Of a stretch of DNA of 35,243 nucleotides, positions 1-35,243 are shown piece after piece. The translations under genes and the position numbers were made by a program. Under the pieces are notes generated by a model. That model was not told where the DNA came from. It was given only the letters and a program-made list of their open reading frames with translations, and did no database searches. The DNA is from a virus. Its lineage: Duplodnaviria; Caudoviricetes. Each line of letters opens with the position of its first letter. Within the stretch, counting starts at the first letter, position 1. The stretch spans positions 1 through 35,243 of IMG/VR virus record IMGVR_UViG_3300023293_000046. One strand, given 5' to 3'.

Positions 1-126
1 CTCACAATGTAAATCAAAAGGGGTGGGTAAACCATACTGAGATTAAACCTTATGACAAAACCAAAGTAAAATATTACATAGATGGTAAACCGTTTATGAA
101 TGGAATAGCACTAACGTAGTATTACT
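1..126 (+). repeat. Terminal direct repeat, left copy (identical to 35098-35223)
   Basis: ctcacaatgtaaatc...acgtagtattact matches 35098-35223 base for base. Consistent with a circular-assembly overlap; unit genome about 35,097 bp. Confidence 0.95.
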
Positions 127-129
127 TAC

Positions 130-174
130 AACGTTGAGAATAAACCCTCGTTTTAATGGGGTTTATTTATTGTT
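130..174. other. attC-like hairpin site E7
   Basis: AAC gttga GAATAAACCC tcgttttaatg GGGTTTATTT att GTT. Same AAC-N5-stem...stem-N3-GTT geometry as six other sites. Confidence 0.8.
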
Positions 175-213
175 GTAGTGAGTGCGGTATTATTAACTAA
201 AAAATTATTTAAA

Positions 214-483
214 ATGAAATATGTAGCAATAGTAAGAAACGAGATTGAAGCCGAACAATTTATACCACCACTTCAAATACCAAAAGGAGTGATTAATGTA
301 TATGAAATGGGCAAAGGAACAAGCGATGACCCTATTTGGTTTACTGGTGAAGTGTGGACAATACAAGGCGAAAAGGTTAGAGTTAATAAAGGAGAATGGA
401 TAGTACAAGAACCTGATATGATTGATAGATATTATCCTATTGCGGATAAAGTGTTTAAACTTAAATACGAAGAACTAAAGTAG
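214..483 (+). CDS. Cassette-borne small phage protein, PGDYG/'TLEG...GDWII...YP...F...YE'-like family (89 aa)
   Basis: C-terminal TIQGEKVRVNKGEWIVQEPDMIDRYYPIADKVFKLKYE fits this widespread phage family. ATG at 214 after an A/T-rich leader is preferred over GTG 178, which lies in the att arm. Confidence 0.7.
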   Translation: MKYVAIVRNEIEAEQFIPPLQIPKGVINVYEMGKGTSDDPIWFTGEVWTIQGEKVRVNKGEWIVQEPDMIDRYYPIADKVFKLKYEELK

Positions 484-493
484 TATTCACTAC

Positions 494-546
494 AACAACT
501 GAATAAGCACACTAGTAAACATACCGACCCAATAAGTCAGAATAAG
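494..546. other. attI-like array-terminal site A (with gaataagcacacta direct repeat at 501-514 and 540-553)
   Basis: Ungapped 39/53 identity with 28360-28412. Starts AAC-N4-GAATAA, has no hairpin, and ends the cassette array. Confidence 0.7.
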
Positions 547-568
547 CACACTACAAAACAAAAACACC

Positions 569-688
569 ATGAACGAAGAACAGAAAAAAAACGCCAAGAA
601 CATCAAGCGGCTAGAGATAGGCACGGTATTATTTGCCTTATTCTATGTGGGTATAATAGCAATCTTAGTTTACTGTGAGCTAGTATGA
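569..688 (+). CDS. Small membrane protein (39 aa)
   Basis: MNEEQKKNAKNIKRLEIGTVLFALFYVGIIAILVYCELV; one hydrophobic helix; ATGA-coupled to the next ORF. Not in the ORF track. Confidence 0.6.
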   Translation: MNEEQKKNAKNIKRLEIGTVLFALFYVGIIAILVYCELV

Positions 689-840
689 CAGATATAAACA
701 AGCTAGTTATACACTTAGATACGTGCATAAAAGAAAGAGATCAGCTAGTGATCAAGAGTGACTTAATATATAGAGACACAAAGCGGTTAACTAGAGAGAT
801 AAACGAAACTAGAAAAAAGATTAAAACCTTAGAGATATGA
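685..840 (+). CDS. Hypothetical coiled-coil protein (51 aa)
   Basis: MTDINKLVIHLDTCIKERDQL...KKIKTLEI; ATGA overlaps on both sides. Confidence 0.6.
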   Translation: MTDINKLVIHLDTCIKERDQLVIKSDLIYRDTKRLTREINETRKKIKTLEI

Positions 841-1016
841 AAACCGATTTTGATTACGAAGAAATGTTTGAAGACGACTATGACACTGAAGACGATCCAA
901 TAGAGCCAGATCACTATTCATGCACTTGCTGCGGACACGTACAAGCTCTTGCTGGAATGGGTCATAGTTGCGAAAATTGCGGACTCTTTAATGTGATGGA
1001 AGGAGAGAACTTTTAA
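837..1016 (+). CDS. Small zinc-ribbon protein with acidic N-terminus (59 aa)
   Basis: MKTDFDYEEMFEDDYDTEDD...CTCCG...CENCG; two CxxC pairs. Confidence 0.7.
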   Translation: MKTDFDYEEMFEDDYDTEDDPIEPDHYSCTCCGHVQALAGMGHSCENCGLFNVMEGENF

Positions 1017-1036
1017 TTAACTTAACCCTTAGAGAT

Positions 1037-1321
1037 ATGAGTAAGCAGATACACAAGCACTGGAGAAAAGACCTAAACCTTTACGAAACAAAGATCAATC
1101 TGTTTTGGTTTATCCATTACTACGTTTACTCAATAAGGCACGGAGCAGAGGTAACAACAAAGTGGAGGCTGTTTAAGTACAAGAATCCCGACTACATGAA
1201 GGGGCCAACCTCTATAGATGTAAAGACTCACGTCGGTCGTAAAGAGTTTAAAACTAAGTATTTATCTAACAAGTGGATGATACCAATTAACAAGTATTTA
1301 GACCTAAATCAAAATGATTAA
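1037..1321 (+). CDS. Hypothetical protein
   Basis: 94-aa ORF in the + strand gene run. Confidence 0.6.
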   Translation: MSKQIHKHWRKDLNLYETKINLFWFIHYYVYSIRHGAEVTTKWRLFKYKNPDYMKGPTSIDVKTHVGRKEFKTKYLSNKWMIPINKYLDLNQND

Positions 1322-1326
1322 CTTTG
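1319..1326 (+). promoter_or_regulatory. Bacteroidota sigma -7 element (TAACTTTG) upstream of terS
   Basis: Matches the TAnnTTTG consensus and ends 4 nt before the ATG, so the transcript may be nearly leaderless. Confidence 0.5.
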
Positions 1327-1330
1327 TAGC

Positions 1331-1765
1331 ATGGCATACTCAGACAAAGAAAAGACCGATATAGTAAACGACATCTGCCGACAAGTATCAGAAGGTAAGT
1401 CCACCCGTAACTCTATTACAGAATCAGGTATTAAGTTTAGTACCTTTTACGTGTGGATAGATGCTGATGTTTTGAAATCGAAACAATACACACGCGCGAC
1501 TGAATTAAGGGCTGAACTAATGGCTGATGAACTAATGACAATCTCAGACAGCACAGCGGACGACATTATCACAGACGAAAGAGGCAACGAAATTATCAAC
1601 CACAACGTAATACAGCGAGACAAGCTAAGGATTGATACGCGGAAGTGGTTAATGAGTAAGATGATGCCTAAGAAGTACGGAGAAAACAAGAGCCTAGACC
1701 TTACAACTTTAGGCGAGAAAATAACACAACCACCAATAACATGGGCGGCGCCAGAAAAAAACTAA
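1331..1765 (+). CDS. terS: Terminase small subunit
   Basis: N-terminal HTH and the RDKLRIDTRKWLMSKMMPKKYG motif typical of Sf6-like TerS; directly precedes TerL. Confidence 0.9.
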   Translation: MAYSDKEKTDIVNDICRQVSEGKSTRNSITESGIKFSTFYVWIDADVLKSKQYTRATELRAELMADELMTISDSTADDIITDERGNEIINHNVIQRDKLRIDTRKWLMSKMMPKKYGENKSLDLTTLGEKITQPPITWAAPEKN

Positions 1766-3022
1766 TTGCTAACTCTATTACCACAATATAAACCCTTATT
1801 CATTAACCCGCCTCCTAATCGCTACCACTTCATAACAGGCGGCAGGGGGTCGGCTAAGTCTTACCATGTTTCGCTACTGCTTTTAAACCTCACCTTTGAA
1901 CCGGGTCATGTTATTCTGTTCACTCGTTGGACTATGGTATCTGCTCACATTTCAATTATCCCTGAGTTCCTAGAGAAGATTGAACTACTTAATCTTAGCC
2001 ACCTTTTTAACATTACGCTAAACGAGATCATACACAAAGAGACGGGCAGTAGGATCATATTCAAAGGGATAAAAACAAGCCAAGGAACAGCAACCGCGAA
2101 CCTTAAATCTATCCAAGGGGTGACTACCTTTGTTGTAGACGAAGGCGAAGAATTCCATGATGAAGACTCTTTTGATCGAATTGATTTATCTATCCGATCA
2201 GTAAACAACTGCAACAGGGTATTGATAATTATGAACCCTAGCAATAGGGAGCATATGTTATACAAAAAGTTTACCCCAGAACACCCGCGCGAAGATGTAA
2301 CATACATTCACACTACCTACCTAGACAACATTAAGAACCTTAGCCAGTCCTTCTTAGATCAAGCGGATAGGATTAAAGCCATCAACTTAGCAAGGTATGA
2401 ACATCTATTCTTAGGGGTATGGACAGACAGCCAAGAGGGGCTACTTTGGAATCACGGTATAATTGAAAGCAACCGCGTAAACTTTGCCCCGATCCTAGTA
2501 CGCAAGATCGTAGCTATTGACCCCGCGATAAGTGCAACGGCTAAAAGCGACGAGACGGGGATTGTAGTTTTAGGCGTGTGCAGTAAAGGCGACGTGTATG
2601 TACTTGAGGATATGTCCGGAGTCTATTCTCCTAACGAGTGGGCGCAGGTTGCTAAAGATTGCGCGGTAGCTCATAACTGCGATTGTTATGTAGCCGAAAG
2701 CAATCAAGGGGGTGACATGGTATCGAGCAATTTAAAGAGCGTAGACCCACTACGGAGGGTTAAATTAGTGCGAGCCACAAGAGGGAAGCATACTAGAGCC
2801 GAACCCGTTTACGGAATGTACGAGCAAGGCCGCGTGAAGCATGTTGGCTACTTTAGCAAACTAGAGTCTCAAATGGTAAGCTGGAACCCTACCGACCAAA
2901 CTAAAAGCCCTGATAGAGTAGATGCATTGGTCTGGGGTGTGACTGATTTAATCCTATCCAATAACGCAATAGGCACGAGTAGCAGCGGAAAAAAACCTAG
3001 ACATGAGCCAAGGAGATTATAA
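1766..3022 (+). CDS. terL: Terminase large subunit (TTG start)
   Basis: Walker A GGRGSAKS, Walker B VVDEGEE, coupling motif MNP, nuclease AIDPA...SDETG and C-terminal PDRVDALVW. Confidence 0.95.
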   Translation: MLTLLPQYKPLFINPPPNRYHFITGGRGSAKSYHVSLLLLNLTFEPGHVILFTRWTMVSAHISIIPEFLEKIELLNLSHLFNITLNEIIHKETGSRIIFKGIKTSQGTATANLKSIQGVTTFVVDEGEEFHDEDSFDRIDLSIRSVNNCNRVLIIMNPSNREHMLYKKFTPEHPREDVTYIHTTYLDNIKNLSQSFLDQADRIKAINLARYEHLFLGVWTDSQEGLLWNHGIIESNRVNFAPILVRKIVAIDPAISATAKSDETGIVVLGVCSKGDVYVLEDMSGVYSPNEWAQVAKDCAVAHNCDCYVAESNQGGDMVSSNLKSVDPLRRVKLVRATRGKHTRAEPVYGMYEQGRVKHVGYFSKLESQMVSWNPTDQTKSPDRVDALVWGVTDLILSNNAIGTSSSGKKPRHEPRRL

Positions 3023-3124
3023 TAGTATCACTTTTTATTTAAGGTGATAAACTCTCACCGATCAAACACAATTAAACACTAGGAATTTATAACTCTAACT
3101 TTTTAAACGATATACTTAAGGGGT

Positions 3125-3163
3125 GGGCGTAATGTTTTAAAAAGCATTACGCCCTTTTTTTTT
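3125..3163 (+). terminator. Rho-independent terminator after terL
   Basis: GGGCGTAATG / CATTACGCCC perfect 10-bp stem followed by T9. Confidence 0.9.
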
Positions 3164-3164
3164 G

Positions 3165-3172
3165 TACTTTTG
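3165..3172 (+). promoter_or_regulatory. -7 promoter element (TACTTTTG) for the neck/tail operon
   Basis: TAnnTTTG directly after the terminator, about 48 nt before ATG 3221. Confidence 0.55.
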
Positions 3173-3220
3173 TCAGGCGCGTTTGTTTAATCACTATTAT
3201 GCGCGCGAAAATTAAACACT

Positions 3221-3892
3221 ATGCAGAAGATTAAACTAGGCAATTTTCCTTTCAACGTCCCGCAACGATGGCAAGACATCACACCCGCCAAGCTTAAGCA
3301 GTTAGAAGGAACGAAGTCAAACCAGATTAAGCAGCGGGTTCACATCTTATGCGACCTGCCAGAGATAGAACTAAGCGCAGACATCTATCTAGCTATCTAC
3401 GAAATGTTATCCTTTATCGAAGAAGTGCCAGAGCTTGTACCTAACCGCTTAGACTTGCCTCCTTTGCTTAATTGGATTAGTGCAGAGTGGACGTTTGCAG
3501 AGTTTGAGATGGCACGGAAAATAGCAGCCAACCACTTAAACGAGTTAGGCGTTACATTATATGCACTTGCTCAGATTAAAGGCTTAGAGCGAAACTATCT
3601 AGAGGCGGGATGTAAAGCGTTAGACGGGCTTAATCTGTTTATAGAACAATGGGCGCAGTTTGATTTAGACAGCGACAAGAACGAACCTACCGACCTAGAA
3701 GAGATGGCGGGAATAGATCGCCTTCAAGCCTTTGGAGTCTATCCAATCCTTGAGAGTGTAGGTGCTAAGTACGGAAAGTATCCTAGCGAGATAGAGACGC
3801 AGCCCGCGGGTTGGGTTATGCAGGAATACATTTACACAATTGAGCGCCAAAGATATACGGATAATTTGCGTAAATTGCAGCCAACTAAATAA
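3221..3892 (+). CDS. Hypothetical protein (possible tail assembly chaperone)
   Basis: 223-aa ORF heading the tail cluster; the function is a positional inference. Confidence 0.55.
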   Translation: MQKIKLGNFPFNVPQRWQDITPAKLKQLEGTKSNQIKQRVHILCDLPEIELSADIYLAIYEMLSFIEEVPELVPNRLDLPPLLNWISAEWTFAEFEMARKIAANHLNELGVTLYALAQIKGLERNYLEAGCKALDGLNLFIEQWAQFDLDSDKNEPTDLEEMAGIDRLQAFGVYPILESVGAKYGKYPSEIETQPAGWVMQEYIYTIERQRYTDNLRKLQPTK

Positions 3893-3898
3893 CTAGCT

Positions 3899-4156
3899 AT
3901 GGAAATGGAAATTAAAAAACCACTTGGAGATTTTATACTAACCAATGCAGAAGGGACACAGACCGAAAATGGCGTATACTATCATTATAGCGAGGTGTGT
4001 AATCTATTAAAAAAATATGAAAAGAAATTATTTATAGATAGTAATGTAGGGCAAAGCGAACAGTTAATTAACTTTTTGAAATGGGTAGGAGATGGTTATG
4101 ACTTTGATAAAAACGCAGAAGCTATTGTAAAAGAATATTTAAACGAAGGCAATTAA
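3899..4156 (+). CDS. AT-rich inserted hypothetical protein (moron-like)
   Basis: 85 aa; visibly more AT-rich than its structural neighbours. Confidence 0.65.
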   Translation: MEMEIKKPLGDFILTNAEGTQTENGVYYHYSEVCNLLKKYEKKLFIDSNVGQSEQLINFLKWVGDGYDFDKNAEAIVKEYLNEGN

Positions 4157-4182
4157 TAAGGCAATAACCTTAACTTAAAAAC

Positions 4183-4617
4183 ATGAGTACATTCACAACT
4201 ATAAACAATGCCTTTGCTTCAATAGTTACAGCCGCCTACTCTAATACTAAGCAGGTAATCGGAACGCCTGACCAAGTGGCTAAGGTAGAACTAGCAGACG
4301 GGCAAGACCTATTTGCTATCTATGCTAACTATGCGCTACTACCCAATGAGCTGACCGGTGCAGTAGAACAGACGGAAAACTTCGGCTTTTATGTCGGCAA
4401 ACCTGACACATTTCAAAGTACCTCAGTAGAGCAGAACACAATTATAGCCGCTTGCGATGTTATAGCTAATACAATACTAGCCGCCTTCGATGCTGCCACA
4501 CTTACCAACGGCTTAGGAATGGAGAACATTAAGAAGACACCAGTCTATAAGCGGAACGGAGAAACAAGTTCGGGCCTATGGGTTACGTCAACCATCAATG
4601 CGGTAGTACCATGTTAA
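4183..4617 (+). CDS. Putative tail terminator/neck protein
   Basis: 144 aa; size and position fit; no diagnostic motif. Confidence 0.45.
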   Translation: MSTFTTINNAFASIVTAAYSNTKQVIGTPDQVAKVELADGQDLFAIYANYALLPNELTGAVEQTENFGFYVGKPDTFQSTSVEQNTIIAACDVIANTILAAFDAATLTNGLGMENIKKTPVYKRNGETSSGLWVTSTINAVVPC

Positions 4618-5102
4618 AGCTTCAGCTCGCATTTAGAGACGGAGCCAATAAGACTATTGATAAGCTGCAATCCAACATAAGAGAAAAGGCCCCTACCCAA
4701 TTTGGGCCTATGAACAATACAGGGGAAGCGGCCAACTCTCTGAATTATAGATGGGTTTCTGAGAATCGCATCCAAGTTTATAGCGATATGCCAGGTCAGT
4801 TTAATTACATAATGACTTTAGAAACAGGACGAGCGCCAGGAAAGCGACCGCCAACCTCACCAATATTAGAATGGATCAAGTCACGAGGTATTCAACCTGC
4901 CGACATAACCCAAAAAAGCCTAGCCTTTTTAATCGCTCGTAAGATCGGTTTAGAAGGTTCTCTTGTTTTCAGAAAGGGAGGCAATACGGGCATAATTTCT
5001 GAGGTACAAAGTGAGCAATGGATAATAGATAACTTTGTTAAGCCATTAGAGCTTGAGTTAAATAGAGGCTTTACAGAGGTCTTAAGAGAAGTACTTAATT
5101 AA
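4611..5102 (+). CDS. Putative tail completion/neck protein (HK97 gp10-like)
   Basis: TGEAANSL...LETGRAPGKRPP...ILEWIKSRGI...LAFLIARKIG pattern; ATG 4611 preferred. Confidence 0.65.
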   Translation: MLKLQLAFRDGANKTIDKLQSNIREKAPTQFGPMNNTGEAANSLNYRWVSENRIQVYSDMPGQFNYIMTLETGRAPGKRPPTSPILEWIKSRGIQPADITQKSLAFLIARKIGLEGSLVFRKGGNTGIISEVQSEQWIIDNFVKPLELELNRGFTEVLREVLN

Positions 5103-5110
5103 TTAGAACT

Positions 5111-6454
5111 ATGCCAACATTCGTTTACGTAACAGACCCGACTACAGGAGCAGCCTATGAAGAGGACGCACTACTTTATGAGATCGCTAACCAATACGCA
5201 ATAGGTTCAATTGCTGACGATGGCGGGAACCTTCAAGTAGAGCTCGGCACAACAGGAACATCGGAGGCCGTAGCTGCAGGGGTGGTTTATCTGTCAATAT
5301 TAGACGGGCTTGATAATACTGAGACTAGCGTAGTTAGTGTTTTATCCTCGACCTCTACAGAAATAACAGTAGACTTTACTTATTCAGGCTCCATACCTTC
5401 GTCTGGTAATGCTCGGATAGTAGAAGCGCGAGACTTTACAATCAAAACAGGTTACACGGGAATCGCTGCACAGCCATTTAAGAGCGCAAGCATAAACATG
5501 CGGCCAGACTTAAACGGGCTTTATCGGATTAACGCTAAGAGGTCTGCCGTTAGTAGATTCGACTTTACAAGCGATCCCAACGATAATACTGTTTACTCTC
5601 ACAATACAACTGTCTCGGTTTACCCTGACTCAGTAGGAAGCAAGACAGCGATCACAGCATACAAGCACGTAACAGGAACAACTCCAGCGGCCACGATTGC
5701 TTACACGGGATGCCGTCAATTAGTGTCTCAGATCGTCTCTAACAAGTATGTAATTGGATTAGAAAGCACAGCAGAAATAGATGCCGCAGTTGACACAACG
5801 GTTGACATATTAGGGTACACGGGAAAGACTTACACAGTAGATTTTGAAACTAACATAGCAGACGCAGACACAACAATAACACCCTCAAGTGGTGACTTTT
5901 TTACATTAGTAACTGAGGACTCAGGGCAAACTATTACAGGGGTTATATTTAACACAACCGAAGCGGATAGAGTTAGTTTAGAGTTTGCGTTTGATGACGG
6001 CGGAGGTACTCCCATATCTTATGTATTTGAGTTCACTTCAATACTAGCACTAAGTAACAAGACCTGTTGCGGTGGTGAGATGTTCTTGTATTGGCATCCT
6101 AACGGGGGATGGGTTTACTATGAGTTTAATAGAATAGCCATAACGAACAACTCAGGAGGTTTGCCAACGTTTACTCAAAATTCTAATGTAGTTAGGTCGG
6201 TGGCTTATTCTAGACAACAAGACGTACTTAGTCTAATTGCAGACGTAGAAGGGGAGACGGTATTCGATTACCTTAATCAGATATTCTTCACGATGCAAGT
6301 TTATAGCGTAATAGGAACGACGTACACCCGTTACAATATCACAAGCGCACAGAAAGCCAGCAAGCGAACTAGGCCCTTTATAGCAACTTCTAATAGGTTC
6401 AGAATAACATTAGAAAAGGCTGAGATATTAACGCGCATAAACGAGGGTAAATGA
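5111..6454 (+). CDS. Structural/tail protein
   Basis: 447 aa, Thr/Ser/Gly-rich beta-type; C-terminal YWHPNGGWVYYEF motif seen in Bacteroidota phage tail genes. Confidence 0.6.
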   Translation: MPTFVYVTDPTTGAAYEEDALLYEIANQYAIGSIADDGGNLQVELGTTGTSEAVAAGVVYLSILDGLDNTETSVVSVLSSTSTEITVDFTYSGSIPSSGNARIVEARDFTIKTGYTGIAAQPFKSASINMRPDLNGLYRINAKRSAVSRFDFTSDPNDNTVYSHNTTVSVYPDSVGSKTAITAYKHVTGTTPAATIAYTGCRQLVSQIVSNKYVIGLESTAEIDAAVDTTVDILGYTGKTYTVDFETNIADADTTITPSSGDFFTLVTEDSGQTITGVIFNTTEADRVSLEFAFDDGGGTPISYVFEFTSILALSNKTCCGGEMFLYWHPNGGWVYYEFNRIAITNNSGGLPTFTQNSNVVRSVAYSRQQDVLSLIADVEGETVFDYLNQIFFTMQVYSVIGTTYTRYNITSAQKASKRTRPFIATSNRFRITLEKAEILTRINEGK

Positions 6455-8307
6455 TCTACGCGATACTAGATGGCAAGTACAAGATAGACGGATTCGACCC
6501 CGTCCAAGTACTTAGTATAACATTTGCCGAGGCTGAATTTAGAAACATTGTAACGCGAGGGGGCACACTTAGCAATCAAGTTAAGCTTGCGAAGACAGGG
6601 AATAATCAGCGGACACTAGGGCTATTGGACGAGGTGAAAGCGAGAACCCTACAGGCTTATAAACTTTTTGAGGCTGATTTGTACATTGACAACCTTAAAG
6701 TGTTTAGCGGTAACATGACGATTTTGGAAAGTAACGACTATATCACGGTTCGTTTCTTTTCAAGTAGCGCGGGTTTCTTTAGCAGTATTAAAGGCAGGAA
6801 GTTAAACACAATAGATTTAAGCGCGTTTAATCATACTTGGACGGCTGCCAATGTAAACAGTAGACGACAAGCTACCACGGGAGTAGTTTACCCTAATATT
6901 AACTACGGAAGCTTTACGAGTATAGCAGTGGCAGACCAAGCGCACACGCGGTTCTTTCCTGCTGTTTACATAAATACGTTATTCGATGAGATAGCCACCG
7001 AGCTAGGATATACATACACGGCTTTAAACAATTTTACAACCGTTCTGCCATTCAGCTTAGATCAGTTTAGGAATCCTAATTTGAATGGCCGGAGTACTAA
7101 AACAGCAGATCAAACTATATTAATAGCTAACACGAATGTGCAGGCTATTGATTTCGATTTAATTGATAGTGACCCTTTTAATCTCTATACAGTTGGTACA
7201 GTTAACGGAACAACAATAAGCAACGGGAAAGGATCATCTATTTTCTCAGGGGTTTTAAACTACGCGGCCAACGCGGCTAACGGTGCGGCCATGACCATTA
7301 ATTTTTATGTAGCTGGGGTCGTAATTCAAACAATAATAGCGGTAAACCCGGGAGAGACGGGCAGCTTAAACTGGGAATTTACTTTAGATTTTACTAATTT
7401 TGCCGCCTATCCTGTACCTGTTTATATCGGTGTGATAGGTGGTAACGGAGATGAGATTGACATATTAGAAGATAGTACTTTTAATTTAGTTGAGGGGGCT
7501 GGATTATTGACAGATGGTTCGGTGATTTTGATTCAAGACACTTTACCTGACCTTAGTATTACGGAATTATTCAAGTATGTTGCGATAAAAGAGAACGCGA
7601 TTATATCGGTAGACAATCAATCGAAGACAATTAAGTTTGAGCGGTTCGATGAAATCGTGAACCGATACCCTACCGCCAACGACTTTAGCAAGAAAGTAGC
7701 GGACGAGAACAACGTGAGAACGATATTTCACTTAGACGAATACGCTCAAGAAAATCATCTGGATTATAAAGTCCCCAGCGAAGACGACCCTACAAGCATT
7801 CCGACCGTACAAGGGCGCGGAACATTTACCATTGCCGATAATTCATTGGAGAATGAAAAGGTGTTATATGAGGCTCCTTTCTTTCGGTCCGGATTATTTA
7901 CGGGGATTCAAACTAAGCCAGTGATGATAATCATCCCAAGGTATTCGACTACCGCTTTGGCCTACGATGATCCCGACCTATCGCCTGGGATTAGGGTATT
8001 AGATATTTCGATTAACTCCGATATACTAATTAACATATCAGCAGTTAGCACCGTAACACCTCAAGCGAACGTAACATTTTCAGACTTTGCAAAAGACGTA
8101 ACAGATCACTACGGGACTTTTACAACAGCCTTAAACAACCTTAAAGTGATAGAGGTAGATTTAAACGTAACCGCGCAAGATATTAGCGAGGTATCATTTA
8201 ACCGACCGATATTTCTCTTAGATTCCTACTGGTACGTTATCAAGATAAAGCAATTCGAGGTTAACCGAGCAAGCCCGACTACATTCAGACTATTAAGATT
8301 ATTTTAA
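6451..8307 (+). CDS. Tail tip/baseplate hub-like structural protein
   Basis: 618 aa; YPNINYG and FFPAVY motifs; lies just before the tape measure gene. Confidence 0.6.
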   Translation: MIYAILDGKYKIDGFDPVQVLSITFAEAEFRNIVTRGGTLSNQVKLAKTGNNQRTLGLLDEVKARTLQAYKLFEADLYIDNLKVFSGNMTILESNDYITVRFFSSSAGFFSSIKGRKLNTIDLSAFNHTWTAANVNSRRQATTGVVYPNINYGSFTSIAVADQAHTRFFPAVYINTLFDEIATELGYTYTALNNFTTVLPFSLDQFRNPNLNGRSTKTADQTILIANTNVQAIDFDLIDSDPFNLYTVGTVNGTTISNGKGSSIFSGVLNYAANAANGAAMTINFYVAGVVIQTIIAVNPGETGSLNWEFTLDFTNFAAYPVPVYIGVIGGNGDEIDILEDSTFNLVEGAGLLTDGSVILIQDTLPDLSITELFKYVAIKENAIISVDNQSKTIKFERFDEIVNRYPTANDFSKKVADENNVRTIFHLDEYAQENHLDYKVPSEDDPTSIPTVQGRGTFTIADNSLENEKVLYEAPFFRSGLFTGIQTKPVMIIIPRYSTTALAYDDPDLSPGIRVLDISINSDILINISAVSTVTPQANVTFSDFAKDVTDHYGTFTTALNNLKVIEVDLNVTAQDISEVSFNRPIFLLDSYWYVIKIKQFEVNRASPTTFRLLRLF

Positions 8308-8313
8308 AAGATC

Positions 8314-10479
8314 ATGGCAGAACAAGTAATTTTAGATATTAGCATTCCTCTAACCGACGTACAAAAAGCGGAGCAGGAAATAGGCAAGATGCGCGGGGAA
8401 GTTGACAAGCTTAAGACCGCTAATAAGGAACTCGAAAAAACTTCAGTAGCTTATACAAAGAACGCGATAGAAATAAAGAGATTAAGCGGAGAGATTCGCA
8501 CTAATGAAAGGGTTTTAGTCTCCAACACCAAGGCACAACTAGCTAACGAGGGAAGCGTGGATCAACTACGCGCGCAGCTATCGAAGACGTCTATACAGTG
8601 GGCAAAACTATCCAAGGATGAGCGCGAAAACAGCGAGGTTGGCAAGCAACTAACTGCGCAAAAGAAAAGCGAAACCGACCAACTCAAAGCCCTAGAAAAG
8701 CAAACAGGAGACAACCGAAGAAATGTAGGTAACTACTCCGAGGGAATGAAAGAGGCGTTAAAGTCTAGCGGACTATTCGCAAGAGAGCAGCAGGCACTTG
8801 CTACGGCTCAAAGAATTGTAGCAACCACAACGGGCGGGGTAAACAAAGGGCTTAAACTGTTTAGGCTTGCCTTAATTGCAACTGGTATTGGTGCTTTTGT
8901 GGCATTAATTGGAACATTAGTATCGGCATTCCTAAGCACTCAGCGCGGGGCGGATGCGCTAAACTCAGTAATCAAGCCATTGCAGTTTGCTTTCCAGAGA
9001 ATTGTGGGAGTGTTCCAAAAAGTAGCGACAGCCTTAGCTGATTTAGATTTTCGCAAGGCATGGAACGAGTTAAAGTTATTTGGCAGCGAAGTCAAGGCGG
9101 GAGTTAAAGATGGCCAAGATTTCGCAAAAAGTCAAATTGCAATTAAAGATGCTCAACTAGCACTTGCTACCGTCCAAGGTGAATTAAACCGCAAGATTCA
9201 AGAGCAGAAAAGCATTGTTCAGGACGTTCTTAAAACCGACCAAGAGCGGACTAAGGCAGGAAAAGAAGCTATTGATGCGCTAAATCAAAGAACAGATTTA
9301 GAGGCCAATATTCTTAAGGAGCAACTTAAACAGGCCCAGTTAGCAGCTAATCAGAATGACACAGATCGAGATGCTAAGATAGAACTAGCTCAGTTAACTA
9401 GCGATCTTGCACAGTTAGAGGCTGACCGATTAAGTGCAAGCCTAGAGATACAGAATCAATTAAACGGAATCGAAAAAAGTTCAATCGAAAAAAGCAAAAC
9501 CTTAGCCCTTGAATTATCGAAAGCACAGATTGAGCAAGCACAAATTACTAGCGATGAGATAATAAGAATCTCGGAAGAGGAATCAGATAAGCGGGTATTA
9601 ATCGAAATGCAAAGGAGCAGGCGTGTTAACGATCAAGCACTATTAGCTCTCAAGCAAAGTCTAATTAACGAGGAAATAACGCGGGATGAATACGATTTGA
9701 AGCTTTTAGAACGCGAGCAAAACTTATTAAACTCACTTAGAGCAGCAAGAGTAATCGCGGGACTAGATACTACCGAGTTAGACAATCAATTAGCAGATAT
9801 GCAAATTGCTAACATTGAGCGCGTAAAATCTGCAAATCAGCAAGCATCAGCAGCTACGGTGGCAATCAAAGGGGATGCGTTAGATAGCGAATTAGGAATA
9901 GCAAAACAAGGGGTAAACATCGCTAAGCAAGCAGCGGGAGACAATGCCGAAGCGCAGAAACTCGCAGGATTGGCGGCTATCGGAATTAATCTTGCCGAGA
10001 CGATAACCAAGGCATCAACTTTAGGTCCAGCGGGTATTGCTTTCGCGGTTTTATCTAGTGCAATTGCGGCTGTTCAAACCGCTAAGATCAAGTCCACAAA
10101 TACAAACTTCGCGGACGGTGTGATAGGATTAAACGGACCGGGAACATCCACAAGCGACAGTATCAGCGCGAACTTATCAAGAGGCGAATCAGTAATAACC
10201 GCGAAGGCGACAACGGCTTACGCTCCAGTTCTTGCGCAAATGGAGCAAGCGGTAGGTAATAAGCCGAATTTTCAAATGGGCCACAAGCGGAACTTTGCCA
10301 ACGGGATTATATCAGCGGGAACAAGCCCAGCGATAAGCAGCACAAGAGCAGAGAACGCAAGCCTAAGCCGTGTTAGTGACGAGATAGGCAAGCGGAAAAT
10401 CTATGTATCAATTGAGGAGTTCGAGGATAAGCAGCGGGACTTCACCGAGGCAAAGCAGTACGCTAATATTGTGGAGTGA
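8314..10479 (+). CDS. Tape measure protein
   Basis: 721 aa of Ala/Gln/Lys-rich coiled coil, RNVGNY, hydrophobic LIATGIGAFVALIG segment, C-terminal FADG...GPGTSTSDSI...LSRGESV. Confidence 0.85.
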   Translation: MAEQVILDISIPLTDVQKAEQEIGKMRGEVDKLKTANKELEKTSVAYTKNAIEIKRLSGEIRTNERVLVSNTKAQLANEGSVDQLRAQLSKTSIQWAKLSKDERENSEVGKQLTAQKKSETDQLKALEKQTGDNRRNVGNYSEGMKEALKSSGLFAREQQALATAQRIVATTTGGVNKGLKLFRLALIATGIGAFVALIGTLVSAFLSTQRGADALNSVIKPLQFAFQRIVGVFQKVATALADLDFRKAWNELKLFGSEVKAGVKDGQDFAKSQIAIKDAQLALATVQGELNRKIQEQKSIVQDVLKTDQERTKAGKEAIDALNQRTDLEANILKEQLKQAQLAANQNDTDRDAKIELAQLTSDLAQLEADRLSASLEIQNQLNGIEKSSIEKSKTLALELSKAQIEQAQITSDEIIRISEEESDKRVLIEMQRSRRVNDQALLALKQSLINEEITRDEYDLKLLEREQNLLNSLRAARVIAGLDTTELDNQLADMQIANIERVKSANQQASAATVAIKGDALDSELGIAKQGVNIAKQAAGDNAEAQKLAGLAAIGINLAETITKASTLGPAGIAFAVLSSAIAAVQTAKIKSTNTNFADGVIGLNGPGTSTSDSISANLSRGESVITAKATTAYAPVLAQMEQAVGNKPNFQMGHKRNFANGIISAGTSPAISSTRAENASLSRVSDEIGKRKIYVSIEEFEDKQRDFTEAKQYANIVE

Positions 10480-10863
10480 TTACTTAATCTTAATCACTAC
10501 CCCAAACACGAAGCAGCTTTGTTGTAAATCGATATAATAATGCAGCCCGATAAGCGGGGAAACTAAACCCATGTCACGCGATGCGGTAAGGTTTAAGCGA
10601 ATATCTACACCTTGAGTATAGCCTATTAGGTTAGCTCCAACTTGAACACCACCGAGCGCGACATTAGCACCCGTGGCGAAGTAAGGCCGATCTTGGAATA
10701 GACCTACCTCAATAGCGTTATGAGAAAAAGGCACACCTTTAAACTCACGATTAACGCGGTAGGATAAAGACAGCCCACCATCGGTTACGTTCTGGAGCGG
10801 GACGAGCTGCGCGAATGATTGGAAGGATAAAAGGATTAGGGTTAATATGATTAGTTTTTTCAT
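10480..10863 (-). CDS. Exported protein, possible small outer-membrane beta-barrel
   Basis: Sec signal MKKLIILTLILLSFQSFA followed by alternating amphipathic beta-strands; has its own promoter. Confidence 0.6.
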   Translation of the reverse strand: MKKLIILTLILLSFQSFAQLVPLQNVTDGGLSLSYRVNREFKGVPFSHNAIEVGLFQDRPYFATGANVALGGVQVGANLIGYTQGVDIRLNLTASRDMGLVSPLIGLHYYIDLQQSCFVFGVVIKIK

Positions 10864-10885
10864 GGCTTATAAGTTATTAGTTAAG

Positions 10886-10893
10886 CAAATGTA
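10886..10893 (-). promoter_or_regulatory. -7 element TACATTTG (minus strand)
   Basis: caaatgta on the + strand, 22 nt upstream of the ATG at 10863. Confidence 0.65.
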
Positions 10894-10918
10894 AACTAAA
10901 AGTTTTAGATAACCTAAT

Positions 10919-11182
10919 CTATACAGTTAACGCCATTTCAATAGTCCCCTTGATATACACAACATAGTTCCTCTTCGCCTCCGTTCTCTTAGACGACAAG
11001 ACAGCCACGTTAGCCAGGTGTAGTTCTCTGTCGTTCTTAAAAGACTTACTAAGCTCTAGTTGTTCCTTAAGGTGCTTATCTATCTCCAATAATCCAGCAA
11101 TGATTAGACCAGCGTCCTCGTGCCGTTGTTTAATATCGGCTACTGTTACCTTTTTCGGCTTGATTCCTATTAAATCACTCAT
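10919..11182 (-). CDS. Hypothetical protein
   Basis: 87 aa; overlaps the stop of the upstream small ORF. Confidence 0.6.
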   Translation of the reverse strand: MSDLIGIKPKKVTVADIKQRHEDAGLIIAGLLEIDKHLKEQLELSKSFKNDRELHLANVAVLSSKRTEAKRNYVVYIKGTIEMALTV

Positions 11183-11309
11183 TCTCTTCTAGGTCTTTTT
11201 GTACTAATGTTTTAATTCGGCTAGTCATGCTTTGCCCTATCTTATTACACGCCTTTTGAAAGCTGTCTTTGTAAGGTGCAAGATTAACTGTTATTCTATC
11301 GTCTGACAT
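11175..11309 (-). CDS. Small putative ribbon-helix-helix (Arc/CopG-like) regulator (44 aa)
   Basis: MSDDRITVNLAPYKDSFQKACNKIGQSMTSRIKTLVQKDLEENE: alternating strand RITVNL, helix, G-x-S turn, helix. Not in the ORF track. Confidence 0.6.
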   Translation of the reverse strand: MSDDRITVNLAPYKDSFQKACNKIGQSMTSRIKTLVQKDLEENE

Positions 11310-11325
11310 ATTATTGAATATCTAG

Positions 11326-11333
11326 CAAATTTA
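11326..11333 (-). promoter_or_regulatory. -7 element TAAATTTG (minus strand), divergent from the capsid operon
   Basis: caaattta on the + strand, 16 nt upstream of the ATG at 11309. Confidence 0.6.
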
Positions 11334-11416
11334 CATAATTAATATGTAGCTATTACATAATCACTATTATATACTAATCCCTCTAATTAACTTAGCGCGA
11401 ACTAAACAATAGTCGA

Positions 11417-12697
11417 TTGGATATTTTACGCATCAACGGTATTATAGGAGAGCGCGAGCCAGCATTAGAGTCGATTCTAATAGCTAACGGCGTTGGCGAA
11501 AACTTCACCGCCCAAATGATGCGCGACTATCTCAGCCAAAATACCGAGGGGCCGTTTACCATAGAGGTTAATTCTATCGGTGGGGACGTAATCCAAGGTT
11601 TTGAGATTGCCGATATGATCGACCGCGAGAAAGCAAAAGGCCGCGAGGTTACTACTATAGGTATTCAGTTCGATTCTATTGCATCAATCATATTTTTAAA
11701 AGGAGACATTAGAAAAGCCGTTCGCGGTTGTGCTGCATTGATTCATAATTCTTGGCTTCACCCAGATCAATTAGGGGATACCTCTTTAAACGCTCAGACG
11801 CTTAGAGAGATCGCCGACGATAATGACGAAGCCGACTTTGCTATGATGGTCGAGTACTTAGCCAAGGCGGGACGAGACAACAAGCGATTGATTCAGGACT
11901 TAATGCGCAATGAGACACAGCTAACAGATAGACAACTGATAGACCTCAATTTTGCGACTGAGATGGTAGCACCAATGAGTACCGTTAAACACGGCAAAGC
12001 TTTAAGCTACAATTCCAAAGCACTTAAAGCAATGGCTGTACAATCAGTACAAGAGGAAGCAATAGAAAAAGAAACAAAAGAAGACGAAGATTTAATTTTA
12101 AAAACGACAGAGATGAGCGACGAATTAAGCGCAATCAAACAAGCCATGAAAACGCTTAAGGCGTTGATAGTTGGTGGACGTAAATCCATGGTCTTACCCT
12201 TAAAGGGTGGAGCGGGTGAACTTTTTGTTTTTTCCGAGGACGGAGAAATAGAAGGTAAAAGAGCGGTATTAGCTGAAGGTGGAGAACCCACAGAGACGCC
12301 AGCACCAGAAGGGCCACACGATTTAAACGATGGCCGATCTATTACAGTAGGCGCGGACGGAGTAATCCAGTCTGTAACTGAGTCAGCAGTTGACGCGATG
12401 ACGGCAATGGAAGCGGATAAGGAAAAGATGGTTGCCGAGATGGTTGTTAAAGACGAAGCTTTAGCCATGAAAGACGAAGAAGTTAAAGCGGCTCAATTAG
12501 CCTTAAGCACTTTCAAGTCCGAAACTGAAACTAAGCTAAACGCTATGGCTGCAAGTATTGAAAAGCTTAGCGCAGTGGTTCCCGGTTCAGGAAAAGAGCC
12601 AACACGTCACGCGATGTTTACCAAGAGTCAAGATAGCGTTAAAGATATGAAGCCAAGCGATAGACGTTTAGCCTCACAAATTGCTTCACGCAAATAA
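11417..12697 (+). CDS. ClpP-like prohead protease fused to a scaffold domain (TTG start)
   Basis: VNSIGGDV, DSIASII (catalytic Ser), LIHN (His), ETQL...LNFA; acidic coiled-coil C-terminal half; directly upstream of the capsid gene. Confidence 0.9.
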   Translation: MDILRINGIIGEREPALESILIANGVGENFTAQMMRDYLSQNTEGPFTIEVNSIGGDVIQGFEIADMIDREKAKGREVTTIGIQFDSIASIIFLKGDIRKAVRGCAALIHNSWLHPDQLGDTSLNAQTLREIADDNDEADFAMMVEYLAKAGRDNKRLIQDLMRNETQLTDRQLIDLNFATEMVAPMSTVKHGKALSYNSKALKAMAVQSVQEEAIEKETKEDEDLILKTTEMSDELSAIKQAMKTLKALIVGGRKSMVLPLKGGAGELFVFSEDGEIEGKRAVLAEGGEPTETPAPEGPHDLNDGRSITVGADGVIQSVTESAVDAMTAMEADKEKMVAEMVVKDEALAMKDEEVKAAQLALSTFKSETETKLNAMAASIEKLSAVVPGSGKEPTRHAMFTKSQDSVKDMKPSDRRLASQIASRK

Positions 12698-12718
12698 TTA
12701 ACATAACAACTTATTACA

Positions 12719-13918
12719 ATGGCAGCAAATCCAACGTTTACAACTCCAACCTATGCAGGTGAGTTTTTTGATGAACTATTCGGCCCAACCGTATTAAACC
12801 CCGCAGGTCTTGAGGACTTAGGTTTAGCTACGGTTATCGACCGAAGCAAATACAAAGAGACTATTTACGATGCAGACGATACTATCGTACTTGCAGATTC
12901 TAGTCCTACCTATACCGATCAAAGTACTACAGCTAATCTAAAAGAGATTAACTTAGAGTTGATACCTTACCAATTCAATAAGACTATTAGCTTAGACACT
13001 ATTCGTTTAAGTTGGTATTCTAACAAATTGGGCGCTGGTTCAATGGAAGATTACAGCTACGATCAGTTAGTAGATCAGTATATCAAAATGGTATATGTTC
13101 CTAAATTGAATCAGGCACAAGCTAACTTAATCCTTAACGGTAAGACTGGCTTAGACGCGACTGTGGGTAGTTATACCTTTAGTGCTTCTTATAGTGGAGT
13201 GTACAACTTGTTCGACGCTTCTAGCGATGTAAACAAGATTAGCATTGCAGCCGACGCTGTTAATGTTGCAACAGTAATAAAGGGAACCACCACTACCTTA
13301 ACAGTAGCCAGTGACGTTACAACCCTATTACAGGTTAACAACATCATATCGGTACGTACCGCGGCTGGTACTGGTTGGTCTGCAATTAATGGCGATCACA
13401 CAATCTTATCTCTAACCGCTACAACTGTAGTTATCGGAGTAGATACTGACGCATTGACTAGCTCAAACTATACCGATGATTCTGGTTCTATTCAGTTCAT
13501 CAATGCTAACAACATGGTGAAAAAGGTTGCATCTCACTACCGCGCACTACCTACTCAGGTACGTCGTAACGATGTGAAGATTGTTATACCTTCTCACCTA
13601 GAGTTAGAATGGCAATTCGCAGTGTCTGAGGCACAACAAAACGGAGGCGAGTACTACCTAAAGGCTCACGATCTGAAAATGATTAATGCCCAGATAGTAG
13701 TATTAGACAACGCGCCAGCTAACACCATCGGAAGTTGGGAGGCTAGTCGTGTATTCTACGGATATGATCTAAGCGATGACTACAGCAAAGTTTCTGTATT
13801 GTGGCAAGGTGACGGTACAGGCGATGAAGTGTATCACTTAAAAGGAAGAATGAAGACAGGCGTAGCGCTTACTTCTAAGTTCCAGAGTGAAATTACTCTA
13901 TCTACTCCAGACGCATAA
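12719..13918 (+). CDS. Major capsid protein
   Basis: 399 aa after the protease/scaffold; N-terminal TYAGEF; followed by a terminator. Confidence 0.8.
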   Translation: MAANPTFTTPTYAGEFFDELFGPTVLNPAGLEDLGLATVIDRSKYKETIYDADDTIVLADSSPTYTDQSTTANLKEINLELIPYQFNKTISLDTIRLSWYSNKLGAGSMEDYSYDQLVDQYIKMVYVPKLNQAQANLILNGKTGLDATVGSYTFSASYSGVYNLFDASSDVNKISIAADAVNVATVIKGTTTTLTVASDVTTLLQVNNIISVRTAAGTGWSAINGDHTILSLTATTVVIGVDTDALTSSNYTDDSGSIQFINANNMVKKVASHYRALPTQVRRNDVKIVIPSHLELEWQFAVSEAQQNGGEYYLKAHDLKMINAQIVVLDNAPANTIGSWEASRVFYGYDLSDDYSKVSVLWQGDGTGDEVYHLKGRMKTGVALTSKFQSEITLSTPDA

Positions 13919-13925
13919 TTAACGA

Positions 13926-13953
13926 GGGAGGGCCAACACTCTCCCTTTTTTTT
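13926..13953 (+). terminator. Rho-independent terminator after the capsid gene
   Basis: GGGAGGG / CTCTCCC stem followed by T8. Confidence 0.8.
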
Positions 13954-13976
13954 CTAACATTTAAAACATAAAAATT

Positions 13977-14564
13977 ATGTGCGTAACATCATTAAGTGTC
14001 GGGTTAGCCGGTACTTGCGCTGCCGTTAAAAAAGCGGGAGGCGTTAATAAAGCAATATACGCGGGGTCTGTAAAGGACTTATCTAGCGTAACATTTGCCA
14101 CTGACGGATCGCTTGAGTCTATTACTCTAGCGTCGACTAAGCAAATGGTTAAGTTTGTAGGTCGCAGTACTAAGAACACAGCAAGCGAGCCTGTAACAGC
14201 AGAGGGAGAAGGTAACGTAAACGAGTATGTACATACTGTGCAGCCCGTACTATATCACTCCACACAAGCAGAGAGAGACGCTATAGAGGACTTGTTCGCA
14301 TTAGATCAGGCTTTCTTTTTCATACCAACTAGAAGCGGTCAGATATTAGTGTACGGAATTTCTAAGGACGTTAATACTTTACAGGATTTTGGTCTTAAGT
14401 TAAGCGAAGGAGACGACGCTCTAGGTATTGAGTTAAACGATATGAATGCTCAGACCTGCACGATGGCAGGTAATATGTTGCATAAGTCTATCATCTTTGA
14501 CGAGACAAGCACCTATGCTAATAACATCACAACTATCGAGGCTTATCTAACTCCTGCCGCGTAA
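13977..14564 (+). CDS. Major tail (tube) protein
   Basis: 195 aa; N-terminal C...C....AGGV pattern of Bacteroidota siphophage tail tube proteins. Confidence 0.65.
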   Translation: MCVTSLSVGLAGTCAAVKKAGGVNKAIYAGSVKDLSSVTFATDGSLESITLASTKQMVKFVGRSTKNTASEPVTAEGEGNVNEYVHTVQPVLYHSTQAERDAIEDLFALDQAFFFIPTRSGQILVYGISKDVNTLQDFGLKLSEGDDALGIELNDMNAQTCTMAGNMLHKSIIFDETSTYANNITTIEAYLTPAA

Positions 14565-14815
14565 TGATTAGTTATAGGCTAAAAAAAGAATATCAAAACA
14601 AAAGAGTAGCGGTTGCAATCGGTGACCGCTCTTTTGGTATTGATGGTAACTTCTACGGAACTTACAGTAATGCTAATAACCTAATCGAAGACAACAAGGT
14701 CCTGTTTAGTAAATACTTTGAAACTCTAGAAGGTGAGGAGATTATCCCACAAGTTGAAGAGGTACAAGAAGTAGTACAAGAAGTAGTAAAGCCAAAGAGA
14801 CGCAAGAAGTCTTAA
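14564..14815 (+). CDS. Hypothetical protein with basic C-terminal tail
   Basis: 83 aa ending EVVKPKRRKKS; translationally coupled. Confidence 0.65.
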   Translation: MISYRLKKEYQNKRVAVAIGDRSFGIDGNFYGTYSNANNLIEDNKVLFSKYFETLEGEEIIPQVEEVQEVVQEVVKPKRRKKS

Positions 14816-14835
14816 CGAATAACATCTAATTACCT

Positions 14836-16446
14836 ATGCCGAACTTTTCACTCAAAGCGATGCTGTCCTCGATTCGCGACTCAATATCCCAAGACGGGCG
14901 AGCGTGGAGATGGGGGACAAAAGATAACTTTCCCAATATCATAATAGATAGTGCGAATGATTCAGGAGTGGCGAGGGAGTGCATAGATAAGTTAGAGACT
15001 TTCATCGCGGGTGATGGGATTAAAGATCAAGCGTTTCTTGATACGCTGGCTAATCCGGATCAAACGTGGGGAGAGTTAGACCGTGCCATTAATCAGACAT
15101 TGGCTTACATTCCAGGAATTGCCCTTCGCGTATTGTACAATGCGGGGGGCTTACCTGCTGAGTTCCATTTGCTACCTATTCAGAACGTGAGAAAAAGATA
15201 CGACGGGCAGTTTATATACAGCCCCGACTTAGGTGATCCTAGCGGTTTTCAATCCTTCACAGGTAGACATCGCGAAATAATACCCGCGTTTGGAACAGCT
15301 AAAACACCCTCAGAGGTTAGGGCTATGATGGCTAAACAAATAGCTAAACATGATAGGCAGCTTGGTGAGTTACTTTACACCTTTACTCCTGGAGTGGGTT
15401 TAAATTATCAACATTATCCTGTACCGAAATGGTCATCGGGATTAAACGACATTAACGCAGACGCGGCACTATCTCTACACGAAGAAAGTCAAGTATCAAA
15501 CAGCTTCAAAGCTGGCGTAATTATACAGACTAGACCATTAGATAAAGTACTTAAAGACGAGAACGGGCGCACAGAATACGACTACTTCCAAGCGGAGTCT
15601 GAAAAGTTTTGCAGCCCTGACGGATCGCCAATACTACACTTAGAAACTCTTAACGGGGAATCTGCCGCCTCTGTTACGCCCTTAAATATCCAGCATCAAA
15701 TGGATGCTACCGAGAAAGCAACCGACAGAATAGGCCGCAAGGTGTGTAGGTTGTTTGGTGTGCCTCCTATCTTATGTGGATTTGCTACGGCAGGAACACT
15801 AGGAGAGAGCCAAGAGCTAGTTAATCACATGAAGTTATTTAACCTTACTCTTAAAAAGAAGTGGGAATTAAAAGAACGTATGTACAAATCATTGTTTCCA
15901 GAAGTACCAAAGGAGAACTTTGAAACTGTAGAGATTGACATGTTTAGCTTTTTACCAGATAAGGTTATTGAAAGCATGACAGTGGAGCAGGTTAATGAAG
16001 CGTTCCAACTGCCAGCGGTTAAGGATAAAGTAGACCAAGAAGTAAGCTCTAGATTTGCCGAGTTTGGCGTGGGTGGTGTTCAAGGTATCTTATCAATTCA
16101 GACATCAGTGTCCGAGCAGATTATAGGAATAGACGCAGGCGCTAAAGTGTTAGAGGTTATTTACGGATTTGATGCCGAGCGAGCCTATCAGATGCTTGGA
16201 GGCGTGGCAACTATTGACAACGAAGGGCAAGTAAAAGACGCACCTAAGGAAGAAGTAAGAGAGGTAAACGAACACCTTAAGACACTAACAGGTAAACAAC
16301 AGCAGCAGATTGACCGCGTAGTTAGGAAGTTCAACAAAGGAGAACTAACAGACAGCCAAGCAATAATGCAATTGACCTCAGGCTTTGGGTTTACAGATGA
16401 AGAAGCGAAGACGTATTTAGCAATCGAAGAAACAACAGAGGACTAA
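14836..16446 (+). CDS. Portal protein
   Basis: WGTKDNFP, FIAGDG, HYPVPKW, FGVPPILCG...GTLG: Bacteroidota phage portal motifs. Confidence 0.85.
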   Translation: MPNFSLKAMLSSIRDSISQDGRAWRWGTKDNFPNIIIDSANDSGVARECIDKLETFIAGDGIKDQAFLDTLANPDQTWGELDRAINQTLAYIPGIALRVLYNAGGLPAEFHLLPIQNVRKRYDGQFIYSPDLGDPSGFQSFTGRHREIIPAFGTAKTPSEVRAMMAKQIAKHDRQLGELLYTFTPGVGLNYQHYPVPKWSSGLNDINADAALSLHEESQVSNSFKAGVIIQTRPLDKVLKDENGRTEYDYFQAESEKFCSPDGSPILHLETLNGESAASVTPLNIQHQMDATEKATDRIGRKVCRLFGVPPILCGFATAGTLGESQELVNHMKLFNLTLKKKWELKERMYKSLFPEVPKENFETVEIDMFSFLPDKVIESMTVEQVNEAFQLPAVKDKVDQEVSSRFAEFGVGGVQGILSIQTSVSEQIIGIDAGAKVLEVIYGFDAERAYQMLGGVATIDNEGQVKDAPKEEVREVNEHLKTLTGKQQQQIDRVVRKFNKGELTDSQAIMQLTSGFGFTDEEAKTYLAIEETTED

Positions 16447-16991
16447 TGGAATTACTTTTAAAAGCCGACATGCAGACTTACACACCGTTTGCGGCTGCAA
16501 CTCCTGATGCATTCTTTAACCCAACGAGACAGCAGTTAGTTGACTCTATCGGTGGGCTTATATCCGATGAAGCACTTACCGCAATACTAGCCTTTACACG
16601 CGACGACGTAACAGATGAAGCAACGGCCTTATATAAGTTTTGGTTAGCGTATGTATTACCTTACTCAGTGCTTAGTGTATTTGTAGAAATGTCAGCAACT
16701 CACGGCTACACTTTTTCTACCAACGGGATTATTCAATTCGCAGACCGAGACAACACGAGCGCAGGAGTAGACGAGAAAAGTAGAGGTATGTTTATTCGCC
16801 AATACACTACACAGCGGGAACGATATAAAACACTAATGCAACGGGCATTTAATGACGTTAGCGGGGTCTTTGACTCTACGACCTACACAATTAACACCGA
16901 GAAATACAACACCGTTAAACCCGCTCCAGTGTTTACAGCAATAGGAAGGGTGAACACGGAAAGAGATTTAAGTTCTAAGTTTAGATTATAA
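16446..16991 (+). CDS. Putative head-tail connector/adaptor
   Basis: 181 aa, helical, coupled to the portal gene. Confidence 0.5.
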   Translation: MELLLKADMQTYTPFAAATPDAFFNPTRQQLVDSIGGLISDEALTAILAFTRDDVTDEATALYKFWLAYVLPYSVLSVFVEMSATHGYTFSTNGIIQFADRDNTSAGVDEKSRGMFIRQYTTQRERYKTLMQRAFNDVSGVFDSTTYTINTEKYNTVKPAPVFTAIGRVNTERDLSSKFRL

Positions 16992-17010
16992 CAAAGCAAA
17001 TAATAATATC

Positions 17011-17268
17011 ATGGCAATAACGCAAAGAATAGGATTTTCTACAGACGGCTCAGAAGACTTTACATCAGGAACAGAAGTAGGGCAATGGTACGCAATTAAA
17101 GCGGCTCAGAATGCAGCAGCAACCGCTACCGTAATAATGACCTTTCCATCTGGATCAAGCCGATCAATTACGCTAGGGCCTGGAGAAGTGGAGTATGGAA
17201 AGATAACATCCATCGCAGTAACCGACGGAACTATTAGAGCCTACATCGAGATTAACGTAGCTGTTTAA
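17011..17268 (+). CDS. Small structural protein
   Basis: 85 aa, beta-rich; [17 protein letters not shown]. Confidence 0.55.
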
Positions 17269-18497
17269 TGTTAGGGCTAGGCTTAGGCTTACAGTATAGG
17301 AATCGTTTAGGCTCCTCGTTTTTTGGACTGTTCGGGAAAGCGGCGGCGGGTTGGTCGTTGCAATCTCTTGACGGCTCAGATAGTCGGGCGGTGCAAGTAC
17401 GTAGAAGTTCAGATGATACCGAGGCAGATTTCAGACCTTCGCAAATTAAAAGCGGGGCTTTATTGGCTTGGGTTAATACGCCCGTTGTGCAGTTTCAAAG
17501 TGATTTTTCAAGTGATAACAATCAATTTCCTAACTCGCAGAAGGTAGACCTTACATATAATGAATCCATAGGTGGAGTCAGTAATGCTATTAAAATAACT
17601 TTAAATGGCGGAAACGTCGCTCATTATGTGTATGCTATTAATATAATAGAGCAGGACGTAGAAGCGGATTTAACTTTTGATGTTTACATTCCTTCAAGTA
17701 ATTCATTAGTAGATCAAATATTTAGATCAAGACCTTTGGGTGGCGAGTGGCTAACTCCCACGCCTGACACATGGGTGACTTATACCGCATCAGGCACAAC
17801 TTCAAATACTTCGCTTCTTTTTTATGCTGGGAATAATAGTCAATTTGGCTCAGTAAATGCAGACGGTGATGTTATGTATATGAAAAACATAACTCTTACC
17901 CAAACCACCGCAACGGGAGCCGTTAAAACAATCTACGGTCAAGGTTCGGGATCAAATAACGCGGTGCAAACTACAACAACGGAACAAGCTTTAATTGTTG
18001 ATTCTGGCGCGTTAGTAACAAGTAACGGATTGCCTTCATTGCTTTTTGATGGAGTTAATGATCACTATGATTTTACGGAAATAGCTTTAAATAATTACTC
18101 TATTTTCTCAGTAGTTAATAGTTCGGATTTTTCAGGGAATCAAGTTATTATAGGTAAATTTATTTCCGACTATTTGCGAATAGAATCAGGAGGAGCCTCT
18201 TTAAGAATAACACCTGGTGCTGCTTATTCGGGTCTCTCAGGGTCTATCAATACTCCATTTATTGCTTCGGTAATACGTGACTCTTCTGATGATATAACAA
18301 TGAAGAAAAACAACTCTTCTTTCGGTACAACCGCAAACAGTGCAACGTCATTAGATTTAAGCGTAATAGGTCAAGCTAATGATATTTGGTTTTTTAACGG
18401 AAAAATAAGCTCAATTATAATATACGATTCTGATAAAACATCCGAAGAATCAGCTATAAATGTAAATATAAACGAGCGTTATAATGATATTTACTAA
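17268..18497 (+). CDS. Receptor-binding/tail fibre-like protein with ConA/LamG-like domain
   Basis: MLGLGLGL N-terminus, WSL...[37 protein letters not shown]. Confidence 0.7.
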
Positions 18498-18709
18498 TGA
18501 AGCACTACATTTTTAACACCGAACAAGCGGCACTAGATTACGATAAGGCCGTATGCGATAAGCACAACTTTAGCGAAGGAACAAATTTCGCGAACCCGCG
18601 CAAGCATCCCACCAAAAAGAAGTGGGCAATTTCCGCGAGTCCAAGGGTGGAAGTTGAAAACAAGGAGCCAATAGAATTAACTAAAGACTGGTTTAAAGAT
18701 TCGATATGA
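18497..18709 (+). CDS. Hypothetical protein (fibre-associated)
   Basis: 70 aa, coupled; HPTKKKWAI...LTKDWF. Confidence 0.6.
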   Translation: MKHYIFNTEQAALDYDKAVCDKHNFSEGTNFANPRKHPTKKKWAISASPRVEVENKEPIELTKDWFKDSI

Positions 18710-19050
18710 CACAGACTGCTTTGCTCGTTGCTTTATTTTCGTTTCTCTTTGCCGCGTTCCGAGAACTTTCCGAACACTCCACCGAGGGTAAGTTTACAAA
18801 CTGGCCTGATTGGTGGAACGCCTCCGAGAGTTGGACGAATAAACATAGCTGGGGGCCTGATTGGTTGCCTCGTTGGGTGTTTGGTTCTGCTTTAGTTTGG
18901 TTAACAGATGCGGAACACTTCTTCCAATTACTAAGCACGTTTAGCATATTGGCAATGATCTTTATATTAGGCGGTTGGGAGTTGGCTTTAGTTGCCTACC
19001 TTGCACAAGCCCTTGCGGGTTTGCTTAAATCCTTTACCAATATCAGATGA
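18706..19050 (+). CDS. Membrane protein
   Basis: Several hydrophobic segments; W-rich; LTDAEHFFQ. Confidence 0.7.
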   Translation: MTQTALLVALFSFLFAAFRELSEHSTEGKFTNWPDWWNASESWTNKHSWGPDWLPRWVFGSALVWLTDAEHFFQLLSTFSILAMIFILGGWELALVAYLAQALAGLLKSFTNIR

Positions 19051-19463
19051 AATTAACAAACAACTTTAGCCTACACGAGTTCTTAGACTCTCGCTTTTTT
19101 AACAAGGTAGAACAGAAACGAGTTTACGATAGCTACGAGGTAAATAAGTTCCAATTAGAACCGAACTTAATTGTATTGGTCGATAACCTACAAGTGCTTA
19201 GAGATCATTTAAACGCTCGTATATCTATAAACATTAGCTACCGCCCTAAGTGGTACGAACTAAGCAGAGGGCGCAGCGGGAACAGCCAGCACGTAGAATT
19301 AAAAGCCGCTGATATTGTGGTTGATGGTTGGGAGGCTCAAGACGTTGCCAAGGAAATAGAGCAGCTTATAGAAGAAGGTAAGATGATCGAGGGCGGCGTA
19401 GGCTATTATCATTCATTCACTCACGTAGATGTAAGAGGGATTAAAGCACGTTGGAACGGATGA
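19047..19463 (+). CDS. Endolysin, peptidase M15A family
   Basis: LTNNFSLHEF, SYR, SQHVELKAADI, GVGYYHSFTHVDVRG zinc-peptidase motifs. Confidence 0.92.
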   Translation: MKLTNNFSLHEFLDSRFFNKVEQKRVYDSYEVNKFQLEPNLIVLVDNLQVLRDHLNARISINISYRPKWYELSRGRSGNSQHVELKAADIVVDGWEAQDVAKEIEQLIEEGKMIEGGVGYYHSFTHVDVRGIKARWNG

Positions 19464-19636
19464 AAGAGCATATTGATACAATAAAGCTTTGGTTGTTGAA
19501 TGTAGCTGGCGGACTATTAACGCTAACCGAGGCGCTAGGAACAATTGCTAGTGCAATCGGAGCAATAGCGGCAGCGGTTTACACAATCTACAAGCTGGTG
19601 ATATTGCACAGAGACAACAAAAAGAAAACAAAATGA
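19460..19636 (+). CDS. Putative holin
   Basis: 58 aa; hydrophobic helices and a basic C-terminus; ATGA overlap with the endolysin. Confidence 0.6.
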   Translation: MKEHIDTIKLWLLNVAGGLLTLTEALGTIASAIGAIAAAVYTIYKLVILHRDNKKKTK

Positions 19637-19995
19637 ATTGGATTAGCTGGCTAGTTGGGAAAAGTGATAAGGGTATAGTCGATCAGGTTGCTGATGGGAT
19701 AGATAAATTTGTTTATAGCGGTGAAGAAAAGGCAGAGAATCAAGCGAAATGGGAAAGCGAAGTAACAAAGAGATGGCAAGCGGATAGCGAAGCACCTATT
19801 ACAAGGCTAACAAGGCCCTTCTTAGTTATATTCACAACGATAGTTATATTTGTGTTCGGTGCTTTAGATGCAAGCTTAGAGGGTTTCTCTATAAGTCAAC
19901 AATATTTAGACCTCTTCACGATTACTTGGACTGTAATGATTACGGCTTATTTTGGTGGTCGGTCATTTGAAAAGGGAATTGTAAAAAAAAAATAG
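19633..19995 (+). CDS. Holin, 3TM (GTA holin-like) family
   Basis: RWQADS...TRP...TM...AYFGGRSFEK signature. Confidence 0.8.
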   Translation: MNWISWLVGKSDKGIVDQVADGIDKFVYSGEEKAENQAKWESEVTKRWQADSEAPITRLTRPFLVIFTTIVIFVFGALDASLEGFSISQQYLDLFTITWTVMITAYFGGRSFEKGIVKKK

Positions 19996-20062
19996 TATAT
20001 TAGCCATTCAACACCGGGATTATTTAGTAGTGTTTTTCATAGTGCATGTTTAATTTGGTTGG

Positions 20063-20090
20063 AAGCCTCGGAGAAGTTCGGGGCTTTTTT
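20063..20090 (+). terminator. Rho-independent terminator ending the late region
   Basis: AAGCCTCGGA / TTCGGGGCTT stem with G:U pairs, then a T run. Confidence 0.85.
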
Positions 20091-20101
20091 GTGTTGTTAT
20101 G

Positions 20102-20123
20102 TAAAATAATAGTATTACATTGC
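20102..20123 (+). promoter_or_regulatory. Early promoter with palindromic operator (20-bp copy shared with 23882-23901)
   Basis: TAAAATAATAGTATTACATT is identical at both sites; it contains the palindrome TAATAgTATTA and overlaps the -7 element. Confidence 0.7.
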
Positions 20124-20142
20124 ACCTATCAAATAACACACT

Positions 20143-20355
20143 ATGACATTCACAGAAAAAGCAAAAGCGTTTAACCACATTGTAATAGCTTGGCAATCCG
20201 ACACCGAAAAGGTTAGGGTAGCATTCCAAGAGCAAATTAGAATCTGCCAGCAGCTACCGGTAGAACATCCTCAACTAGAACTTGCCACGGATCAACTCCA
20301 CGAGTACAGTCACCTATTGAAGTTCAAATTAAACAACCCACCTAAATACAAGTAA
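20143..20355 (+). CDS. Hypothetical protein
   Basis: 70 aa; first gene after the promoter. Confidence 0.65.
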   Translation: MTFTEKAKAFNHIVIAWQSDTEKVRVAFQEQIRICQQLPVEHPQLELATDQLHEYSHLLKFKLNNPPKYK

Positions 20356-20357
20356 AC

Positions 20358-21137
20358 ATGAGTACTACTGAATTAACACGAATTGAGAATTTACAAAAAG
20401 TATCCAATCAAATTAATGAAGCTTATTCGCCTGAGCAAATTGGAGTAATACAAAAGAGCGTTGCTAAAGATACCACCTTTGCGGAGTTAGCTTACTTCTT
20501 AAACGTATGTAAGACAATGGAGCTAAACCCTTTTAATAAAGAGGTGTGGTGTTATAAGGATAATAGAGGTAATCTTTTAATCTTTTCGGGCCGTGATGGT
20601 TTTCTGTCCAAGGCACAAAAGAACCCGCTATTTAATGGGATGCGTTCCGCTGCTGTTTGTGCGAATGATGATTTTAAAATGAACATTGCAACGGGTGAGA
20701 TTAGCCACTTTCCAAACTTCAAAGAAGATAGAGGCGCTATTATCGGAGCGTATGCAATAGCGTTCAGAAAGGGAGGAGAGGCTACTATAGAGTGGGCAGA
20801 GTTCGCGCGATACAATAAAGGTTATAACGCTTGGAAGAGTCACCCAGAGGAGATGATTAAGAAAGTAGCTGAGTCACATTCATTAAAGAAAGCATTTGGC
20901 ATTTCAGGTGTGCAGTCAGAATATGAGTATGACGTAAAAAACAACATAGCTGCTCCTATTGGTGCGACTGCTAAGGTTGATAAATTACAAGTCTTACAAG
21001 ACCTACTTGATGAGAAAGCAATGGATATAACTCAAGAGGATTATGCAGCTATTAAATTAGTAATAGACGGCAAAGAGGAATCAAGCTATGACAAGGCAAT
21101 AAAAGTATTAACCGAATTACAAACTAATAATGATTAG
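20358..21137 (+). CDS. bet: RecT/Bet-family single-strand annealing protein
   Basis: LNPFNKEVW, GRDGF, IIGAYA, WKSHPEEMIKKVAESHSLKKAF. Confidence 0.9.
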   Translation: MSTTELTRIENLQKVSNQINEAYSPEQIGVIQKSVAKDTTFAELAYFLNVCKTMELNPFNKEVWCYKDNRGNLLIFSGRDGFLSKAQKNPLFNGMRSAAVCANDDFKMNIATGEISHFPNFKEDRGAIIGAYAIAFRKGGEATIEWAEFARYNKGYNAWKSHPEEMIKKVAESHSLKKAFGISGVQSEYEYDVKNNIAAPIGATAKVDKLQVLQDLLDEKAMDITQEDYAAIKLVIDGKEESSYDKAIKVLTELQTNND

Positions 21138-21984
21138 CAGAGTAGCCAACTTTAGCAGTTCAAGCGCGCACCGATTAATAGGCGCGGGAAAGCGACCAAT
21201 GACAGCGGACGAACTAGCGGCACGACCTAAGAAGGGGGTCGGTAGTGCGGTTAAGCAAATCGAAGACAGCACAATGTTAGGAGCAACTACCATTAGCTAC
21301 ATAAAGGAGAAGGTACGCGAGGAGAAGCTAACACGATCACTACAGGCCGACAGCAACGCCCGCCCTTTAATTTGGGGTAAGGTTATGGAGCGGTATGTTT
21401 TCGAGCGGAAACTAGATACAAGTTATCGAGATGGCAACCAACAAGGCAGAGTTGAGCATACAACTGTAGACCGTTGGAACGGCATACCGGATACTTTAAG
21501 AGTAACGGTAGACAATAACATAGTCGGGGATATTAAATGCCCATTCAGCTTAACTTCTTATTGCGATACAATAGAAGCAATTGAGGCGGGGCTAGATGTT
21601 TACAAACTAGAGAAGAGTGAAAACTACTGGCAGTTAATTAGTAACGCTTGTTTACTTGAGGGTAAGTTAGAGATTCCATTCAATCAAGGCGAGAGTATTA
21701 TTTACGTTCCTTATGCTAGTGAGCTGCCAGATATTAGAGACTGGATTAGTCAAGACTTTACACCTGAGAACGAAGGATTAACACCTTTCCAATGCGAGTG
21801 GATTTATAATCAAATAGTGGGTCTGATTACTAGCGGCCAAGAGCCTAGCTTTCCTTACCTACCTGATGCATCAAGTTATAAAGATTTAACATCTTGGACC
21901 TTTGACATCCCGCAATCAGACAAAGACCTACTAACCGCGCGGGTAAAAATGGCGGTTCAAGAACTTAACAAACAATTAAAGTAA
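21130..21984 (+). CDS. YqaJ/lambda-exonuclease-like protein
   Basis: FSSS, WGKVME, GIPD, DIKCP, YWQL; adjacent to the recombinase. Confidence 0.8.
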   Translation: MISRVANFSSSSAHRLIGAGKRPMTADELAARPKKGVGSAVKQIEDSTMLGATTISYIKEKVREEKLTRSLQADSNARPLIWGKVMERYVFERKLDTSYRDGNQQGRVEHTTVDRWNGIPDTLRVTVDNNIVGDIKCPFSLTSYCDTIEAIEAGLDVYKLEKSENYWQLISNACLLEGKLEIPFNQGESIIYVPYASELPDIRDWISQDFTPENEGLTPFQCEWIYNQIVGLITSGQEPSFPYLPDASSYKDLTSWTFDIPQSDKDLLTARVKMAVQELNKQLK

Positions 21985-22190
21985 TGCAACAATCAATTAA
22001 ACAATGGTTTGAAACCATAGAAGACCCAGAGATTAGAGCCAACGCTATAAGAAACACAAGCGCAAGCCGACTAAAATCACAATGCACTTGCTTAGATAAT
22101 AGTTTACGCCTGGCATTTGTTTGGGAGGTGTCACCGCAAAAGGGTAAATACTGGAGGGATTATATGAACACTTTAACAACAAAAAAATGA
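21984..22190 (+). CDS. Hypothetical protein
   Basis: 68 aa, coupled; AFVWEVSPQKGKYW. Confidence 0.7.
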   Translation: MQQSIKQWFETIEDPEIRANAIRNTSASRLKSQCTCLDNSLRLAFVWEVSPQKGKYWRDYMNTLTTKK

Positions 22191-22483
22191 ATAACACAAT
22201 ACTAGACCACGTTCTAAGCGTGGTTTGCAAATCGTACAAGGTAACGCGCGATGACATGACCGCCAAGCAAGACGCGGGAAGAGGTGGGAACGATGACGTA
22301 ACCCTAGCCCGTGGCGCTTATATGTTCATTAGTTCTGAAATTGGTATATCGGGCGTAGCGGCTTCTAGGTATCTTTTTCTTAATAAAGGGAACGCCAGTA
22401 CCTACCGGACTAAGTTTATTCAGACCGAGAGCGAGATTAAAAAGCAAAGATTAAGATTAGCTATTAACCGAAAATTAAAGTAA
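22187..22483 (+). CDS. DnaA C-terminal-like HTH protein
   Basis: ILDHVLSVVCKSYKVTRDDM...LARGAYMF resembles DnaA domain IV. Confidence 0.5.
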   Translation: MNNTILDHVLSVVCKSYKVTRDDMTAKQDAGRGGNDDVTLARGAYMFISSEIGISGVAASRYLFLNKGNASTYRTKFIQTESEIKKQRLRLAINRKLK

Positions 22484-22761
22484 TGAGTAAATTATATCTT
22501 ATACAAGATTGGGGAGTAAACATTGAATGTATTGAACCCATAAAGCAAACTGATAAAAGCTATTGGGTTGAGTTTCAGTTAGCGGATGGATGTCCTATTG
22601 AAATTCAGCAATATAGAAAAACTACTAATTACGATCAAGCTTTTGACTCTAAAGAAGAAGCAAAGCAAGCAATAATAAATAGATGCACATTATCTATTAG
22701 TATATTAGAGAGGGAACTAAAACTCGCAAAAATAAATTTACAACTTACAAAAGATATTTAG
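22483..22761 (+). CDS. Hypothetical protein
   Basis: 92 aa, coupled. Confidence 0.65.
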   Translation: MSKLYLIQDWGVNIECIEPIKQTDKSYWVEFQLADGCPIEIQQYRKTTNYDQAFDSKEEAKQAIINRCTLSISILERELKLAKINLQLTKDI

Positions 22762-22764
22762 ACG

Positions 22765-22992
22765 ATGAAAAGTAGAACCAAAACCGCGACAATGATAACG
22801 ACTTACACCCTGCTATCATTCCTAGCCGCCTACCTAATCGCTGACGAGAGCGGGGTAGTTAACCCATTAGTGAACTCCTTTATTATTTACGGGGTTTGGT
22901 TAGTGGTGGGAATATTGGCTGGAGCAGGGGCGGTTATATTGTCCTTATTGATTACACCTATTAGAGAACTAAAAAAACAGATAAAAGAATGA
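22765..22992 (+). CDS. Two-TM membrane protein
   Basis: Two hydrophobic segments. Confidence 0.65.
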   Translation: MKSRTKTATMITTYTLLSFLAAYLIADESGVVNPLVNSFIIYGVWLVVGILAGAGAVILSLLITPIRELKKQIKE

Positions 22993-23327
22993 GTGAAATT
23001 ACAGGAAGATTAGCAGTCAAAGGAGAAACTAAGTCTTTCGGGGCTAATGGTTTTACTAAGCGCGAGTTTGTTATTGAAACAGATTCCCAATATCCGCAAT
23101 TAATACAAATAGAATTAATCAAGGATAAGTGCAGTTTAATAGATTCTATTAAGATCGGGGACGAATTAACAGTATCTTATAACTTGAACGGCAGAAGTTG
23201 GACTAACCCACAAGGCGAAATTAAGTATTTTAACTCCGTGCAAGGCTGGCGAATTGATAAAGCGAACCAAGCACCACCCGCACCAAGTCAAGCGGGTTTT
23301 GTCGATAATGAAGAGGATCCATTTTGA
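22989..23327 (+). CDS. DUF3127-family ssDNA-binding protein
   Basis: FTKREFVIET..QYPQ, NLNGRSW, YFNSVQGWRI and acidic tail EEDPF; family typical of Bacteroidota. Confidence 0.9.
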   Translation: MSEITGRLAVKGETKSFGANGFTKREFVIETDSQYPQLIQIELIKDKCSLIDSIKIGDELTVSYNLNGRSWTNPQGEIKYFNSVQGWRIDKANQAPPAPSQAGFVDNEEDPF

Positions 23328-23866
23328 TAGTAAAGCTTAAAAAATGCAGAGAGTGCGGAGGGGAGTTTAAACCCTTCCGCTCTACTCAAGTGGTCTGCAG
23401 TACTTCGTGCGCGGTTAAACAAGGGGCAGCGGTAGCGAAAAAGAAAGAGGCAACCGCCTGGAAAGTGAAAAGAACTAAGCTTAAACAAGGTCTAAAAACT
23501 AGAACCCAAAAGATAAACGAGGTGAGGGTAGTCTTCCAGCGATGGATTAGACACCGAGACAAAGACCAGCCTTGTATATCTTGCGACACCTTAGCCGCTA
23601 CAAAGTGGGACGCGGGGCATTATCTCAAGGCAGAACTTTACACAGGTCTTATTTTCACCGAAGTCAATTGTCATAAACAATGCCAGCGCTGCAACCAATA
23701 CGGGGGGGGCATGCAAGCGGAGTATAGAATAGGCTTGGTTAAACGAATAGGATTGCAAGTAGTATTAGAACTAGAAAGCATTAAAGACGGGCTTAGAGTC
23801 TACCAATGGAGCGACACGGAACTAAGCGAGATTAAAAAGAAGTACAGCGATAAATTAAAAGAGTAA
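23324..23866 (+). CDS. ninG: NinG/Rap-family recombination endonuclease
   Basis: CRECG, WIRHRD...PCISC, WDAGHY, NCHKQCQRCN. Confidence 0.92.
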   Translation: MIVKLKKCRECGGEFKPFRSTQVVCSTSCAVKQGAAVAKKKEATAWKVKRTKLKQGLKTRTQKINEVRVVFQRWIRHRDKDQPCISCDTLAATKWDAGHYLKAELYTGLIFTEVNCHKQCQRCNQYGGGMQAEYRIGLVKRIGLQVVLELESIKDGLRVYQWSDTELSEIKKKYSDKLKE

Positions 23867-23881
23867 TATTATTGCTTTATC

Positions 23882-23903
23882 TAAAATAATAGTATTACAT
23901 TTG
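23882..23903 (+). promoter_or_regulatory. Promoter with palindromic operator, -7 TACATTTG
   Basis: Second copy of the 20-bp element; consensus TAnnTTTG at 23896-23903. Confidence 0.75.
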
Positions 23904-23923
23904 ACAAACTTAAAACATACAAC

Positions 23924-26107
23924 ATGAATGAATACCAACAATTTCTAGAAACTAAAAAAAAGACTTTTCTAGAAAGCGGTTTTGAAGTAGACCAAAGTAC
24001 TTTAAATTCTAATCTATTTGACTTTCAAAATCACATAGTATCTATTGCTTTAAGAAAAGGCAGATTTGCAGTCTTCGCTGATTGTGGTCTAGGTAAGACA
24101 CTAATGCAATTAGCATGGGCCGAGGCTGTTTATAATGAAACAAGTATCAAGGTATTAGTATTAGCCCCGTTAGCGGTAGTAGAACAAACCAAAGAAGAGG
24201 CTATTAAGTTTGGGGTAAATACAGATGCATTTGATATTACTAATTACGATCAGTTAAAAAATGTAGACTGTAGTATTTATAGCGGAGTTGTATTAGATGA
24301 AAGCTCAATATTAAAAGGTCGGGATGGTAAATTATCTAGGCTTATTATTGAAAGCTTTAAATTAACTCCTTACAAATTAGCTTGTACTGCTACACCTTCG
24401 CCTAATGACCATATGGAACTAGGGCAGCATAGCGAGTTTCTAGGCGCGATGACTTATTTAGAAATGCTGGCTATGTACTTCGTTCATGACGGAGGCGAAA
24501 CATCTAAATGGAGATTAAGAAAACACGCTAAAGACCCATTCTGGACTTATGTATGCACTTGGTCTATTGCCGTTGCTGAGCCTTCAACTTTAGGATTTGA
24601 TTCTAGCGGTTATAATTTACCTGAGATCGAATACATTGAGCATATTATTCCAGTAGAAAACAATACAGAGTCTTTATTTGGTGACGTAGCGGTAAGTGCT
24701 ACCGAACTACATAGAGATTTAAAGAGGTCTTTTGATCTTCGTATTAATAAAACTAAAGAAATTATTAGCGGCATCAATGGGCAGTGCATAGTGTGGACGT
24801 TAAAAAATGACGAGGCTACTATTTTATGCAAGGAATTAGACGATAGTGTTAACGTGCAAGGATCGGATAAGCCAGAGTTTAAAGCGAAGAACTTAAATGG
24901 ATTTGCAAAAAAAGAATTTAGTAATCTGATTACTAAAACAAGTATTGCCAGTTTTGGAATGAACTATCAGCAATGCAGTAATATGATATTTACTTCTTAC
25001 GACTTTAAGTTTGAGGCGTTTTATCAAGCAGTTAGAAGGTGTTATAGATTTGGTCAGAAGAACAAAGTAACCGTTCATCTATTAGTACCAGAGAGTCAAG
25101 TTAACGTAAGGGCTACAATTTTAGAAAAGCAAAAAAGACACAAAGAAATGATAGATGAAATGTCTAAATACTCAAGCGAAGCTGATTATAAAAGCAGTAA
25201 GTCAAAAGTTACAATAAGCCATAAGGAAGTAAAGACAGATGAATACCACGTTATTAATGGGGACTGCGTTAAAGAGTCTAAAAAAATAGACGACAATGCT
25301 GCTGATCTAATAGTATTTTCGCCTCCTTTTGCAGAGCTTTATGTTTACTCTGATAAAGAAGAAGACATGGGCAACGTTGCTAACTATAAGCAATTTGAGC
25401 ATCATTTTAAATTTCTGATTCCAGAACTTAAACGAGTATTAAAACCAGGTAGAATATGTGCTATTCATTGCATGGACTTACCAATACAAAAAGGCAAAGA
25501 AGGATATATTGGACTTAGGGACTTTAGCGGTATGATTACTAAATGGTTTCAAGATCAAGGTTTTATTTATCATTCTAGGGTTACAATATGGAAAAACCCA
25601 GTAACTGAAATGCAAAGAACTAAAGCATTAGGATTACTCCATAAGACTATTAAGAAAGATAGCGCAATGACTAGGGTGGGTATTCCTGATTATATTCTTT
25701 ACTTTAGAAATGAAGGAGATAATTTAATACCAATTACCCATCAAGATAAAGACGATAGCAAAGCGGATTATCTACCTGTGGACTTGTGGCAAAAATACGC
25801 TTCACCTGTATGGATGGATATTGATTATGGTAGAACTCTACAATACAGATCGGGTAGAGATGGAAATGACGAGAAGCATATTTGCCCTTTACAACTAGAC
25901 ACCATCGAGAGAATTATCCATTTGTATTCAAATGAAGGAGAAACCATATTTAGCCCATTTGGCGGTATAGGATCAGAGGGGTTTAAAGCAATACAGATGA
26001 ATAGAAAATCTATTAGCATTGAGCTTAAAGAGTCATACTTTGCTTTAAACGCAAAAAACCATAGAGACATTGTAAACGAAAAGAAAAGTACCCTAAAATT
26101 ATTTTAA
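23924..26107 (+). CDS. SNF2-like helicase fused to a beta-class N4-C/N6-A DNA methyltransferase
   Basis: Helicase: CGLGKT, LDESS, TATP, QAVRRCYRFGQ. Methyltransferase: SPPF before FSPFGGIGS. Confidence 0.9.
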   Translation: MNEYQQFLETKKKTFLESGFEVDQSTLNSNLFDFQNHIVSIALRKGRFAVFADCGLGKTLMQLAWAEAVYNETSIKVLVLAPLAVVEQTKEEAIKFGVNTDAFDITNYDQLKNVDCSIYSGVVLDESSILKGRDGKLSRLIIESFKLTPYKLACTATPSPNDHMELGQHSEFLGAMTYLEMLAMYFVHDGGETSKWRLRKHAKDPFWTYVCTWSIAVAEPSTLGFDSSGYNLPEIEYIEHIIPVENNTESLFGDVAVSATELHRDLKRSFDLRINKTKEIISGINGQCIVWTLKNDEATILCKELDDSVNVQGSDKPEFKAKNLNGFAKKEFSNLITKTSIASFGMNYQQCSNMIFTSYDFKFEAFYQAVRRCYRFGQKNKVTVHLLVPESQVNVRATILEKQKRHKEMIDEMSKYSSEADYKSSKSKVTISHKEVKTDEYHVINGDCVKESKKIDDNAADLIVFSPPFAELYVYSDKEEDMGNVANYKQFEHHFKFLIPELKRVLKPGRICAIHCMDLPIQKGKEGYIGLRDFSGMITKWFQDQGFIYHSRVTIWKNPVTEMQRTKALGLLHKTIKKDSAMTRVGIPDYILYFRNEGDNLIPITHQDKDDSKADYLPVDLWQKYASPVWMDIDYGRTLQYRSGRDGNDEKHICPLQLDTIERIIHLYSNEGETIFSPFGGIGSEGFKAIQMNRKSISIELKESYFALNAKNHRDIVNEKKSTLKLF

Positions 26108-26358
26108 TGAGCAGATTACACGATATCTTAACCATCCTAGCAAACCCCGACTTAACAAAGTTGCAGCGCCTATTATTAGCCTACCTAAACGCGCAGCAAG
26201 AGGACGAGATTATTACCAACTACACAATCATAGGCGAGGACATTGTAGTAACAGAGCAGACAGCAGAGCGCACGATCCGGGAGTTAGTACGGGCTGGCTA
26301 TATGCAGAAAAAAACCCTCTCCAAAGTCGGAGTATTATTAAGTAATTTTAGATCGTAA
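26107..26358 (+). CDS. Winged-HTH protein, paralog 1
   Basis: NPDLTKLQRLLLAYLN...TAERTIRELVRAGYM. Confidence 0.7.
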   Translation: MSRLHDILTILANPDLTKLQRLLLAYLNAQQEDEIITNYTIIGEDIVVTEQTAERTIRELVRAGYMQKKTLSKVGVLLSNFRS

Positions 26359-26361
26359 ACT

Positions 26362-26634
26362 ATGACACCAGAAAAAGAAAAAACCGACTACCAGACTATT
26401 ATCCAAAACCAAAGCCTCACACCTATACAACGCTTAATACTGATATACCTAAACACTTTAGAGGCTGATTTTATCGAGGGGCGGTTAACGGATATATCGG
26501 AGTTGTTAGGTATCGGACGAACTACCACCGCGCAAGAAACTATTAAACTACATGCGATGGGTTACTTGCAGCGTGAGAATATGGGGCGGCCAGGGGATAG
26601 ATACGGGATTAGGTTAAGCGATTTTAGGCCGTAA
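26362..26634 (+). CDS. Winged-HTH protein, paralog 2
   Basis: NQSLTPIQRLILIYLN...ISELLGIGRTT...LHAMGYL. Confidence 0.75.
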   Translation: MTPEKEKTDYQTIIQNQSLTPIQRLILIYLNTLEADFIEGRLTDISELLGIGRTTTAQETIKLHAMGYLQRENMGRPGDRYGIRLSDFRP

Positions 26635-26688
26635 CGTGATGGCTATGGTTAGTCATTTGAGGTACGAAAATGGAATATAAACCTTGTT
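26633..26688. other. attC-like hairpin site E1
   Basis: AAC gtgat GGCTAT...cattt/aaatg...ATAAAC ctt GTT; the weakest stem of the set. Confidence 0.65.
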
Positions 26689-26729
26689 AGCGTTTGTTTT
26701 TGAGCGTTGGCAGTAAAAATTAGAATATA

Positions 26730-26972
26730 ATGGCAATAGAAATTAAATACTACAGTGTAGTTGAAAACGGAGAAACAAAGCATTTAAAGACTAAAGTGTC
26801 TTCAACCGTAATTGATTTTATGGTACAAGAATATAAAAAGTTCCATTCATCATTAAAAAACAAAAATGATTACTCGTTTCAGAAATATTTAATAATGCAC
26901 GGGATAGAGTGTATTTATGATGGAACTTTTGGTTATGTAAATATAGATCAAGCGTTGGCAAATGAACGCTAA
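26730..26972 (+). CDS. Cassette gene, hypothetical (80 aa)
   Basis: Arms gttagcgtttgttt (26686-26699) and aaatgaacgctaac (26960-26973). Confidence 0.75.
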   Translation: MAIEIKYYSVVENGETKHLKTKVSSTVIDFMVQEYKKFHSSLKNKNDYSFQKYLIMHGIECIYDGTFGYVNIDQALANER

Positions 26973-27022
26973 CGATGGGAATATGGTTAGTGGATTTTTA
27001 GCCATTAAATATATTACGTGTT
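26971..27022. other. attC-like hairpin site E2
   Basis: AAC gatgg gaATATGGTTAGTGG atttttag CCATTAAATATATta cgt GTT. Confidence 0.8.
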
Positions 27023-27060
27023 GTACATAGTGCGGAATTAATAATAAAAACTTAAATAAA

Positions 27061-27369
27061 ATGAAACAAGAAAAAATAGATTACGACAAGATTATGGCTT
27101 TGGGCTTTAGTGTAGAAATTGCTTCTGATAGTTGTTATGAGGCTGAACACGGATATGCTTATTGCATAATTACAAAGAACCTAACAAAGAAGATTTACTT
27201 GGACTGGCAAAAAGATACTAAACTTTGTAAAATGGTAAGAATAGATAGCCCAAAGACAGGTAATGTAAAAGCAGAAACCCAAATAATGAACCTAGAGCAA
27301 ATTAAAACTCTAATAGATTTTTTCTCCAACGAGAAAAGAACTGAACCTAATTATTATGGACTAGCCTAG
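27061..27369 (+). CDS. Cassette gene, hypothetical (102 aa)
   Basis: Arms gttgtacatagtgc (27020-27033) and gcattgtgtacaat (27369-27382). Confidence 0.8.
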   Translation: MKQEKIDYDKIMALGFSVEIASDSCYEAEHGYAYCIITKNLTKKIYLDWQKDTKLCKMVRIDSPKTGNVKAETQIMNLEQIKTLIDFFSNEKRTEPNYYGLA

Positions 27370-27379
27370 CATTGTGTAC

Positions 27380-27466
27380 AATGACTAGGCTATGAATTGA
27401 AGCCATTAATACAAAGTTTAATTCACAACAATAACCTTGACAGGGCTTTTATTTATAGGCTTTGTT
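27380..27466. other. attC-like hairpin site E3 (AAT variant)
   Basis: AAT gacta ggCTATGAATTGAAGCC...GGCTTTTATTTATAGgc ttt GTT. Confidence 0.8.
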
Positions 27467-27482
27467 AGCAACTTTTAAAATT

Positions 27483-27638
27483 ATGGTAAAGAGAATATTA
27501 AACACACTTGGATTTATCGCATACACTATTATTATTTTAACACCCTTATTTTTTCCTTATATGATAATAAGAGGTTGGACTAAAACAGAAGATGAGTTAT
27601 TGAAACCTATGTTTTATTTTATAGACGGAATGGAATAA
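27483..27638 (+). CDS. Cassette gene, small membrane protein (51 aa)
   Basis: [51 protein letters not shown]; arms gttagcaac..aaaatta and taatttt..gttgctaac. Not in the ORF track. Confidence 0.75.
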
Positions 27639-27652
27639 TTTTTATTGTTGCT

Positions 27653-27736
27653 AACGTTTAGTATAAGGTGAGAAGCCACACCTAAATTTGGCTATTTAAA
27701 ACAAACCCTTGTGGGCTTTTCACTTTATACAGTGTT
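27653..27736. other. attC-like hairpin site E4
   Basis: AAC gttta GTATAAGGTGAGAAGCC...GGCTTTTCACTTTATAC agt GTT; 17-bp stem with G:T pairs. Confidence 0.85.
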
Positions 27737-27758
27737 ACCCACTTTTAAAATTACGATT

Positions 27759-27986
27759 ATGGAAGATGTACTAAAATTTGATTACAAAAAAGGTATGCAA
27801 ACTGTTTACCCTGTACATTTTATGGTTAAGAATTGGGCATTTACAGAAGATGAACACGCAGAAGCAACACTTGCACACGCAATGGCAGTTGTAGCAGAAA
27901 AGAACGGAATGAGTGCAGATGATTTATCACACCTTTTCCCTGCACTTCTTAGAACTCTAAAAAGTAAAATTGATTGGGCTAAGTAA
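27759..27986 (+). CDS. Cassette gene, hypothetical (75 aa)
   Basis: ATG 27759 preferred because GTG 27711 is inside the hairpin; arms gttacccac..aaaatta and taatttt..gtgggtaac. Confidence 0.75.
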   Translation: MEDVLKFDYKKGMQTVYPVHFMVKNWAFTEDEHAEATLAHAMAVVAEKNGMSADDLSHLFPALLRTLKSKIDWAK

Positions 27987-28000
27987 TTTTTATTGTGGGT

Positions 28001-28053
28001 AACGATTAGTATATGAAATGTGGAGCAAAGCGGAATTTTTTATATACCGTGTT
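28001..28053. other. attC-like hairpin site E5
   Basis: AAC gatta GTATATGAAA...TTTTATATAC cgt GTT. Confidence 0.8.
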
Positions 28054-28075
28054 ATGCTCTTTTAAATTTAGATAG

Positions 28076-28351
28076 ATGACGAAAATGTATATAGTAAGAT
28101 ATTGCGGTGGTAGTTATGATGATTGGTATGAGGCTAATGTATTTGTAACTGATAAAAAGACAACTGCTACCAAGTATGTAACCAAGTTTAACAAGACTCT
28201 TGAAAAGTGGAAGAAGTACTACAGTCAATTTGAAAGCAAAGAACTAGGTATGACTTGGATAAAAGATGAATATGTGGATCAACATTTTAATAGATGGAAT
28301 ATCCTAAGAAATATAAATAACTGTTATTGGAAGGAAATAGAGTTAAGGTAA
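28076..28351 (+). CDS. Cassette gene, hypothetical (91 aa)
   Basis: Arms gttatgctc (28051-28059) and gagcataac (28354-28362). Confidence 0.8.
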   Translation: MTKMYIVRYCGGSYDDWYEANVFVTDKKTTATKYVTKFNKTLEKWKKYYSQFESKELGMTWIKDEYVDQHFNRWNILRNINNCYWKEIELR

Positions 28352-28359
28352 TTGAGCAT

Positions 28360-28412
28360 AACAACTGGATAAGCGCACCACTACATATATACACCTAGTA
28401 AGTTAGGATATG
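28360..28412. other. attI-like array-terminal site B
   Basis: aacaactggataagcgcacc...taagttaggatatg; ungapped homolog of 494-546. Confidence 0.7.
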
Positions 28413-28670
28413 TTTACCCAAAAATCTCTTAAACTTGGGACACGTTATATTATTTCAGCCATTAAAACGGACATTGATTTTACGATAGCCGATTAGTTAA
28501 TTAAATAAACGCCAGTAATTTAAAAAACTGGTTAATCTTTGAATAAATTAAAATACCTTTAGACCCTACCTTAATCAGTTACAGAGTGGGGACTATCTAC
28601 GCCAACACCTTAAGCCTAATATTCATCATTAATAAATTGATAGTATTAACCTTCTTTATTTTTACTTTTT

Positions 28671-29798
28671 ATGCCGAAGAAAAGAGAAAACCGCTACCGT
28701 ATAAACAACGAGACAGCAAAGCAACTAGGAATAGAAACCAATAAAAGCGGGCGGTACTCACTTAGGCCCGACAAAGAAAAGGAGTATCTAGCCATTAAAC
28801 AAGACTCGGTTGTAGATGAGGCCCTTCACCGAGGGAACCTAAAACAAAATAGTTGGAAGGTTGCATGGGTTAAAGAAGAGGGCGTTTCTGTCCTAGTTAA
28901 GAATCCGGACTTTAAAGAGCACACTATAGACTACGACATCCTCCGAGAGGACATGATTGCAGAGATGCTCGAACTCTCACCAGTAGTTAAGAAGTATAAG
29001 CGCAAGAAGATAACTGACCCGCATTGCTTAGTGCTAGATATTGCCGATCTCCACGTAGGGAAGCTGTCAACGGTAGGAGGGGCGGGGAACCATTACAATG
29101 TAGACGTAGCAATTGAAAGGGCTATAACAGCCTCCGAGTCATTAATAGATAAGTCCAAGCCTTACAACATAGATAAGGTTTTCTTTATCATTGGCAACGA
29201 TGTACTCCACACCGACAACACCACGGGATCCACAACCAAAGGAACGAACCAAGACACGGACGGGATGTGGTACGATAATTTTAAAGTCGCTCGGATAGTC
29301 TACACTCAGATCATTCAGCGCCTATCAACTATTGCACCCGTTCATGTAATACACTGCCCGTCTAATCACGATTATATGACGGGCTTTATGTTAGCTGATA
29401 GTGTTAGCTGCTACTTTCACAACAATCAAAATGTAACTTTTGATGTGACAAACGTGCATCGAAAGTATTACCTATATGGAACTAATTTCTTAGCGTTTTC
29501 TCACGGAGAAGGAGCTAAATTAGATCAGATACCGTTATTAGCAGCGCACGAAGCACCTATACTTTGGGCGCACGCTGTTTATCGTTATTGCTTTCTGCAT
29601 CATATCCACCACAAGGATGTATTTAAGTTCCGTAGCGGCAAGGATTACATAGGAATGACGGTAGAGTATTTAAGAAGCCCAAGCGCGCCAGACCAATGGC
29701 ATGCCGATAAAGGTTTGGTAGGGGCTAAGATTGCGATAGAGTCATTTATCCACCACCCGCAACAAGGCCAGATTGCAAGGCACACGCATAATTTTTAA
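28671..29798 (+). CDS. Calcineurin-like metallophosphoesterase
   Basis: DLH, GND, SNHD, HG and HIHH motifs in canonical order. Confidence 0.85.
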   Translation: MPKKRENRYRINNETAKQLGIETNKSGRYSLRPDKEKEYLAIKQDSVVDEALHRGNLKQNSWKVAWVKEEGVSVLVKNPDFKEHTIDYDILREDMIAEMLELSPVVKKYKRKKITDPHCLVLDIADLHVGKLSTVGGAGNHYNVDVAIERAITASESLIDKSKPYNIDKVFFIIGNDVLHTDNTTGSTTKGTNQDTDGMWYDNFKVARIVYTQIIQRLSTIAPVHVIHCPSNHDYMTGFMLADSVSCYFHNNQNVTFDVTNVHRKYYLYGTNFLAFSHGEGAKLDQIPLLAAHEAPILWAHAVYRYCFLHHIHHKDVFKFRSGKDYIGMTVEYLRSPSAPDQWHADKGLVGAKIAIESFIHHPQQGQIARHTHNF

Positions 29799-29811
29799 AC
29801 TGAACAACAAC

Positions 29812-30054
29812 ATGGAAGCAATACAGAACATAACAACAAACCCCGACCTCTCACCTATTGACAAGGTAATACTATGCTACTTAAACAGCTTAGAAGTAAA
29901 GGAACTGGATACAACTTTAAAGGACTTAAGCCAGAAGTTAAGTATCCATAAGCCGACCTTATACCAAAACATCTACCTCCTAGAGGAAGCGGGATATTTA
30001 ATCTTTGAAAAGATTTACGGGGCGGGAATAATTTTAAGCGATTGGGAAACATAA
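29812..30054 (+). CDS. Winged-HTH protein, paralog 3
   Basis: NPDLSPIDKVILCYLN...LSQKLSIHKPTL...LEEAGYL; ATG 29812 preferred. Confidence 0.75.
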   Translation: MEAIQNITTNPDLSPIDKVILCYLNSLEVKELDTTLKDLSQKLSIHKPTLYQNIYLLEEAGYLIFEKIYGAGIILSDWET

Positions 30055-30066
30055 GTAATTAATCCC

Positions 30067-30074
30067 TATATTTG
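30067..30074 (+). promoter_or_regulatory. -7 element TATATTTG for the replication operon
   Basis: TAnnTTTG consensus. Confidence 0.65.
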
Positions 30075-30114
30075 TTCTATCGAGTCGAGACGATAAATAA
30101 GAACTTATAACAAG

Positions 30115-30159
30115 ACCTTTAGCTGACGGACTCTCGACTCCTGACGCTAGAGGTTTTTT
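30115..30159 (+). terminator. Attenuator-like terminator in the leader of the replication initiator
   Basis: ACCTTTAGC / GCTAGAGGT stem, 22-nt loop and T run, ending 5 nt before ATG 30165. Confidence 0.6.
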
Positions 30160-30164
30160 CGTTA

Positions 30165-30842
30165 ATGGCAAAGGAGCTACCATATTTTAAATTTGAGCCT
30201 AACGAGTGGGAAAATGGAAACATTCAGATACTCTCTAGGGAACACAAAGGGTTATTTATAGACCTCTGTTGTATGTACTGGTCAAGGTTGGGAGACGTTC
30301 CATATAAACTAGCAGTGCAAAAGTTATGCGCTGGCAATGCGACCGCATTAGATTCGCTTTGCGAGGAGAACATAATCGCATTAGAAGAGGGTCAAATTTG
30401 TATTGATTTCCTTAATGAACAGCTAGACGCTTTCGGTAACACTAGCACACAAAACAGCAACAACGCAAAAGAGGGCTGGCGTAAACGTAAGCTGGCAAAG
30501 GAATCAAGCGAGCGCAATGCGAGCGCATCTGATCCGCAAAGCGAAAGTGATGCCATAAGAGAAGAGAAGAAGAGAGAAGAGGAGATAAGAAAAAAGAATA
30601 TAGATGCTCGCAAATTAAAATTTGCTGAAACATTAAAACCTTTTTTAGAGCAATATGGAAAGGATATGATTAATAAATTTTATTCATATTGGACTGAGCC
30701 AAATAAAAGCAATTCTAAATTTAAGCAAGAACTACAAAAAACTTGGAGCGTATCGCATAGGCTTAATACTTGGCACACTAATAACTTTAATACCAAACCA
30801 AACAACAACCAGAAACAAGACAGAACTTATAAACCATTATGA
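30165..30842 (+). CDS. Phage replication initiator (DUF1376/YdaU-like N-terminus)
   Basis: LPYFKFEPNEW...GLFIDLCCMYW; charged linker; C-terminal FYSYWTEPNKS...TW...RLNTW; directly upstream of DnaB. Confidence 0.75.
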   Translation: MAKELPYFKFEPNEWENGNIQILSREHKGLFIDLCCMYWSRLGDVPYKLAVQKLCAGNATALDSLCEENIIALEEGQICIDFLNEQLDAFGNTSTQNSNNAKEGWRKRKLAKESSERNASASDPQSESDAIREEKKREEEIRKKNIDARKLKFAETLKPFLEQYGKDMINKFYSYWTEPNKSNSKFKQELQKTWSVSHRLNTWHTNNFNTKPNNNQKQDRTYKPL

Positions 30843-32152
30843 AGCAAGAAGAATACATACTAGGGGCCGCGATGTGTACCGATGCCAGCGCCTTATCTTT
30901 AATCGAAACTATTAAGAACCCTAACTGCTTTACTACCGAATTAAGACAAGCGATCTTTAAAGCGATTTTAAGCCTATTTGAAGCGGGTAAGCGTCCCGAT
31001 GTGATAAACACGCCAACGGAGTGCCAAAAGTTCATTAAACGGCCTGAAAATGATATTGTAAGCTATTGTATCGGGCTGACTGCAATCGTAAGCGGAACGA
31101 GTAACCAAAAGGAACTATGTGAGTTCGTGCAAGATATTTATCTTAAACGCAGATTGCAAGGATTAGCCCCTTACCTAAACAGCTTAGAAGGTAATACCGA
31201 CACGTTTCAAGAAGTAATGGCCGATCACATTACTAGGCTGGATGAAATCGAAAGCGAAAACACTCAAGAGGGCGTGGCTACACTTGATGAAATGATTACA
31301 GAAACTAAGGAGCAAATACTAATACAAGCCACTAGCGGGGGAGTAGTAGGAATGCAAACAGGAATAGATGTATTGGATAAGACCACGGGCGGTATGCAAG
31401 ACGGCCACCTCATCACAATAGCGGGGCGGCCAGGAATGGGTAAGAGTGTTCTAGCCATGAATATTGCCTACCACGTAGCGAAGACAGAGAGGGTGTTAGT
31501 GTTTAGCAGGGAGATGACCGCAAGCGAATTGATAAAGAGAATCGTAGCTAGTGAGTCAGACTTTACAATGCAAGAGTTGTTTACCAATACCATACAAGCG
31601 AATAGAGTGGATCAGTTTAATATCGCAGCCGACCAAATTAATGAGACGGGGTTAATAATTGATGAGCATAGTAGCAAGCTAGGAGACTTAGTTTATAGGG
31701 TTAGAAAGGAGGCGCGGAAAGGTTTAAGATTGGTGGTTATCGATTACCTAACTTTAATCGACGGGCAAGTAAAGGGAGGCAATGACACCGCTAACCTAAC
31801 CAAGATAACCAGAACACTAAAACAATTAGCTAAGGATATAAACATTCCGATAATACAACTCGCACAGCTTAACAGAGAGGTAGAGAATAGACCGCTTAAG
31901 ATGCCGCAATTAAGCGACCTTAAACAATCCGGTAGCGTGGAGGAGGATAGCAACCTTGTAATATTCTGCTATCGCCCACAGTATTACGACATGGAGACAT
32001 TCGAGGACGGAACCAATAGCGAGGGCATGGCTGATTTAATAATTGCCAAGAATAGAAACGGGAACGTAGGGAGAATAAGACTAGGTTTTGAGGGAAACAA
32101 AGCAAGGTTTAGGGATTACAACGCAATGGATAACAACCAACCACAATTTTAA
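30839..32152 (+). CDS. dnaB: Replicative DNA helicase
   Basis: GRPGMGKS, IDYL, LAQLNR, SDLKQSGSVEED, IAKNRNG. Confidence 0.96.
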   Translation: MKQEEYILGAAMCTDASALSLIETIKNPNCFTTELRQAIFKAILSLFEAGKRPDVINTPTECQKFIKRPENDIVSYCIGLTAIVSGTSNQKELCEFVQDIYLKRRLQGLAPYLNSLEGNTDTFQEVMADHITRLDEIESENTQEGVATLDEMITETKEQILIQATSGGVVGMQTGIDVLDKTTGGMQDGHLITIAGRPGMGKSVLAMNIAYHVAKTERVLVFSREMTASELIKRIVASESDFTMQELFTNTIQANRVDQFNIAADQINETGLIIDEHSSKLGDLVYRVRKEARKGLRLVVIDYLTLIDGQVKGGNDTANLTKITRTLKQLAKDINIPIIQLAQLNREVENRPLKMPQLSDLKQSGSVEEDSNLVIFCYRPQYYDMETFEDGTNSEGMADLIIAKNRNGNVGRIRLGFEGNKARFRDYNAMDNNQPQF

Positions 32153-32155
32153 GTT

Positions 32156-32530
32156 ATGGAAATAAGCAGAGAAAACAAGATCAAAGTAATACTTTTAGGA
32201 TTCGCTAATTATGAAGCGGGGCAAGACTACGGATATAGCGTTTACTATAAACACTTGGAAGCGTTAGGGGTAATTGATCTAAGCGCATCGGATCGGTGGG
32301 CATGGTTAGAAAAAGCAGCCAATCAAATGAAAATAATTTACGGGCAGCAAATAGGGTTTCCGTCTAGTGTAATTCACTTTAAGGAAAAGCTAGACGAACT
32401 TAATCAGATTGACTTTAAGAATAGAAAGGGGGATATTAAGGAAGACTTAAAACTTCATACAAAAATGATAATAGTTAAAGATTTCTATGCCGGTAAGAGT
32501 AAAGAGGATATTAAACAAATACTAAAATGA
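32156..32530 (+). CDS. Hypothetical protein
   Basis: 124 aa in the operon. Confidence 0.65.
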   Translation: MEISRENKIKVILLGFANYEAGQDYGYSVYYKHLEALGVIDLSASDRWAWLEKAANQMKIIYGQQIGFPSSVIHFKEKLDELNQIDFKNRKGDIKEDLKLHTKMIIVKDFYAGKSKEDIKQILK

Positions 32531-33597
32531 AAGATCATAAATTTCCATACGAATGGACGATAAAAGAAGCCAACTTTACAAAAGATAAAGGAACGGTCTT
32601 TAGCTGCTTTGCTTGCGGTGGTGGTTCTACAATGGGTTATAAGTTAGCCGGGTTCGATGTTTTAGGGTGTAACGAAATTGATCCTAAGATGATGGAAGCT
32701 TATATTAAAAATCACAAACCAAAGTACAGCTACCTTGATCCAATCCAGACTTTTAAACTTAGAAAAGACTTACCAAAAGAACTTTATAACCTTGATATTT
32801 TAGACGGTTCGCCGCCGTGCAGCAGCTTTAGTACTGCAGGTAATCGGGAAAAAGATTGGGGTAAAGAAAAAAAATTTAGAGAAGGTCAAGCAAATCAAGT
32901 TCTTGATAATCTATTTTTTGACTTTATAGACCTTGCAAAAGAGCTGCAACCAAAAGTTGTAATTGCAGAAAATGTCAAAGGATTATTACTAGGTGATGCA
33001 AGAAAATATGTAAGAAGGATTTATGAAGCTTTTGATAAAGCAGGTTATTTTGTGCAGCATTTTTTATTAGATGCTAGTAAAATGGGAGTGCCGCAACGAA
33101 GGGAAAGAGTTTTTTTTATTTGCTTAAGAAAGGATTTAGCAAAAGACTTTTTATATCAAAAAGATATGTTCACAACATTACCAAAAATAGATTTATTTTT
33201 TAATGAAAAAACTATACTATTTAAAGAGTACGAAGATGACCTGGGTGCGGAATTAAACAAAGAAACACTAACATATCATAGGTGGTTACAAAGAATACCA
33301 ACTGATACATCTTTTGGAGAAATCACTTTAAGAGTAAATAAAAAGAAAAGTGATTTTAACACTAAAATAGTACACTCAAATAGAGTTTTTCCTACTGTTG
33401 TATCAAAAGGATGTGAGGTAAAATACAAAAAAGCTATTAAAATATCAAAATTAGAATATTGTAAAACAGGAACATACCCAATTGATTATAATTTTAACAA
33501 TAATAACCCAAGCTATTTAATAGGAATGTCAGTACCTCCAGTTATGACCGCCCAGCTATCTTCCAGAATATATGACCAATGGCTTTCTAAACTATGA
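32527..33597 (+). CDS. dcm: C5-cytosine DNA methyltransferase
   Basis: FACGGG, GSPPCSSFS, ENV, PQRRERVF, GMSVPP. Confidence 0.95.
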   Translation: MKDHKFPYEWTIKEANFTKDKGTVFSCFACGGGSTMGYKLAGFDVLGCNEIDPKMMEAYIKNHKPKYSYLDPIQTFKLRKDLPKELYNLDILDGSPPCSSFSTAGNREKDWGKEKKFREGQANQVLDNLFFDFIDLAKELQPKVVIAENVKGLLLGDARKYVRRIYEAFDKAGYFVQHFLLDASKMGVPQRRERVFFICLRKDLAKDFLYQKDMFTTLPKIDLFFNEKTILFKEYEDDLGAELNKETLTYHRWLQRIPTDTSFGEITLRVNKKKSDFNTKIVHSNRVFPTVVSKGCEVKYKKAIKISKLEYCKTGTYPIDYNFNNNNPSYLIGMSVPPVMTAQLSSRIYDQWLSKL

Positions 33598-33806
33598 ACA
33601 ACCCAAACCAAACCCAGCAGACACACTACAACGAACTGCGCGAGATGGGCGTACATTTTAACGAGTACGGGATATACAATTTAACAGTCGGTCAATACGC
33701 TGCGATATGGAACGCATCCGAGGGAATTAAAAGCCTAGAGAATGACAGAGTAGAGGGGTATTACAATTTACTAATGGTTAAGGCTGATCGTTATAACTGG
33801 AAATGA
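33594..33806 (+). CDS. Hypothetical protein
   Basis: 70 aa, ATGA-coupled. Confidence 0.6.
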   Translation: MNNPNQTQQTHYNELREMGVHFNEYGIYNLTVGQYAAIWNASEGIKSLENDRVEGYYNLLMVKADRYNWK

Positions 33807-33916
33807 ATATAAGTAGTAGCGAGAAAAAGGGTTAGTAGTATCGTATGCAAACCAATAACCCCGAGAAACACGGTGAAAGTCCAGTTGTTAGGCATACTTA
33901 AGCTATTACTTATATT
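33806..33916 (+). ncRNA. Candidate structured RNA (multi-stem with possible pseudoknot)
   Basis: 15-bp closing stem 33806-33820 / 33902-33916; inner GGGTTA/TAACCC; crossing GTATGC/GCATAC. Confidence 0.45.
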
Positions 33917-33956
33917 TTTATTTTAAAATAATGTTGTGTATTTAAAATATTTGGTT

Positions 33957-33964
33957 TACATTTG
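33957..33964 (+). promoter_or_regulatory. -7 element TACATTTG for the early operon that runs into cassette array 2
   Basis: TAnnTTTG consensus, 20 nt before ATG 33985. Confidence 0.7.
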
Positions 33965-33984
33965 TACCAACAAAGAAACCAAAT

Positions 33985-34146
33985 ATGAAATTTCTACACT
34001 CAGTTACAGACACACAAGGCCAAGAAATAGAAAGCTTTTGCACTAATAGCAACTCACCTAAAAACTCAATGAAAATATTGAGAGATATTAAAAGCGGAGT
34101 TTATAAAATTTGGACTCGCTCAGATTGGAGCTTTGAAATAGTATAA
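33985..34146 (+). CDS. Hypothetical protein (53 aa)
   Basis: MKFLHSVTDTQGQEIESFCT...WSFEIV directly after the promoter. Not in the ORF track. Confidence 0.6.
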   Translation: MKFLHSVTDTQGQEIESFCTNSNSPKNSMKILRDIKSGVYKIWTRSDWSFEIV

Positions 34147-34180
34147 ACCTAACGCCCTACGGGGCTAAACACTTCACATC

Positions 34181-34393
34181 ATGGCAACCATATACGCAGA
34201 ACAAAAATACAGAGTTAAGTTGTATAAGCTAAACACTGTTAGAAGAGTATTAACTACCGATATTAGCAGCACTACTATTATTGAAGACATACCAGAAGAT
34301 AAGATTAAAGACCTGATTTTTGCCATGCAAAAGTACGCTACTCCATTATCATTTGAAAACTACGAGCAGAAATTAGAATTACTAAAGCGTTAA
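34181..34393 (+). CDS. Hypothetical protein
   Basis: 70 aa. Confidence 0.65.
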   Translation: MATIYAEQKYRVKLYKLNTVRRVLTTDISSTTIIEDIPEDKIKDLIFAMQKYATPLSFENYEQKLELLKR

Positions 34394-34395
34394 AC

Positions 34396-34902
34396 ATGAC
34401 CACACAGCAACTACAAGACCGGCACGAGAAAGGGGAGCGCATACTAGATATGATTAAGAGCGTTGAAAGGCAAATGGAAGATAGAAAATCTCACATAAAG
34501 TACCTAGACCATAATAATGTAGGTAGCATATCTCATAGATTAAGGGTAACAAAAGATATAGATCAAGCCCCTAAGACAATAGCCCGACTAAGAAACTACT
34601 ACTTCAACACTATGGAGATAGTACCAACCGAAAGCATTCAAGATATAGCCAAGGAGGTAGCAAGGAAAACGGAAATTTCCCCAATAACGGACGGCAAGAA
34701 ATACCAGATCGAAACATTTGAGAGCCAAGACTACCGCCTAGAGTTTGAATTTACCCCTCATTATTCACAGGGAGAGTTTGAGGGCGTCTCCGATCTTCAC
34801 ATATACGAGCTATTCCATGACCGCAGGACGTACACAATGGAGGAGCTTGACGGGCTTAAGATGTTACTGTGGGATACGTTAAACAGGAAGGGAAGAGGGT
34901 GA
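34396..34902 (+). CDS. Hypothetical protein
   Basis: 168 aa; its stop codon forms the left edge of array 2. Confidence 0.7.
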   Translation: MTTQQLQDRHEKGERILDMIKSVERQMEDRKSHIKYLDHNNVGSISHRLRVTKDIDQAPKTIARLRNYYFNTMEIVPTESIQDIAKEVARKTEISPITDGKKYQIETFESQDYRLEFEFTPHYSQGEFEGVSDLHIYELFHDRRTYTMEELDGLKMLLWDTLNRKGRG

Positions 34903-34944
34903 CGTTTAGTATAAGAGCCGTTTTAATGTGTGTTATACATTGTT
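34901..34944. other. attC-like hairpin site E6 (GAC variant)
   Basis: GAC gttta GTATAA gagccgttttaatgtgtg TTATAC att GTT; shares the loop cgttttaatg with E7. Confidence 0.75.
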
Positions 34945-34982
34945 GTAAGTAGTACGGATTTAATAACTAAAATAAATATAAT

Positions 34983-35216
34983 ATGCAAAATTTTAAAATA
35001 GGTGACAAGGTTTACCATAAAGCAGATGCAGCCCCTTTTGAGGTGGTTGGAATTAGAAAAACAACAGTAGAAATACAAGGTGATTGGAGTGGTGGAACTC
35101 ACAATGTAAATCAAAAGGGGTGGGTAAACCATACTGAGATTAAACCTTATGACAAAACCAAAGTAAAATATTACATAGATGGTAAACCGTTTATGAATGG
35201 AATAGCACTAACGTAG
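34983..35216 (+). CDS. Cassette gene, small SH3-like beta protein (77 aa)
   Basis: FKIGDKVYHK...FEVVGI; arms gttgtaagtagtac (34942-34955) and gtattacttacaac (119-132 via the circular join). Confidence 0.75.
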   Translation: MQNFKIGDKVYHKADAAPFEVVGIRKTTVEIQGDWSGGTHNVNQKGWVNHTEIKPYDKTKVKYYIDGKPFMNGIALT

Positions 35217-35223
35217 TATTACT
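35098..35223 (+). repeat. Terminal direct repeat, right copy
   Basis: Identical to 1-126. Confidence 0.95.
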
Positions 35224-35243
35224 AAACTTTAATAAATAACAAA

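Follow-up and report, generated by a model that had tools for sequence, protein, structure and literature searches.

Integron-like gene cassettes in a reversed layout in a phage genome without a tyrosine recombinase

Overall organization of the locus

The window analysed here (the whole stretch of 35,243 nucleotides) is a complete phage contig, whose bases 35098-35223 repeat bases 1-126, giving a closed circle of 35,097 bp; the same circle is closed by a separate contig of 34,299 bp in one run. Family scans (PHROG and Pfam) identify genes for terminase, portal, tape measure, RecT, SSB, NinG, DnaB and two methylases. The listed runs that carry the phage sequence (24) are all labelled as salt-lake metagenomes, and no RNA dataset is found among them.

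Five short ORFs, each preceded by an imperfect hairpin, follow a core HTH gene (array 1), and a second, shorter array (array 2) extends across the junction of the circle. The genes and cassettes are as follows.

20358..21984, plus strand: RecT-like annealing protein and likely exonuclease (family scans); candidate for ORF exchange between cassette ends, as a rival or a helper route
26362-26634, plus strand: core HTH gene, upstream of array 1
26635..26972, plus strand: cassette 1, hairpin and then an 80-aa ORF (26730-26972)
26973..27381, plus strand: cassette 2, 102-aa ORF (27061-27369)
27382..27654, plus strand: cassette 3, 51-aa ORF (27483-27638)
27655..28002, plus strand: cassette 4, 75-aa ORF (27759-27986)
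28003..28361, plus strand: cassette 5, 91-aa ORF (28076-28351), presumably the newest
34983..35216, plus strand: array 2, 77-aa ORF across the circle junction
214..483, plus strand: array 2, 89-aa ORF, weak match to PHROG 419 (unknown function)

None of the five array-1 ORFs belongs to a PHROG family or has a Pfam match at E<0.001, and no cargo function was obtained via Atlas for the two of them that were tried. With the cassette-5 ORF and the HTH gene as queries, the only matches are near-identical copies. The original prediction that the phage has no integrase is borne out for the entire 35,097-bp circle, in which no tyrosine recombinase is found by PHROG and Pfam scans, tblastn or a six-frame profile search. 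The best tblastn match with 80 related enzymes (E 0.005 over 32 aa) lies antisense in the exonuclease gene, and the best six-frame match to the recombinase profile has an E value of 0.17.

Hairpin sites and pairing of the cassette ends

Five hairpins of 52-87 bp and two array-2 sites of 44-45 bp had been predicted, and all seven are matched by the site pattern, on the plus strand, where they were expected.

26633-26688, plus strand: attC-like site 1, 56 bp; the HTH gene's stop codon ends in its first two bases
26971-27022, plus strand: attC-like site 2, 52 bp; moves with the downstream gene in locus L431
27380-27466, plus strand: attC-like site 3, 87 bp; starts with AAT, as does the related hairpin of L010
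27653-27736, plus strand: attC-like site 4, 84 bp; fold z -2.7
28001-28053, plus strand: attC-like site 5, 53 bp; seven further viral loci match it at 92-100% identity over 70-75 nt
34901-34944, plus strand: first site of array 2, 44 bp; its initial GAC is formed by the upstream core gene's TGA stop and a C; not present in L007 or L009
130-174, plus strand: second site of array 2, 45 bp; fold z -4.1

The tape-measure gene region has one extra, loose match, on the minus strand at 10016. Dinucleotide shuffles of the region (1000) give a mean of 0.025 matches with a maximum of 2, and shuffles of the window (100) give a mean of 0.15 with a maximum of 1. Since the pattern was derived from these seven sites, independent control comes from scanning other DNA, as described below. 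Taken singly the hairpins are weak, a clear win over shuffles being seen for only two of the seven (those with z values of -2.7 and -4.1). All seven fold better on the plus strand, and the mean column identity among them is 48%.

The ends of each cassette are matched to one another. Over the 12 nt beyond GTT and AAC, the complementarity between a cassette's own ends scores 9-10, while the 42 other pairs score 1-7. The unbroken match is 9 nt in cassettes 3-5 and reaches up to 14 nt in cassettes 1, 2, 6 and 7 (G.T counted). The pairing is therefore cassette-specific, as had been proposed, but its length of 9-14 unbroken nt falls short of the 9-20 nt given at the time. In all seven cases the predicted circle junction folds more stably than the integrated site, by 3.8-7.4 kcal/mol. 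Single-gene cassettes with ends able to pair in a circle are a feature of classical integrons. Neither cassette-sized backward joints nor clean one-cassette deletions were detected in 8 runs, a null result that is uninformative because only assembled contigs were searched and these lose rare forms.

Direction of the units and points of exchange

The layout is that of a reversed integron: the sense strand is the one that folds, each hairpin goes with the gene that follows it, and the breakpoints lie between AA and C (AA/C). Both arrays open with a full hairpin overlapping the stop codon of a core gene, and both close with AAC and a common non-hairpin motif, which fits units running from C through the hairpin, GTT and the gene to AA. 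In L431, a 96% homolog of the cassette-2 gene has kept the hairpin in front of it and stands between new neighbours, both breaks lying at AAC. The site that starts with AAT in the window starts with AAC in L431 and L432, which assigns the third base to the downstream unit. In L087, an 89% homolog of the cassette-1 gene ends at the same AAC, which is then followed by a different hairpin.

Breakpoints were surveyed over 492 viral sites, including those of the Polaribacter phages Freya and Leef. Among pairs sharing the 55 nt before AAC, a different hairpin comes next in 15 of 17 (in one of the 15 the difference is a mere 1-nt indel). In the case of near-identical hairpins (621 pairs from 31 families, the pairs not being independent), the flanks differ on both sides in 549 pairs, the downstream flank alone is kept in 61, and the upstream flank alone in 10. 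Loose ends of contigs are found at AAC (26974, 27651-27653, 28000 and 28004) and also at GTT (27467 and 27733) and near start codons (28068 and 26716). The loose ends away from AAC, together with the mismatched cassette ends of L432 and L433, indicate that a second exchange route exists. The expectation that related phages would break exactly at AA/C thus agrees with L431 and L087, but breaks at GTT and at start and stop codons occur as well.

Gain, loss and reuse of ends among relatives

The content of the arrays varies among relatives. In L007, L008 and L009 both genes flanking array 1 are present (68-79% DNA identity) with no site between them, and the HTH gene is retained with its stop codon and without site 1. 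In L007 and L008, two-cassette arrays with a similar end motif lie one gene later, past the exonuclease gene. Array 2 is missing in L007 and L009, and no empty entry site is seen in the examined stretches of these two. Four near-identical viral contigs covering array 1 (L003-L006) have it unchanged. Matches to a longer form of the end motif are limited to L001, one near-identical copy and L007.

The same ends recur around different genes. The 74-nt front and the 3' end of cassette 5 surround four unrelated ORFs (in L149, L199, L094 and L196), the switch to the new ORF falling at most about 5 nt from the start codon and at the stop codon; the cassette-5 hairpin is also present in four further loci that do not share its ends. 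The cassette-1 ends enclose unrelated ORFs in phage Panino, L089 and L206, those of cassette 3 in L149 and L120, and those of cassette 4 around another ORF in L097 and in contig joints. The cassette-2 gene is present in 16 non-identical loci, variously between sites, inside a hairpin loop, or with no site. The reused ends and the variable contexts of the cassette-2 gene point to separate histories for genes and ends, and RecT-type exchange within the shared untranslated ends is a likely route for swapping ORFs. The cassettes had been predicted to be independently acquired; this is too simple, since the ends are drawn from a shared pool and recur with unrelated genes.

The site family in viruses and bacterial genomes

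A scan with a narrow form of the pattern gives at least 122 viral and at least 123 genomic loci, and the number of viral stretches is estimated at ~200. In the listed viral set, a finder based on pairing returns 270 sites, the seeds among them, on the seed strand vs 8 on the other. Over 102 viral cassettes, the own ends pair at 6.19 of 10 positions, foreign ends at 3.80 and the flanks of the same hairpin at 3.84. Among sites picked by the pattern alone (93 viral and 122 genomic), the free stem positions 2, 3, 6, 8 and 9 covary as pairs at z 8-12. The register of the stem is unbroken over ten pairs, with spacers of 5 and 3 nt and no extrahelical base. The covarying L stem and the AAC/GTT cores form two inverted-box pairs with an unpaired spacer, the arrangement by which attC is defined.

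The strand that carries AACG is the folding strand, with G.T outnumbering A.C by 130:13 in phages and 137:57 in genomes. Genes lie on this strand in 60/65 phage cassettes with matching ends (94/102 over all pairs) and opposite to it in 60/67 genomic cassettes with matching ends (78/86 over all pairs). The folding strand is thus sense in phages but antisense in genomes (the usual direction of integron genes), so the asymmetry tracks the DNA site and not the transcript. By their titles, 72/80 of the genomic loci among the matches listed are from Bacteroidota taxa. A search up to 6 kb away finds no recombinase motif in any of the 122 listed viral loci of the pattern, 42 of which span only about 650 bp.

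Entry sites and the linked recombinases

By position and profile, each array appears to be closed by an attI-like site.

28360..28378, plus strand: attI-like entry site of array 1; AAC, 4-nt spacer, GGATAAG and no right arm; host-profile rank 1/136
494..512, plus strand: attI-like entry site of array 2; host-profile rank 2/136

The end motif of array 1 likewise closes an array in the unrelated contig L001. The 4-nt spacer of the entry site lies between the 5 and 3 nt of the hairpin arms. In six distinct genomic loci (L235 judged by eye), the end of a tyrosine recombinase of 306-484 aa is followed after 38-158 nt by an attI-like site and an array; these are the only distinct loci with a linked recombinase among 80 long genomic pattern loci. 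The linked host recombinases score 190-220 bits on TIGR02249, for which the cut-off is 265. The best PDB match of the L265 recombinase is VchIntIA, and it has 22 residues where IntIA has 65 (~43 are missing at I2). From these sequences, the host enzyme appears to be a Xer-like recombinase without the I2 insertion of integron integrases, which lends weight to the distinct Bacteroidota tyrosine recombinase originally suggested. With one query and E<=1e-90, it is found in 7/201 genomes of one order.

Two profiles of the entry site were compared, one from 13 sites beside a host recombinase and one from 35 sites beside the phage-encoded relatives treated below. The window's array ends (28360 and 494) rank 1 and 2 by the host profile and 16 and 15 by the phage-recombinase profile, among 136 window words fitting a selecting pattern that was written after the window's sites were known. 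The better ranks under the host profile favour a host enzyme, with the reservation that the selecting pattern postdates the window.

Discussion

Our preferred reading, to which we assign a probability of about 0.65, is that array 1 consists of five hairpin-gene units and an attI-like end, likely inserted and excised at AA/C by an integron-like tyrosine recombinase borrowed from the host, probably a member of Bacteroidota. The sense strand would fold as single-stranded DNA, with spacers of 5 and 3 nt, an unbroken L stem and no extrahelical base, and the recombinase would cleave after AA. Excision would release the unit from C through the hairpin, GTT and the gene to AA as a circle, with a junction predicted to fold better than the integrated site. 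Re-entry of the circle would take place at the row's 3' end, in the double-stranded attI-like site (4-nt spacer), and we propose that cassette 5 is therefore the newest. The enzyme would be supplied in trans by the host, the phage having none of its own. Viewed along the minus strand, the element would be an integron with its genes turned round, and the reversed genes could be expressed by phage read-through from the upstream core genes, with no need for a cassette promoter. New cassettes would likely come from ordinary small phage genes set between reused ends. The single-gene cassettes, the exchange at AA/C and the non-classical geometry of the original prediction are all backed by the comparative data. 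The predicted cassette array with attC-like sites stands as to the sites, but the attI-like ends and the reversed genes suggest more than an attC cluster.

The same system might be served by an enzyme from a co-infecting phage or prophage, namely a short phage-encoded relative, or the arrays might have arrived as blocks that are now frozen; we consider this unlikely. Viral recombinases of about 266 aa do exist (a recognised ORF in 74/80 loci) and have arrays directly upstream, with 189 sites upstream on the same strand vs 12, 1 and 7 elsewhere. The folding strand is the sense strand in 71/72 cassettes beside them, i.e. the genes are reversed as they are here. In a quick tree, whose base is unresolved and which includes no IntI row, the phage recombinases form their own branch (20/25 phage rows, support 94). 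Near-identical copies of the phage without any change are also consistent with a frozen array. Against a phage enzyme, the window's end sites suit the host profile better (by the ranks given above), and the 5' spacer beside the phage recombinases is 6 nt in 128/189 sites but 5 nt in 7/7 window sites.

Alternatively, the hairpins could be modules of short homology and regulation shuffled by RecT, similar to the PeSL of T4, the likeness to integrons being ancestral and unused. The RecT and likely exonuclease of the phage, the breaks at GTT and at start and stop codons, and the chimeric ends agree with this explanation. As described in PMC2839356, the T4-type PeSL are stem-loop modules between small accessory phage genes of variable content, and their recombination gives rise to mini-circles. 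They are, however, promoter-terminator repeats swapped by homology, whereas the present sites are diverse in sequence (column identity just 48%) and have recombinase-type cores. A strong promoter and a terminator stem-loop are not found at each site: promoter-like matches are not enriched (7 vs 11.2 expected, in a sigma-70-type scan that may miss Bacteroidota promoters), and no terminator-like site is seen by scan on the plus strand. The gene-specific matching of far ends, the linkage of the third base at AA/C and the attI-like ends are unexpected from homology. We regard RecT-driven shuffling as a rather improbable account of the sites themselves.

It is very unlikely that the locus is an ordinary CALIN, i.e. 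classical attC sites served by a classical IntI. The resemblance is considerable: AAC-G and T-GTT cores, a single purine-rich folding strand with the G.T bias, a predicted crossover at AA/C on the folding strand, end pairing specific to each cassette, and VchIntIA as the best structure match of the linked enzyme are all shared with classical integrons, and by position and profile the non-hairpin site closing each array resembles attI. With at least two sites and no integrase nearby, the locus also has the composition of a CALIN, and CALINs in virulent phages are already published (PMC9892861). In the aadA7 attC, spacers of 6 and 5 nt and a bulged G are found (Table S3 of PMC9892861), and the extrahelical G selects the strand in classical attC (PMC2727003). 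In comparison with aadA7, the present sites have an equal 5' arm up to the conserved TAA and a 3' arm two bases shorter, lacking the extrahelical G and one more base; their spacers are 5 and 3 nt, and pairs 1-10 are unbroken. The linked recombinases fall below the TIGR02249 cut-off and lack I2, and no intI gene with I2 is present in the circle. The attC lies downstream of the gene, with an antisense folding strand, in classical integrons, whereas the present phage genes are reversed, on the folding strand. IntI1 recombined five of six phage sites, the exception being P12002L_attC1 (Qi 2023, PMC9892861), a Polaribacter phage site with the cores of the present family, a 6/3 spacer and no bulge. 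The clusters in that study are alike in being attC-like and in integrase-less phages, and unlike in that an attI-like end is found on each array here; its accessible text treats the sites as classical attC, and reversed genes, entry sites and another enzyme are not mentioned there. Finally, that the hairpins are RNA elements for processing, termination or translation control between small early genes is most improbable: the folding strand is the transcribed one in phages, but it is antisense in genomes, the end pairing spans the gene and requires a circle, and no Rfam family is matched at threshold (one sub-threshold match).

Since the locus departs from classical integrons in three defining features (an I2-containing enzyme in the element, the extrahelical G and the gene direction), though the working would be integron-like, the proposed host-served system is best placed as a variant related to rAID-1 platforms. 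In these, a XerD-like recombinase stands ahead of a row of co-directional, low-GC genes whose intergenic repeats resemble those of integrons (bioRxiv 10.1101/471110). The present genes are likewise co-directional and low in GC (0.313 vs 0.407), and no XerD-like recombinase lies 5' in the cluster. In a Bacteroides ovatus cluster that matches rAID-1 by description, the hairpins have the form AAT-G...T-GTT and run antisense to the genes, and the recombinase has 50% identity; the same cores are found in L415. By the published description, rAID-1 differs in being on the host side, with immunity cargo, the normal gene direction, its own enzyme and a somewhat different stem, and the part of that description consulted offers no mechanism of recombination. 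CTXphi and other Xer-borrowing elements (PMC4792948) also combine a folded single-stranded phage site without extrahelical bases with an I2-less host enzyme; there a whole phage genome enters dif, whereas here many single genes would be exchanged within a phage genome. In the literature searched, with subscription journals thinly covered, no account was found of reversed phage cassettes or of the present enzyme acting on such sites.

According to PMC4792948, cassette genesis lacks a reliable model and the function of I2 lies with the extrahelical bases; the same source speculates that integrons may have a viral origin. The present site family is common to phages and hosts, has no extrahelical G, and is linked to an enzyme without I2. 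With one gene family found between sites, in a loop and outside sites, and with identical ends around unrelated genes, genesis becomes open to comparative study. We tentatively propose, as a possibility that we hold at somewhat less than even odds, that an integron family working without I2 and extrahelical bases, intermediate between Xer hijacking and integrons, is common to Bacteroidota and their phages. In this family, enzyme-less phages would mimic the host entry site with their genes reversed, and cassettes would arise from phage genes in reused ends or hairpin loops, so that their genesis could be traced. The host-side form is found around rAID-like immunity genes and tet(X3), and it may therefore bear on the first capture of resistance genes in Bacteroidota. 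A predicted consequence is that host cassettes would be antisense in a phage and vice versa, so the enzyme could be common to both while expressed cargo would not be shared. Qi 2023 reported 17 CALINs in 10,705 phage genomes (PMC9892861), and if the preferred reading is true, the arrays would represent a site-specific route of accessory-gene turnover for phages, largely overlooked by attC scans (17 CALINs vs the ~200 viral stretches estimated here).

Sites at the ends of the genome and around individual cassettes

The 3' end of the window carries a copy of positions 1-126, followed by 20 nt of differing sequence (35224-35243) that begin 3 bases 5' of the position matching the AAC at 130, the start of the second site of array 2. 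Loci L002 and L006 agree with the version at the window start and not with the 35224-35243 sequence, which is either a sequence variant or an assembly tail. The minus-strand arm adjoining the candidate entry sites (28362-28378 in array 1 and 496-512 in array 2) may resemble a XerC-binding arm of dif.

The cassette-2 gene family is also located within the loop of a site in L435 (1152-1560), L434, L439, and L442; in L435 the left arm of the site lies 5' of the gene and the right arm 3' of it. No site was found around the family's gene in L437, L438, L441, L443, L446, and L131. A chromosomal cassette (L241, 10001-10800) is identical to cassette 5 of the window (28051-28362) in its first 13 and last 12 bases, and its gene lies on the opposite strand relative to the cassette 5 gene.

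The ORF of cassette 1 is flanked on both sides by the short direct repeat GCGTTGGCA (26701-26712 and 26952-26961), found again at the ends of related cassettes.

Several other genes lie around and outside the arrays:
23924-26107, helicase-methylase fusion, outside the arrays
26107-26634, two small HTH-like genes, directly 5' of array 1
29812-30054, third small HTH-like gene, 3' of the exonuclease, at the array position of relatives
32527-33597, C5 methylase, outside the arrays
The fusion and the C5 methylase are probably anti-restriction genes.

Window-type sites and related hairpins on plasmids and in cultured phages

On an Acinetobacter plasmid (L416, 3217-4722), tet(X3) has an attI-like site on one side and a window-type hairpin on the other, and this unit is preceded by a gene for a 221-aa recombinase that is related to the host-type recombinases. 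In a Bacteroides ovatus plasmid (L415, 5749-12828), a recombinase gene stands ahead of a row of at least 11 genes in one orientation; several of these carry immunity-protein annotations, and related hairpins lie between the genes.

Window-type sites are also present in Cellulophaga phage phi17:1, Maribacter phage Panino, and Cellulophaga phage Ingeline (L210, L211, and L417), in the last immediately 5' of the annotated integrase. These three phages are cultured carriers, suitable for bench work.

Follow-up and report, generated by a model that had tools for sequence, protein, structure and literature searches.

Conserved non-hairpin sites closing two cassette arrays of a phage are likely attI-type docks

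Integron-type capture of gene cassettes is thought to require the integrase IntI, an adjacent attI site and cassette genes that face away from attI. The same polarity is described in PMC5027507, in which the cut is placed between A and C in an AAC triplet on the better-folding bottom strand; attI1 has L and R as well as DR1 and DR2, two direct repeats, and attIA is described as having none (PMC8946536). Secondary insertion sites have been named attG (Loot et al., bioRxiv 10.1101/2022.09.11.507474). Hardly any complete integrons are reported for Bacteroidetes by IntegronFinder 2.

Phage-borne CALINs were described by Qi et al. (2023; PMC9892861), who recombined one site of Polaribacter phage P12002L with IntI1 and took the cassette orientation as mosaicism; we found no docking site described there for these CALINs. 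In Bacteroidales, rAID-1 loci (Ross et al., bioRxiv 10.1101/471110) combine an XerD-like recombinase with co-directional downstream genes, the cargo being toxin immunity, and with intergenic motifs ‘reminiscent of integrons’, of which one lies just past the recombinase stop codon. Membership was drawn there at more than 44% identity to the Bacteroides fragilis recombinase together with a shared intergenic motif; our comparison is one of layout. We found in the preprint neither a mechanism nor an attI, nor a form carried by phages. Among freely accessible main texts, our search brought up no description of docks of this kind in phages.

Here we analyse IMG/VR record IMGVR_UViG_3300023293_000046 (35,243 nt, called the window), in which two 53-base sites, docks A and B, each close a cassette array. 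Like attI, the docks do not fold, stand at one end of a hairpin-bounded array, join the cassettes at AAC and carry two core boxes with further boxes outward. In contrast to integron attI, they have a 4-base spacer and neither an integrase nor a known promoter adjoins them; moreover, the phage cassette genes face the dock, an orientation described as never seen in mobile or chromosomal integrons (PMC5027507). P12002L resembles this phage in being a Bacteroidota phage with attC-type arrays and without an integrase (PMC9892861). The phage differs from rAID-1 in having no recombinase and in the reversed direction of its genes; its genome thus falls outside the rAID-1 recombinase definition, while the rAID-1 layout is found at bacterial loci with similar docks. 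We put at about three in four the probability that the two sites, as fixed array ends at which cassettes change between strains, are attI-type docks for an Xer-like recombinase that comes from the host or from a phage infecting the same cell.

The phage, its arrays and the two docks

The window is a complete circular phage genome of ∼35.1 kb, in which bases 1–126 recur at 35098–35223; one independent contig (L001) traverses the circular join. Its last 20 bases (35224–35243) stray from the circular path just ahead of site A2 and probably represent a branch in the assembly where a cassette ends. DNA of the phage is present in 24 listed runs, which are labelled as salt lake metagenome. The genome encodes terminase, portal, Clp protease, RecT, DnaB and methyltransferase. 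Immediately left of array B stands a 727-aa fusion of a SNF2-type helicase and an N6/N4 methyltransferase (23924–26107). A 25-bp repeat occurs in three copies (20097, 23877 and 33938), two of which end in TAnnTTTG; these repeats are likely to be phage promoters upstream of both arrays. Because the hairpins match those of Cellulophaga and Maribacter phages, we infer a Bacteroidota host. No tyrosine recombinase was found in the phage, either among its 49 ORFs, in a six-frame search with PF00589 or with a recombinase profile of our own.

Array B (26633–28362) holds five cassettes and array A, which runs from 34901 through the circular join to 496, holds two (Table 1). With five and two hairpin sites and no integrase near, both have the make-up of CALINs (at least two attC-type sites without a nearby integrase). 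All seven hairpins have a 5-base left and a 3-base right spacer, so that the 4-base spacer of the docks sets them apart, as the sequence-only reading had it. The plus strand is the better-folding strand in 7/7 hairpins, as the bottom strand is in integrons (PMC5027507); several of the AT-rich hairpins are no more stable than shuffled sequences. In each of the seven cassettes, the GTT stretch at the start is complementary to the AAC stretch at the end at 8–10 of 10 positions, with 10/10 for the cassette next to dock A (172/494) and 9/10 for that next to dock B (28051/28360). All seven point to the dock.

Both arrays start inside a stop codon that is followed by C. This is a minimal core such as is expected for insertion outside att sites, and recalls attG; attG insertion, unlike the situation here, accounts for orphan cassettes and not for the gain of a conserved dock. 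Within window positions 26354–26634, a contig of run X21 joins 26353 to 26630 and thereby ties array B to the preceding gene's stop codon, and in the relative G003 an array is found at that same stop codon.

Table 1. Positions of docks, hairpin sites, cassette genes and compared sites (window coordinates unless a locus is named)
Feature	Position	Strand	Remark
Dock A	494..546	+	AAC, 4-base spacer, box GAATAA 501–506, second box 540–545
Dock A predicted crossover	between 495 and 496
14-bp repeat, second copy	540..553	+	first copy 501–514; dock A only
Dock B	28360..28412	+	AAC, 4-base spacer, box GGATAA 28367–28372, second box 28406–28411
Dock B predicted crossover	between 28361 and 28362
Dock B inverted hexamer	28387–28392
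Dock B right flank	28413..28447	+	common to dock of another phage (L039), partly L183/L195
attC-like site B1	26633..26688	+	array B left end; begins in stop codon of ORF 26362–26634
Cassette ORF, 80 aa	26730..26972	+	92% DNA copy within array of another phage (L195)
attC-like site B2	26971..27022	+
Cassette ORF, 102 aa	27061..27369	+	without Pfam or PHROG match
attC-like site B3	27380..27466	+	AAT replaces AAC; like sites in L039 and Cellulophaga phage phi17:1
Cassette ORF, 51 aa	27483..27638	+
attC-like site B4	27653..27736	+	96% copy at dock A of L187, there before another gene
Cassette ORF, 75 aa	27759..27986	+
attC-like site B5	28001..28053	+
Dock-proximal cassette ORF, array B, 91 aa	28076..28351	+
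attC-like site A1	34901..34944	+	GAC replaces AAC; array A left end; begins in stop codon of ORF 34396–34902
Cassette ORF, 77 aa	34983..35216	+	crosses circular join
attC-like site A2	130..174	+
Dock-proximal cassette ORF, array A, 89 aa	214..483	+	phrog_419, unknown function
RecT gene	20358–21137
N4 site of Leef_1	L271:3671–3728
N4 site of Ingeline_1	L272:2946–2995

The likeness of the two docks, first noticed in the sequence-only reading, was reproduced: they agree without gaps at 39 of 53 positions. The next-best match of either dock elsewhere in the window reaches 29, and the best pair of 53-mers in each of 12 locally shuffled genomes reached 33–35 and never 36. Each dock opens with AAC-N4-GRATAA directly where the last cassette of its array ends, again as had been claimed, and the box of dock A is identical to the left box of site A2. 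Neither dock folds (z from −0.4 to +0.7). An Rfam search gave no match. Other proposals about the docks held in part. They were said to have no partner arm, and indeed no box-N3-GTT lies within ∼250 bases, but an inverted hexamer, WTATNC, remains in dock B; it occupies dock positions 28–33 in 8 of the 11 distinct docks described below, dock A not being among them. The 14-bp direct repeat is exact in dock A but present in no other dock. What does recur is the 6-base box, seen again 38–39 bases on in 10/11 distinct docks and kept there even when the bases before it differ (L185 and L188). The flank to the right of dock B (cf. L039, L183 and L195) is conserved, contains a short inverted repeat and follows several docks.

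Exchange of cassettes at the dock

Scans of viral and metagenome sequences yielded, in phage-like contigs, 11 distinct docks at 14 junctions with 12 different left ends. They form one sequence family, whereas the hairpins vary, and the AAC with the first box is their best-conserved part. At the 12 junctions with enough upstream DNA to be testable, the cassette start matched the dock-side end at 9–10 of 10 positions in ten, at 8 in one and at 7 in one. The motif, which might have occurred independently of cassette arrays, proved to be tied to cassette ends. Two docks are likewise present in each of G001 (L016 and L223), L193 and, as variants, the relative G003. In viral contigs, a strict two-box pattern gave three matches, all from this phage; a looser two-box pattern gave four, one of them new; a 17-base pattern gave 77, comprising three own copies, two real docks and 72 without the extended motif; a flank pattern gave seven, four of them by chance; and a second-box pattern gave 16 with one new dock. 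BLAST of the docks against GenBank phages returned chance matches only. In P12002L (L273), both arrays likewise end in one common non-hairpin site, here of 65 bp with a 3-base spacer (AAC-AAC-GGATAA), near 29240 and 37260 on the minus strand.

Two contigs carry alleles of this phage with other cassettes. L187 is 99.7% identical to the window over 494–1077, and L196 is 98.3% identical from dock B to 29218. Both agree with the window at 70/70 bases rightwards from the AAC and at 22/70 and 24/70, respectively, to its left, where different cassettes with complementary ends are found. One of those in L187 encodes a methyltransferase-like protein, as judged from motifs. Further junctions vary in the same manner: L183 and L195 have the same dock and different last cassettes, one cassette end abuts the dock in L185, L190 and L191 and a hairpin in L195, and a contig of run X21 has 333 foreign bases and then dock B from 28358. 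In addition, run contigs have loose ends at or beside the AAC of B2, B3, B4 and B5. Judged by these alignments, cassette content switches exactly at the dock AAC between natural strains. Farther to the right, L187 lacks 231 bp of ORF 1037–1321 (window 1078–1308), a deletion that lies between two 9-bp repeats.

Empty sites in related phages, proposed as a check, were sought without success in two complete relatives and in eight lay-outs of contigs from seven runs, where the contigs show the presence of joints and not their absence. Both complete relatives run parallel to the window as far as the stop codon at which array B starts, and from there on have neither array nor dock; G004 is also without array A at that place, and in G003 two other intergenic places carry arrays with docks. 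Since dock and array are missing together, the dock would be no ancestral empty slot but would have come with the array. G004 was considered as an empty site, its flank resembling that of one G003 dock, and was rejected as not clean because it has neither core nor array.

Recombinase genes beside sites of the same build

A strict pattern for the hairpin family found it in 9 of 401 Bacteroidota genomes (a control pattern gave eight single hits), and in the eight regions inspected the hairpins lie mostly between genes and on the opposite strand to them. In one bacterial array, the terminal AAC-N4 site lies 85 bases ahead of the gene for a 280-aa recombinase, P0001. This protein scores above the cut-off of NF040815 and, with 202 bits, below the cut-off of 265 of TIGR02249 (integron integrase); in contrast to the Vibrio integrase 2A3V, it is without ∼43 residues in the region of the IntI insert. 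Within one family, 102 of 201 genomes contain relatives of P0001. We took in 71 loci, namely L238, 30 of the relatives listed and 40 chosen by hand from the list, skipping places at contig starts and leaving automatic spacer classes, which were noisy, out of the counts. An AAC-N4-box site with a perfect 9-base match to a cassette end lies within 200 bp of an Xer-like recombinase gene in 36/71 loci, as compared with 2/71 and 0/71 at control positions.

These bacterial docks stand past the end of the recombinase gene in 26 cases, the same place as the rAID-1 motif, and before its start in 11; the GTT arm is missing in 36/37. They occupy the position of attI, as the phage docks do, with the genes inverted between the two: ORFs face away from the dock in 31/33 bacterial cases, as against 7/7 towards it in the phage. 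Counter to the bacterial polarity, one clear cassette in bacteria, that of L241, points to its dock. The closest bacterial sites (L268, L291 and L253, the top of ∼730 such sites) match dock A or B at 19, 18 and 18 of 24 positions, with 19/24 the best for dock A and 18/24 for dock B. Bacterial docks contain a short palindrome that ends in an inverted box at positions 28–33 (median −5.5 kcal/mol). In the phage docks the box is retained without the pairing (−0.4 and −2.1 kcal/mol), which could reflect decay; the WTATNC hexamer then looks to be the surviving half of the decayed palindrome.

In the cultured phages Leef_1 and Ingeline_1, cassettes face an N4 site that is followed by an integrase gene ∼50 bases on, and both integrases score below the TIGR02249 cut-off. 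Because these ‘integrases’ follow a dock and a cassette array, they may not be lysogeny enzymes. The main text of Bartlau et al. (PMC8776804) uses neither ‘integron’ nor ‘cassette’.

The motif had been expected to lie next to a tyrosine recombinase gene. Sites of the same build do so, in bacteria and in the two cultured phages, but for the exact motif no such case was found: no recombinase stands beside a dock of the exact family in the window, in 16 phage stretches that bear docks or are related, many of these being fragments of 2–6 kb, or in three stretches of bacterium G558. The latter contains four near copies of the phage motif (20–21 of 26 positions) after genes pointing away; the copies, at C2 136414, 137638 and 144364 and C17 37201, consist of the dock and its conserved flank and have no close recombinase beside them. 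Elsewhere, the strict motif gave nine matches in a species-wide genome scan, all by chance, and none in 132 genomes of one order, a poorly chosen centre for the search; a looser pattern matched 2 of 401 genomes, one of the two being real. A viral scan with P0001 confirmed no relative, and PF00589 was absent from nine viral records, five of them incomplete.

Two candidate links were rejected. A recombinase stub after the dock came down to a 28-codon frame at 28410 without profile match, and the likeness of the dock B flank to the recombinase leader of L247, the best of ∼33 targets, was reached by 46 of 3000 shuffles. At L237:9893–12100 (minus strand), the ORFs after a hairpin site have motifs suggestive of a recombinase and an IS91-type transposase.

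Alternative explanations and a proposed mechanism

The docks might be inactive passengers, with RecT-type homologous recombination swapping arrays between phages and the shared dock serving as the right-hand crossover. The phage does encode RecT and no recombinase, no empty allele was found, the dock palindrome is broken and the docks are common to unrelated phages. Nevertheless, L187 and L196 keep the A-type and the B-type dock, respectively, from the first base, and only 19 leading bases of dock A and 15 of dock B are common to other known docks, a short target that weakens the case for RecT swaps and also argues against chimeras. As the AAC and first box are moreover what is best kept across the 11 docks, we regard passive carriage as unlikely.

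Considerably less probable is an origin as truncated attC hairpins, minus one spacer base and the distal GTT, that mark a cut in the array. The inverted hexamer in 8/11 docks would suit such an origin, as would L199, whose terminal N4 site has a complete stem but no GTT. The same N4, GTT-less build, however, recurs beside recombinase genes in 36/71 bacterial loci, and the 11 docks are one sequence family whereas hairpins are variable; an origin of this kind would in any case be compatible with use as a dock.

The motif might instead serve the genes on its right as a promoter or regulatory element, being intergenic, conserved and placed before genes at both places. TAnnTTTG is the Bacteroidota promoter consensus; it is in neither dock, yet it is present at 23896 and 33957. 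A sigma-70 match is absent at dock B, the motif is fixed to cassette ends, and relatives keep the downstream genes without the motif, so that this explanation has very little left in its favour. That the swapped alleles are assembly chimeras over a shared repeat is barely credible: L187 and L196 are short metagenome contigs (2.0–2.1 kb) and hairpins cause many assembly branches, but, besides sharing leading runs of at most 19 and 15 bases, both differ from the window elsewhere (the 231-bp deletion; 98.3% identity), as separate strains would.

The proposal that the phage carries two attI-equivalent platforms is therefore supported by the switches at the AAC, by the tie of the motif to cassette ends and by sites of the same build beside recombinase genes, with the limit that the enzyme family is not that of IntI. 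In the best reading of these sequences, the docks would be the attI-equivalents of an integron-like Bacteroidota system with the layout of rAID-1, served in trans by a recombinase without the IntI insert; they appear to work like attI while lying outside the classical attI family. Because the phage has no recombinase, it is likely to borrow that of its host. Cassettes and dock meet at AA|C. On the integron model, the plus strand would be the ‘bottom’ strand; a hairpin site, once folded, would be cleaved at AA|C and recombined with the dock in its double-stranded form, and the most recent cassette would come to stand beside the dock. Since the cassette genes point to the dock, phage transcription entering from the left, and not a dock promoter, would read them. 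Dock and array may arrive as one module, with recombination at a core-mimicking stop codon as its left border and a ragged join as its right. The cassette pool would be exchanged among phages, because cassettes from bacteria would come to lie antisense to transcription in the phage, and the recombinase would act in trans.

A broader picture, which we offer tentatively and hold at somewhat less than even odds, is that integrase-free lytic Bacteroidota phages carry mobile copies of host docks, parasitise the Xer-like recombinase of the host, trade inverted cassettes found only in phages and build operons from the far end; the dock would hop between intergenic spots, and any stop codon followed by C could become a platform. 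If the docks function as proposed, phage CALINs may be live capture platforms, and the ‘integrases’ taken as signs of lysogeny in Leef_1 and Ingeline_1 (PMC8776804) may be cassette enzymes. As substrates the docks are short and cloneable, swap alleles of them exist in nature and candidate enzymes can be named; the action on folded sites of a recombinase without the IntI insert, and its borrowing by phages, are therefore testable.

Exchange may also occur inside cassettes. In the last cassette of L187, the hairpin and both ends are those of window cassette B4, with another gene inside, and joints in L187, L183 and the run contigs have the same cassette ends and hairpins around different genes. 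Because identical ends and hairpins enclose different genes, this suggests that genes are exchanged within the cassette shell.
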